Assembly (NCBI GenBank): GCA_900322215.1
Contig: ONYW01000002.1
Coordinates: 3,164 to 67,163, forward strand
DNA length: 64,000 nucleotides
From: an uncultured Eubacteriales bacterium
GTDB taxonomy: Bacteria > Bacillota > Clostridia > Christensenellales > CAG-917
Direction: 5' to 3'
Shown: one piece after another, positions 1 to 64,000 of the stretch
Numbering within the stretch: position 1 is the stretch's first letter
Layout: each line of letters starts with the position of its first letter
The notes under the pieces: model-generated
Told to the model about the DNA's origin: nothing
Seen by the model: only the letters and a program-made list of their open reading frames with translations
Databases searched by the model: none
Translations under genes and position numbers: made by a program

Positions 1-311
1 CCTGCCATGCCTGGATAGGTCCTATGGCTTGCGGAAGCACCGTCGTCGCGAGCAAAGAACTGCTTGAAAAGCAAGTGTATTCTCAGTATCAACACACGGC
101 GGGGCTGGATATGGAATCGTATGCGGTGGTCTACGCTGCAAACCACGCAAACGATCCGAAACCTACGCCGATTATTGTCAAGAGTGTTTGCGACTTTGCG
201 GACAGCAAAAAATCCGACGATTATCAAAGATTTGCCGCATATTCAAGTTGCGAATTTGCAAAGTACCTCTATGAAAAGGTCCTACCTATGGATGACGACG
301 AAGAAGAATAA
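1..311 (+). CDS. phosphorylase-superfamily (PNP_UDP_1-like) nucleosidase, C-terminal part; 5' end outside window
   Basis: Frame is open from nt 3 to the stop at 309-311. The tail GSTVVAS..MESYAVVYAA..VKSVCDFAD resembles the C-terminal half of MTA/SAH-nucleosidase-type phosphorylases. Confidence 0.5.
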   Translation, partial: CHAWIGPMACGSTVVASKELLEKQVYSQYQHTAGLDMESYAVVYAANHANDPKPTPIIVKSVCDFADSKKSDDYQRFAAYSSCEFAKYLYEKVLPMDDDEEE

Positions 312-327
312 AAATCAGGAGACATAT

Positions 328-627
328 ATGCTTAACATTACCACAAAAGAACAAGATCAAAACATTACGGTTTTTCTTGAAGGAAGACTCGACTCCAACA
401 CGGCGCCTGACCTTGAAAGCAAACTCAAAGAATTGCCCGAAACACCGTTGCTCGTGCTCGACTTTGAAAAACTTGTCTACGTTTCCTCCGCAGGGCTAAG
501 AGTTCTCCTCTCCGCACAAAAGCGCGCGAATGCGAGTCATTCGGCGCTCAAAATAGTCCACGTCGTCGAGGACGTTATGGACATACTCGACATCACGGGA
601 TTTGTGGATATCCTCACAATCGAATAA
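328..627 (+). CDS. STAS-domain anti-sigma-factor antagonist
   Basis: ATG at 328 is preceded by AGGAG (317-321). About 99 aa with LDFEKLVYVSSAGLRVLL, typical of SpoIIAA/RsbV-type STAS proteins. Confidence 0.75.
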   Translation: MLNITTKEQDQNITVFLEGRLDSNTAPDLESKLKELPETPLLVLDFEKLVYVSSAGLRVLLSAQKRANASHSALKIVHVVEDVMDILDITGFVDILTIE

Positions 628-642
628 GCATAGAAACATAAT

Positions 643-671
643 AAAAAGCACCCTCGCGGGTGCTCTTTTTT
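643..671. terminator. bidirectional rho-independent terminator between convergent genes
   Basis: Stem agcaccc(647-653)/gggtgct(658-664) with loop tcgc, flanked by an A-run on the left and a T-run on the right. Confidence 0.65.
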
Positions 672-1788
672 ATTTAAGGTTTTCGGGATTCAAGCCGTAC
701 AGCTCAGGCAGGACAAATCTTCCGTCCTTTCTTATGAGCACGTCGTCGAAATAGATTTCGCCACCGCCGTATTCCGGAGTTTGGCAAAGGACGAGATCCC
801 AATGCACCGCGCTCTTGTTCCCGTTCGGAGCGTCATCGTATGAACAACCCGGCGTAAAGTGGATAGAGCCGGATATCTTCTCGTCAAAGAGTATATCCCC
901 TATCGCCTGCGTGACGTACGGGTTGACGCCGATAGCAAACTCGCCGACGTATCTTGCGGCTTCGTCCGTGTCAAAAATGGCGTTTGCCTTCTCGGTATTG
1001 TTGGCGGTCGCCTCTACGATTTTGCCGTCCATAAAGACAAGGCGCACGTTTTCAAAGCGGTAGCCGTTCTCTATTGACGGAACGTTGTAGTGAATGACAC
1101 CGTTCACGCTGTCCTTGACGGGCGCGGTGTAGACTTCGCCGTCCGGGATGTTGCAAGTGCCCGCGCATTTTATCGCAGGAATCCCCTTGATCGAGAAGCG
1201 GAGATCAGTGTCTTTTGCCACAATACGGACTTTATCCGTCTTTTCCATCAGTTTAACCAGCGGATCCATCGCTTTGTCCATCTTGCTATAGTCAAGACAG
1301 CATACGTTAAAGAAGTAGTCTTCAAAAGCCTCGGTGGACATGCCCGCGAGTTGACTCATGCCCTCGGTCGGGTAGCGGAGTATAACCCACCTCGTCTTTG
1401 CGACGCGCCTGTCGCTGTGTACGGGCGTGCCATAGATGGTGTCATAGTCCTGCATATTCTTTTCGGGGACGTCGGAGAGTTCATAACTGTTGTTGCCGCC
1501 GCGAATGCCGATATAGCAGTCCATCTTGTCCATAAAGTCCGCGTCTCTCTTTGCCCATATCTTCAGGTATTCGGGAGTCGCGCCTCTAAGCACTTCCCTT
1601 TGCAGTCTCTTGTCGATGACGTTGACAAAAGGATAGCCTCCAACCGCATACACTTCCCTCACGATATGCCCGACAAGTTGGTAGTCGCAACCGATAGCGT
1701 CTATCCACACCTTGTCGCCTTTGCCGACGTGAATCGAATAGTTGACCAAATTCTTTGCAAGTTTTGCCTGTCTTTCATCAGAAATCAT
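670..1788 (-). CDS. M29-family aminopeptidase (AmpS/PepS-like)
   Basis: 372-aa ORF. The N-terminus MISDERQAKLAKNLVNYS and the C-terminal IHFTPGCSYDD..HWDLV are typical of thermophilic aminopeptidase II family proteins. Confidence 0.85.
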   Translation of the reverse strand: MISDERQAKLAKNLVNYSIHVGKGDKVWIDAIGCDYQLVGHIVREVYAVGGYPFVNVIDKRLQREVLRGATPEYLKIWAKRDADFMDKMDCYIGIRGGNNSYELSDVPEKNMQDYDTIYGTPVHSDRRVAKTRWVILRYPTEGMSQLAGMSTEAFEDYFFNVCCLDYSKMDKAMDPLVKLMEKTDKVRIVAKDTDLRFSIKGIPAIKCAGTCNIPDGEVYTAPVKDSVNGVIHYNVPSIENGYRFENVRLVFMDGKIVEATANNTEKANAIFDTDEAARYVGEFAIGVNPYVTQAIGDILFDEKISGSIHFTPGCSYDDAPNGNKSAVHWDLVLCQTPEYGGGEIYFDDVLIRKDGRFVLPELYGLNPENLK

Positions 1789-1806
1789 ATATTCACCTCA
1801 AAATAT

Positions 1807-2802
1807 TTATTCTTGTTCATTGCCGTCTTCCGCCGTTTTTGCGTCTTGCAAGTCAGGCTCAACGGCTTCTGCGTTTTCGTCCTGTTGTTCGTCTTGCGGG
1901 CTCTCGCCTATTTCATCTTCTGCATCCTCGTCAGCCTTATCGTTTCTGACTTCACTATAGAAGTTGACTATGACGGATGTCACGATCGCAACTACGACGA
2001 GACCATAAATCCCGAGTATGACGGACAGCACCCTGCCGATTACAGTCACGGCGGCAATGTCGCCAAAGCCGATTGTCGTGATGAGCATGAAGCAATACCA
2101 AAGCGCGTCGCCATAATTGACTATTGACTTTTCAGTCATCATAAGCACCATAGAGAACGCTATGACGATAAGCAACAGTCCAAACAATATTTCTCCCGCA
2201 TACGTCTTGCGTATGACTTTTTTGAGAGCGGCATAATTGACGTGCGAGAGCGCCAATTCCAAAATGTAGGCAAGGCAAGTCACCGCAATCACAATGCCGG
2301 TCAGCATCCCGCCCAGCATATAGCTCAACGCCTCAATGGCTTCATCGTGTTGTACAGTGATTGCAAGCAACGCTGTAAAAATGCCTATGCAAAGAACGTT
2401 GAAAATGATGTTGCGTACTTTGTGATTTTTGAGTATGGACACGACTCGTTTTGAGATTGGGAACAAAAAGTATATTCCGCAAATCACGGCGAACATAACA
2501 GGATTTTCACCTGTCGCAAACGTCATCACGCACAGAACGACGCAATATGCGCTGTATGCAATATGGGCGAAATTGAATTTGTTCTCAAGACCTTCCTTCT
2601 TGTAGAAGAAATATAGCAATTCATATCCTCCCAAACAGAAGAGCGCGGAGCCAAGCAACCACTTTGCATTTGTCTCCCAAGGGTTTTCGGCGGAAAGCAC
2701 TCTTCCCGTCATCCACATAACGCACATGAGCGAAACGCACAGCATCGCGCTGCAAAACACCTTGAAAATCGTATCTCTCGTTCTTTTGTCAATCTGTTTC
2801 AT
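1807..2802 (-). CDS. potassium channel family protein (Ion_trans_2 pore domain)
   Basis: Multi-TM ORF with the K+ selectivity filter TTIGFGD and an acidic C-terminal tail. Confidence 0.8.
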   Translation of the reverse strand: MKQIDKRTRDTIFKVFCSAMLCVSLMCVMWMTGRVLSAENPWETNAKWLLGSALFCLGGYELLYFFYKKEGLENKFNFAHIAYSAYCVVLCVMTFATGENPVMFAVICGIYFLFPISKRVVSILKNHKVRNIIFNVLCIGIFTALLAITVQHDEAIEALSYMLGGMLTGIVIAVTCLAYILELALSHVNYAALKKVIRKTYAGEILFGLLLIVIAFSMVLMMTEKSIVNYGDALWYCFMLITTIGFGDIAAVTVIGRVLSVILGIYGLVVVAIVTSVIVNFYSEVRNDKADEDAEDEIGESPQDEQQDENAEAVEPDLQDAKTAEDGNEQE

Positions 2803-2803
2803 A

Positions 2804-4255
2804 CTATTCTCCTATAATCTTCTCAAGCAACGCAGACAGAGACCCCACCTGCTTCACCATGATCGTAAGCCCTTCGAGATAAATAAACAAAATCACAACG
2901 ATTGCAACCACAGGGATAATCAATCCCAGCATAGACTTCTTGTGCTTACGGGTGTATGAGAACAACAAAATTATCGGCGCAGCCACGATGAGCGGATCGC
3001 TTCCGCCAACGCCAGCCTCCAAAACAGCCTGCTCTGCAAGTAGCGCAAGCGACGTCACCGCCTCTTCAGTCGTTTCAACGTTGATTTCAGTCAGTGCGAC
3101 GGCAATCGTGAGCGCAACGTGGATTATCAAATCCAAAACGCCCGCAACCACCATTATGATTGCCGCAAACTTTGCAAACTGCCACGAATTCGCTTTCGTC
3201 TGCAAAAATTCGTTGTACTGCTCGTGCGTCTTTCCGCGCTTTCTGTATATGCGCTCTCTCATCTTGATGAACAAGGAAATGACGACGAACACAACGAAAG
3301 TCATAGGCGGTTTTGTCGTGAGAAGCGGAAATAGATATGGCGATATTCTGATTGTCCCAAACGCGCTGAGGAGTTTGAGTGTAAAACTTGCAATCTCATA
3401 CAAAATCGGCACAAGCGCAAGAAGCCTGAACCATACGATTTTGTTGCCTTGAAAATACTTCTTTGGACGATAAATAAGCCCGAACGCAAGCAAAGTGCAA
3501 AGGAACAAGTCGATGAAGATATTGAACGCCAAGTATCCACTCTGAGTGTTTGAAACAAGCAGTGCGTCAACAACTGCTATCGCACTCGCTCTGTCCGTTT
3601 CAAGCACAAATGCGGCAAACTCCGCAAGATAATGTTCGTGCGCAAGTATGAACAAAAGATAAACGACAATGCTTATTCCGCCATACAAAATGAGCATAGA
3701 CTTGAACGTCTTTGAACCGTTGAGAATGGTCGCAAACGTTGCCATAAGGAAGAGCGGCATCATGATGTCGCTTGCCATCTTCAAAACATCAGGAAACATC
3801 CCCAGTTTGCCACCGAGGTTTGAGTCCAGCTTCGCCCCTATTGAAAGCAACACGCCGATTTGTGCAACAATCAAAAACGCCCATGCGAGCATACGCAGAT
3901 GCATATACGACAAAGGCCCACGATATCTGATGTCGTTTTCAAGCGTGTATTCGTCAATCTTTCTGCGCTTTTTACGCTTTTTGCGTTTGCCACCCTCTTG
4001 CAACTCGCAAGGTTCGCCTGCACAAATCTCGTTTGGTGCAAGATTTTCGCTTGCGGGCGCTTCCGGTTGCTTAACGGCTTCACCTTCGGCGTCTTCTACC
4101 ACACCGAACTCCGTGCCTTCAAAATCAACCTCTTCTAAATGATTCGGCTCATCCAAAGGCAGATCGCTTTCCGCAGGGATTCTCAATTCTTCTTGCTGAA
4201 CATCAGATTCATTTTGTTCGTTCGGCATTATTTTTTCAAGTTCTTCAGTCATCAT
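2804..4255 (-). CDS. polytopic membrane protein of unknown function with acidic then poly-basic N-terminal region
   Basis: 483-aa ORF. About 100 N-terminal residues are rich in acidic residues and are followed by GGKRKKRKKRRK, then at least 8 hydrophobic segments. Its stop lies 1 nt from the K+ channel start. Confidence 0.6.
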   Translation of the reverse strand: MMTEELEKIMPNEQNESDVQQEELRIPAESDLPLDEPNHLEEVDFEGTEFGVVEDAEGEAVKQPEAPASENLAPNEICAGEPCELQEGGKRKKRKKRRKIDEYTLENDIRYRGPLSYMHLRMLAWAFLIVAQIGVLLSIGAKLDSNLGGKLGMFPDVLKMASDIMMPLFLMATFATILNGSKTFKSMLILYGGISIVVYLLFILAHEHYLAEFAAFVLETDRASAIAVVDALLVSNTQSGYLAFNIFIDLFLCTLLAFGLIYRPKKYFQGNKIVWFRLLALVPILYEIASFTLKLLSAFGTIRISPYLFPLLTTKPPMTFVVFVVISLFIKMRERIYRKRGKTHEQYNEFLQTKANSWQFAKFAAIIMVVAGVLDLIIHVALTIAVALTEINVETTEEAVTSLALLAEQAVLEAGVGGSDPLIVAAPIILLFSYTRKHKKSMLGLIIPVVAIVVILFIYLEGLTIMVKQVGSLSALLEKIIGE

Positions 4256-4450
4256 TTTTCTCCAAATATAGAGTAAAATTGCTTTAGATATTTATTTTAG
4301 CACACAATCTCAAGTTTTTCAATACACTTCGTGTGGTTTTGCACCAGGAAAAGCTCATTAATAAAACAATAAGGATTGATGCCTCAACTCAGATGAAAAA
4401 TTCAAGCAACAATAAATTGCGACAAAGATATAGCAACACGACAAGGCGAT

Positions 4451-4488
4451 AAAACTGCGATATTTAGATGCATAACAAGAAAAAGCCC
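4451..4488 (+). repeat. 38-nt perfect direct repeat, copy 1 (aaaactgcgatatttagatgcataacaagaaaaagccc)
   Basis: Identical string recurs at 4610-4647. Confidence 0.9.
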
Positions 4489-4609
4489 ATCCGTTTTATA
4501 TTCGGCATAGATATAAAACCGCGATATTTGAAAACAACGGCAAGGCTTAAAGCCTCAGTTTAGATAAAGAGCGCGAAAAGCCCGTTCATTTTATATTCGG
4601 CAAAGCAAG

Positions 4610-4647
4610 AAAACTGCGATATTTAGATGCATAACAAGAAAAAGCCC
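4610..4647 (+). repeat. 38-nt perfect direct repeat, copy 2
   Basis: Identical to 4451-4488. Confidence 0.9.
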
Positions 4648-4697
4648 GCCTTCACAAGCCCTAATGTACACGAAGTACATGAGGTTGGGAAGACGGG
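4637..4697 (-). terminator. probable fba terminator (long imperfect hairpin plus T-run on minus strand)
   Basis: cccgcc..gtac acgaa gtac..gacggg palindrome (4645-4697). On the minus strand it is followed by ctttttct. Confidence 0.5.
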
Positions 4698-4730
4698 ATT
4701 TGCCGAAGTTAGGCGCTAAATAGCGCGGTT

Positions 4731-5660
4731 TTACGCTTTGCCGTTGCAGCCGAGGACGTCAACGATTTTATGCTTAACCACTTGCTTAACTGCCTCTCTT
4801 GCCGGTCCGAGATATTGACGCGGATCGAAGTGAGACGGGTTGAGTGCAAAGTGTTCTCTGATTGCGCCGGTGACTGCAAGTCTAAGATCGCTGTCGATGT
4901 TGATCTTGCAAACTGCCATTGACGCCGCCTTTCTGAGCATATCTTCTGGAACACCGCGTGCGCCCGGCATTTGTCCGCCGTACTCGTTAATCTTGTCGAC
5001 GAGTTCTTGCGGGACGGAAGATGCGCCGTGCAAAACGATCGGGAAGCCCGGGAGACGACGAGCAACTTCTTCGAGAATGTCAAAGCGAAGCTTTGGTTCG
5101 CCTTTGAACTTGTATGCGCCATGTGACGTGCCGATTGCGATTGCAAGGGAGTCAACGCCTGTGCGAGAAACGAATTCTTGAACTTGATCAGGATCGGTGA
5201 ATGCCGCGTCCTTGTCTGCGACCTTGACTGCGTCTTCGATACCTGCGAGTTTGCCGAGTTCCGCCTCAACGACGACGCCGTGATCGTGAGCATATTCAAC
5301 GACTTGACGTGTGATGTCGATATTTTCTTGGAAAGGATGTGCGCTTGCGTCGATCATAACGGAAGTGAAACCGCTGTCAACACAGTCTTTGCAGAGTGCG
5401 AACGTATCGCCGTGATCGAGGTGCAAGCAGATTGGGAGACCGCTTGTTTCGACTGCCGCTTCGACCATCTTTGTGAGGTAGGTCGTATTTGCGTACTTTC
5501 TCGCGCCTGAGGAAACTTGAAGGATGAGAGGAGCGTTTTCTTCTGTCGCAGCCTCGACGATGCCTTGGATGATTTCCATATTGTTGACGTTGAAAGCGCC
5601 GATTGCATAGCCGCCTTCGTATGCTTTTTTGAACATTTCAGTTGTGGTAACTAATGGCAT
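4731..5660 (-). CDS. fba: class II fructose-1,6-bisphosphate aldolase
   Basis: 309 aa. MPLVTTTEMFKKAYEGGYAIGAFNVNNME..HLDHG..LHGASS is characteristic of class II FBA. Confidence 0.92.
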   Translation of the reverse strand: MPLVTTTEMFKKAYEGGYAIGAFNVNNMEIIQGIVEAATEENAPLILQVSSGARKYANTTYLTKMVEAAVETSGLPICLHLDHGDTFALCKDCVDSGFTSVMIDASAHPFQENIDITRQVVEYAHDHGVVVEAELGKLAGIEDAVKVADKDAAFTDPDQVQEFVSRTGVDSLAIAIGTSHGAYKFKGEPKLRFDILEEVARRLPGFPIVLHGASSVPQELVDKINEYGGQMPGARGVPEDMLRKAASMAVCKINIDSDLRLAVTGAIREHFALNPSHFDPRQYLGPAREAVKQVVKHKIVDVLGCNGKA

Positions 5661-5689
5661 AATAAGCCTCCATAATTTATTTCACGAAT

Positions 5690-5718
5690 ATTATACAACT
5701 TCCCCTCAAAAATATCAA
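5690..5718 (-). promoter_or_regulatory. sigma70-type promoter for fba
   Basis: Minus strand reads TTGATA, 17 nt, TATAAT, about 30 nt upstream of GGAGG and the ATG. Confidence 0.5.
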
Positions 5719-5795
5719 CCGCAAATATTCAGTTTTCCCGCAAAAATTGCGCGAAAAGAAAAAAGTATATTAAGAATTATATTTTCAAATTCAAG

Positions 5796-5824
5796 TTGAC
5801 ATAAATTAGGTTTCTAATTTATAC
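5796..5824 (+). promoter_or_regulatory. sigma70-type promoter for the 5843 gene
   Basis: TTGACA (5796-5801), 17 nt, TTATAC. Confidence 0.4.
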
Positions 5825-5842
5825 TTTTTTTTGAGGGCAAAT

Positions 5843-6673
5843 ATGATTGATACAATAATCGACTTTTTCAGAAACTTAACTCACAACGATTTTTTGACGC
5901 TGTACATCATTTCGATAATCCCGATTATCGAACTTCGCGGCGCAATCGTGTTTATGTCGGGTATGTTCACGTCGCTCACGGATATGATCGCGGGCATGTT
6001 TTGCTGTATCGCGGGCTCGACGACAGTCATTTTGCCACTTCTTCTTATCACGCGTCCGCTCATACGCGCAATGAAGCGCACAAAGTGGTTCTCGAAGATA
6101 GCAAAGAATATGGAGTCCAACCTCGCCGACCGCGCGACATCCGCCTATGACGAGGAATCCGCAAACAAAGGCGGAAAAATCAAAAAGAAGATGTCCACGG
6201 ACGCAAAGAAGTTTTTGGGGCTCTTTATCTTCGTCGCAATACCGCTGCCGATGACGGGCGCCTGGACAGGCTCCTGCGTCGGAAGTTTTTTGGACTTCCC
6301 TATCTGGAAAGCCGCGCTCGCGGTGTTCTTCGGCAACATAGTCGCAGGCGCGATACTCACGACTATCGCCTACTTCCTGCCGCAGCAGTATGCGGACATC
6401 TTCCTCTACGGATTCGTGATACTCGCTATCGCAATAGCCGTGATTCTCTATTTCTCCCGCTCGAAGCGTCAGGAGCGCAAGCGCACTGAAGAGATCAAAA
6501 AGTACGGCGGAAAGGACGAATACGACCTCGCACTCCTCAAAAAGGACGCGGCGGAAGAGGGCAAAATCCTCATCAAAAAGGAATATATCGACGAAAACGG
6601 CGACCGCCATATCGTCATAGGCAACGACAACAAGAAAAACGAAGAAATCATCGACAAAGACGACGTAATTTAA
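5843..6673 (+). CDS. COG2426 / small-multidrug-export-like membrane protein with charged C-terminal extension
   Basis: ATG at 5843 follows GAGGG. The motifs IPIIELRGAI and IPLPMTGAWTGS are typical of the Sm_multidrug_ex family. Confidence 0.65.
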   Translation: MIDTIIDFFRNLTHNDFLTLYIISIIPIIELRGAIVFMSGMFTSLTDMIAGMFCCIAGSTTVILPLLLITRPLIRAMKRTKWFSKIAKNMESNLADRATSAYDEESANKGGKIKKKMSTDAKKFLGLFIFVAIPLPMTGAWTGSCVGSFLDFPIWKAALAVFFGNIVAGAILTTIAYFLPQQYADIFLYGFVILAIAIAVILYFSRSKRQERKRTEEIKKYGGKDEYDLALLKKDAAEEGKILIKKEYIDENGDRHIVIGNDNKKNEEIIDKDDVI

Positions 6674-6789
6674 CACACCTTGTGTGTCTAATGCTTTTAT
6701 CAAAACAAAACGGCAATCTTATTTATCCGCTTATAATTCAAGCACAAGAATTATGCGAAACACTTGCTGTTCTTCAACTTTGTGCGAAT

Positions 6790-6846
6790 GTTTAGCATAA
6801 AATGTTGTGCGCGAAGTAAGCGAGAAAATTGTGCCCTATGGCAACA
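6790..6846 (+). repeat. ~57-nt dispersed intergenic repeat, copy 1
   Basis: gtttagcat..tgttgtgcgcg..agcgagaaaattg..ggca.ca recurs at 8840-8896 in the same orientation. Confidence 0.8.
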
Positions 6847-6889
6847 ACAATCTTAGATTGGTTGCGCAAAAGGCACACAATTTTGGAGC

Positions 6890-7666
6890 ATGCAAAAAAT
6901 CTTAAGCGCGATGAGACGCGCAATCCAAGACTACAATATGATAGAGGACGGCGACAGGATTTTCGTCGGGCTTTCAGGCGGAAAGGACAGCATCTTGCTC
7001 CTCTCCGCTCTCGCCGCATACCGTCGTTTCTCCCCCGAGCATTTCACCTTGGAGGCGATAACCATCGATATGGGCATGAAAGAGACGGACAGGACGCAGT
7101 TTGACAAGATGACCGCCTATTGCGAGAGCCTGAACGTCCCTCACCACGTCGTAAAAACGGATATTGCGGAGATAATCTTTGACGCGAGAAAAGAGTCGAA
7201 TCCTTGTTCACTTTGCGCCAAAATGCGCCGTGGCGCGCTCAACAACGAGATTAACCGCTTGGGCGGTGGTAAACTCGCACTCGGACACAACGCCGACGAC
7301 GTTGTCGAGACGATGATGCTCTCCCTGCTCTACGAGGGGCGCTTCTCCTGCTTTGCGCCGACCGCATATATGGACAAATCGGGAGTCTCGCTCATCCGCC
7401 CGCTCATATACCTTGAAGAGTATGACATAAAGGCGGCTGTCGCAAGACTGAATCTGCCCATTCTCAAAAATCCCTGCCCTGCCAACCACCACACGAAGCG
7501 CGAATACGCAAAGGAACTCATCGCCCGTCTCGGCAACGAAGTTCCGAACGCAAAACAAAGTATGCTCGGCGCGATATATCATCCCGAGCGCGCGAACCTT
7601 TGGGACACTTCGTGTCGCGTGGACAAAACAAAAACCCCGCAAAAAGACAAAGAAAATCACGAGTGA
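6890..7666 (+). CDS. ttcA: PP-loop ATPase, tRNA 2-thiocytidine synthetase (TtcA)-like
   Basis: SGGKDS PP-loop, NPCSLCAKMRRG, and a CPxxxH region. The start is somewhat uncertain because the SD spacing is poor. Confidence 0.75.
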   Translation: MQKILSAMRRAIQDYNMIEDGDRIFVGLSGGKDSILLLSALAAYRRFSPEHFTLEAITIDMGMKETDRTQFDKMTAYCESLNVPHHVVKTDIAEIIFDARKESNPCSLCAKMRRGALNNEINRLGGGKLALGHNADDVVETMMLSLLYEGRFSCFAPTAYMDKSGVSLIRPLIYLEEYDIKAAVARLNLPILKNPCPANHHTKREYAKELIARLGNEVPNAKQSMLGAIYHPERANLWDTSCRVDKTKTPQKDKENHE

Positions 7667-7681
7667 CTCGTGATTTTTTTG
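7654..7681 (+). terminator. rho-independent terminator of ttcA-like gene
   Basis: aaatcacgag tga ctcgtgattt followed by ttttt. The stop codon sits in the loop. Confidence 0.75.
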
Positions 7682-7801
7682 TGAAGTTTGCTGTGCAAGT
7701 GAAGTGGCGTTGCCGTGAAGTTTGCGCTCTTGGCAAGTGAAATTTTTCACTTTGTGAAAAGTTGCGGAATAGTTAAACGCACTCAACCGAGTGCGTTTTG
7801 G

Positions 7802-8767
7802 TTATTGTTGGTTGTATTGAACAAGCGTATACGTGCCTGTTTTCAAAAAGCCGTTCGCATACTCCGGTGCGTTTGATGTCGGAGTGAAATCGTTTATCAC
7901 AATTTTCAAACTGTTCGCGCTGACGTCGAATTGTCCGTGTACGTTGAAATCAGGCGGATAATAGATGCTGAAAGTCGTATCGTAGATTTTTTTGTCTTCT
8001 TTGGTCACTTTTTGATATGGATCATGCTGTATATAAAAATAGATTGCGTCCTTGTTTTGACCGATTAGATAAACGCCTTCCACAACTTTGTCACCGTTTT
8101 TGTAGCTGAACAAATAATATGGACGTGGTTTTGTCGCAAAAAAGGTTATGCTGACGTTTTCATCAAGCACATAAGTGCCTGACGGGATCATATATTCGTC
8201 CGCATATTTATATTCGTCTTTCTCTTGCGCGAACGCCTTGCCTTCCTTGACGTACGTGCCTATCTTGTACGGCAATTCGCTTATACGGTAGTTGTGAAAA
8301 TAGGTATTGCCGTCAACCATCGACAATTTCTTTTCGGCTTGCATTATCGTGAATTGCTTGAAATCGCCGTCTGTTGCCGTCGTGAAATCATCCGAATAGC
8401 AATAGAGCACGTCTTCTTTTTCACCGTCCTTTTTGTCGAGACACCAACTGAAAACGTATGTTCTCTCCTTGCCCGTTTCGCTTGGCTGAACAACCCTATA
8501 CGTCCCCGCAAACTTTTGTGCGCCGTCTTCAACGTAGGCAAAACTCATCTTGCCACCTGAGCCATCAAACTCAAAATAAGTGTTCGTCGGCTCTTTGTTT
8601 TCATCAAGGAAAAACCATTTGCCCGTTGACGGAGCAAATTCTTTGTCATAAGATTTTGCATCGCCTGCTGTGCCCGTTATTGCGCCAAAAAGTCCGCAAC
8701 CCGCAAAGGTCGCGACAGAGAGCGCAAGTATAAGGGCGACTGCAACTGTAAGAACGATCTTTTTCAT
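7802..8767 (-). CDS. lipoprotein of unknown function
   Basis: The internal ATG at 8767 gives MKKIVLTVAVALILALSVATFAGC (lipobox). The longer ORF N-terminus overlaps a noncoding repeat. Confidence 0.7.
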   Translation of the reverse strand: MKKIVLTVAVALILALSVATFAGCGLFGAITGTAGDAKSYDKEFAPSTGKWFFLDENKEPTNTYFEFDGSGGKMSFAYVEDGAQKFAGTYRVVQPSETGKERTYVFSWCLDKKDGEKEDVLYCYSDDFTTATDGDFKQFTIMQAEKKLSMVDGNTYFHNYRISELPYKIGTYVKEGKAFAQEKDEYKYADEYMIPSGTYVLDENVSITFFATKPRPYYLFSYKNGDKVVEGVYLIGQNKDAIYFYIQHDPYQKVTKEDKKIYDTTFSIYYPPDFNVHGQFDVSANSLKIVINDFTPTSNAPEYANGFLKTGTYTLVQYNQQ

Positions 8768-8839
8768 AATTTTATCCAAATAATATCCAAGCACAAGATT
8801 GGTGTGAAGCACCGATTTGAGTCGTTTCGCTCTCTTGAG

Positions 8840-8896
8840 GTTTAGCATCAGTGTTGTGCGCGGAAACAGCGAGAAAATTGAGACTATCGGCATCAC
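8840..8896 (+). repeat. ~57-nt dispersed intergenic repeat, copy 2
   Basis: See 6790-6846. Confidence 0.8.
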
Positions 8897-8926
8897 ATTT
8901 GCTACGCAAATGAAATGCAAATTGGC

Positions 8927-9253
8927 TCAATTTTCGAGCTCGTCACAAAGTTTATAAAACTCGTCAAAGACTTTTTCCGCGATAGCGTCGTCCATTTCGA
9001 CTTCGAGGTCCGCAACGCCGTCCTCGTCCTCGATGACGTGGAAAACGATAGCCTCGTTGTCCTTTATGCCCTCGAGTTTGCCGACCGGTTTTAAAATGCA
9101 ATAGAGTTCGCCGTCCTCGTCGTCGCCGAGAGGAATAACCGCGACTTGTTCAAATTCGACAGCCTTTTCGTCCTCGTCATAGAGGGTGATATTGTCGTGG
9201 TTGTCGTCGTCTAAAAGGATGTCAAGCACATCCTGTGGTCTGTTTTCTTCCAT
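8927..9253 (-). CDS. DUF1292-family small acidic protein
   Basis: ITLYDEDEKAVEFEQVAVIPL..LYCILKPV pattern. Confidence 0.75.
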   Translation of the reverse strand: MEENRPQDVLDILLDDDNHDNITLYDEDEKAVEFEQVAVIPLGDDEDGELYCILKPVGKLEGIKDNEAIVFHVIEDEDGVADLEVEMDDAIAEKVFDEFYKLCDELEN

Positions 9254-9255
9254 AC

Positions 9256-9588
9256 TTAGTCCTCGCTATACATAAGTTCTTCGCACGCTTTGTTGAAAAA
9301 GTCGAAGATCTCTTTGATTTTGTCCTCGTTCTCAACGCGCTCAAGCCCGGATTCGTCCTCTTTTTGCACGATTTTGTAGACGAACGCCTCGTCCTCTTTC
9401 GCGCCGATAATGGCTTTTACAGGGTGCAAAATGCAATAGACGACCTCTTTGCCGTCCTCGTCCATTGGCAATACGCCTATTTGCTCAAATTCGACAGGCA
9501 CGCCCTTCGCGTCATATACGAAAATATTGCCGTCATAGTCCTCGTCAAGGAGTGCGTCGATAGGATTTCTACGTTTGTTTCTCTTCAT
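9256..9588 (-). CDS. DUF1292-family small acidic protein (tandem paralog)
   Basis: IFVYDAKGVPVEFEQIGVLPM..VVYCILHPV. The ATG at 9588 is preferred over the upstream TTG. Confidence 0.7.
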   Translation of the reverse strand: MKRNKRRNPIDALLDEDYDGNIFVYDAKGVPVEFEQIGVLPMDEDGKEVVYCILHPVKAIIGAKEDEAFVYKIVQKEDESGLERVENEDKIKEIFDFFNKACEELMYSED

Positions 9589-9622
9589 AATACCTGTATT
9601 ATACCGCAAGAAGCGTCAATTA

Positions 9623-10201
9623 TCAAGTGTTCTCTGCAAGCAGTTTGTAGTCTTTGAGTTCGTCCGGAAAGAACAACACGGTGCTGTTTATGTTGGAAAT
9701 CTCGCAACTTACGACGGAATACTCCCCCGCACCCTTTACAAGAATCATGCGAATGCTCGCCTTGTATCCCTTCTCTCCAAGCGCAAACTCGACGGGCTCC
9801 GTCGAGGTCATTCTTGCAAAACTATCTCGGAGCAGTCTCACGTATTTTTCGTACGCTGCGTCCACTTCGGCATATAACTCGTCGGTCAATTCCTCTGCCA
9901 AGACAGTCGCACCGTCCTTCGTCGTCATCCTGAACGCCTTACCGTCCTCTGCGACAAGTCCGTCAAAAACTCCGTCCTCGAACTTCGTATAGCCCTTACC
10001 GCGAATAAAGCGATAGTCCTCGCCGTCCACTTTTATCGTATAACTGAACGCCCGCTCGAGCATATCGAAGATGTCCTCCGCCCTCATACCGTCTTTTAGC
10101 ATCACAGGCTCGTTTGCCCTCTCCGCGTCGCACGACAAAAGTGCGGAACAACTCGCCGCACAAAAAAGCAGTATTATGAAAACACAAAGGAATCTCTTCA
10201 T
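9623..10201 (-). CDS. putative lipoprotein / secreted protein
   Basis: The ATG at 10201 gives MKRFLCVFIILLFCAASCSALLSC (signal peptide with lipobox-like Cys). Confidence 0.6.
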   Translation of the reverse strand: MKRFLCVFIILLFCAASCSALLSCDAERANEPVMLKDGMRAEDIFDMLERAFSYTIKVDGEDYRFIRGKGYTKFEDGVFDGLVAEDGKAFRMTTKDGATVLAEELTDELYAEVDAAYEKYVRLLRDSFARMTSTEPVEFALGEKGYKASIRMILVKGAGEYSVVSCEISNINSTVLFFPDELKDYKLLAENT

Positions 10202-10430
10202 GCTTTCATAATACTGCAAACTGCTGTCGGTTTCAAGAGTAAATATTTGATGCTACGCATCTTTGTTAAATTAGGAATGAGGCTCTTTATAAAGTTAATT
10301 CTCGCTTGCGCTCAGTTAATTCTCACTTCGTTCAGTGAATTCTCACACACTTTGTGTGTTCAGCGAGTTCTCGGAGATAAATCTCCTCAGTTGTGGAAAA
10401 ATAGAATTTTTATTTTGCCTTAACGTCACC

Positions 10431-10530
10431 GTAGGGGACATATCGCGTTTGCGGAACAAACATATCGCGTCTTTGCCTGCAAAGATATATCGCGCGCGAA
10501 GCGCATATCGCATTTATTGTAAGACCCCGC
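10431..10530. repeat. cluster of four ATATCGC units
   Basis: acatatcgcg / acatatcgcg / atatatcgcg / catatcgca within about 90 nt. The reverse-complement unit GCGATAT clusters at 4445-4625 and 45715-45835. Confidence 0.7.
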
Positions 10531-10606
10531 ACAATAAAATCACCCAAAAAACCGCTCAGTTTAGATGAAGAGTGCAAACCTGCGTTTCACGCACACACTA
10601 CCGCCT

Positions 10607-10733
10607 GAAAAACTGCGCGATTGAGATGATAGGCAAGGAAGGTGCGCACGAGAGCCACCCAGTGTACAAGGGCGTACACGGTGGCGAGCGCACGTAAAGC
10701 TGACGAAGCATATCGCTCAATCACACGGTTTTT
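10607..10733. repeat. long palindromic hairpin repeat, copy X (REP/MITE-like, terminator-like flanks)
   Basis: gattgag(10619-25)...ctcaatc(10716-22) encloses the paired segments gtgcgc/gcgcac, gccacc/ggtggc and gtgtac/gtacac. An A-run lies to the left and a T-run to the right. Homologous copy at 27967-28090. Confidence 0.8.
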
Positions 10734-10744
10734 GAAAAAACGGA

Positions 10745-10780
10745 CAACAAAAAACGCTTGCCAATATGACAAGCGTTTGT
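10745..10780 (-). terminator. rplQ (alpha operon) terminator
   Basis: aaacgcttg..caagcgttt stem followed by tttttgttg on the minus strand, just after the rplQ stop. Confidence 0.75.
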
Positions 10781-10798
10781 TTGTTGTAAGCCTGTTCC

Positions 10799-11305
10799 TT
10801 AGATTAACTTAAGGATGCAAGTCTCAGCTGCATCCCCACGACGGAAACCAGTCTTCAAAATCTTTGTATAACCGCCGCCTTGACCGAGGTCGTTTCTGCG
10901 TGCGTCATACTTCGGAGCATACTCCTTGAAGATTTTTTCGATGAGCGGGTGCTTTGTGTCCTTGATACGCGCCTTGAATGCGGACTTAGACTCTTTGTCG
11001 CCCTTCACTTCTTGGAGGTCGACGAGTTCTGCCATAAGTCTACGGCGAGCGGCGAGTTTCTTTGGACCGTCGTTTGTAAATTCGACTGCGACGACTGCGC
11101 CCTTTTCGTTCTTGACGTTCTTTGTGACTTTGACGTCATCTTGATACGTTCTGATTGCTAATGTGATGTATTTTTCTGCGAGGCTGCGAACGGATTTTGC
11201 GCGATCAACGGTTGTTTCGATTTGACCGTACCAAAGGAGTTCGGAAACCTGATTTTTGAGCATAGCCATTCTTTGGTCTGTGCGTTTACCTAATTTATTT
11301 GGCAT
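10799..11305 (-). CDS. rplQ: 50S ribosomal protein L17 (long form, 168 aa)
   Basis: MPNKLGKRTDQRMAMLKNQVSELL..ETT..RAK is the L17 signature. An internal insertion makes it longer than typical. Confidence 0.93.
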   Translation of the reverse strand: MPNKLGKRTDQRMAMLKNQVSELLWYGQIETTVDRAKSVRSLAEKYITLAIRTYQDDVKVTKNVKNEKGAVVAVEFTNDGPKKLAARRRLMAELVDLQEVKGDKESKSAFKARIKDTKHPLIEKIFKEYAPKYDARRNDLGQGGGYTKILKTGFRRGDAAETCILKLI

Positions 11306-11315
11306 TTTGTTCCTC

Positions 11316-12272
11316 CTAGTCTTCTTGAGCCTTCAAGCCAAGGCCGAGGTCTTCGAGTTTTTTGACGACCTCTTCGAGAGATTTTCTACCGAGGTTTCTC
11401 ACTTTGAGCATATCGTCTTCCGTACGCTTTGTGAGGTCCTCGACTGTATGGATGTTTGCGCGTTTCAAGCAGTTGTAAGAACGGACTGAAAGGTCAAGGT
11501 CTTCGACTGACATTTCAAGGATCTTGCGTGTTCCGTCAGGTTTTTGTTCGACAAGGATGTCCTTGTCAGCCATATTCTCGACGAGGTCCACGAAGAGTTT
11601 GATGTGGTCGTTCATGATCTTTGCCGCAAGTGACGTGATTTCTCTTGCGGAAGTCGTGCCGTCCGTCGTCACTTCGAGAGTGAGTTTGTCAAAGTCGATG
11701 CTTTGTTCGACACGAGTGTTTTCAACGGCATAGTTGACTTTGATGACAGGCGTATAGATAGAATCGATCGGAATAAAGCCGATTGGAGCGCGGCTGTCCT
11801 TGTTTTTGTTTGCAGGGACATAGCCTCTGCCGCAGTCAACGTAGATGACCATATCGACGTTTGCGCCCTCGTCGAGCGTGCAGATGATTTGGTCTTTGTT
11901 GACGACTTCGACGCCGAGCGGGCACTCGATATCGCCTGCTCTGACGACTCCGATAGAATTTGCGCTGAGATGGCATTCTTGTTTGCCTGCTGTCTCAAGT
12001 GCGCTTGCTACTTTGAAACGAACTGTTTTGAGGTTGAGAATGATTTCGGTGACTTCCTCTTTTACACCTTTGATAGTGGAGAACTCGTGATCGACTCCCG
12101 CAATCTTAATGCCGACAGCAGCGGCACCCGGAAGTGCTGAGAGAAGGATACGACGCAATGCGTTGCCAACAGTCGTACCAAAACCACGCTCGAGCGGTTC
12201 GACGACGAACTTTGCACAATTCTTGCTTTCGTTCTCTTCGCATGTTATCTTTGGACTTTTGATCTCCATCAT
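11316..12272 (-). CDS. rpoA: DNA-directed RNA polymerase subunit alpha
   Basis: 318 aa with a GNALRRILLS motif and the C-terminal LDLSVRSYNCLKRANI helix-hairpin-helix. Confidence 0.97.
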   Translation of the reverse strand: MMEIKSPKITCEENESKNCAKFVVEPLERGFGTTVGNALRRILLSALPGAAAVGIKIAGVDHEFSTIKGVKEEVTEIILNLKTVRFKVASALETAGKQECHLSANSIGVVRAGDIECPLGVEVVNKDQIICTLDEGANVDMVIYVDCGRGYVPANKNKDSRAPIGFIPIDSIYTPVIKVNYAVENTRVEQSIDFDKLTLEVTTDGTTSAREITSLAAKIMNDHIKLFVDLVENMADKDILVEQKPDGTRKILEMSVEDLDLSVRSYNCLKRANIHTVEDLTKRTEDDMLKVRNLGRKSLEEVVKKLEDLGLGLKAQED

Positions 12273-12292
12273 ATCTTAATCCTCCAAACTTA

Positions 12293-12916
12293 TTATTTAG
12301 AATACAACTCGACGATGAGGTGTTCTTGGATGTCGAGGTCGATATCGCTGCGCTCAGGAAGTGCAACGACCTTGCCCGTCAAGGTTGCATTGTCAAATTC
12401 GAGCCATTTTGCCAAGCTCAAATTCTTTGTTTCCTTGACTGCGTCCCACATCGTAGAATCCTTTTTGTTTTCCTTGACTGCGACGATGTCGCCGGCTTTT
12501 ACCAAGTAAGAAGCGATGTTGACCGTCTTGCCGTTCACGGTGATGTGACCGTGGTTGACGATTTGACGAGCCATAGCACGAGAAGTGCCGAGGCCGAGAC
12601 GGTAAACAACGTTGTCAAGACGTCTTTCGATAAGGCAGAGCATGTTGTCACCCGTGACGCCACGCATCTCGGAAGCCTTGTCATAGTACATCTTGAATTG
12701 CTTTTCTGTCACGCCGTAGTAGCGTTTTGTCTTTTGTTTTTCACGAAGTTGTACGGAATATCCGCTTGCTTTCTTTCTGCTCTTGCCGTGGTCGCCGGGT
12801 GCTGCGAACTTCTTGAGAAGCGGGCACTTTTCAGAGTTGCACTTTGCTCCTTTGAGATAGAGTTTGCAACCTTCGCGTCTGCATTGACGGCAATCTGCAC
12901 CAGTATATTTAGCCAT
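12293..12916 (-). CDS. rpsD: 30S ribosomal protein S4
   Basis: MAKYTGADCRQCRREG.., S4 domain, operon position. Confidence 0.97.
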   Translation of the reverse strand: MAKYTGADCRQCRREGCKLYLKGAKCNSEKCPLLKKFAAPGDHGKSRKKASGYSVQLREKQKTKRYYGVTEKQFKMYYDKASEMRGVTGDNMLCLIERRLDNVVYRLGLGTSRAMARQIVNHGHITVNGKTVNIASYLVKAGDIVAVKENKKDSTMWDAVKETKNLSLAKWLEFDNATLTGKVVALPERSDIDLDIQEHLIVELYSK

Positions 12917-12932
12917 AGTTTAAACCTCCTGC

Positions 12933-13328
12933 TTACAGTCTTCTTGCCTTTGGCGGACGGCAACCGTTGTGTGCGATTGGGGACACGTCTTGAATGAGCG
13001 TGACTTCCATACCGACGTTTGCGAGTGCGCGAATAGCGGATTCTCTGCCTTGACCCGGACCTTTGACATAGACCTCAACGGTTCTCATGCCTTGATCGTA
13101 AGCAACTTTTGCAGCGTCTTCGCTGACCATTTGTGCTGCGAACGGAGTGGACTTTCTGCTGCCGCGGAGTTTGAGTTTGCCTGCGGAAGACCAAGAAATC
13201 GCGTTGCCGTTCATATCTGTAATGGTGACGATTGTGTTGTTGAAGGAAGCGTGAATGTGCACTTGACCTTTTTCAACGTGCTTGATATCTTTTCTTTTCT
13301 TAATAGCTTTTCTTGCGATACCTGCCAT
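12933..13328 (-). CDS. rpsK: 30S ribosomal protein S11
   Basis: [29 protein letters not shown]. Confidence 0.97.
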
Positions 13329-13341
13329 AGTTCAAGCCTCC

Positions 13342-13707
13342 TTATTTCTTGCGGGAAACGGCTCTCTTCGGGCCCTTTCTCGTACGAGCGTTTTGCTTTG
13401 TGTTCTGACCACGGACAGGGAGACCCTTTCTGTGGCGTACGCCGCGGTAGCAACCGATTTCCATAAGTCTCTTGATGTTGAGACCTACTTCACGTTTAAG
13501 GTCGCCTTCGACGTGCAAGTTCTTTTCAATGTAATCACGGATGAGAGAAACTTGATCTTCTGTGAGGTCCTTGACTCTGACGTCAGGACTGATGCCGGTT
13601 TCGCTCAAGATCTTTTGAGAAGTTGGAAGACCGATACCATAGATATAGGTAAGTCCGTATTCAATTCTCTTTTCGCGTGGGAGATCCACGCCGGCGATTC
13701 TTGCCAT
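13342..13707 (-). CDS. rpsM: 30S ribosomal protein S13
   Basis: [26 protein letters not shown]. Confidence 0.97.
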
Positions 13708-13923
13708 TTTCTACCTCCAAATAGTGTGAAAAAGTTTTTTATTATCTATGCCACGTACAGGTAGTTGCCTTTGAAATTTGGAATGAAGCAACCAGCCGCC
13801 CCGTACAAAATTGCCTAGGTTTTATGCCGAAATTTGGCTGTTTTTGCGTTCGATAAACGCATAAAATCCCCGGCAACCTTCCTTGCAGGGATTTTAAGAC
13901 GCTAATTTGACGCTCAATTTGTA

Positions 13924-13952
13924 ATTATACCAAAAAATTTTCTTTTAATCAA
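13924..13952 (-). promoter_or_regulatory. internal promoter of the alpha (rpsM) operon
   Basis: Minus strand reads TTGATT, 17 nt, (TGG)TATAAT with an extended -10. It is followed by a leader of about 215 nt containing hairpins. Confidence 0.55.
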
Positions 13953-13979
13953 GCGAATTCGCAAGTTTTTTGAAAATTA

Positions 13980-14096
13980 TCAGCCTTGGCGTTGTTTGTG
14001 GTTTGGATACTTTGAGCAGATAACCATAACTCTGCCGTTTCTTTTGATAACTTTGCATTTGTCGCACATAGGTTTGACACTTGGTCTGACTTTCAT
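13980..14096 (-). CDS. rpmJ: 50S ribosomal protein L36
   Basis: Not in the ORF track because it is short. The minus strand translates as [38 protein letters not shown] followed by a stop. Confidence 0.93.
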
Positions 14097-14137
14097 GATA
14101 ACCTCCACGAGTTTGAGTGTTTGTACAAATATTGTTG

Positions 14138-14356
14138 TTATTTGTTGCGGTATACGATTCTGCCTTTTTCGAGATCGTACGGCGACATTTCGATTTTGAC
14201 CTTGTCGCCTTCCAAGATTCTGATGTTGTTGATGCGCAATTTCCCGCCGAGATAAGCCTTTATCTCATGACCGTTTGAAAGTTGCACTCTGAATTCTGTT
14301 TTCGGCAAAACTTCGATAACCTTGCCTTCGGTTTCAATAACGTCTTCTTTGGACAT
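14138..14356 (-). CDS. infA: translation initiation factor IF-1
   Basis: [27 protein letters not shown]...GK.R. Confidence 0.96.
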
Positions 14357-14370
14357 AAACTCCCCTATAA

Positions 14371-14631
14371 TTATTTTTCATTGTAAAAACGGAGTGCGCT
14401 GTACAGTTCAGCGTCGAACACCTGCGTTCCGTTTTTGAGTTTTTCCGCAATCCTCTCAAGGATATCCCCGTCGGACTGCAAATGCTTTACGTTTTTAAGT
14501 TTCGCCTTTGTGATACGGCGGAGATCTCCGTCCGCTATACGAACTTTTGTTTCATCAACGATTTCGACGACGGCATAATATTTTCCGCTGTCTCTACCGA
14601 CTTTTGAAAAAACTACTTGTCCAAGTTCCAT
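14371..14631 (-). CDS. KOW-domain RNA-binding protein (map-infA spacer gene typical of Clostridia)
   Basis: 86 aa, [22 protein letters not shown]-like motif, and its position between map and infA. Confidence 0.7.
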
Positions 14632-14632
14632 A

Positions 14633-15370
14633 TCACAAAGTCAAAATTTCCGCGCCGTTTTCGGTGAGCGCAACCGTGTTCTCATAGTGAGCGGACGGTT
14701 TGCCGTCGAGAGTCACGCACTTCCAACCGTCTTCAAGCACCTGCCACGTCCCCATATTGACCATAGGTTCTATCGCAAGCACCATACCCACTTCAAGTTT
14801 CGGACCGTGTCCTGCCTTGCCGTAGTTCGGGACGGACGGATCTTCGTGCATCTCTCTGCCGATGCCGTGACCGCACATCGCTCTGACGACTCCGTAGCCT
14901 CTCGATTCGTTATATTCTTGAATCGCGTGGCAAATATCGCCGAGTCTATTTCCAACCTTAAACTGTTTTACGCCTTCAAAAAAACTCTCTTCCGTCGTCT
15001 TGATGAGACGCTTTTTTTCTTCGCTCACCTCGCCGACGCAGTAGGTTCTCGTCGCGTCCGCTTGCCAGCCGTTGAGCGCAAGCACGATGTCAAGTCCGAC
15101 GATCTCACCCTCTTGCAGTCTTCTGTTCGTCGGGAAGCCGTGCACGACCTGTTCGTCAACCGACGCGCAAATCGTTCCCGGAAAACCGCCATAGCCGAGA
15201 CAGGAAGGGGTGCAACCGTGTTTTTTGATGTAGTCGTATGCAAATTCGTCGAGTTTTTTGAGTGATACGCCGGGCTTGACTCTCTCGCCGAGTTCAAGGA
15301 ACAAATTGCGGAGAATATGTCCCGCCTTTCTCATACACTCGATTTCTTTTGGACTTTTAAGGTTAATCAT
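14633..15370 (-). CDS. map: type I methionine aminopeptidase
   Basis: 245 aa. VVHG.P, D..L..NGW.AD and GHGIG motifs. Confidence 0.95.
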   Translation of the reverse strand: MINLKSPKEIECMRKAGHILRNLFLELGERVKPGVSLKKLDEFAYDYIKKHGCTPSCLGYGGFPGTICASVDEQVVHGFPTNRRLQEGEIVGLDIVLALNGWQADATRTYCVGEVSEEKKRLIKTTEESFFEGVKQFKVGNRLGDICHAIQEYNESRGYGVVRAMCGHGIGREMHEDPSVPNYGKAGHGPKLEVGMVLAIEPMVNMGTWQVLEDGWKCVTLDGKPSAHYENTVALTENGAEILTL

Positions 15371-15986
15371 TGAGTACCTTTTTGACTGCTTCGAAGTTTT
15401 CTTCTACGCTGTTCACTGCTTTTACGTTTGCGAGCTTGCCCTGCGCCTTGTAGTAGTCGATGAGCGGAGCGGTTTGCTTCTCATAGACTGCAAGACGATT
15501 CTTGACGGTTTCAGGCTTGTCGTCGTCGCGGATGAACAAGTCTTTTCCGCACTTACGGCACTTTGTTTCGCCGTTCAGCATAGAGACGTGATACGTCTCA
15601 CCGCACACGCAAACTCTTCTGCCGCTGAGTCTGTCGATGATAGTCTCAAACGGAACGTCGATGTTGATTGCAAGGTCGATTCTCGCAACTTTGTCGAGTG
15701 CTTCCGCTTGCGGGATAGTACGCGGAAAACCGTCGAGGATATATCCGTTCGCGCAGTCTGCTTGTCCGAGTCTGTCCTCGACAAGTCCGATAACGACTTC
15801 GTCCGGTACGAGACCGCCGGCGTCGATATATGACTTTGCTTTGAGACCGAGCGGAGTGCCTTCCTTTATATTGCGACGGAGAATATCGCCCGTTGAGATG
15901 TGCGGGACGTTATACTCGGCTGCAATAAGTGCTGCTTGAGTTCCTTTTCCTGCGCCTGGTGCGCCCAACAAAATTATATTTTTCAT
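15363..15986 (-). CDS. adk: adenylate kinase (with CxxC..CxxC lid)
   Basis: MKNIILLGAPGAGKGTQA P-loop and the zinc lid CVCGETYH..CRKCG. Confidence 0.96.
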   Translation of the reverse strand: MKNIILLGAPGAGKGTQAALIAAEYNVPHISTGDILRRNIKEGTPLGLKAKSYIDAGGLVPDEVVIGLVEDRLGQADCANGYILDGFPRTIPQAEALDKVARIDLAINIDVPFETIIDRLSGRRVCVCGETYHVSMLNGETKCRKCGKDLFIRDDDKPETVKNRLAVYEKQTAPLIDYYKAQGKLANVKAVNSVEENFEAVKKVLND

Positions 15987-16002
15987 AAGCCTAAATATTG
16001 CA

Positions 16003-16033
16003 AACGGCGTATGCCCGCAGGCATACGCGTTGC
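16003..16033 (-). other. strong intercistronic stem-loop between secY and adk
   Basis: gcgtatgcc(16007-15)/ggcatacgc(16020-28), extendable to about 12 bp, with no clear T-run. Confidence 0.4.
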
Positions 16034-16048
16034 CTGAATTGTTTTTGA

Positions 16049-17383
16049 TTATTTCAAGAAGCCCTTGTAGTGCTTCATCATGATTTGTGACTCGAGTTGC
16101 TTGTTGATTTCAAGTGCGACGGAGACGACGATGAGAAGTCCTGTTGCGGAGAACGCATTGTTGAATCCGAGGTCATAACCTGAATATTGTCCTGCAAGAG
16201 CCGCAAAGATGAACGTTGGCACAAGTGCGATGATCATGAGGAAGAGCGCGCCGAAGAGTGTGATACGGTTGTTGATCTTCTTCAAAAAATCGCTCGTCGG
16301 CTTACCTGCACGGATACCCGGAATAAATCCGCCGTATTGTTGAATGTTTCTTGACACGTCTTCGGGGTTGAATTGGATTTGAGCATAGAAGTAGCTGAAA
16401 GCCAAGATGAAGAGTGCGAGGAACACGTAGTAGACCGCCGTGCCCGAGCCGAGGTATTGAGCATACCAACCTGCGACCGATGTTCCGTTGACGACTGAGT
16501 CGCTGAAGAACAAGGAAATAATCATTTGCGGGAACATAATGAGGGATGATGCGAAGATGATCGGCATAACGCCCGATCCGTTGACGCGGATAGGAATGTA
16601 TGTCGTTTGTCCGCCGTACATTTTGTTGCCCTTGATTTGTTTTGAGTATTGAACCGTAATTCTTCTCTCTGCGCCGTCGATGAAGACGATGAAAGCGAAG
16701 ATTGCGATAACTACCAAGATGTAGCCGATAATGTTCCAAATATAGGTCCATTGAGTACCGACCATCTTGAACGCCTTAGCCATTGTCGTACCGGCTGTTG
16801 CGAGGATACCGACGAAGATGATGATGGACGAGCCGTTTGCGATACCGCGCTCCGTGATTCTTTCACTGAGCCACATAACCATCGTTGAACCCGCAACGAG
16901 AATGATAATGGTGAAAGCCATAGAGATGTAAGGATTGTCCCAACCCTCTTCAAAGGAGAAAGGTCTGATAGATCCTTTGAACGCTACGACGATACCGATT
17001 GCTTGTACGACGCCGAGGACGATAGCCACGATTCTCGTGATTTGCGTGAGTTTGCTTCTGCCCTCTTCTCCCTCTTTTGACAATCTCTCGAGCGGAGGAA
17101 TGACAAGCGTCAAAAGTTGCATGATGATGAAGGAGTTGATGAACGGCAAGATACCCAGTGCAAACACGGTTGCGTTTTGCAAAGAACCGCCGGTGATCGT
17201 ACTCAAAATGCCAAGGAAGCCACTCGCCGCGCTACCCGAGATAGCGTCTTGGAGCGTGCTGGCACTAAGCGTAGGAATAGGAATATAGCATCCTATTCTA
17301 TAAACGAGGATGAGAAGCAGAGTGAACAAAATCTTCACTCTGATCTCTTTCGTCTTAAAAGCGTTTTTTAACGTTTCAAACAT
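16049..17383 (-). CDS. secY: preprotein translocase subunit SecY
   Basis: 444-aa, 10-TM protein in the spc operon position. Confidence 0.96.
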   Translation of the reverse strand: MFETLKNAFKTKEIRVKILFTLLLILVYRIGCYIPIPTLSASTLQDAISGSAASGFLGILSTITGGSLQNATVFALGILPFINSFIIMQLLTLVIPPLERLSKEGEEGRSKLTQITRIVAIVLGVVQAIGIVVAFKGSIRPFSFEEGWDNPYISMAFTIIILVAGSTMVMWLSERITERGIANGSSIIIFVGILATAGTTMAKAFKMVGTQWTYIWNIIGYILVVIAIFAFIVFIDGAERRITVQYSKQIKGNKMYGGQTTYIPIRVNGSGVMPIIFASSLIMFPQMIISLFFSDSVVNGTSVAGWYAQYLGSGTAVYYVFLALFILAFSYFYAQIQFNPEDVSRNIQQYGGFIPGIRAGKPTSDFLKKINNRITLFGALFLMIIALVPTFIFAALAGQYSGYDLGFNNAFSATGLLIVVSVALEINKQLESQIMMKHYKGFLK

Positions 17384-17829
17384 TATAGCACCTCTACTGT
17401 GCCGCCTGCCTTTTCAATTTTTTCTTGTGCAGACGCGGTGAACTTGTTTGCCTTTATTGTGAGTTTCTTTTCAAGGTTGCCGCTGCCGAGAACTTTGAGT
17501 CCGTACGGCAAGACTTTCTTGATGAGACCGCATGCAACGAGTTCGTCAATACCGACAACTGCTCCGTCCTCAAATCTGTTGAAGACGTCAACGTTGACCG
17601 TATTATAGGCGTGTTCGAATCTCTTGTTGTTAAAACCGATCTTCGGAAGACGTCTTGTCATTGGCATTTGTCCGCCTTCGAAGTTCGGACGCACGCCACC
17701 GCCGCTTCTAGCCCATTGACCTTTATGGCCACGAGTAGATGTTTTGCCCATGCCCGAGCCGATACCACGACCGATTCTCTTAGAATTGGTTCTTGCACCG
17801 TCTGCTGGTTTAAGATCTTGAATATTCAT
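17383..17829 (-). CDS. rplO: 50S ribosomal protein L15
   Basis: [22 protein letters not shown]. Confidence 0.96.
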
Positions 17830-17843
17830 AAAGCGTGTCCTCC

Positions 17844-18029
17844 TTAGATTTCCTCAACTTTAACAAGGTGAGAAACCTTGAAGAGTTTGCCTCTGAGCGC
17901 CGCGTTGTCGTTGAAGACTCTGGAGTTGCCGATTTTGTGCAAGCCGAGTGCTTCAAGATTCGCCTTTTGATTCTTGAGAATGCCGTTTGGACTCTTTATG
18001 AGTGTGACTTTGACTTGTTTTTCTGCCAT
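17844..18029 (-). CDS. rpmD: 50S ribosomal protein L30
   Basis: The second ATG (18029) lies 8 nt from GGAGG, whereas the first ATG is only 2 nt from it. [16 protein letters not shown]. Confidence 0.9.
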
Positions 18030-18042
18030 TTTCATACCCTCC

Positions 18043-18561
18043 TTAGTCAGAGACGACTTCTACACCGCGAAGTGCAGCGATTTCGTCTTCGTTTCTCAAG
18101 CTGTCGAGACCGTTGATAGTTGCCTTTGCCCAGTTGATTTTGTTTCTGGAGCCGAGCGTCTTGGATCTGATATCCTTAACGCCTGCAACTTCAAGGACCA
18201 TACGTGCAGCGCCGCCGGCGATAACACCGGTACCTTCTTCAGCAGGGAGAAGCAAAACTTCACCGCTTTCGAATTTGCCGATTGTTGCGTGAGGAATTGT
18301 GTTGCCTTTGAGAGAAATCGGATGCAAATTGCGCTTTGCTTGTTGCGTAGCTTTTTCGATTGCTTCCGGAACTTCAGCCGCCTTGCCCATGCCGAGACCA
18401 ACCTTGCCTGCGCCGTCGCCGACGACTACGAGTGCGGAGAATCTCATATTCTTGCCGCCCTTAACCGTCTTGGTGACGCGGTTGATAGCGATGAGTTTTT
18501 TGGTCAAACCGTCGTTTTCTTCTCTGTTTCTATCATTTCTTCTATCACGATTTTCTGCCAT
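18043..18561 (-). CDS. rpsE: 30S ribosomal protein S5
   Basis: [24 protein letters not shown]. Confidence 0.96.
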
Positions 18562-18573
18562 AATACCCTCCGA

Positions 18574-18942
18574 TTAAAACTCCAATCCGGCTTCTCTTGC
18601 GCCTTCTGCGAGTGCTTGAACTCTACCTGTGTAGAGGTAGCCGCCTCTGTCGAATACGACTTCTTTGTAGCCGAGTTTGAGAGCTTTTGCAGCAACTGCC
18701 TTGCCGACTTCTTTTGCCGCGTCGCTCTTGGAGAGATTCGCAACCTTTGCCGCGATATCCTTTTCAAGCGTTGACGCTGCGCAGAGGGTGTTGCCCTTCA
18801 CGTCGTCGATGAGTTGAGCATAGATATGGTTTGTGCTTCTGTAGACGGAAAGACGTGGTCTTTGTTCTGTACCGCTGACTTTCTTTCTTACTCTTGCGTG
18901 ACGAATAACTCTGTCTTGATTTTTATCTTTCTTACTAATCAT
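18574..18942 (-). CDS. rplR: 50S ribosomal protein L18
   Basis: [30 protein letters not shown]. Confidence 0.96.
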
Positions 18943-18953
18943 ATTCTCACCTC

Positions 18954-19493
18954 TTACTTAGTTGCTCTCTTACCTTCTTTGTGGATAACCGTCTCATCCT
19001 TGTAGTGGATGCCGTATCCGTGGTAAGGTTCAACCGGCTTGATAGCCTTGATCGTTGCTGCGGTTTGACCGACAAGTTGTTTGTCGATGCCCTTGACTAC
19101 GATTTCGAGCGGTTGTGGAAGCGCAAACGAAATGCCTTCCGGAGCGACAACTTCAACAGGATGTGAGAAACCGATGTTCATCACGAGTTTGTTGCCTTGA
19201 ACCGTGAGTTTATAACCGACGCCGTTGACGATGAGAGACTTTTCAAATCCCTTTGTCACGCCGAGTACCATGTTGTGGATAAGCGCACGATAAAGGCCGT
19301 GGAGCGCTCTGTGGTCTTTGTCATCAGAGTGACGAGTGCAGACGATGTGGCCGTTTTCAAGTGCCACGTCAACGGACTTGTCAACCTTTTGCGTGAGTGT
19401 TCCGAGAGGACCTTTGACTGTGATGAGGTTGTCTTTGTTTTCAAATGTAACACCTTGCGGGAGTTCAATAGGGGCTCTACCGATTCTTGACAT
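18954..19493 (-). CDS. rplF: 50S ribosomal protein L6
   Basis: The ATG at 19493 lies 6 nt from [21 protein letters not shown]. Confidence 0.94.
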
Positions 19494-19504
19494 AGCGCAC
19501 CTCC

Positions 19505-19900
19505 TTACCAAATGTAGGCAAGCACTTCGCCGCCGATGTGTTGAGCCTTTGCTTCTTTGTCCGTGAGAATTCCCTTTGAAGTTGAAAGGATGGCGATGCC
19601 CATACCGTTCAAAACTCTCGGGAGATTGTCAACGTTTGCATAAACGCGCAAGCCCGGTGTGGATACTCTCTTGAGGCCCGTAAGAACCTTTTGGTTCTTG
19701 TTCGGAGCATACTTGAGCGTGATGAGGATGGAGTTTTGCACTTCACCTTCGACGATCTCGTATGATTTTACATAGCCTTCTCTAACGAGGATATCTGCGA
19801 TTGCGACCTTGATTTTGCTCGCCGGAATTTCAACAGTTTCGTGCTTTGCGGTCAAGGCGTTTCTGATTCTTGTAAGCATATCTGCAATTGGATCTGTCAT
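19505..19900 (-). CDS. rpsH: 30S ribosomal protein S8
   Basis: [15 protein letters not shown]. Confidence 0.97.
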
Positions 19901-19915
19901 AATCTGTGCCTCCTC

Positions 19916-20101
19916 TTACCAACTTGCTTTCTTCACTCCAGGAAGTTCACCCTTGTAGGCGAGGTTTCTGAAGCAAACTCTGCAAATACCATACTTTCTG
20001 AGTACGGCGTGTGGGCGTCCGCAAATACGGCAACGTGTATATTCACGTGTCGAGAACTTTTGTGGTCTTTGTTGCTTAACTTTCATTGATGTTTTCGCCA
20101 T
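19916..20101 (-). CDS. rpsN: 30S ribosomal protein S14, zinc-binding type Z (61 aa)
   Basis: [22 protein letters not shown]. Confidence 0.95.
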
Positions 20102-20111
20102 AGTTCACTCC

Positions 20112-20717
20112 TTACTTTGCAAAAGGCATACCGAGGAGCTTCAAAAGCTCACGAGCCTCTTCGTCTGTCTTTGCCGTTGTGACGACGCAGATGTCAAATC
20201 CTCTGACTTTCTCCACTTTGTCGAATTCGATTTCAGGGAAGATAAGTTGTTCCTTGACGCCGACTGCGTAGTTGCCTCTGCCGTCGAACGACTTTGAGGA
20301 TACGCCGCGGAAGTCGCGGACTCTTGGGAGTGCTATAGAGATGAATTTGTCAAGGAAGTCATACATTCTGTTGCCGCGAAGCGTGACCTTTGCGCCAACG
20401 TTCATGCCCTCTCTGACCTTGAAGTTTGCGACGGACTTCTTTGCTTTTGTGATAACCGGCTTTTGACCTGCGATCATTTTGAGCTCTTCGACTGCTTGTT
20501 GCAAGGATTTTGCATTGTCTTTGCAGTCGCCAAGTCCCATGTTGAGCACGACTTTTTCAAGGCGAGGAACTTCGTTGATGTTCTTGTAGCCAAAACGTTT
20601 GATGAGAGCCGGTACAACTTCTTCCGTGTACTGCTTTCTCATGCGATATCTTTCAGCATTACCAGCATTTGTATCGGTTGCAGGTGCTTTAGCAACCTGA
20701 TTCTTCTTTTCTGCCAC
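20112..20717 (-). CDS. rplE: 50S ribosomal protein L5 with ~25-aa N-terminal extension
   Basis: GTG start at 20717, 7 nt from GGAGG. The L5 core begins near [14 protein letters not shown]. Confidence 0.9.
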
Positions 20718-20735
20718 GATATTACCTCCGATTTA

Positions 20736-21131
20736 TTAGTCTTCCGACTTTTCTGCTTTCTTCTTTGCAGCTTTCTTTGCGACCTTCTTTGCGGAAGGTT
20801 TCTTTTCATCGAGTGACGCATGGCACTTCGGGCAGACTCTGACGGATTTTTGCTTGCCGTTTACGTCCTTGACCTCGTGTGCGACTCTGACGACTTCACC
20901 GCATGACGGGCAAACGTGCATGACGTTGGAAACGTCGATCGTGCCTTCTTGCTTGATGATACCGCCCTTGTCTTGTGCGTTTCTCGGTTTTCTGCTCTTT
21001 GATACTAAATTGATACCTTCGACGTAGATACGGTTGTCGTCTCTGACTTTAAGTACGGTGCCGACTTGACCAGCGTACTTGCCGCTGATAACCATAACGT
21101 TGTCGCCTTTTTTAACACTCAATTTTGCCAT
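20736..21131 (-). CDS. rplX: 50S ribosomal protein L24 with CxxC..CxxC ribbon and Lys-rich tail
   Basis: The ATG at 21131 lies 7 nt from GGAGGA. KOW motif VKKGDNVMVISGKYAG, CPSCG..CPKC, and the tail KKVAKKAAKKKAEK. Confidence 0.92.
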   Translation of the reverse strand: MAKLSVKKGDNVMVISGKYAGQVGTVLKVRDDNRIYVEGINLVSKSRKPRNAQDKGGIIKQEGTIDVSNVMHVCPSCGEVVRVAHEVKDVNGKQKSVRVCPKCHASLDEKKPSAKKVAKKAAKKKAEKSED

Positions 21132-21146
21132 AAATCGCTCCTCCAA

Positions 21147-21515
21147 TTACAAAACTTCTGGTGCGAGAGAAATGATCTTCGTGTAATCTTTGTCACGGAG
21201 TTCTCTTGCGATAGGCCCAAAAATACGAGTGCCTTGTGGTTGCTTTTGGTTGTCGATGATAACTGCCGCGTTGTCGTCGAACTTGATGTAGCTTCCGTCT
21301 TCTCTTTGGAGACCGAAAGTCGTTCTGACGATAACAGCCTTCACGACGTCACCCTTTTTCACTTTGCCGCCTGGGATTGCCGATTTTACGGAAGCAACGA
21401 TAACGTCACCGATATTGCCGCTTCTTCTGAAAGAACCGCCCAAGACTCTGATACACATAATTTCCTTAGCGCCGCTGTTGTCTGCGACTTTAAGCCAACT
21501 TAAAGGTTGAATCAT
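21147..21515 (-). CDS. rplN: 50S ribosomal protein L14
   Basis: [27 protein letters not shown]. Confidence 0.97.
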
Positions 21516-21527
21516 AGCGTCCCTCCA

Positions 21528-21785
21528 TTATTTCGCTTTCTCGATAATCTCAACGACTCTCCAGCATTTGTCTTTTGACAAAGGACGAGTCTCTGCGACG
21601 AGCACCTTATCGCCAATTCCGCACTCGTTGTTTTCATCGTGTGCTTTAAGCTTCTTGGTGCGACTTACAATCTTTTTATAAAGCGGATGTTTTACGCGTT
21701 CGCTGATGGATACGACAACAGTCTTGTCCATCTTGTCGCTGACGACGATACCCACTCTTTCTTTTCTAAGATTTCTTTCTTCCAT
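21528..21785 (-). CDS. rpsQ: 30S ribosomal protein S17
   Basis: [20 protein letters not shown]. Confidence 0.96.
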
Positions 21786-21797
21786 ATAGCCCTCCGA

Positions 21798-22007
21798 TTA
21801 ACCCTCGTTCTTTGCACGAGCAAGTTCTCTTTGACGGATAACAGTCTTGATACGAGCGATATCACGTCTAGTCTCAACAAGAAGCATAGGATTTGTCAAT
21901 TGATTCGTTGCGTTCTTAAAACGGAGAGAAAAGAGTTCCGCTTTGAGTTCGTTCAACTTATCTTGGAGTTCTTTATCTGTCATTTCCAATACTTGTTTTG
22001 ATTTCAT
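21798..22007 (-). CDS. rpmC: 50S ribosomal protein L29
   Basis: [18 protein letters not shown]. Confidence 0.95.
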
Positions 22008-22441
22008 TGTTCACCGCCTTCGGCACCGTTGACCTCTTCCGCTCTGACAAACTTGCACTTTACGGGAAGTTTGTTTGCAGCAAGACGAAGTGCCTCTTTT
22101 GCTACTGATTCGTCGATACCCGCCATTTCAAACATGACGCGGCCCGGCTTAACGACTGCTACCCAATATTCCGGAGAACCTTTACCTGAACCCATACGAG
22201 TTTCGGCAGGCTTCTTTGTGACAGGCTTGTGCGGGAAGATGTCAACCCAGACTTGACCGCCACGCTTGATATATCTTGTCATAGCGACACGAGCTGCTTC
22301 GATTTGGTTGGAGGTAATCCAGCCCGGCTCTGTTGCAACAAGACCGAACTCGCCGTATGCGACGATGTTGCCCTTGTTCGCTTTGCCTTTCATTCTGCCG
22401 CGCATTTGTCTACGTCTCTTGACGCGTTTAGGCATTAACAT
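22004..22441 (-). CDS. rplP: 50S ribosomal protein L16
   Basis: [19 protein letters not shown]. Confidence 0.97.
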
Positions 22442-23103
22442 TATTGATTTCCTCCTTCAAGTGGATTTTTGCCAAGGACTTCGCCCTTGTAGATCCAGCA
22501 CTTGACGCCGATAGCACCAAATGTTGTGTTTGCTGTTGCAACGCCGTACTCGATGTCCGCACGAAGAGTTTGAAGCGGAATAGAACCTTCTCTATATTGC
22601 TCGCTTCTTGCGATTTCCGCGCCGTCAAGACGACCGGAAACCATAGTCTTGACACCCTTTGCACCGGCTTTCATTGCCTTGGACATCGCTTGCTTCATCG
22701 CACGGCGGAAAGACGCTCTTTGCTCGAGTTGATGAGCAATGTTCTCGGCGACGAGTTGTGCGTCCGCATCGGGATGTTTGACTTCCATGATGTTGATGCT
22801 GACTTTCTTGTCGCTTGCGACGAGCTTTTCGACTTCCTTCTTGATTTCTTCAACGCCTGCGCCCGCTTTGCCGATGAGGACTGCAGGTCTGGCCGTATGA
22901 ATTGCAACAACCACTTTGTCAGCCGCTCTTTCGATAACGATCTTGGAGATGGCTTGCTCGTAGTATTTCTTTTTGATAAATTTTCTGATCTTGTCGTCTT
23001 CTACGATATTGTCGGCAAAGTGAGCCTTGTCAGCATACCATTTAGAAGCCCAAGGTTTGATAACGCCGGTACGAAGACCATTTGGATCAACTTTTTGTCC
23101 CAT
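22441..23103 (-). CDS. rpsC: 30S ribosomal protein S3
   Basis: [18 protein letters not shown]. Confidence 0.97.
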
Positions 23104-23118
23104 TTGATATACCTCCTG

Positions 23119-23505
23119 TTATGCTCTCGTGTCGAGCACGATCGTGATGTGACTCGTTCTCTTGTTGATGCGGTATGCTCTGCCCTTAGACACAGGTTGG
23201 ATACGCTTGAGGGTCGGACCTTCGTTTGCGTACGCTTCTGCGACGAACATATCGCTCTTTGCAAGGTTTTGATTGTTTTCGCCGTTTGCCACTGCGCTGT
23301 TCAAGAGTTTGACGAGCACTTCGCTTGCAGCCTTTGGAGTGTTTTCCAAGATAGCAAGGGCTTCGACGACTGATTTGCCTCTGATGATGTTGAGCACGAC
23401 TCTAACTTTGAAAGGAGAGATTCTGACAAACTTAGCGGTTGCTCTTGGTCTCAAATCTGCATTTGCTTGACGATCCAAAGCTTTTTGTTTAGTTCTTGTA
23501 GCCAT
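23119..23505 (-). CDS. rplV: 50S ribosomal protein L22
   Basis: [23 protein letters not shown]. Confidence 0.96.
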
Positions 23506-23518
23506 ATCTTCCTCCTAA

Positions 23519-23797
23519 TTATTTGCCGGCACTGGTCTTATCGCCCGCGTGACCTCTAAATGTACGCGTAGGTGCGAACTCGCCGAGTTTGCAACCGACC
23601 ATGTCCTCCGTGACGTAAACCGGAACGTGTTGTTTTCCGTTGTAAACTGCAATCGTGTGACCGACCATCTCAGGGAAAATCGTGGAGCTGCGGGACCAAG
23701 TCTTGACTGCCGTTTTGTTGCCGGACTCGTTCATCGCATTGATTCTGTTCATAAGGCGCTCTTCAACATACGGGCCTTTCTTTACACTTCTACTCAT
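23519..23797 (-). CDS. rpsS: 30S ribosomal protein S19
   Basis: [25 protein letters not shown]. Confidence 0.97.
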
Positions 23798-23812
23798 TTT
23801 TGTCTCCTCCGA

Positions 23813-24640
23813 TTAGTTCACACGCTTGATGATGAACTTGCTTGAAGCGTTCTTCTTCTTTCTTGTCTTATAACCAAGAGCAGGCTTGCCCCAAGGCGTA
23901 ACAGGTGACGGCATACCGACAGGGGATTTGCCTTCGCCACCGCCGTGCGGGTGGTCGTTCGGGTTCATAACGACACCACGGACTGTTGGTCTTGTGCCCA
24001 TGTGGCGCGTCTTACCGGCTTTACCGACGCGGACGATTTCGTGATCGAGGTTGCCGACTTGACCGATTGTCGCACGGCACTTGATGAGGATGTATCTCAT
24101 CTCGCCGCTTGGCATACGAACGATTGCGTATTTGCCTTCTTTTGCCATAAGTTGAGCCGCGTTGCCGGCCGCTCTTGCGATAACGCCGCCGTTGCCCGGT
24201 TGCAACTCGATGTTGTGGATCATAGTACCAACAGGAATTGCGGAGAGCGGAAGTGCGTTGCCGACTCTGATATCTGCGTTTTCACCGCTTTCGAGTTTGT
24301 CGCCGACCGTGAGTCCGAGAGGTGCGAGAATGTATCTCTTTTCACCGTCTGCATAGACGAGAAGCGCGATGTTTGCGGAACGGTTCGGATCGTATTGAAT
24401 GGATTCAACTGTCGCCGGAATACCGTCCTTGTTTCTCTTGAAGTCGATGATACGATATTTGTTTCTGTTGCCGCCGCCGATGTGACGAACGGTGATTCTG
24501 CCTTGAGCGTTTCTACCGCCGCTCTTGTTGAGGCTCACGAGGAGTGAACGTTCAGGAGTCGTGCTGGTGATTTCTTCATAAGCAGAGACCGTCATAAAAC
24601 GACGTGCAGGAGATGTTGGTTTATATTTCTTAATAGCCAT
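23813..24640 (-). CDS. rplB: 50S ribosomal protein L2
   Basis: [26 protein letters not shown]. Confidence 0.97.
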
Positions 24641-24653
24641 AATCTTTCTCTCC

Positions 24654-24944
24654 TTATGCCAAGCTCTCGAAGAATTCGATTGCCTTGCTGTCAGCGGTCA
24701 AAGTCACATAGGCTTTCTTGTATGCGGGACGTCTGCCCTCGTTTCTGCCCATTCTCTTGAGTTTGCCGTCGTAGTTTGCTGTGTTGACTTTTGCAACCTT
24801 CACGCCGAACACTTGTTCGACTGCCGCCTTGATTTGAGTTTTCGTTGCAGTTTTTGCGACCTTGAACGTGTATCTCTTGTTCGGAATACCGTCATAGCTC
24901 TTTTCTGAAAGGATCGGCTCTATGATGATGTCGTATGCTGTCAT
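24654..24944 (-). CDS. rplW: 50S ribosomal protein L23
   Basis: [18 protein letters not shown]. Confidence 0.95.
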
Positions 24945-25561
24945 TTTACTGCCTCCTCAAATTTTTGAAGTGCGTCGATTGTGATAACGAGGTTCTTCGT
25001 GGACACGACGTCGTAAACGCTGAGAAGTCTTGCTTCTTGAACGCCGACCGTCGGGATGTTCTTGGATGCCTTCACTGCGTCGGCGTCGTACTCGCCGAGA
25101 ACAAAGAGCGTTCTGCCTTCGAGTGCAAGTGCCTTCACCGTGTTTGCAACAACCTTTGTCTTCACTTCGTCAAGTGCGAACTTGTCGAGGATGACCACTT
25201 CGTTTTGACGGATCTTCTCGGAAAGTGCTGAGAAGAAAGCCGCTGTCTTCATATTCTTGTTGATCTTTTGCGTAAAGCTTCTTGGCTTCTTTGCAAAGAC
25301 TACGCCGCCGCCAACGTATTGCGGAGCAACGATAGAGCCTTGACGTGCGCGACCCGTACCCTTTTGACGATAAGGTTTTGCACCGCCGCCACGAACTTCC
25401 GTACGTGTGAGCGCGCTCATTGTGCCTTGACGCTTGTTTGCAAGTTGTGCAACGACCACTTGGTGAATAAGTGCTTCGTTAAACTCGCACGCAAAGAGAG
25501 AACTGTCAACTTCAACCGTACCGGCCTTTTTACCGGCCATATTCAAAACATTAAGTTTCAT
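24941..25561 (-). CDS. rplD: 50S ribosomal protein L4
   Basis: RGGGAKPYRQKGTGRARQGS. Confidence 0.96.
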   Translation of the reverse strand: MKLNVLNMAGKKAGTVEVDSSLFACEFNEALIHQVVVAQLANKRQGTMSALTRTEVRGGGAKPYRQKGTGRARQGSIVAPQYVGGGVVFAKKPRSFTQKINKNMKTAAFFSALSEKIRQNEVVILDKFALDEVKTKVVANTVKALALEGRTLFVLGEYDADAVKASKNIPTVGVQEARLLSVYDVVSTKNLVITIDALQKFEEAVK

Positions 25562-25575
25562 ATTCTACCTCCGCA

Positions 25576-26211
25576 TTAACCCTTGACGGATTCCTTGATG
25601 ACGACGAGTCCGCCCTTCGGTCCCGGGATCGCTCCCTTGACGAGAAGAAGGTTTCTTGCCGCGTCGACTCTCACTACTTGCAAGTTTTGAACAGTGACCT
25701 TTTCATGACCCCATTGACCTGCCATGTGTTTGTTCTTGAAAACTCTTGATGGAGAGGAGCATGCGCCGAGAGAACCTGGTGCTCTGTGGATAGGACCGGT
25801 ACCATGTGTCATGGAGCCGATTCTTTGAGAATTCCATCTTTGGATGACACCGGAATATCCGTGACCTTTTGATGTACCGGTGACGTCAACCTTGTCGCCT
25901 TCAGCGAAGATGTCGCAGGTCAGTTCCTGTCCAAGCGCGAAGTTTGCACAGTTTGCGAAACGAAGTTCACGAAGGTATTTCTTGACTGTCACACCGGCCT
26001 TTTTGAAGTGTCCTGCTTCCGGCTTGTTGACTCTTGTTTCCTTGATAGCGCCAAAGCCGACTTGAATCGCTTCGTAGCCATCGTTTTCCTTTGTCTTCAC
26101 TTGAACGACCGGGCAAGGACCTGCTTCTACGACAGTTACAGGAATGACCTTTCCGTCAGGAGTGAAGATTTGGCTCATACCGAGCTTTTTACCGATGATT
26201 GCTTTATCCAT
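25576..26211 (-). CDS. rplC: 50S ribosomal protein L3
   Basis: [29 protein letters not shown]. Confidence 0.97.
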
Positions 26212-26238
26212 GTAAAGTTCATCCTCCTTTTATTTCCG

Positions 26239-26547
26239 TTAGAGTTTGATTGAGATATCAACACCCGCCGGAAGGTCGAGCTTCATGAGAGAGTCGACCG
26301 TCTTGCTCGTCGGATTGTAGATATCGATCAAACGCTTGTGTGTTCTGAGTTCAAACTGCTCGCGGCTATCTTTATACTTGTGTGTAGCACGCAAAATCGT
26401 GATGACTTCCTTGTCGGTCGGAAGCGGAATAGGACCGGAAACTTTCGTTCCTGTCTTCTTCACTGTCTCAACGATTTTTTCAGCAGAAAGATCGATAAGA
26501 TTGTGATCGTACGCTTTGAGTTTAATTCTGATTTTTTGACCAGCCAT
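26239..26547 (-). CDS. rpsJ: 30S ribosomal protein S10
   Basis: [15 protein letters not shown]...IV. Confidence 0.97.
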
Positions 26548-26651
26548 TATATAGCCTCCTAATACTTATAACACTTGTCCGTGTGTGTCGTTATTTTTTT
26601 CAACCGCCGCGACGCGACGGAAAATACGTGTTTTTTAAGACACGCTCGTAT

Positions 26652-26680
26652 AATTTACAATTTTTATGCACTAATGTCAA
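26652..26680 (-). promoter_or_regulatory. candidate S10-operon promoter
   Basis: Minus strand reads TTGACA, 17 nt, TAAATT, with a leader of about 100 nt before the rpsJ GGAGG. Confidence 0.45.
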
Positions 26681-26806
26681 GCAAAATTTTGGGTATTTTT
26701 GAAAAATTTTTAATTATTTTTTCGCCTTGTGCCTCATTCTCCCCCAAAGCACAAAATCTTGTATATTATTGAAAAAATTCTTAATGTAATATATTTAATA
26801 TATAAT

Positions 26807-26836
26807 AAAGGGCGAGCGAAGTTTCGCACGCCCTTT
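26807..26836. terminator. hairpin terminator after tsaD
   Basis: aaagggcg(26807-14)/cgcccttt(26829-36) with A/T-rich flanks on both sides. Confidence 0.6.
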
Positions 26837-26854
26837 ATATGCGGATTTTTAATT

Positions 26855-27877
26855 TCAAACAATACTCACCGTAGCACTTGCGTCCAAATCCAAATCAGCA
26901 GGTTGAGCGCCCGTCCTTATCAAGTTATACGCCTCTGCGCCTATCATCGCCGCGTTGTCCGTGCAATATTTGAGTTTCGGGTAATGTACGTCGCAACCCT
27001 CTCTTCCGAGGCGGTCGAACTCGGCTCGAAGCGCTGCGTTTGCGCTCACGCCGCCCGCGACGGCGATAGTCTTTATGCCCGTGTCATGAATGGCGCGAGA
27101 GAGTACGTCCACCAGTTGTGCGACCGCGGCTTTTTGAAAACTCGCCGCAACGTCAGCCTTTGGAATTTCTTCTCCCTTTTGTTCGAGGTTGTGGACGAGG
27201 TTGATGACGTAGGTCTTGAGCCCGGAATAACTGAAATACAGTTCGTTCGTATGGTGCGGGAGCGGACAATCGAATCTCGCCTGCCCTTCTTTTGCGAGTT
27301 TTTCGATTTCGGGACCGCCGGGGTACGGAAGTCCGAGCACGCGCGCGACTTTGTCAAAAGCCTCGCCTGCCGCGTCGTCCTTGCTTTGTCCCAAAAGTTT
27401 GAGAGTGGAATAGTCCTCGACTTTGACGATAGCCGTATGCCCACCGCTTGCAAGAAGACACAGGTATGGCGGCTCCAAAGCGCTGTCTATGTAGTTGGCT
27501 GCGATATGTCCGCGAATATGCGACACGGCAAAGAGCGGTTTATGCCAAGCGTATGCAAGCGCCTTTGCAAAGTTCACTCCGACGAGGAGCGCACCGAGAA
27601 GTCCCGCGCCGTAAGTCACTGCGATGGCGTCTATATCGTCCTTTGTCATATTTGCTTGACTCAGTGCCTCTTTCACGACATTCTCTATTGCGAGCGTATG
27701 ATTTCTACTCGCTATCTCAGGCACGACACCACCGAAACGGCGGTGGATTTCTATTTGCGTTGCGATGACGTTTGCAAGCACTTCCCTGCCGTTTTTGACG
27801 ATAGCGCACGCCGTCTCGTCGCAGCTCGACTCAATCGCCAGCACTATTAAATTTTGTTTATTATCAAGACTATTCAT
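26855..27877 (-). CDS. tsaD: tRNA N6-adenosine threonylcarbamoyltransferase TsaD
   Basis: LAIESSCDETA..HIAANY..GGVSAN motifs. The start is either the ATG at 27877 or the TTG at 27916, and neither has a clear SD. Confidence 0.9.
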   Translation of the reverse strand: MNSLDNKQNLIVLAIESSCDETACAIVKNGREVLANVIATQIEIHRRFGGVVPEIASRNHTLAIENVVKEALSQANMTKDDIDAIAVTYGAGLLGALLVGVNFAKALAYAWHKPLFAVSHIRGHIAANYIDSALEPPYLCLLASGGHTAIVKVEDYSTLKLLGQSKDDAAGEAFDKVARVLGLPYPGGPEIEKLAKEGQARFDCPLPHHTNELYFSYSGLKTYVINLVHNLEQKGEEIPKADVAASFQKAAVAQLVDVLSRAIHDTGIKTIAVAGGVSANAALRAEFDRLGREGCDVHYPKLKYCTDNAAMIGAEAYNLIRTGAQPADLDLDASATVSIV

Positions 27878-27966
27878 TTGTTGTTTTATGTGTTTAGATA
27901 TATTGTTTTCATTCAAACAAAGTTAGTCAAACCGCGATTATTTTCTTGTTATTCCTCAAAATCTGC

Positions 27967-28090
27967 TAAAACTTCGTGATTGAGATGGATGACAAGGAAG
28001 GTGCGCACACGAGCCCGAGCGTACTTATCGTACGTGACGGCGAGTGCACGCAAAGCTGACACAGTCAGGCGCTCAATCGCGGAGTTTTTC
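27967..28090. repeat. long palindromic hairpin repeat, copy Y (abuts prfB stop; likely acts as its terminator)
   Basis: gattgag(27978-84)...ctcaatc(28072-78). The base is conserved with 10607-10733, and the apex differs but still pairs (cgtac/gtacg versus gtgtac/gtacac). Confidence 0.8.
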
Positions 28091-29200
28091 TTATTTTTGT
28101 ATAGATGACAATTTCAAATACTCGTTGATAAATCCGTCGAGATCCCCGTCCATAACAGCCTGTACGTTGCCTGTTTCATAGTTCGTGCGGTGGTCTTTGA
28201 CCATCGTGTACGGGCAAAAGACGTAGGAGCGGATTTGACTGCCCCACTCGATTTTTTTGAGTTGTCCGCTGATGGCGGCAGCCTCTTCTTCACGCTCGCG
28301 CTCGCGCTTTTCGATGAGTTTTGAGCGGAGCATTTGCATTGCGACTTCGCGGTTTTGGATTTGGCTGCGCTCGTTTTGGCAAGCGACGATTATGCCCGTC
28401 GGAATATGCGTGATACGGATAGCGCTCTCCGTCTTGTTGACGTGCTGTCCGCCTGCACCCGAGGAACGGTAGGTATCCACCTTGAGGTCTTCGGGGCGGA
28501 TTTCAATTTCCGACGTGTCGATGATTTCAGGCATAACTTCGAGCGACGCAAACGAGGTATGTCTTCTTGCGTTTGCGTCAAAAGGAGAAATGCGGACGAG
28601 TCTATGCACGCCCTTCTCCGCTTTGAGGTAGCCGTATGCGTTGTCCCCCTCGACTCTAAAAGTCACGCTCTTAATGCCCGCTTCGTCGCCTGCGAGAAAG
28701 TCGAGTTCCGTAAGAGTCCAACCCGTGCGCTCTACGTATCTTGTGTACATACGGTACAGCATAGAGCACCAGTCCTGCGCCTCCGTTCCGCCTGCGCCCG
28801 CATGGAGAGTGAGGATCGCGTTGAGGCTGTCATACTTACCGCAGAGAAGTGTGGAAAGTGACAGGCTTTCGACGTGTCCTGCAAGTTCCGTGATGCTTTC
28901 GACGAGATTTTCGTCCTCTTTTTCATCACCCTCGAGTTCGACTATATCGACCGTATCGGTCATATCGTCGATGCGCGCTATCATCTTTTCAAACTTTTGA
29001 ATTTTGCTTTGCAACTGGCTGATTTCTTTGGACACCTTCTTTGCGTTGTCGGTATCGTTCCAAAAGCCATCGGCGTTTTGTTCTTCTTCAAGTTCCTTGA
29101 TTCTTGCGCGGCACTTGTCAGGGTTTATGCTCTCGTATGCGCGCACCATTTCGGCTCGCATATCTTTCAGTTTGTTTCTTTGTTCGTTATAATCTATCAT
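28091..29200 (-). CDS. prfB: peptide chain release factor 2, encoded in a single frame
   Basis: 369 aa with SPF (RISPFD) and GGQ (SGAGGQHVN) motifs. The N-terminus is contiguous, with no in-frame UGA frameshift site. Confidence 0.95.
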   Translation of the reverse strand: MIDYNEQRNKLKDMRAEMVRAYESINPDKCRARIKELEEEQNADGFWNDTDNAKKVSKEISQLQSKIQKFEKMIARIDDMTDTVDIVELEGDEKEDENLVESITELAGHVESLSLSTLLCGKYDSLNAILTLHAGAGGTEAQDWCSMLYRMYTRYVERTGWTLTELDFLAGDEAGIKSVTFRVEGDNAYGYLKAEKGVHRLVRISPFDANARRHTSFASLEVMPEIIDTSEIEIRPEDLKVDTYRSSGAGGQHVNKTESAIRITHIPTGIIVACQNERSQIQNREVAMQMLRSKLIEKREREREEEAAAISGQLKKIEWGSQIRSYVFCPYTMVKDHRTNYETGNVQAVMDGDLDGFINEYLKLSSIQK

Positions 29201-29287
29201 AAATTACCTTTCATCATTTCGAGCAAACAAAATATTCACATTCCTTCAAAACATAATCCTTGTTTGCTCTCATCGGTTTTGTTGTTC

Positions 29288-29584
29288 AACCTTAAATGCA
29301 ACGCCCCTTCCTGCTCCGCCAGTTTTCCCCACCGCGGAACAAGCCGAACACAAGTTGCTCACTTCTAAGGAATAAACAACATTGTCGTTCGCAACGTTGC
29401 TATTCCCTACAAGAGTGTATTACTCGCTCCGGGGACACCGAGTCGGCGCTCTAAAATCCGGTTTCCTCTATTCTTTGCCACTTAGCCTTTGGGACGCTCC
29501 GCAACAGAATGTCCCAAAGTCTCGTACTGAGTGCAGACCGAGGCACTCCGGGACTCCGCCATTGCGGAGTCGGTTCCGTCTTTG
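29288..29584 (-). ncRNA. unclassified ~300-nt structured RNA-like element, copy 1 (between secA and prfB)
   Basis: Reverse complement aligns with 45088-45388. Closing helix cggaac/gttccg, a perfect 8-bp hairpin gactccgc/gcggagtc, and two variable hairpins with compensatory changes. The strand is inferred from gene context. Confidence 0.6.
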
Positions 29585-29652
29585 AACATGAGTTTCATTA
29601 AAATCAGGACTTTATCCACTTATTTTATAGTTGTAAAGTGGCGGTTTTGCAA

Positions 29653-32331
29653 TTAACGCTTTTTATTTCTTATGAAACTCCTTGAGTTTGCTTGGCTCTT
29701 AGCGGCGTTCATTGCACGTTCTTGCTGCTCAGCCTTTTTGCGTTTTTGTTCCGCGACTTCGCTGTAATACGGCATCTTCATAAGCGCGGAAGCCGTGCCC
29801 GTGTGAATGCTGTTTACCATCTCGTCAAACATCTCCCAACCTTCCTCGCGGTAGGCGATGACAGGATCGCGTTGACCGAGTCCGCGGAGTCCGATACCGC
29901 GACGCAACACGTCCATAGACTCTATATGGTCTATCCACTTTGCGTCGACGTTTTTGAGAAGCACGAGGCGCTCTACCGCACCGAAGTCTATGCCGTTCTC
30001 TTTTGCGTCCTCAGCCTTTGCCTCATAATCTTTAAGCGCCACGTCCATGACCGCTTCTTTGAGTTTGTTCACGTTGAAGCAGGAGCAAAGGTCCACAGTC
30101 ATGACGTCCGAGCCTTCGGGGAGCATCCTGCGTTCGAGTTCTTGGTTGAATGCCGCGTAGTCCCACGTTTGATAGTCGACTTTGTAGTTCGCGTGCGCGG
30201 AGATAATCTCCTCCGCAAGGTCGTCTATCATGTCGAGGATTTGATCGTGTACGTCAAGCCCGTCAAGCACCTTTGCGCGCTCTTTGTAGATGATTTCGCG
30301 CTGTGCGTTTATGACGTCGTCATAGGAGAGAACCTGCTTTCTTGCGGCATAGTTCCTACCCTCGACAAGGCGTTGCGCCCTTTCGATTTGCTTTGTAATC
30401 ATTCTGTTGGAGATCGCCTCGTCAGGCGGAAGATTGAACATGGTCGCAACAGATTTGAGCCTGTCTCCGCCAAAGATTCTTGCCACGTCGTCCTCGAGCG
30501 AGATGTAGAACACGGAACTTCCCGGATCGCCTTGACGACCTGCACGGCCTCTGAGCTGGTTGTCTATTCGGCGAGATTCGTGTCTCTCCGTGCCGATGAT
30601 GTGAAGACCGCCCGCTTCGATGACCTTCTCTTTTTCCGCGTCGCAGTTTGCCTTGAACGCGTCGTAGTGATGCTTGAAGACTTCCTTTGCCTTGATGACT
30701 TCGGGATCTTCCGACTTCAAAGGAGAGACCGCCTTTTCAATGATTTCAAGCGTATAGCCGTCCTTCTCCATCTTTTGTCTCGCCTGGTACTCCGGGTTTC
30801 CGCCGAGCATGATATCCGTACCACGGCCCGCCATGTTGGTTGCAATTGTCACGGCGTTCAGTTTGCCTGCTTGCGCGATGATAGCGGACTCTTGCTTGTG
30901 GTTCTTTGCGTTGAGTACGTGATGATATATGCCCTTCCTGTTCAGGATTTTACTGAGGTTTTCGGATTTTTCAACGCTCACCGTGCCGACGAGTATCGGT
31001 TGTCCCGTCGCGTGATGGTCGAGAATGTCTTGAATGATCGCGGTGATTTTGCCGTCTATCGTCGTGTAGATTTGATCCTGTTCGTCATATCTTTGCGACG
31101 GCTTGTTGGACGGAATCGTCACGACGTCCAAGGCGTATATGTCCTTAAACTCGTCCTCTTCCGTCTTCGCTGTACCCGTCATACCGCTGAGTTTTTTGTA
31201 CATACGGAAGAAGTTTTGGAAGGTGATCGTCGCGATCGTACGGTTCTCGTCACGTATAGCGACGTGTTCTTTTGCTTCGATCGCTTGGTGCAAGCCCTCC
31301 GAAAATCTGCGGCCTATCATGACGCGCCCGGTAAACTCGTCAACGATGAGCACTTCGCCCTCGCTCACGATATAGTTGATGTCGCGCTTCATGATATAGT
31401 TTGCTTTGAGAGCCTGTTGAATGTGGTTGTTGAGTTCGATATTGTCGATATCCGTGAGGTTGTCAACCTTGAAGAACTTCTCCGCCTCGGCAACGCCCTT
31501 GTCCGTGAGCATAACCGTTCTTTCCTTTTCGTTGATAGTGAAATCGGCGTCGTCGGGGATTTCCTCCTGCTTCTTCATAATCTTGCTCTCAGGCTCGCTG
31601 ACCACAAAGCCTTTGCACTTCTTCGCAAAGCGATCGGCTTGAATGTAGAGTTCGTTGGATTTGTCCCCCCTGCCCGAGATGATAAGCGGAGTCCTTGCCT
31701 CGTCGATAAGGATAGAGTCAACTTCGTCGACAATTGCAAAGTTCAATTCCCTTTGCAACTTTTGTGCCTTGGACGTTATCATATTGTCGCGAAGGAAGTC
31801 AAAACCGAGTTCGTTGTTCGTGCAATAGGTGATGTCGCACGCATACTGCCTTTGCTTGACGGCAGGGTGCATTTGCGGGACGATGATACCGACCGTAAGC
31901 CCCAAAAAGGTGTAGAGTTTGCCCATCCAGTTTGCGTCACGGACAGTCAAATAGTCGTTGACTGTGACGACGTGCACGCCCTTGCCCTCCAAAGCGTTGA
32001 GGTATGCGGGCATGGTTGCGACAAGAGTCTTACCTTCACCGGTTGCCATCTCGGCGATTCTGCCCTGGTGGAGTGCGATACCGCCCATGATTTGCACGAA
32101 GAATGGACGAAGTCCGAGGACTCTGTCCGCCGCCTCGCGACATACGGCAAAAGCGTCGGGCAAAATATCGTCGAGTTTCTCGCCGTTTGCGAGGCGATCT
32201 TTGAGCGCGGGCGTCATTGCCCTGAGCTCGTCGTCCGTCATCGCCTTGTACTTTTCGGAAAGGGCGTCGACTTTCTCCGCAATTTTTTTGAGTTTTTTAA
32301 CCCTTGATTTGTTTTCGTCAAAGAGTGCCAT
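29653..32331 (-). CDS. secA: preprotein translocase ATPase SecA
   Basis: 892 aa. MATGEGKT Walker A, the DEVDSILIDEARTPLIISG motif, and GTERHESRRIDNQLRGRAGRQGDPG. Confidence 0.97.
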   Translation of the reverse strand: MALFDENKSRVKKLKKIAEKVDALSEKYKAMTDDELRAMTPALKDRLANGEKLDDILPDAFAVCREAADRVLGLRPFFVQIMGGIALHQGRIAEMATGEGKTLVATMPAYLNALEGKGVHVVTVNDYLTVRDANWMGKLYTFLGLTVGIIVPQMHPAVKQRQYACDITYCTNNELGFDFLRDNMITSKAQKLQRELNFAIVDEVDSILIDEARTPLIISGRGDKSNELYIQADRFAKKCKGFVVSEPESKIMKKQEEIPDDADFTINEKERTVMLTDKGVAEAEKFFKVDNLTDIDNIELNNHIQQALKANYIMKRDINYIVSEGEVLIVDEFTGRVMIGRRFSEGLHQAIEAKEHVAIRDENRTIATITFQNFFRMYKKLSGMTGTAKTEEDEFKDIYALDVVTIPSNKPSQRYDEQDQIYTTIDGKITAIIQDILDHHATGQPILVGTVSVEKSENLSKILNRKGIYHHVLNAKNHKQESAIIAQAGKLNAVTIATNMAGRGTDIMLGGNPEYQARQKMEKDGYTLEIIEKAVSPLKSEDPEVIKAKEVFKHHYDAFKANCDAEKEKVIEAGGLHIIGTERHESRRIDNQLRGRAGRQGDPGSSVFYISLEDDVARIFGGDRLKSVATMFNLPPDEAISNRMITKQIERAQRLVEGRNYAARKQVLSYDDVINAQREIIYKERAKVLDGLDVHDQILDMIDDLAEEIISAHANYKVDYQTWDYAAFNQELERRMLPEGSDVMTVDLCSCFNVNKLKEAVMDVALKDYEAKAEDAKENGIDFGAVERLVLLKNVDAKWIDHIESMDVLRRGIGLRGLGQRDPVIAYREEGWEMFDEMVNSIHTGTASALMKMPYYSEVAEQKRKKAEQQERAMNAAKSQANSRSFIRNKKR

Positions 32332-32442
32332 ATTTTCTCCTTTACGCGAGCCTTCGGCTCATATACATATCATAATAACACTTATTTTCTATCATACATC
32401 AAATAACAGCAATTTTTGCATTATTTGCGGTGTATTTTCTTT

Positions 32443-33276
32443 TTATTCTTCGACAAGCTCGATCTTGATGTCCGTCTTGTCCTCGTCGAGGCGTCTTTTG
32501 CGCCTTGAACGCCTGTCTCCGTCGTCGTCCGATCTTTCCTCTTCGAGTTTCAGCACGGTGACTGCGGCAGTCAGCACGTTTACGCTCTTCGCCTTGCCTT
32601 TGAGCAGTGCCTTAGAGCATTCGTTTGCGGTCGCGCCCGTCGTGAATATGTCGTCGACGAGCAGGACGTTCAGCCTCTTTATCTCGTCGAACACGCATTT
32701 GAACGCGTCCTTCAAGTTGCTCTCTCTTCCCTCTCTCGTCAGTTCTTTTTGTTGAGAAGTGTCCCTGACCTTTATGAGCGCGGGGAGGACGGGAATATTC
32801 AGCCTCTTCCCCACCTCGCGTGCCAAGAGTTCCGCTTGGTTGAACCCGCGTTTTCTTTTCTCTTTGTCCGTCATAGGCACGAAAGTTATGACGTCCGCTT
32901 GCATCTTGTTTTGCAAAAAGCAGTCCGCCATCATCGCGCCGAGCGTCTCCGTGATATACTTTTTGCCGAGGAACTTCATCTCATAGATCAAGTGCTTGGT
33001 CTTCTCGTCATAGACGAGCGGTGAGCGGGAACGCTCGAACACGCTCTCCTGCTTTTGACACCTGAGACAATAGTCTCCCTCGTCTTTGAGAGGCGCGCCG
33101 CACACTTGGCAAATATGCCCGTCTATCATAGGCAGTTCCTGCGAACACTTCGCGCACAGCCTATACCGAGTCTCTGCCACGAGTTCTCCGCCGCAGCAGT
33201 CACAAGTTATATCTTTTGGAAAGAGCGCGTCGTCCACCGCCTTCAAAGCACGTTTGAAAAAATCATTCGCTTTCAT
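32443..33276 (-). CDS. comFC: ComF-family phosphoribosyltransferase-like protein (ComFC) with charged C-terminal extension
   Basis: N-terminal Cys pairs (CDCCG, CAKC, CQVCG, CLRC), the PRT motif VLLVDDIFTTGAT, and a 4-nt overlap with recD2. Confidence 0.85.
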   Translation of the reverse strand: MKANDFFKRALKAVDDALFPKDITCDCCGGELVAETRYRLCAKCSQELPMIDGHICQVCGAPLKDEGDYCLRCQKQESVFERSRSPLVYDEKTKHLIYEMKFLGKKYITETLGAMMADCFLQNKMQADVITFVPMTDKEKRKRGFNQAELLAREVGKRLNIPVLPALIKVRDTSQQKELTREGRESNLKDAFKCVFDEIKRLNVLLVDDIFTTGATANECSKALLKGKAKSVNVLTAAVTVLKLEEERSDDDGDRRSRRKRRLDEDKTDIKIELVEE

Positions 33277-35492
33277 GCAAACCGTTTCGCCTCCTCTCCG
33301 ATAAGGTTCACGAGCAGCGAGTATCTCCTTGCCGTCTCGTTGTTTCGTATCATCCTTGCGATGGTGTTTTTTGCCCCCGTGATGACGACGAGTTTCTTTG
33401 CGCGCGTAACCGCGGTATACAGGAGATTTCTTGTTTGCAACATATAGTTTGCGTCGAGTGCAATGACGACTGCGTCAAACTCCGAACCCTGCGATTTGTG
33501 TATCGTGACGGCATAGGCAAGCACCAGTTCGTCAAGGTTGTCACTTGCATAAACAGCCACTTTATCGTCATCAAAACGCACGGTAAACTGCAACATTTGC
33601 GTGTTGATGCTCTCTATCACACCGATATCTCCGTTGAAAACGCCCTTGCCGGAATCGATCCTGAAATCCGTTTGTTGTTTCCAACTGAGGTCGTAATTGT
33701 TGACGACTTGCATCACCTTGTCGCCCTCTCTGAAAATGAAGTCGCCGTGCTTTACTTCGCGCTTTTGAGGAGAAGGCGGGTTGATGGCTTTTTGAAGTTC
33801 GCGGTTTATGTTGTAAATTCCCGCCGAACCTCTCTTCATCGGGCAAAGGACTTGTATGTCCTGCGGGCGCATGTTTAGATATTTCGGAAGTCTCTTCGTG
33901 ACAAGGGAGAGCGTCGACGCGCATATATCGTCCGCGTTTTGTCGCTCTTCAAAGAAGAAGTCGCTGCTCTTGTTGTCGAGATCCGGCATGATGCCGTCGT
34001 TTATCTTGTGAGCGTTCGGAACAATCTTGCTGTCCTCGCTTTGCCTGTAAATTTGTGTAAGGTAACTCACGTTGAAGTTACCGCATGCGATGAGGTCGTG
34101 GAGCACGTTGCCCGCTCCCACCGAAGCGAGTTGGTCCTTGTCGCCGACAAGCACGAGCCTTGCGCCCCTCTTCATAGCCTGCAACAGGGCGCAAAAAACG
34201 TATTCGTCCACCATACTGACCTCGTCGACAATGATGACGTCTTCCATAAGGTGGTTGTAGTCCGCGTCGGGATCGAACTCCGATATAGGCTCGTCGTTGC
34301 CCCAGGCAAGTTCTATAAGGCGGTGTATCGTCTTTGCTTCTTCTCCCGTCGCTTGAGAGAGTCTCTTTGCGGCGCGACCGGTAGGTGCACAAAGCGCAAC
34401 GGATTGCTTCATATTCTTGAACAGGCGAAGCACGCACTTGACTATTGTCGTCTTTCCCGTGCCGGGACCGCCCGTTATTATCTGCACGCCGTTTTCTATC
34501 GCCTCTTTGACGGCGGCGACTTGATTTTCGTGCAAAGTTATGCCCTGCTCCTCTTCAAATCGCTTTATCTCATAGTCCACGTCGGCTCTGAAATCCGCCG
34601 CCTCCGTGTTTAGTTGCAGGAGTTTCGTCGCGATAGTCTTCTCGGTGTAATAGGCGTTTTTGAGCATAATCGCAATATGCTCGCCCGTATCGTATCTCAC
34701 GAGGTCGCCGAGCATAACCATATCGGAGATATTGTCGCGCACCCTGCTCTCGACGTCTTCGTCAAGCGCAAGCAGGCTGACTGCTCCGCGCACCAAGTCC
34801 TCGTACGGGAGATAGTTGTGTCCGAGTTTTACCGACGCATCTTTGAGAAGATAGGTGACCGCCGCGCAAATCCTATAATCGCTGTCCTTTGCGATGCCGA
34901 GTTCGCCCGCAATCCTGTCCGCGGTTTGAAAACCTACGCCCACTATATCGTCGATGAGAAGATACGGGTTGTTACGCACCTTTTGGACTGTCAGCGACTC
35001 GTATTTCTTGTAGATTTTGAGCGCCATGCCTATAGGAATGCCGAGGTCTTGCAGGAAGATAATCGAGTCCTGCATTTTTTGGAGTTTTGAATAACCCATG
35101 CAAAACTCGGTCGCCTTTTTGAGAGATATGCCCTTTACCTTTGCGAGTTCGACGGGGTAATTCATGGCGTTCAGCGACTCGACTCCGAATTTGTCTACGA
35201 TAGCCTGCGCCGTGACGGGACCGAGCCCGTAGATGAGTCCGCTTGCAAGAAAGTGCTTTATGCCCTCTATCTTTGACGGTTGCGACACCCAAATCTTGTC
35301 CGCGGCAAACTGCTTGCCGTATATGGAACGCGACTGGAACTTGCCCTCAACCTTAATATTTTGGCCGACGCTCAAAGGCGGAAAAGTCCCGACAACCGTG
35401 AAAAGACTGTCCTCGCATCTCATGTCGAGGACCGTATATCCCGTCTCTTCACTCCTGAAAATCAGGTCTTTGATTTCGCCTTCAAGTATCAT
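33273..35492 (-). CDS. recD2: RecD2-type SF1B ATP-dependent DNA helicase
   Basis: 739 aa. ITGGPGTGKTT Walker A, IIVDEVSMVD Walker B, and C-terminal YAVTIHKSQGSEF. Confidence 0.9.
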   Translation of the reverse strand: MILEGEIKDLIFRSEETGYTVLDMRCEDSLFTVVGTFPPLSVGQNIKVEGKFQSRSIYGKQFAADKIWVSQPSKIEGIKHFLASGLIYGLGPVTAQAIVDKFGVESLNAMNYPVELAKVKGISLKKATEFCMGYSKLQKMQDSIIFLQDLGIPIGMALKIYKKYESLTVQKVRNNPYLLIDDIVGVGFQTADRIAGELGIAKDSDYRICAAVTYLLKDASVKLGHNYLPYEDLVRGAVSLLALDEDVESRVRDNISDMVMLGDLVRYDTGEHIAIMLKNAYYTEKTIATKLLQLNTEAADFRADVDYEIKRFEEEQGITLHENQVAAVKEAIENGVQIITGGPGTGKTTIVKCVLRLFKNMKQSVALCAPTGRAAKRLSQATGEEAKTIHRLIELAWGNDEPISEFDPDADYNHLMEDVIIVDEVSMVDEYVFCALLQAMKRGARLVLVGDKDQLASVGAGNVLHDLIACGNFNVSYLTQIYRQSEDSKIVPNAHKINDGIMPDLDNKSSDFFFEERQNADDICASTLSLVTKRLPKYLNMRPQDIQVLCPMKRGSAGIYNINRELQKAINPPSPQKREVKHGDFIFREGDKVMQVVNNYDLSWKQQTDFRIDSGKGVFNGDIGVIESINTQMLQFTVRFDDDKVAVYASDNLDELVLAYAVTIHKSQGSEFDAVVIALDANYMLQTRNLLYTAVTRAKKLVVITGAKNTIARMIRNNETARRYSLLVNLIGEEAKRFA

Positions 35493-35649
35493 TGTGTTTC
35501 CTTGTTTGTATATTGGTTTTGTGTGTATTGGCTGTGTTCGTTCGCGTGATTGTTCTTGTCAACATTCGCACAACACGCGGTTTATATAGCAAAATTTTGC
35601 ATATAAACCCGCTGTTTTGCAAATATCACGCAAACTTTGTTTCTTGTTT

Positions 35650-35686
35650 ATTATACAAACGACAGGCTAGTCTTCGCCTGTCGTTC
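35650..35686 (-). terminator. probable metK terminator
   Basis: acgacaggc(35659-67)/gcctgtcgt(35676-84), followed by ttgtataat on the minus strand. The T-tract is weak. Confidence 0.45.
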
Positions 35687-35699
35687 GTCTCTTGTTTAT

Positions 35700-36878
35700 T
35701 CAAAAATTGTATTTTGCGAGTTCTTGCTTTATCTCGTCCACTTTGTCCGTCTCTTCCCACGCAAAGCCTTTTCTTCCAAAGTGACCGTAGTTGGAAGTAG
35801 CCCTGTAGATAGGCGTATCGAGGCGGAGGTTGTTGATGATGGCAAGAGGTCTGAAATCGAAGACTTCTCTCACTATCTTTGAGATTATATCGTCGCTCAC
35901 AACGCCTGTTCCGAACGTATTGACGTAGATTGAGACAGGATTTGCCATACCGATAGCATAGGCGACTTGAAGTTCAACTCGCTTGCACACGCCTGCCGCA
36001 ACAAGGTTTTTGCAAGCGTATCTTGCCATATAGCAAGCGGATCTGTCAACCTTTGTCGGATCTTTGCCGGAGAATGAGCCACCGCCGTGCGGGCAAAAAC
36101 CGCCGTAGGTGTCGACGATGATTTTTCTTCCGGTAAGACCGCTGTCACCCGCAGGACCGCCGATGACAAAACGTCCGGTCGGGTTGATATAGATCTTTGT
36201 GTCGTCGTCAAGGAATTCCTCCGGAATTGCGACGTTTATCACCTTGTCGATGATTTCGCGCTCGATTTCTTCCTTGCTTATATAGTCTGCGTGTTGGCAA
36301 CTGACGACAACCGTGTCGACTCTCGACGGCACGTCGTCTTCATACTCGACGGTAACTTGCGCTTTGCCGTCAGGTCTCAACCACTCGATTTCGCCGCTCT
36401 TTCTGACTTCCGTGAGGCGTGCGGTGAGTTTGTGTGCGAGGACGATAGGAAGAGGCATAAGTTCCTCCGTCTCATCCGTTGCATAGCCAAACATCATACC
36501 TTGATCGCCCGCGCCTCTGAGGTCATAGACGTCGCCGTCGCTGTCGCTGGCGTGATTTACGCCCTGCGCGATGTCGGGAGACTGCTCTTGAATAGAACTG
36601 AGCACGGCGCAAGTCTTGTAGTCAAAGCCGAGTGCGCTGTCGTTGTAGCCAATATCTTTGAGAACGCCGCGTACGATGGTCGGAATGTCGGCATAATGCT
36701 CTGTCGTCACTTCGCCGAACACCATAACCATACCCGTTGTGGCGCAAACTTCGATTGCGGTGTGCGCGGACGGATCCTCGGTGAAAATATCATCGAGGAT
36801 CGCGTCGGCGATTTGATCGCAAACTTTGTCAGGGTGACCTTCGGTCACGCTTTCTGATGTAAATAAAGTTTTGTTCAT
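35700..36878 (-). CDS. metK: S-adenosylmethionine synthase
   Basis: [24 protein letters not shown] and DTYGG motifs. Its ATG overlaps the rpoC stop (TAATG). Confidence 0.97.
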
Positions 36879-39800
36879 TAGTCTTCTTCAACGTCCGCAA
36901 GAACAGGAACTTCGACTTCTTCTTGTCTCGGTTGTTCCGCAGGAACTGTAGTGATATTCTTGTAGCACTTCATGCCGGTACCTGCCGGAATGAGTTTGCC
37001 GATAATAACGTTCTCTTTGAGACCGATAAGCGGGTCGATTCTGTTGTTGATAGCAGCCTCCGCGAGGACCTTTGCAGTCTCTTGGAAGGATGCGGCAGAA
37101 AGGAATGACTCAGTTGCAAGCGCGGCCTTTGTGATACCGAGAAGCGTACGCTTTGCGTTTGCCGGCTCGCCGCCCTTTTCGATTGCCTTTTCGTTTTCGT
37201 CCTCGTATGTGAAGATGTCGACGAGCGTGCCCGGGAGCATGTTCGTATCGCCTTGGTTTTCAATTCTTACCTTGCGGAGCATTTGTCTGACGATGACTTC
37301 AACGTGCTTATCGTTGATTTCAACGCCTGCCGTGCGGTATGCGGATTGAACTTCTTTTGCGATATATTCTTGAACGCCCTTGACGCCCTTGGCTTTCAAC
37401 ATATCTTGAGGGTTGATAGAACCGCGAGTGAGCGGATCGCCTGCGCTGAGAGTTTCGCCCTCTTCGACGAGGATATTCGCGTTGTACGGGATAGCGTATG
37501 CTTTTGTCTCGCCGTCGGAGCCTGTGACCGTGATTTCACGTCTGTCGTCGGAGATGTGCACGACACCGCCAGCCTCCGTGATGACCGCTTGTCCTTTCGG
37601 CTTTCTTGCCTCGAACAATTCTTCAACACGCGGCAAACCTTGTGTGATATCGTCGTCCGTTGCGACGCCGCCCGAGTGGAAGGTTCTCATCGTAAGCTGA
37701 GTACCCGGTTCACCGATGGATTGCGCTGCGATGATACCGACCGCTTCACCGATCTTGACGGGGTTGCCCGACGCCATGTTCTTGCCGTAGCACTTGACGC
37801 AAACGCCGTTTCTCGTCTTACAAGTGAGGATGGAGCGGATAAGCACGCCCGGTTGATGGTGCATATCGCTGCCCGCCTTTTGCCATGCGTCCGTCAAAAT
37901 CTTGTCTATCTCCTTTGCCTTGTCGGAGGAGATGAGAGTGTCTTTTTCGCAGAGGATTTCGCCTGTTTCGGGATTTACGACGTCGTTTACCGTAAATCTA
38001 CCTGCGATTCTGTCCGCCATAGATTCGACGATGTTGTCCTTGCCGTTGATTTCGCCGCGGATAGCGGTGATAAACGTACCCTTTGTGTCGCCGCAGTCTT
38101 GCTCGCGCACGATGACGGAGTGAGAAACGTCGACGAGACGTCTTGTGAGGTAACCGGAGTCAGCCGTTTTAAGAGCCGTATCCGCGAGACCTTTTCTTCC
38201 GCCGTGCGAAGAGATGAAGTATTCGAGAACCGACAAGCCTTCGCGGAAGGAGGAACGAACAGGGAGTTCGATCGTCTTACCTGACGGGTCCGCCATAAGA
38301 CCACGCATACCTGCGAGCTGACGGATTTGTCCCATACTACCACGGGCGCCGGAGTTTGCCATCATCCAAATCGGGTTGAAGTCGTCAAGTCCCTTTGTGA
38401 GTTCGTCCTCGACTTTCTTGGACGCGGCTGTCCAAATCTTGATAATCTCTTTGTAACGACCTTCTTCGGAGAAGATACCGCGAGCATAGAGTTTTTCGAC
38501 TTGAACGACCTGTGCCTCCGCTTGGCGAATGAGTTCTTTCTTGTCGCCCGGGATGTGCATATCGAAGACTGACGTCGTGATCGCGCCGATCGTGGAGTAT
38601 TTGTAGCCGAGTGCTTTGACCTTGTCAAGCATCATAGCCGTCTCGGTTGCGCCGTGGAACTTGAAGCAGTTGTCGATGATTTGAGAAAGTTGCTTCTTGC
38701 CGATAGCCATCGCCTTCTTGCCGAGCACCTTTTGAATTGCTTCGCGAAGCGCGGTGATTTCGAGGAGGTGGTTCTTGTTGTCCGTTATATCGAGTTCTCC
38801 GCTCGCCTTGATAGCGTCCTCAATCTTTTCGACTTGTGCGTCTGAAAGGTCTTGTCTTCTAAGTATTGAACGCGCACGTGCGTATGCGTCCTTGTCGCCT
38901 GCATGATTTCTGAAGAGGTCGACGACCGCCGCGAATTGCTTTTCGTCAATGCTTGCGCGGAGACCGAGTATACCTTCGACTTCGAGTTCGCCGAGATTTT
39001 CTTCCTTTGTTCTGTCAACGAATTGATAGTCTTGGTGAATGTTGTCGTTGAAGATGCAGCGACCGAGCGTCGTGTGCAAGAGCTTTGTGCGCTCGTTGCC
39101 GTCGAAGTCCGTATATTTGACGCGGATATAGCAGAGGGATTGGAGCGTGAGGTCGTGATCTTGATATGCGATCATCGCCTCGTCGAAGGAACTGTAATAG
39201 TTGCCCTCTCCAAGTGCGCCCGGCTTTACGATCGTGAGGTAGTAAGAACCGATGATCATATCCTGCGTCGGAACGACGATAGGCTTGCCGTCAGAAAGTT
39301 TCAAGATGTTGTTCGTGCAGAGCATGAGGATTCTTGCCTCTGCTTGCGCTTCGATAGAGAGCGGTACGTGGACAGCCATTTGGTCGCCGTCGAAGTCCGC
39401 GTTGAACGCGCCGCACGCGAGTGGGTGGAGTTTTATTGCTCTACCTTCGACAAGCACGGGTTCAAACGCTTGAATACCGAGTCTGTGGAGCGTCGGAGCA
39501 CGGTTGAGAAGCACAGGGTGATCCTTGATGATCTCTTCCAAGATGTCCCAAACTTGATTCTTGCCCGTATCGACAAAGCGCTTTGCGCTCTTGATGTTGT
39601 GGCAGAGGTTTCTCTCGACGAGTTTGTTCATGATGAACGGCTTGAAGAGTTCGAGAGCCATTTCCTTTGGCAAACCGCATTGATAGAGTTTGAGTTCAGG
39701 ACCGACGACGATAACCGAACGACCGGAGTAGTCGACGCGCTTACCGAGGAGGTTTTGACGGAAACGACCTTGTTTGCCGCGGAGGTAACCTGTCAAGGAT

Positions 39801-40747
39801 TTGAGGTCTCTGTTGCCTGCGCCTGAAACCGCTTTGCCTCTGCGACCGTTGTCGATGAGAGCGTCAACGGCTTCTTGAAGCATACGCTTTTCGTTTCTGA
39901 CGATCATGTCAGGAGCGCCGAGTTCTTTGAGTTTTTTAAGACGGTTGTTACGGTTGATGACGCGACGATAGAGGTCGTTAAGATCGCTCGTTGCGTATCT
40001 GCCGCCGTCGAGTTGAACCATTGGTCTGAGTTCAGGCGGAAGCACCGGAAGCACGTCCATAACCATCCATTCGGGCTTGTTGCCGGATTGACGGAACGCC
40101 TCGACGATTTCAAGACGCTTGACCGCTTGGATTCTCTTTTGACCGACGCTTGACGTGATGATTTGCTTGAGTTGTTCGCTTTCTTTGTCGAGGTCGACTT
40201 CCATAAGGAGTTCCTTGACAGCCTCGGCGCCCATACCGACTTTGAAGTCGTTGACGGAATACTTTTCAAGCAAGTTTCTATATTCGTTGTCAGTGATAAT
40301 TTGTTTTTTCGTGAGTTCCGTGACGTTGCCCGGGTCGATGACGATGTAGTTTACAAAGTAAACGACTTGTTCGAGTTCCTTTGGAGAAACGCCGAGCAAA
40401 ATTGCGATTCTTGACGGAACGCCTCTGAGGTACCAAATGTGCGTGACAGGGGTTGCGAGTTCGATATGTCCCATTCTTTCGCGACGAACTTTGGACTTTG
40501 TGACTTCAACACCGCACTTTTCGCAGATGATGCCTTTGTATCTGATTCTCTTGTATCTACCGCAGTGGCATTCCCAGTCTCTCGTAGGCCCGAAAATTCT
40601 TTCGCAGAAGAGGCCGTCACGCTCAGGTTTTTGTGTACGGTAGTTGATGGTTTCAGGTTTTGTAACCTCGCCGTAAGACCATTCTCTGATCTTTTCAGGC
40701 GAAGCGATGCCGATTTGTATAGCGTCGAAATTGCTTAATTCGTACAT
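36878..40747 (-). CDS. rpoC: DNA-directed RNA polymerase subunit beta'
   Basis: 1289 aa. The zinc motif [20 protein letters not shown] and the catalytic NADFDGDQM. Confidence 0.98.
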
Positions 40748-40759
40748 ATCATACCCTCC

Positions 40760-44617
<3,858 letters not shown>

Positions 44618-44843
44618 TCCTTAAAAAAATTACGTTGTTGCGATTGTCTCCCGCCAATTTTTCGTGACTTTTTGAAAAACTTTTGTCGTCACCAAAATTT
44701 TTGGTTTTTTATTTAGTCAAAATTCGACCGACAATCATTGCTTGTTTTGTTGCATTTTCCCAAAATACATACTGTTTATTACCCCCTACCCCCAAAAACT
44801 GACGTCTTCGGGGGCAGATAGGCGTATAAAAGGACAATTTTCA

Positions 44844-44872
44844 ATTATATAAACTTTTGTCAAATCTGTCAA
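44844..44872 (-). promoter_or_regulatory. consensus sigma70 promoter for rpoBC
   Basis: Minus strand reads TTGACA (44867-72), 17 nt, TATAAT (44844-49). This implies a leader of about 220 nt. Confidence 0.65.
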
Positions 44873-52135: not shown

Positions 52136-53594
52136 ACTGAATGGACTTGATGTTTGCGTATGGCAAATCCGCCGCGTCTATCTCGTAGACGAGAGTGTCC
52201 GTATAGTTGCCCTCGACGTAATCAGCATAAAACGGTTTTGCAAGGTTGTTGATTTTTAGAGTCAGCGAGCGTCTCTCGCCTGCTCCGTTCGTTCTCGAAG
52301 CATAAACGGGTTCGCTGAAACGAATATAGAAGCGAAGCTTCCCGTCCTCCGAAAATCTTGAATCGTCGACGTACTCGCCGACAATAGTCGGAGCGGTGTC
52401 GTCGATGAGCTTCATAAAGAACCAAAGATCTCTGAACTCTATGTCTACTTCTCTATTCTTGTTCCAAATGGCGAGACCGTTGTCCAAAACGCCGTCATAA
52501 GGATCTATCTTGAAGAATACGGAATCCGTAAACGTCCTGTCGTTCGCATACCAGGTATCGCCGTTTTGATACCAATATACGCGCTTGTTGTAAGGCGAAA
52601 CTTTTCTTGAGTTGACTTGAATATAGTTGCTGTCTTCGTCGTTCGGATCTTGACCTATGCTGATGAGGTACATCGCGCGACCGTTGAGTTTGTCCGCGTT
52701 GTCAAACATTCCCAAAGCGCTTCTCTTCGGTTCGAAGCCCAAATAGAGATAAAGTCCCGGAGTGTTCTTATCCGCGCCGTCATACTTTGACATCATCTCT
52801 TTGTTGCCGGCGAGCGTGTAGATGTCCGTCGAGGAATGGAACTCGGAGTTGTCGACGTATCTGATAAGATAGGAGCCGTATGCGGTTGCAAAACCTTGGT
52901 TGACGTAGGCGTTCAGCCAGCGCATCGTCGTGTCGTTGACAAACGAAACGCCGCTGTTCCAGGATTTCCAAGTTTTTTTGCCGTCCAAATTGCCTTTCCC
53001 GCCGTGGAACAACGCCTGCATGAGTTCGTAGTCGTCAAGGTATGCCACCTCGCGCGAACCGCCGATTTGGTCGACTATAATGCCTGTCGTTGCGCTCACC
53101 GTGCTTTCGCAGGTAAGATAGCAGTGGCAAGTGCCCTTTTCTTCGTCGACGACCGCGTTTTGAACGCTGTCGATGACTACGTCAAAATACCTGCCGTACG
53201 TCTCGCCGTTTGACGTAACGCGCAGTTTTTCCCTGTCGGAAGTGCCGTTCAAGCACTTGATTGCGACCGTATATGAGGCTTTTCCGTCCTGCCCTATCGT
53301 CAAAGTGGCGGAGTTTGAAATCATCTTAAAATCAACGTTCGGAATTGCCGTCTTGCCCTCCGTGTGGTAGTTTACCGTCACGACGTCGCCCGGCGTGCCC
53401 GTGACGACTATCTCGGCATATACGAGCCCCGTCGTCGTTTGCGCATTGGCAGTAGACGAGGCAAAATAGACCGTGTTAGGCGCGGAAGCGTAGGTTGTTT
53501 TTGCGTTCGTTGTCACAAACGTCAATGCAAAACACGCGATGAGGACAAATGCAAAACATAGAATTAAACTTTTGAAAACTCTGTTATTTTTCAT
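52107..53594 (-). CDS. secreted/anchored protein with Calx-beta-like N-terminal module
   Basis: Signal/anchor FKSLILCFAFVLIACFALTFV. VVTGTPGDVVTVNYHTEGKTAIPNVDF...ATLTIGQDGKASYTVAI resembles Calx-beta. GAGGTG RBS, and an 11-nt overlap with the upstream ATPase gene. Confidence 0.7.
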   Translation of the reverse strand: MKNNRVFKSLILCFAFVLIACFALTFVTTNAKTTYASAPNTVYFASSTANAQTTTGLVYAEIVVTGTPGDVVTVNYHTEGKTAIPNVDFKMISNSATLTIGQDGKASYTVAIKCLNGTSDREKLRVTSNGETYGRYFDVVIDSVQNAVVDEEKGTCHCYLTCESTVSATTGIIVDQIGGSREVAYLDDYELMQALFHGGKGNLDGKKTWKSWNSGVSFVNDTTMRWLNAYVNQGFATAYGSYLIRYVDNSEFHSSTDIYTLAGNKEMMSKYDGADKNTPGLYLYLGFEPKRSALGMFDNADKLNGRAMYLISIGQDPNDEDSNYIQVNSRKVSPYNKRVYWYQNGDTWYANDRTFTDSVFFKIDPYDGVLDNGLAIWNKNREVDIEFRDLWFFMKLIDDTAPTIVGEYVDDSRFSEDGKLRFYIRFSEPVYASRTNGAGERRSLTLKINNLAKPFYADYVEGNYTDTLVYEIDAADLPYANIKSIQYGQYRKKIH

Positions 53595-56067
53595 TCTTTA
53601 TCACCTCATTACCTATGACGATTTCGCCCATCGCGACTTTTGTGCAAAACTTGAAGAAGGTAAGGTCGGGATCTTCGAGTTTCGCCTCTTCAAAGGCGCG
53701 AATGATGTCGTCTTGCGTCACGTCCTGTGCGCCGACACTCTTCTCTTCCGTCTTCTCTTCCTTGACTTGCTCCGCCGCGGCGACTTCTTCGGAGACTTCT
53801 TTGATGTCATCCGCCGTCACCTCGGTTTCCTGTTGAAGCGCGGGTTTTTCCGTCTTTATTGCCGAGCCCTTTTTGTTTTGTGCGTCAAAGAGCGCTTTGT
53901 TTCTTATTCTTATGTCATAGAAAACTTCGTTTTCGTTGAAGAATCTATCCGCAAGTCCCGAATTGTCCATCTGCCCGATATGATAGAGATTCACCTTGAA
54001 TTGCGGAGTGAAATACGTCTTGAACGGATAGTTGCCGAACGTCACGATGATAGAGTGTCCGATGTCGCCGGGGTGGTTGAGACGTTGAAGTTCGCTCGGA
54101 TAAATGAGCGGTCTCGTTTGCACGGACGTGGAGAAGTTGGTCTCGCTCGTCGCGCTGCCCGACTGCGACGTCGTCGCAATGGTGATGTTTCCGCAAAGTT
54201 CACTGTACTCCTTGCAGGTGCTCATATCGTTCGAGCCGATAAACATCTTTATGCCGCAGTTGCCCTTGACGATGTCCGCGACCGTCTCGCCGTACACGTT
54301 GTTGAGTTGCGCGTAGGACTGAACTATCATGACAAACCAAATTTTGCGGCTGCGTCCGACCGTGATAAACTTGTCGAACTTCTCTATCTTCGGCATATTG
54401 CCAAATTCGTCCATGATGAAATAGACGTTTCTCGGCAGGCTGAGTTCCTTCGTCGCGGAGGCGACTTTGATGAGCGTCTTGTAGATGTTCAAGATGAACA
54501 CCGCGGCAAGTTTGTGTCTCGTGTCCTTTTCGTCGGGGATCTTGAAGAAGAGCGCGGTCTTGTGGTCGGCAAGCGATTCCGCCGTAAAGTCGGAAGAACT
54601 CGTGAGCGCGCAAATACCCGCATCGTTGAAGAGCATGAGTTTGTCGTATACGATAGACATATATGACGCGCGCGTCGTCGGTGCGGCGTCGCACACTTGC
54701 TTAGAGAGCGAATACGCCTTGCTCAAAGGGCTCCTGCCCTTGAAGTACATTCTCAAATCCTCGTAGTCCTTGTTGGAGTTTTGCAAGATTTTCGCGACGT
54801 TGAAGAAGTTGAACTTCTCCTTTGTCATTCCGTTTGCCTCGTCGTCCGAGTCCTCGAGCATAGCGAGAAGCACGGCGAGCGTTATGGATCTTGCGCCCTT
54901 TTCCCAAAGCGGATCCTTGTCGTTTTCGATAGGAATGAGGACGGACACGAGGTCGTTGAGGTCCTCATACACTTGGTCGTAAAGTTTCTTTCTGTAAATC
55001 TTTACGCTCTCTATGAGCCTTTGGTAATTTGCGTACGCCTTGCCGTCAAACTCGTACCACTCGTCGACTTTGTTGAAGTCGTCCTTGTCTCCGTCGAGTT
55101 CGAGTCCCGAGACGTAGGCGTTGTCACTGCGCTTGAAAGCCTTCGTGTGCGCCGTACGGTACTCTTCGTATGCGTCCCAAATCGCGTCGAGGGGATTCCA
55201 GCGGTAGGAAGAATACGTATCGCGAAGGTCGACGACCTTGACGTCATAGCCCTTCTCTTGCAAGAATTTAGAGTGCATGGCAAAGAGTTCGCCCTTCGGG
55301 TCGGTTATGACCATAGAACTGCCCGCGTTCGTTGCGGCGAGGAGTTGGATCATAGGCGAGACGAACGTCGTCGTCTTACCGCTGCCCGTAGAACCGATGA
55401 CTATCGCATGGCAAGGCGAATTGAACGCGACCTCCATATCTTTGCCCTTAGAGTCGAGGCGGGCGAGCACGGGGATGCCGTCCTTGTCGACGTTTTGGAG
55501 CTCGCTGTATTCGTAGACTTTGAAAATCTTCTTCTTTTCCTCTTCCGTCATCCAACGGGAGTTTTCGAGGTTGGTATCTTTGATCTGCTTGAGTTTTCCG
55601 CTCGCGCCCATGCCCGATCTTGCGAACACTTGAATAAAGTTCTTGTTTATGAAGAGCGCATACACCAAGAACAGCGCGCCGAACGTGCCGATGAGGATCA
55701 TATAATACTGCCAAGAGGTCATTATTTGGTTGAGAGAGCCGTACCAGTCGACGACCGCAAACTCAAACCTACAGTCGATGAGAGTGAACAGTATATAACT
55801 GAACACCTCGGATATGAGGAGTATCGCCGACACGACAAAGAGTACCTCTTGCAATTTGCCGGAAGCGAATTTGTGCGAAAGGAGCACGCAACCGAACAGC
55901 ATAAACGTCACGAACAGGAAGATTTCCCATCTGAGGTAAGCAAGAATTGTGAAATTGCCTGCCGCGTTAAAGAACATCCCCTTCACCGCAACGACGGGAA
56001 TGGTGACGATGTTGCTCAAAACGAACGCACTGAGAATAACAATAAGAAGAACGTGTTGTTTTTTCAT
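53584..56067 (-). CDS. VirD4/TraG-type type IV coupling protein-like ATPase
   Basis: 827 aa. Four N-terminal hydrophobic segments, Walker A VIGSTGSGKTTT, ITDPKGE, YRWNPL, Walker B VYFIMDEFGN, GRSRKIWFVMIVQSYAQL, and an acidic C-terminal extension. Confidence 0.85.
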   Translation of the reverse strand: MKKQHVLLIVILSAFVLSNIVTIPVVAVKGMFFNAAGNFTILAYLRWEIFLFVTFMLFGCVLLSHKFASGKLQEVLFVVSAILLISEVFSYILFTLIDCRFEFAVVDWYGSLNQIMTSWQYYMILIGTFGALFLVYALFINKNFIQVFARSGMGASGKLKQIKDTNLENSRWMTEEEKKKIFKVYEYSELQNVDKDGIPVLARLDSKGKDMEVAFNSPCHAIVIGSTGSGKTTTFVSPMIQLLAATNAGSSMVITDPKGELFAMHSKFLQEKGYDVKVVDLRDTYSSYRWNPLDAIWDAYEEYRTAHTKAFKRSDNAYVSGLELDGDKDDFNKVDEWYEFDGKAYANYQRLIESVKIYRKKLYDQVYEDLNDLVSVLIPIENDKDPLWEKGARSITLAVLLAMLEDSDDEANGMTKEKFNFFNVAKILQNSNKDYEDLRMYFKGRSPLSKAYSLSKQVCDAAPTTRASYMSIVYDKLMLFNDAGICALTSSSDFTAESLADHKTALFFKIPDEKDTRHKLAAVFILNIYKTLIKVASATKELSLPRNVYFIMDEFGNMPKIEKFDKFITVGRSRKIWFVMIVQSYAQLNNVYGETVADIVKGNCGIKMFIGSNDMSTCKEYSELCGNITIATTSQSGSATSETNFSTSVQTRPLIYPSELQRLNHPGDIGHSIIVTFGNYPFKTYFTPQFKVNLYHIGQMDNSGLADRFFNENEVFYDIRIRNKALFDAQNKKGSAIKTEKPALQQETEVTADDIKEVSEEVAAAEQVKEEKTEEKSVGAQDVTQDDIIRAFEEAKLEDPDLTFFKFCTKVAMGEIVIGNEVIKNEK

Positions 56068-56070
56068 TGT

Positions 56071-59000
56071 CTATGCCTCCTCAATCGTTAGCCATGCGCG
56101 CATTTCATCAACTTCAAGCGTTGCGGTCGGATCGTTCGCTACAATATGTGCGACGACCCTGTAAGTTCCGACTGCCGAAACGCCTGTCGTGCTGACGACG
56201 TTGTTGTTGCTGTCAAGATATTCATACGTGACGGTGACTTCATCCCTGTTCCAAACTCTGTTTGGCACCTCTTGATACTCGTTTGTGTGAATCTCGCCGT
56301 CGTACGTTACGGTTTTGTCTTTCATATATATGAAATTGCTGATTTTTTTCAAATTTCCTTTTGTAATTTGCTCATATGTGAAGTACCCGTCCTTGCGTCC
56401 AACGTCGGCACTCGCTCTGAAATCTTCGTCGTCAGTGATGTAATCGAACTCCACAATGTAATGATAGGCCTGGCCGTTGTCGTTGCTGAATCCTTCGCTC
56501 ATAGGCCCAAACATAATCTCGTGCCAATCATTGGTGTCATGTATATAGATTCGCTTCACTACAAAGAAGGTGCTTGGCAACTTAAAGTTAATACTTTTTG
56601 TTTCCGGGTTATACCAAAAATCAGTAGGTTCAATGTCACGTTTCAACACTTGACGTTTAATATCATACGTTAAGTGGGTGATTGTGAGCGTTGCGCGCAT
56701 CTCGTCGACGTCCAAAACGTTGTTGGAATTCGTCGGTGTAAAGTGAGCAATGACCGTATATACCCCTGCATATTTAACTTTATAGTTGCTGATGAACTCG
56801 TCGCCCTTATAGTATTCGTACGTCACGTTGACGCCTGACGGCACGTTTTGGGCTGTTATTCCCCATGAATTTGTGTCAAAAGAGAGCTCTCTGTCTTCAA
56901 ACACGACGACACCTTCAAGCTTAATAGTGTATATGCGGATTGTGGCGGACAAATCTTCTTGTGGATTGACGTTGTCTTCGTCAATTGTGAAATGCGCTTC
57001 CACGGTGTAAACGCCGGGGCCATCGCAATAATCAACTTGCACGCCGTCTTTTGTTGTGACGATTTCATACGATACTCCATACGGGATGAAATATCCGTCC
57101 TCAAGACCCGGATAATACGGTTCGCCGTTATCCTTCCACTTTTTGTCCGAAAGCGTAGCGTTCACAGTGGCTTTGTTGATTGTGAGAGTCGCTTGCATAT
57201 CGCCTATTGCCACATAATTTGCAAGGTCCACGACAAAATGCGCCACGACGGTATATTCGCCTGCGTTCACGACGCCTTCCGTGCTGACGGTCTCGCCGTT
57301 TTGCTTGTATTCATACCTGACTTCCACGCCTGTCGGCACGTCTTGCGCCGCAATGGTTTTTTGCGTTCCGTCATAAATCTCGACTTTGTTTTCAAACGTC
57401 ACGCCTGACATATCGTATTCATATTTGTTTATCGTGAGAGTCGCGCTGAGTTCATAAAGCACTCGCTCCGACTCGTCGCGGAGAACAAACGCCTTGACAA
57501 GATACTCACCCGCGTTTATCGCCTCTTCGACCTTCGTGCCTGCCGAGTATATCTCATACTTAGCGTGCGTGCCTTGAGAGACGTTTTGCGCTTCGATGGT
57601 CTTTGCCGTGCCGTCATAAGTCACGACTTTGTCTTCCAACAAAATTTCGTCGTACGTATATGTTCCTGACGCCATTGGCAAAGAGATGCTTTTTGCGAGG
57701 TTTTCGTCAATATATGCAAACTCGATCGCATAGTTATACGTCGTTCCCGGCACGAGTGCGTCGTCAGGGTCGCCCCAAACGATTCTCCTGTTGTCCTCGC
57801 CGTCAAGATAGAACGCAAACGAAGTAATGCGATAGGCGTCCGTATCGAGTCCGGCGATGCTCATTTCGTACGCCTCTTTGTCATAGACAAGGTCGGACGC
57901 GGACACGGTGTGTCCGTCGACTTTAAGACTGCCATGAACGGAATTGATGATGAGGTATGCCGTGAGTTCTTGCACGTCAACCGTCTCGTTCGGATTTTCC
58001 GCGTTGAAATGCGCCACCACTTCATACTCGCCCGCATACGTTTGGTCATTGTTCTCGTATGTGACAAAAACGCCTGTCGGCAATTCGCCGGATATACTGA
58101 CCGAATGCACTTGGCTGTCAAAGTCAGCCGTCTTGTCGTCAAACAAAACGTCGTCGCCGAGTGCTATCACTCGCTTGTTCACGACGAGTTTTGCCTGCAT
58201 ATCGGGGATAGCGTTGTAGTTTTGAGAATTGCTCGCGTAGCGCGCGACCATAATATATTCGCCCGCGTACGCGTTGGAAGATACGGGATTCCCGTCCGCG
58301 TCATAACACGCAAAACTGACGGACACTCCCGTGGGAAGCACGGAAGACGCGTCAAGAGACGGAACGAAGTTTTGTCCGTCGTACGTCTTCTCTTTGTCCG
58401 TGAAGGAAACCGCCGACATATCGTAATCGGCTTTTTCGATCGTCAAGGTCGCCTGCTTTGGAGCGATCGTATTGAAATTTGAATTGAGGTTTTCAAAACG
58501 CGCGACGACGCGGTAAGTTCCCGCGTTGACCGCATTTGAGATTTGTATATTGCCCGCGTATACGCTATAAGTCACGTTGACGTTTTCGGGAACGTTTTGC
58601 GCCTCTATTTGCTTCACCGTCCCGTCGTATACGAACGAATTGCTCTCAAATGTAAGCGCCGACGTATCGTAATCGGCTTTTTCGATAACAAGTTGAGTCG
58701 AAAGGGTTTTTGAAACGTACCCCTCCTTTGAAATCACTCCGACGACGTTGTAGGTGCCGGCGTTTGTGAAAGTGTTGCCATAGGTATACTCTATCGTCGC
58801 GCCTTCCGGCAAATCGTGATTGAGAGTGACTCTGTGCGGCTGACCGTCATAGACGCAGGTGTATCCTTCAAGCGCGTATATGTCGTCAAACTCGTGCCTT
58901 GAAACGTTGATTTTCATCGTCGTCACGTAGGTGCCGTCATAGACGACTTTGACTTCTTGCTCTCCCATTTTGAAAAATTTGAGTCTCTCGGCCTCGGGGA

Positions 59001-59223
59001 TCATATCTTCCGTCAAATCGACTTCCTTCGTGTCACCGCCTGCATATACGACAACGACTTTCTTCCCTTCATAAGAAAAATCGCCCACCGCCATTTCAAT
59101 CACGCTGTCGTCCTTCATGTGAATACCGTTTATAACAACGACGCGACTGCAACTGCAAAGCAAAAGAATCACACCGAGTGCGATTATCAAAAGTAGGCAG
59201 ATTTTTGCAGATTTTATCTTCAT
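56071..59223 (-). CDS. large surface lipoprotein with nine MBG-like repeats
   Basis: The ATG at 59223 gives MKIKSAKICLLLIIALGVILLLCSC. There are nine repeats of about 80 aa, each with YDG...(N)AG(T/E)Y.VVAHF. Its stop lies 3 nt from the ATPase start. Confidence 0.8.
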   Translation of the reverse strand: MKIKSAKICLLLIIALGVILLLCSCSRVVVINGIHMKDDSVIEMAVGDFSYEGKKVVVVYAGGDTKEVDLTEDMIPEAERLKFFKMGEQEVKVVYDGTYVTTMKINVSRHEFDDIYALEGYTCVYDGQPHRVTLNHDLPEGATIEYTYGNTFTNAGTYNVVGVISKEGYVSKTLSTQLVIEKADYDTSALTFESNSFVYDGTVKQIEAQNVPENVNVTYSVYAGNIQISNAVNAGTYRVVARFENLNSNFNTIAPKQATLTIEKADYDMSAVSFTDKEKTYDGQNFVPSLDASSVLPTGVSVSFACYDADGNPVSSNAYAGEYIMVARYASNSQNYNAIPDMQAKLVVNKRVIALGDDVLFDDKTADFDSQVHSVSISGELPTGVFVTYENNDQTYAGEYEVVAHFNAENPNETVDVQELTAYLIINSVHGSLKVDGHTVSASDLVYDKEAYEMSIAGLDTDAYRITSFAFYLDGEDNRRIVWGDPDDALVPGTTYNYAIEFAYIDENLAKSISLPMASGTYTYDEILLEDKVVTYDGTAKTIEAQNVSQGTHAKYEIYSAGTKVEEAINAGEYLVKAFVLRDESERVLYELSATLTINKYEYDMSGVTFENKVEIYDGTQKTIAAQDVPTGVEVRYEYKQNGETVSTEGVVNAGEYTVVAHFVVDLANYVAIGDMQATLTINKATVNATLSDKKWKDNGEPYYPGLEDGYFIPYGVSYEIVTTKDGVQVDYCDGPGVYTVEAHFTIDEDNVNPQEDLSATIRIYTIKLEGVVVFEDRELSFDTNSWGITAQNVPSGVNVTYEYYKGDEFISNYKVKYAGVYTVIAHFTPTNSNNVLDVDEMRATLTITHLTYDIKRQVLKRDIEPTDFWYNPETKSINFKLPSTFFVVKRIYIHDTNDWHEIMFGPMSEGFSNDNGQAYHYIVEFDYITDDEDFRASADVGRKDGYFTYEQITKGNLKKISNFIYMKDKTVTYDGEIHTNEYQEVPNRVWNRDEVTVTYEYLDSNNNVVSTTGVSAVGTYRVVAHIVANDPTATLEVDEMRAWLTIEEA

Positions 59224-59284
59224 GCGTTCGTCCTTTTCTTTGCGCGCAGTGCCTGCGCGTAGATAGAAAAATAGTAGTATCACG

Positions 59285-59323
59285 ATTATATTAACATTTC
59301 AAGTGCCACAAAAGTGCCACAAA
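59285..59323 (-). promoter_or_regulatory. candidate operon promoter with tandem 11-nt direct repeat over the -35
   Basis: Minus-strand TATAAT (59285-90). agtgccacaaa occurs twice in tandem (59302-12, 59313-23) where the -35 would lie. Confidence 0.4.
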
Positions 59324-59689
59324 CCGCCCCTCCTCTGAAAAATTTTTTTTAACAAAATACAAGCCTTGCACATTTCTCCCTAAAATCCGCAAATTTGAAC
59401 AGCAAAAACACTCCGCAAAACGCCCGAATCCGACAAATAACGCTATTCTAACGCACTAAATCGCACGCTCTCCGCATGCCTTTCGCCGTCGCCGTTGGCA
59501 AGAAAAAACGCTGTCGCAGGCAACAAAAAAACAAGCGGCCTCAGACAATAGACCGCTTTTTTTGAATTTTTTTCAAAATAAAAAAATTATAATAAATTTA
59601 TAAAATCGTTAAATATACGCTGTATCTCTCTATTTCAATGAGATGCACAAAAAACCGCTCAAAAAACCGCGATAGTTTTGCTTCGTTTA

Positions 59690-60010
59690 GTAAGCGTTAA
59701 ACCGCTCGATTTCGATGCAGGTCGCGAAATCGCGGTGTATTTGAGTCAACAAGATGAGAAAATCGCGAAACATTATAAAGCGTTTAGTAAGCGGTAAACC
59801 GCTCAGTTTTGATGAAGAGCGCGAAAAAACCCGTTTGTGACGGAGGCGCGTACTGACGTACGTAACTCCCGAGCAAACGGGTTTTGACAATGCTGTTCGC
59901 GAAACTGTGCGGTTTTACGATGACAAACGATTAACAAACTGCGCGAACAAGATGAGATGCGCGGAAGGGCGATTTTTTTGGAAGGCGCGTACATAAACGT
60001 ACGTAACTGA
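59690..60010. repeat. mosaic of dispersed intergenic repeat modules and palindromes
   Basis: gtttagtaagcg.taaaccgctc occurs twice. ctcagttttgatgaagagcgcgaaaaaacccg (59802-33) also occurs at 4554, 10555 and 45967. Hairpin cccgtttg..caaacggg spans 59830-59881. Confidence 0.75.
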
Positions 60011-60040
60011 CAAAAAAAGCGACCTGACAATGCAGGTCGC
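60011..60040 (-). terminator. rpsI terminator
   Basis: gcgacctg(60019-26)/caggtcgc(60033-40), followed by ttttttt on the minus strand. Confidence 0.8.
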
Positions 60041-60057
60041 TTGTTTCGCGCTGTTTG

Positions 60058-60468
60058 TTAACGTTTGCTGAATTGTGGGGCTTTACGAGCCTTATGAAGA
60101 CCATACTTCTTACGCTCTTTGGCTCTTGGGTCACGTGTGAGGTATCCTTCTTTCTTGAGGATCGCTCTGTATGCCTCGGCGTCTGCGACGCAGAGTGCTC
60201 TTGCGATACCGTGACGGATTGCACCTGCTTGACCTGTGAAGCCGCCGCCCTTGACGTTTACGAACACGTCGAATTTGTCTGATGTGCTTGTTGCAACGAG
60301 CGGTTGGTTGACGATGAGTTTCATCGTGTCAAGCGGGAAATACTCTTCAAGAGTGCGCTTGTTGATGACGATGTTGCCTTCGCCCGGGACGAGACGGACT
60401 CTTGCGATTGCTGTTTTTCTTCTACCTGTTCCGAGATATTGAACTTTCTTTGTTTTCTTAGTAGCCAT
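60058..60468 (-). CDS. rpsI: 30S ribosomal protein S9
   Basis: [14 protein letters not shown]...[10 protein letters not shown]. Confidence 0.97.
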
Positions 60469-60482
60469 AATTCACCTCACGA

Positions 60483-60926
60483 TTAGTCAAGTTTGAGCTC
60501 GACCGGGCATTGTGCTTGGTTTGTATGCTCAGAGCCTGCGTAAACGCGGAGTTTTTTGAGCATCTTCTCACCGAGAGAATTTTTTGGAAGCATACCCTTG
60601 ACTGCTTTGTAAACAGCAAATTCAGGTTTTTCGGACATGAGCTTCTTGTATTGGATCTCTTTGAGTCCGCCGATGAAACCTGTGTGATAGCGATAGTACT
60701 TGTCCTCGAGCTTGTTGCCCGTAAGACGGACGTTTGCGCAGTTGATTATAATAACGTGGTCACCGCAGTCGACGTTTGGAGTGTACTCTGGTTTGTTCTT
60801 GCCCTTGAGAATTGCCGCCACTTGGGAAGCAAGACGACCAAGAACCATATCTGTTGCATCAACAACATACCATTTGCTCTCAACCTCGCCCGGTTTTGCC
60901 ATATAAGACTTGTTGTTTGTTGCCAT
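60483..60926 (-). CDS. rplM: 50S ribosomal protein L13
   Basis: [27 protein letters not shown]. Confidence 0.97.
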
Positions 60927-61015
60927 AAAGACAAACCTCCGAAGATTGTAATTTTGGAAGACGTACGCTAAGAGGGGCTAGTTCTTCGCCACGTTATCCA
61001 TAAAGATGCTTGATA

Positions 61016-61044
61016 ATATTAATAAATATAACAAAATAAGTCAA
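61016..61044 (-). promoter_or_regulatory. candidate rplM-rpsI promoter
   Basis: Minus strand reads TTGACT (61039-44), 17 nt, TAATAT (61016-21), with a leader of about 85 nt. Confidence 0.5.
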
Positions 61045-61092
61045 GCAAATTTCAAAACTTTTTTGCAAAATACGAGAATATTGTGCGGGAGT

Positions 61093-63270
61093 TTAGATTT
61101 CCACTACAACTTTTCCCCGAGTCAAGTCAAGCGCGCTTGACTTGACTTGCGAGGAGATTATAGTTATTCTCCTCGTCTTGCAATTTGCAAGCGGGGTGAT
61201 TTCAAGCGTCCATCGTCCGTCCGCTTTTTTCAAATCGAAGCGGATAGACGCAAGTTTTTCGCGGTCTTTGTCTTCTCTTTCAAACAGCCTGCCAACAGGA
61301 GTTTCACTCTCTCCGCATTCCTCTTTTTTGCCTGAGTCCTCGCGCTCGTCGTACAGCACGAAACTGTTCTCCGCACCGAGGAAAACCTTGACTTTCAAGT
61401 TTTCAAACGACTGCGAATTGCCTGCGTTTCCGTCTATCATCGGCACGATCGCTCCCGCTTTTGCAAAGACGGGATATTCGGCAAGCGAATAATCTCTCTT
61501 GAAAATAGTGCCGTTTTCATCGCTTGCCACAAATTTTTCGCCTGAGAAAAAGTCGTACCACTCGCCTTTTGGCAGCCATATCTCGTGCCTCGACACCCCG
61601 CCCTTTGACGGCGCGGTTATCGGCGACACAAACAACTGTTCTCCAAAATAGTACTCGTTTCTAAACGCCTTTGCGTGTGCGAGCGGAGAAGCAGAATAAT
61701 AGTAGGCGGGCGAGACAAGCGGGATCCCCTCATACGCCGTGCGTACGTTTGCCGAATAAAGGTATGGCAACAGCGCGTGGCGCAGGCGAAGATACTCCTC
61801 CGCCGTCTTCTCCACGTGCGGATAATTCCACGGCTCTTTGGATATGCCGATGTTTGAGGAATGAAGGCGGTTTATCGGCGAAAACACGCCGTATTCGAGC
61901 CACCTGAGATACAACTCCTCTTTGCCTTTTGAAAACATGTGACCGCCTATGTCGTGCGACCACCACGTATACCCCGCATTCGAGGCGAGCGCGGTGAAAT
62001 ACGGCTGAAAATCGAGGCTTCTCCAACACACGAGCGTATCGCCCGAAAAACCGAGCGGATAGCGGTGTGAGCCGAGCCCGGAATACCGCGACAATATGAG
62101 TCCTCTCTTTCCGTCCCTTGAATTGTCCGCAAAGTGGTAGTGGTTGAGAAGCCACAGCGGATCGAGTCCTTTCACCTTTGACTTCATGCCCTGTTGCCAG
62201 TCTATCCACCAAAAGTCCACGCCGTCTTCCTCGTACGGGTGGTGCAAAATGTCAAAATACGCAGGCAAGAACTTCTTGTCCGTCAGGTCGAATCGGACGG
62301 GCACTTTTGTGGACGGATCCACACCGCAGGCTCTTGCCATATCTTCGTACTGCGTCTCAAAATAGCGCACGCCGTCCTTCGGGTGCAGGTTGAGAGTGAC
62401 AGCGAGTCCCCTCTCTTTCAAACCTCTCAAAAACGCCTTGTAGTCGGGGAACAAACTCTTTTCAAACGTATATCCCGTCCAGCCTGCGCCCTGCATAGTC
62501 TCCTTCGGCACGTCGCGAGGGACGTTTTTTACTATATGCCAGTCCATGTCGACGGTGGCGACGGTGAGCGGAATATTCTTGCTCGCGAACTTGTCTATAA
62601 GGTCAAGATATTCCTTGTCCGTATAGGCGTGGTACCTCGACCACCAGTTGCCAAGCGCGAACTTGGGCAACAGCGGCGTATAGCCCGTGAGGCAATAAAA
62701 CTCTTTGAGTCCCGCAAGATAGTCGTCTCCGAACGCAAAGATATACTTGTCGACGACGCCCTCTTTTCTCGCTTCGACGGAGCCGTCCTCTTTGAGAATA
62801 AAACTCTTGCTGTCGTCCATCTCGGCGACGCCGTCGCTTGCGAATATGCCGCATCTTAGATGCCCTATCGCAAAGTGATCTCTTCCATCCCTTCTTCTTT
62901 TCCAGGAGACGAGGTTGCCGAAAGTGCCGTCGAGCGTCCTTGCCGTACCGCCGAGATTTTCTCTCTTTGACGGGCGCACAAACGCGTCACGGCCTTTCAG
63001 TTTGACCGTGACATCGAGTGACTTAGTGTCAACGACAAATTCCGCTTGTTTTGTCATAACCGTAACTTTATCACCGCTTTTTGACAATTTAAACTGCGGT
63101 TTGCAAAAATTGCGACAAAACACAGTTTGCGTCGCATAGTCGCAAAACACCCCCTCTGCGTCTCTTTCTACGCGCAGGATTTTGTCGGACAAGACGCTCA
63201 ATCTCACGTCGTTTACAACCTCGGTTTGCCCCTCTCGTGCCGGGCACTTGTCTATGGAAAACCTTGCCAT
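61093..63270 (-). CDS. glycoside hydrolase family 31 (alpha-glucosidase/xylosidase-like)
   Basis: The ATG at 63270 lies 6 nt from GAGGT. DFWWIDWQQG, HRYPLGFSGD and WWSHDIGGH motifs are typical of GH31. Confidence 0.8.
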   Translation of the reverse strand: MARFSIDKCPAREGQTEVVNDVRLSVLSDKILRVERDAEGVFCDYATQTVFCRNFCKPQFKLSKSGDKVTVMTKQAEFVVDTKSLDVTVKLKGRDAFVRPSKRENLGGTARTLDGTFGNLVSWKRRRDGRDHFAIGHLRCGIFASDGVAEMDDSKSFILKEDGSVEARKEGVVDKYIFAFGDDYLAGLKEFYCLTGYTPLLPKFALGNWWSRYHAYTDKEYLDLIDKFASKNIPLTVATVDMDWHIVKNVPRDVPKETMQGAGWTGYTFEKSLFPDYKAFLRGLKERGLAVTLNLHPKDGVRYFETQYEDMARACGVDPSTKVPVRFDLTDKKFLPAYFDILHHPYEEDGVDFWWIDWQQGMKSKVKGLDPLWLLNHYHFADNSRDGKRGLILSRYSGLGSHRYPLGFSGDTLVCWRSLDFQPYFTALASNAGYTWWSHDIGGHMFSKGKEELYLRWLEYGVFSPINRLHSSNIGISKEPWNYPHVEKTAEEYLRLRHALLPYLYSANVRTAYEGIPLVSPAYYYSASPLAHAKAFRNEYYFGEQLFVSPITAPSKGGVSRHEIWLPKGEWYDFFSGEKFVASDENGTIFKRDYSLAEYPVFAKAGAIVPMIDGNAGNSQSFENLKVKVFLGAENSFVLYDEREDSGKKEECGESETPVGRLFEREDKDREKLASIRFDLKKADGRWTLEITPLANCKTRRITIISSQVKSSALDLTRGKVVVEI

Positions 63271-63447
63271 ATACACACCTCGAATTTGATGTCTCTATGA
63301 TAACAAATTTGCGCGGTGTTTTCAATACTTTGTGAAAAATCCTTAATTTGACATAAAGCACCGTATCTTATATAATGAAGTTGTAAGGCGCGTATGCAAA
63401 TAAAAACGCGTGCGCTCCGCAAACTATTTTAAGAGGCAAATGAGATT

Positions 63448-64000
63448 ATGAGAGAAGAGACAAAGCAAAAATTGTCGGGGTTAGGAGACAAAATCAACCG
63501 CTTCGTCGAGAGCGACTGGTGGATACTCGTAAACGTAGTGCTGACGTTCGTCGGCTGGATCTCGGGCGGATGGTTCGTCATGCTGCCTATTCTCGTCGTG
63601 GCAAACGTCTTGCCTCTCTTCTTTTTCAAACAAACGAAACACCTGCTCGTGTTTCTCATGACTTTCACTCTCATTATCAGCGACAACCGTCACCACCTTG
63701 ACGACTACGCCTGGATGCTCGCCTTTGTCGCGGTGCTCTTTGCGGGCATAATCTTTTCGCTCATACGCTTCAAACGGGACTTTTCGCTCCTGCACCCTAA
63801 GCGCGTGAAAGGTTTTCATGCCTCTCTCGTCGCGCTTGTCGTGCCTTTTGCGTTTGCCGGCGTGACAAAGCCCGCCGAAAACCCGGTCGCACGTATAGTC
63901 GTGCTCGCACTCGTCATTCTTATCGCCGCGGGCTACACCTTCTTCGTCCTCACGATAACCGACGAAAATGAGAAAAAGGGACTTGCCGAATACGTCGTCA
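63448..64000 (+). CDS. polytopic membrane protein, 5' part (runs off the window end)
   Basis: The frame is open from the ATG at 63448 to the end of the window. The translation MREETKQKLSGLGDKINRFVESDWWILVNVVLTFVGW... has several hydrophobic segments. It is absent from the ORF track because no stop falls inside the window. Confidence 0.55.
   Translation, partial: MREETKQKLSGLGDKINRFVESDWWILVNVVLTFVGWISGGWFVMLPILVVANVLPLFFFKQTKHLLVFLMTFTLIISDNRHHLDDYAWMLAFVAVLFAGIIFSLIRFKRDFSLLHPKRVKGFHASLVALVVPFAFAGVTKPAENPVARIVVLALVILIAAGYTFFVLTITDENEKKGLAEYVV

Follow-up and report, generated by a model that had tools for sequence, protein, structure and literature searches.

A dispersed family of highly structured intergenic elements in Christensenella-like Clostridia, with two members in one 64-kb genomic window

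Two related segments in the secA-prfB and rpoB-S4 gene spacers

The window, that is, the whole 64,000-nucleotide stretch of DNA that was analysed, contains two related segments of about 300 nt, each placed in a spacer between housekeeping genes. Copy 1 lies on the minus strand between secA and prfB, with comFC (identified by Pfam) upstream of them, inside the window. Copy 2 lies on the plus strand, with rpoB on one side and a small S4-domain gene on the other. The original prediction had named secA, prfB, comFC and an rqcP-like gene correctly. The genes and sites that frame the two copies are the following.

28091-29200, minus strand: prfB (RF2), a single 369-aa open reading frame downstream of copy 1, with the Pfam domains PCRF and RF-1
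29624-29652, minus strand: promoter-like TTGCAA-17-TATAAA, read from the sequence, immediately past the secA stop codon
29653-32331, minus strand: secA, upstream of copy 1 (Pfam), lacking the C-terminal SEC-C motif according to comparison of its C-terminus with relatives
44934-45460, no strand assigned: strain-variable segment of the spacer between rpoB and the S4-domain gene, containing copy 2; strains with an identical S4 protein differ here
45479-45718, plus strand: S4-domain gene of 79 aa, Hsp15/RqcP-like, downstream of copy 2 (Pfam S4; NCBIfam Hsp15 below its cut-off)

The promoter-like site behind secA, near which a scan tool placed a weaker promoter match, could drive copy 1 and prfB together. 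The S4-domain gene has a promoter-like site of its own, TTGCTT-18-TATAAT at 45443-45472, which is located downstream of copy 2.

Comparison of the two segments bears out the resemblance from which the original prediction started. The reverse complement of 29288-29584 matches 45088-45388 from end to end, with 84.7% identity over 313 nt (blastn, E = 3e-90), and MAFFT agrees with this alignment. Identical blocks of 22 and 26 nt occur exactly twice each in the 64-kb window, and two matches were obtained in 0 of 100 shuffles. Comparison with other family members adds some 40-75 nt of upstream homology, so that the element starts somewhat farther 5' than the limits initially proposed. The parts recognised in each copy, with P6 positions assigned by alignment to the family, are listed below.

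29286-29586, minus strand: core of copy 1, from TTCAAAGACGGAAC to TTTAAGGTT; family-profile nhmmer E = 2e-39, RNA fold z = -5.3
29587-29641, minus strand: putative 5' extension of copy 1, hairpin CCACTT...AAGTGG (29616-29641) plus AATGAAACTCATG, unscored
29552-29571, minus strand: P2 hairpin of copy 1, GACTCCGC / GCGGAGTC
29487-29519, minus strand: P4 hairpin of copy 1, CTTTGGGAC / GTCCCAAAG (inverted repeat I1)
29441-29480, minus strand: P5-equivalent hairpin of copy 1 and nearly invariant junction GAGCGCCGACT, the longest block identical between the copies
29326-29435, minus strand: 3' domain of copy 1, closed by the long-range helix P6 (TCCCC at 29431-29435 with GGGGA at 29326-29330)
29304-29322, minus strand: P8 mini-hairpin (CTG...CAG) of copy 1, then the purine tract GGAAGGGG
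45012-45086, plus strand: 5' extension of copy 2, homologous to the upstream module of the family, with the motif ATTCRAAGRCG three times (compared by eye)
45087-45389, plus strand: core of copy 2, from TTCGAAGACGGAAC to TTTAGGGTT; nhmmer E = 1.2e-43
45102-45120, plus strand: P2 hairpin of copy 2, the same family helix as P2 of copy 1
45153-45189, plus strand: P4 hairpin of copy 2, CATTTTGGAC / GTCCAAAATG (inverted repeat I1, 100% complementary)
45197-45234, plus strand: P5-equivalent hairpin and junction GAGCGCCGACT of copy 2
45240-45351, plus strand: 3' domain of copy 2, closed by P6 (TCCCC at 45240-45244 with GGGGA at 45347-45351)
45355-45374, plus strand: P8 mini-hairpin and purine tract GGAAGGGG of copy 2

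The segments that are replaced between the copies form hairpins in both (29484-29495/29511-29522 versus 45152-45162/45180-45190), and P4 of copy 2 differs from that of copy 1 by two compensated pairs. The 3' domain of copy 1 holds a subfamily-specific hairpin at 29354-29406; that of copy 2 holds the hairpin 45280-45289/45314-45323. As had been predicted, the 8-bp hairpin GACTCCGC/GCGGAGTC and the pairing CGGAACC/GGTTCCG are common to both copies. The putative 5' extension of copy 1 resembles the "hairpin + AACGAAAACTCATTC" module seen in the 5' flanks of other family members. At copy 2, direct repeats are formed by 45043-45064/45075-45096 and by 45012-45029/45395-45412.

An uncatalogued family with a fold kept by compensatory changes

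Further copies were collected by a combination of pattern scanning and nhmmer; since the search pattern requires two conserved motifs, the resulting sample is skewed towards intact copies. The nhmmer search returned 57 matches, corresponding to about 40 distinct full-length copies at 32 loci in 12 Christensenella-like or Clostridia genomes. The description of a two-copy element in the original prediction has to be replaced by that of a dispersed multi-copy family. Both window segments are members of this uncatalogued, highly structured family of gut and rumen Christensenella-like Clostridia. Under the stringent pattern, genomes contain 2-6 or more copies, and a second copy is found less than 8 kb away in about 9 of the 32 loci; for the family as a whole, copy number per genome is several to tens. 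Copies within a genome are diverged and form distinct subfamilies.

The unit measures about 300-340 nt, or about 380 nt with the 5' module. Some copies stand in tandem with a period of 327 nt; duplications of 3' modules were also seen, as were imperfect direct repeats at the termini. Many copies are preceded at a fixed distance by a GC-rich hairpin, and several are followed by terminator-like hairpins. Of about 38 copies, only about 8 have an AT-rich 5' module. In three copies examined, a weak promoter-like sequence (TTAATA/TTTATA-17-AATAAT) is placed identically, immediately ahead of the 5' GC hairpin, and about eight copies have a weak promoter-like TTAATA-17-AATAAT on their upstream side, which would suit independent RNA genes equally well. 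Reading of the conserved 45 nt directly 5' of the core revealed no sigma-70-like hexamers there. Members of a subtype resemble one another on both flanks as far as the boundary, beyond which the genomic sequence is unrelated.

Eight to nine helices are proposed for the family, comprising the hairpins P2, P4, P5, P8 and P9, the long-range helices P6 and P6b, and a subfamily-specific insertion hairpin; five of them pass both shuffle and slide controls. When 31 copies are aligned by MAFFT without fitting, 92.7% of the cells are paired and 10 pairs are changed on both sides. None of 500 shuffles reached this, and slid controls gave 24-56%. P2 (columns 81-100 of alignment A4) is paired in 99.5% of its cells, with three pairs changed on both sides, and P4 (columns 142-173 of A4) has four such pairs. 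P6 occurs across the family as TTCCCC/GGGGAA, TCTCCC/GGGAGA and TCTTCC/GGAAGA, and both P6 and P6b covary, for example CG:16 versus UA:16. By eye, P8 alternates between CCC/GGG, CCGG/CCGG, CTG/CAG and CAC/GTG across subtypes. The junction GAGTGCCGACT is invariant in the family, and the purine tract GGAAGGGG is conserved. The family fold is therefore seen to be kept by compensatory changes, and covariation across about 30 homologs backs the hairpins that the original prediction described.

A covariance model was built for the 3' domain only (137 positions), with 13 copies of two subtypes as its training set. It recovered 20 copies outside that set, 18 of them full-length at E <= 1e-13 and two weaker; the 3' half of copy 2 gives only a weak match to it (45221-45413, E = 0.21). 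G·U pairs outnumber A·C combinations by 82 to 32, which fixes the folded strand as the one co-oriented with prfB at copy 1 and with the S4-domain gene at copy 2. The earlier assignment of a structured non-coding element to the minus strand for copy 1 and the plus strand for copy 2 was correct.

Some parts of the structure are restricted in their distribution. P7 and the helix closing the 5' and 3' ends hold only in some subtypes: CGGAACC/GGTTCCG is strong in the subfamily of the window copies, possible in two other subtypes and unsupported in the remaining ones, and in the subtypes without support for this closing helix, two of the four pairs of P7a lack pairing in 10 and 18 of about 31 cells. 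Consensus folding, whether by RNAalifold on MAFFT alignments or by averaged base-pair probabilities, gave poor structures; the subtypes are offset from one another by register shifts of single bases. Covariation lies mostly between subfamilies. At least one orthologous copy has persisted across species while undergoing a compensated change in place, namely the pair L046/L064, which is 80.7% identical and reads TCTCCC/GGGAGA versus TCTTCC/GGAAGA at P6; gene conversion among copies could mimic a change of this kind.

Genomic placement, gain and loss, and the weighing of explanations

Copies sit between unrelated housekeeping genes, mostly directly after a co-oriented gene or within operons. The upstream gene is co-oriented with the element in 24 cases versus 8 (binomial p ~0.007), a moderate bias; 12 copies occupy convergent spacers and 4 divergent ones. 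Downstream genes are functionally unrelated to one another, and in 20 of 35 copies the downstream gene is convergent. Neighbours of other copies include argS, glnS, dnaE, pfk, an ADH gene, DUF1846, the glg operon and an rRNA operon, and the element is placed among the genes of the glg operon and also separates DUF1846 from pepF, the spacers being 12-60 nt long. GC skew keeps its sign between the two window copies, which are oppositely oriented, and this rules out replication strand as the explanation of orientation.

The distribution of copies changes over short evolutionary distances, with gains and losses between close relatives. Relatives whose RF2 is 84-91% identical have a secA-prfB gap of 0-106 nt from which the element is absent, and they retain comFC-secA-prfB synteny without it. 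Strains with an identical S4 protein carry other sequence in place of copy 2. On our reading, copy 1 is a lineage-specific insertion in the secA-prfB spacer that forms part of the prfB leader, and copy 2 occupies a hypervariable stretch that precedes the promoter-like site of the S4-domain gene. No terminal inverted repeats join the ends of either window copy, whose inverted repeats are internal hairpins only. The check for target-site duplications gave none at copy 1 and, at copy 2, an imperfect 18-nt direct repeat (8 nt exact), of which the 3' member can be aligned to sequence inside family elements. Between tsaD and L7Ae, the spacers with and without the element are too diverged for filled and empty sites to be compared. 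With terminal inverted repeats absent and flanking duplications inconsistent, the element does not look like a plain MITE, the outcome that the original prediction had named as its refutation.

Overall, the reading that we favour, with about even confidence, is that of dispersed, ornate RNA repeats that are transcribed with host operons, act in cis as a structural module and spread semi-selfishly. Judging from position and orientation, the element would be transcribed within host mRNAs, and copies with the AT-rich 5' module may perhaps also use a weak promoter of their own. The RNA would fold into a compact multi-helix structure that, in cis, may block exonucleases or set processing or termination points, giving neighbouring cistrons separate fates. 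Persistence and spread would proceed by duplication and recombination, to which the tandem units and imperfect terminal direct repeats point, with no classical transposase involved. The elaborate and well-conserved fold exceeds what an exonuclease block needs, and this hints at a more specific function.

Several other explanations compete for the same observations. One is a non-autonomous mobile element that depends on its RNA or single-stranded DNA fold, either to be mobilised or to guide a protein whose gene lies elsewhere in the genome (an orphan omega-RNA-like or PATE-like IS200/IS605 unit, a trans-mobilised retroelement or a unit moved by a site-specific recombinase). It would account for the variable presence among close relatives and strains, the many diverged copies in distinct subfamilies, the 327-nt tandems, duplicated 3' modules and imperfect terminal repeats. 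The GC-rich hairpin at a set distance upstream recalls elements that insert beside hairpins, and covariation mainly between subfamilies is what selection on master copies would produce. This explanation is nevertheless rather unlikely, as the 8-20 kb around about 45 copies contain no recurrent transposase, TnpB/IscB, reverse transcriptase or recombinase, Rfam gives no HEARO or IS605-orfB RNA match, the 3' flank is conserved within subtypes, terminal inverted repeats are missing and target-site duplications inconsistent, and an orthologous copy with a compensated change has been kept between species. The opposite orientation of the window copies under constant GC skew further argues against a single-stranded-DNA mechanism tied to one replication strand. 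Somewhat less probable still are independent genes for trans-acting non-coding RNAs, with a promoter in the AT-rich 5' module, a GC hairpin as protective start and a protein partner or base pairing as mode of action. The promoter-like sequence before the 5' hairpin in three copies, the good TTGCAA-17-TATAAA upstream of copy 1, the terminator-like hairpins, the elaborate conserved fold and the retained orthologous copy are in its favour, whereas the scarcity of the AT-rich module, the lack of sigma-70-like hexamers in the 45 nt before the core and the 12-60 nt that separate many copies from co-oriented operon genes, leaving no space for promoter and terminator, speak against it; copies are also gained and lost rapidly, and tens of diverged paralogs would be unusual for a trans-acting RNA. 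It is a more speculative and fairly improbable idea that the element is a new class of ornate RNA, itself functional or mobile, which either excises unit-length RNA from the transcripts of host operons by ribozyme-like self-processing or partners a protein machine that spreads it among Christensenellales genomes; self-processing would fit the terminal redundancy, the ~327-nt tandem units and the invariant junctions.

Two narrower explanations are contradicted by the family as a whole. The original prediction suggested a riboswitch-like cis leader, possibly of the raiA class, controlling genes of translation termination and rescue, and within the window the position holds, since prfB and the RqcP/Hsp15-like S4-domain gene each follow a copy that points in their own direction. 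The functional tie does not: other copies lie beside unrelated genes, often convergent ones, the element is missing before prfB in relatives and from strains with an identical S4 protein, the S4-domain gene has its promoter-like site past copy 2, and neither raiA nor any other Rfam family matches. An element scattered in so many copies is therefore no dedicated switch of the translation genes beside it, and this explanation is very improbable. A small protein gene on the opposite strand is hardly credible at all. It would be suggested by the antisense stop-free stretches of at least 240 nt in 31 of 38 copies and by the 289 ORF-called variants over the element in a metagenome database of 5.8 billion proteins, yet none of these variants has a Pfam domain, their clusters mostly have 1-3 members, and the purine-rich sense strand accounts for the long antisense frames. 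Gap runs are not multiples of three in 464 of 518 cases, and 404 of the 518 are single-base; from copy to copy, the open frame over the same DNA changes among three, and no start codon or Met is conserved across copies, which have no Pfam match. Helix covariation and G·U pairs on the sense strand likewise oppose the antisense gene. Translated comparison of the window copies requires three different frames to follow copy 1, in line with the initial observation that the conservation is not protein-like.

Comparison with known RNAs and dispersed repeats

Scanning the window against Rfam 15 produced no match that reached a gathering score. At E <= 10 neither copy had a relevant match, and at E <= 0.1 six loci with typical family members had none. 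These scans rule out raiA, HEARO, ROOL, GOLLD, OLE, 6S, SRP, T-box, group I and II introns and known ribozymes, so that the classes for which the original prediction had recommended a check (raiA, HEARO, ROOL, 6S and SRP) found no match. Phage, plasmid and IMG/VR collections contained no family members, only one chance match within a coding region, and a search of JGI metagenomes with an exact 19-mer gave two chance matches. Literature on non-coding RNA in Christensenella yielded nothing relevant.

Large bacterial RNAs with elaborate, covariation-backed folds are few, and OLE, ROOL, GOLLD, HEARO/omega RNA and raiA have each opened new biology. The present family adds a ~330-nt RNA missing from Rfam 15. 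Its diverged copies are numerous per genome in Christensenellales, a clade of gut and rumen that is associated with health, has been little studied and has small genomes. It is found in core operons (secA-prfB, glg) and beside aminoacyl-tRNA synthetase genes and rRNA operons. Should the RNA work on mRNA in cis, operons in these genomes would have a layer of regulation that is widespread yet unannotated; should it be mobile or catalytic, it would be an RNA element of a new type. In databases it gives rise to hundreds of spurious hypothetical proteins, and it marks strain-variable sites that are useful for typing.

The raiA motif is a structured Firmicutes non-coding RNA of about 200 nt, often near comFC. 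The family shares with it a structured non-coding nature, the Firmicutes host and a comFC gene in the window, and differs in being multi-copy rather than single-copy and in a position that is unconserved in relatives: the element is absent from their syntenic comFC-secA-prfB region, and with no Rfam match at E <= 10 the raiA hypothesis had to be abandoned. OLE, ROOL and GOLLD likewise have complex folds supported by covariation and come mainly from Firmicutes and metagenomes. Unlike the present many-copy, ~330-nt family, which is not in viral collections, they exceed 500 nt and occur in one or two copies per genome or on phages.

HEARO (the IscB omega RNA, RF02033) and the TnpB omega RNAs are ornate RNAs of 200-300 nt, multi-copy, sometimes without an adjacent ORF and associated with mobility, features that recall the present elements. 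These, in contrast, have no covariance-model match and no variable guide-like segment at either end, and across about 45 copies they lack a neighbouring IscB or TnpB gene; within subtypes the 3' flank shows conservation instead of variability, which leaves no evident guide. Group II introns of class C (IIC) settle just downstream of gene-end hairpins in sense orientation and may form tandems, and they resemble the family as small structured RNA elements near hairpins at gene ends, with tandem units. With about 300-330 nt, however, the present elements are too small (versus at least ~400 nt), match no domain V/VI or D1-D4 model in Rfam, and have neither GUGYG...AY ends nor an intron-encoded protein.

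The BOX repeats of Streptococcus pneumoniae and the ERIC/IRU repeats of enterobacteria are dispersed intergenic repeats that fold as RNA. As in these, the present family has many intergenic or intercistronic copies per genome, no associated gene and a modular build with a variable number of modules; it is gained and lost from strain to strain, its RNA structure is kept by compensatory changes, and, from its position and orientation, it would be co-transcribed with its neighbours. Multi-copy intergenic occurrence and variable presence are thus shared with BOX, ERIC and REP elements, and the simple palindrome or stem-loop architecture is not. In essence, BOX and ERIC consist of a long imperfect palindrome or a simple stem-loop whose ends resemble inverted repeats, whereas the present family, which belongs to a different host clade and has no sequence similarity to them, does without terminal inverted repeats and is built from several domains, with eight to nine proposed helices, long-range ones among them, and invariant junctions.

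Window copies and family size

The two segments originally described as matching end to end do so: the reverse complement of approximately 29286-29586 and the segment 45087-45389 share 84.7% identity in a 313-nt alignment (E = 3e-90). The longest blocks identical between the copies have exactly two occurrences in the window, and no shuffled sequence contains a block twice. The gene setting is also as described, with comFC, secA, copy 1 and prfB all on the minus strand, and with copy 2 lying between rpoB (-) and a 79-aa S4-domain Hsp15/RqcP-like gene (+).

Features of the window and of compared loci (L handles) from other strains and genomes
28091-29200 (-): prfB; RF2 is a single uninterrupted 369-aa ORF
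28874-29368 (+): long spurious ORF over the element
29286-29586 (-): copy 1
29653-29816 (-): secA 3' end, encoding SecA without the C-terminal SEC-C zinc-binding motif (CPCGSG..KYKNCCG) present in relatives
45010-45381 (-): long spurious ORF over the element
45087-45389 (+): copy 2
44934-45460, L002:594-2982, L006:1-1510, L009:1-657: hypervariable spacer between rpoB and the S4 gene
47415-48476: 353-aa Fic/DOC-domain protein just 3' of ispDF, with weak PADLOC SoFic and PDC-S04 matches
L002:2826-2975, also L006 and L008: long imperfect hairpin of ~125 nt at the copy-2 position (z = -5.85)
L016:12600-12992: long spurious ORF over the element

Variable stretches form hairpins in both copies with compensated differences, as had been claimed; relative to shuffled sequence, folding is much stronger for copy 1 (z = -5.3) and moderately stronger for copy 2 (z = -2.1). 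Terminal inverted repeats are absent from both. Copy 2 carries an imperfect direct repeat on its flanks and a duplicated 5' motif, neither of which is present at copy 1, and TTGCAA-17-TATAAA lies upstream of copy 1, directly after the secA stop codon. Since GC skew does not switch between the oppositely oriented copies, their orientation follows transcription, not replication. Homology to relatives' secA stops ~140-160 nt ahead of the stop codon and gives way to a different basic tail, and the event that brought copy 1 may have replaced this 3' end. With its RF2 ORF uninterrupted, this prfB lacks the programmed +1 frameshift site that the gene commonly has in bacteria.

The element had been presented as a two-copy one; the search for further copies revealed instead a multi-copy family. 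A scan of one genome per GTDB species, using a two-block pattern derived from the three copies known at that point, returned 56 loci, 32 of which were confirmed by profile search, the other 24 being consistent with the ~17 chance matches estimated for the pattern. The confirmed loci are spread over 12 genomes, which bear labels such as Christensenella sp., Clostridia or Clostridiales bacterium, and Firmicutes CAG:238. Iterated nhmmer gave 57 hits, ~40 of them distinct full-length copies. The stringent pattern alone finds 2-6 or more copies per genome, which by rough extrapolation would imply tens. In ~9 of the 32 loci another copy is present no more than 8 kb away, and several copies have a duplicated 3' module. 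One exact tandem pair (327-nt period; L065:407-4234) is located directly 3' of a 23S-5S rRNA operon and converges with it. Copies 1 and 2 group with two copies from Christensenella sp. UBA1260 in a diverged subfamily whose members have an additional internal hairpin. Searches of phage, plasmid and IMG/VR collections found nothing.

Fold, coding potential and known RNA families

The proposal of a structured RNA is borne out by covariation. When 31 copies are aligned by plain MAFFT, hairpins P2, P4, P5 and P9 pair in 92.7% of cells, with 10 pairs changed on both sides; none of 500 shuffles reaches the observed values, and slid controls pair only 24-56%. A 3'-domain covariance model trained on 13 copies of two subtypes recovers 18 full-length copies of other subtypes (E 1e-13 to 1e-23), along with two weaker matches. 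The alignment produced with this model shows strong covariation in both long-range helices, P6 and P6b (e.g., CG:16/UA:16 and CG:17/UA:12). Variants read from the sequences are TTCCCC/GGGGAA, TCTCCC/GGGAGA and TCTTCC/GGAAGA for P6, TTGC/GCAA, CCGC/GTGG and CTTC/GAAG for P6b, and CCC/GGG, CCGG/CCGG, CTG/CAG and CAC/GTG for hairpin P8. The supported helices contain 82 G·U and 32 A·C, so the folded strand is the minus strand for copy 1 and the plus strand for copy 2. P7a is not general (10 and 18 unpaired cells at two of its four pairs), and the predicted closing helix holds for the window subfamily, possibly for two other subtypes, and not as a general family feature. A conserved GGAAGGGG tract may form a putative pseudoknot with the P5 loop.

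An antisense protein, the least probable reading of all, would rest on antisense frames of 240 nt or more that are free of stops in 31 of 38 copies. These frames are compositional, since the same stretch of DNA is read in three different frames across copies, no start codon is conserved, 464 of 518 gap runs have lengths not divisible by three and no Pfam match exists; the earlier statement that conservation is not protein-like stands. In a 5.8-billion-sequence protein database, 289 distinct hypothetical proteins are called over the element, none with a Pfam domain, and these clusters are an annotation artefact worth flagging.

Covariance-model scans with Rfam 15 (4227 families) covered the window, both copies and six loci with typical members. 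The suggested raiA assignment failed, nothing relevant overlapping either copy even at E <= 10: copy 2 had zero matches, and the copy 1 region had three at chance level, two within the downstream flank and the third to RsmY (13.7 bits; cut-off 57) over the first 35 nt. No match with E <= 0.1 came from the six typical loci. To the extent that covariance models can show it, raiA, HEARO, ROOL, GOLLD, OLE, 6S, SRP, T-box, group I and II introns and known small ribozymes are excluded. The whole window (1-64000) has no match at gathering score, despite ribosomal-protein operons, metK and aminoacyl-tRNA-related genes, at which leaders and riboswitches are common in Firmicutes.

Genomic setting and turnover

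Genomes with RF2 84-91% identical keep the order rpoC-metK-recD2-(comFC)-secA-prfB-tsaD, and their secA-prfB spacer is 0-106 nt without the element; the element is not bound to prfB, and copy 1 is a lineage-specific insertion. The tie to the S4 gene fares no better, copy 2 being missing from contigs encoding an identical S4 protein, in which other cassettes replace 44934-45460. These comprise a 637-aa ORF that matches nothing in Pfam, NCBIfam or PADLOC, an ORF of 381 aa, or a toxin-antitoxin pair, Phd/Doc(Fic); the hotspot neighbours the window's own Fic/DOC gene. The ~125-nt hairpin has no Rfam match and is probably another small palindromic repeat. In one relative (L016-L019), a diverged homolog lies between tsaD and an L7Ae gene, antisense to every neighbour.

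The element is thus gained and lost between close relatives. At one site shared by two species (L046 and L064; flanking proteins 96% and 80% identical), it is retained and faces the same way, with 80.7% identity between the two copies and a compensated change in P6. This pair speaks for selection acting on the fold at a single locus, but gene conversion could also have produced the change.

Across the family, 24 upstream genes share the element's orientation and 8 do not (binomial p ~0.007, our own arithmetic); for downstream genes the counts are 15 and 20. Twelve copies lie in convergent spacers and four in divergent ones. Downstream genes are unrelated (argS, glnS, dnaE, pfk, an ADH, DUF1846), and two further settings, glgD-[element]-glgA within the glg operon and the DUF1846/pepF gap, are co-oriented with 12-60-nt spacers. 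Upstream of about eight copies lie an AT-rich (AATTAATAAT)n module and a GC hairpin, a region holding a weak promoter-like TTAATA-17-AATAAT on the element strand. A further repeat, of REP-like type (AGATTGCCACGCTTGCGCTCGCAATGACA and variants), recurs intergenically in element-bearing genomes (e.g., L080:12230-12260) and often abuts the 5' GC hairpin (5' flanks in L037, L051, L025, L056, L066 and L028), as does the AT-rich module, giving mosaic repeat clusters.

Interpretation and relation to known repeats

The data are best fitted by a new family of dispersed, ornate RNA repeats maintained by selection on their fold. The element would be transcribed with host operons, and a weak promoter of its own may also serve in some copies. 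There is about an even chance that it acts in cis as a structural module of host transcripts and spreads semi-selfishly through duplication and recombination. A non-autonomous element mobilised in trans, or an orphan guide-like RNA, is an improbable alternative; dispersal and the flanking repeat of copy 2 would suit it, but genes for a transposase, nuclease, reverse transcriptase or recombinase do not recur in the neighbourhood of the copies. Slightly less probable still are independent trans-acting ncRNA genes, which the promoter-like sequences would suit and the 12-60-nt spacers within operons would not. The gene-specific leader of the original prediction, placed directly ahead of prfB and the S4 gene, is very improbable given the unrelated downstream genes.

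As a dispersed, structured intergenic repeat, the family resembles BOX and ERIC and belongs to a kind already known. What is new is its multi-domain fold, the lack of inverted-repeat ends and its host clade.
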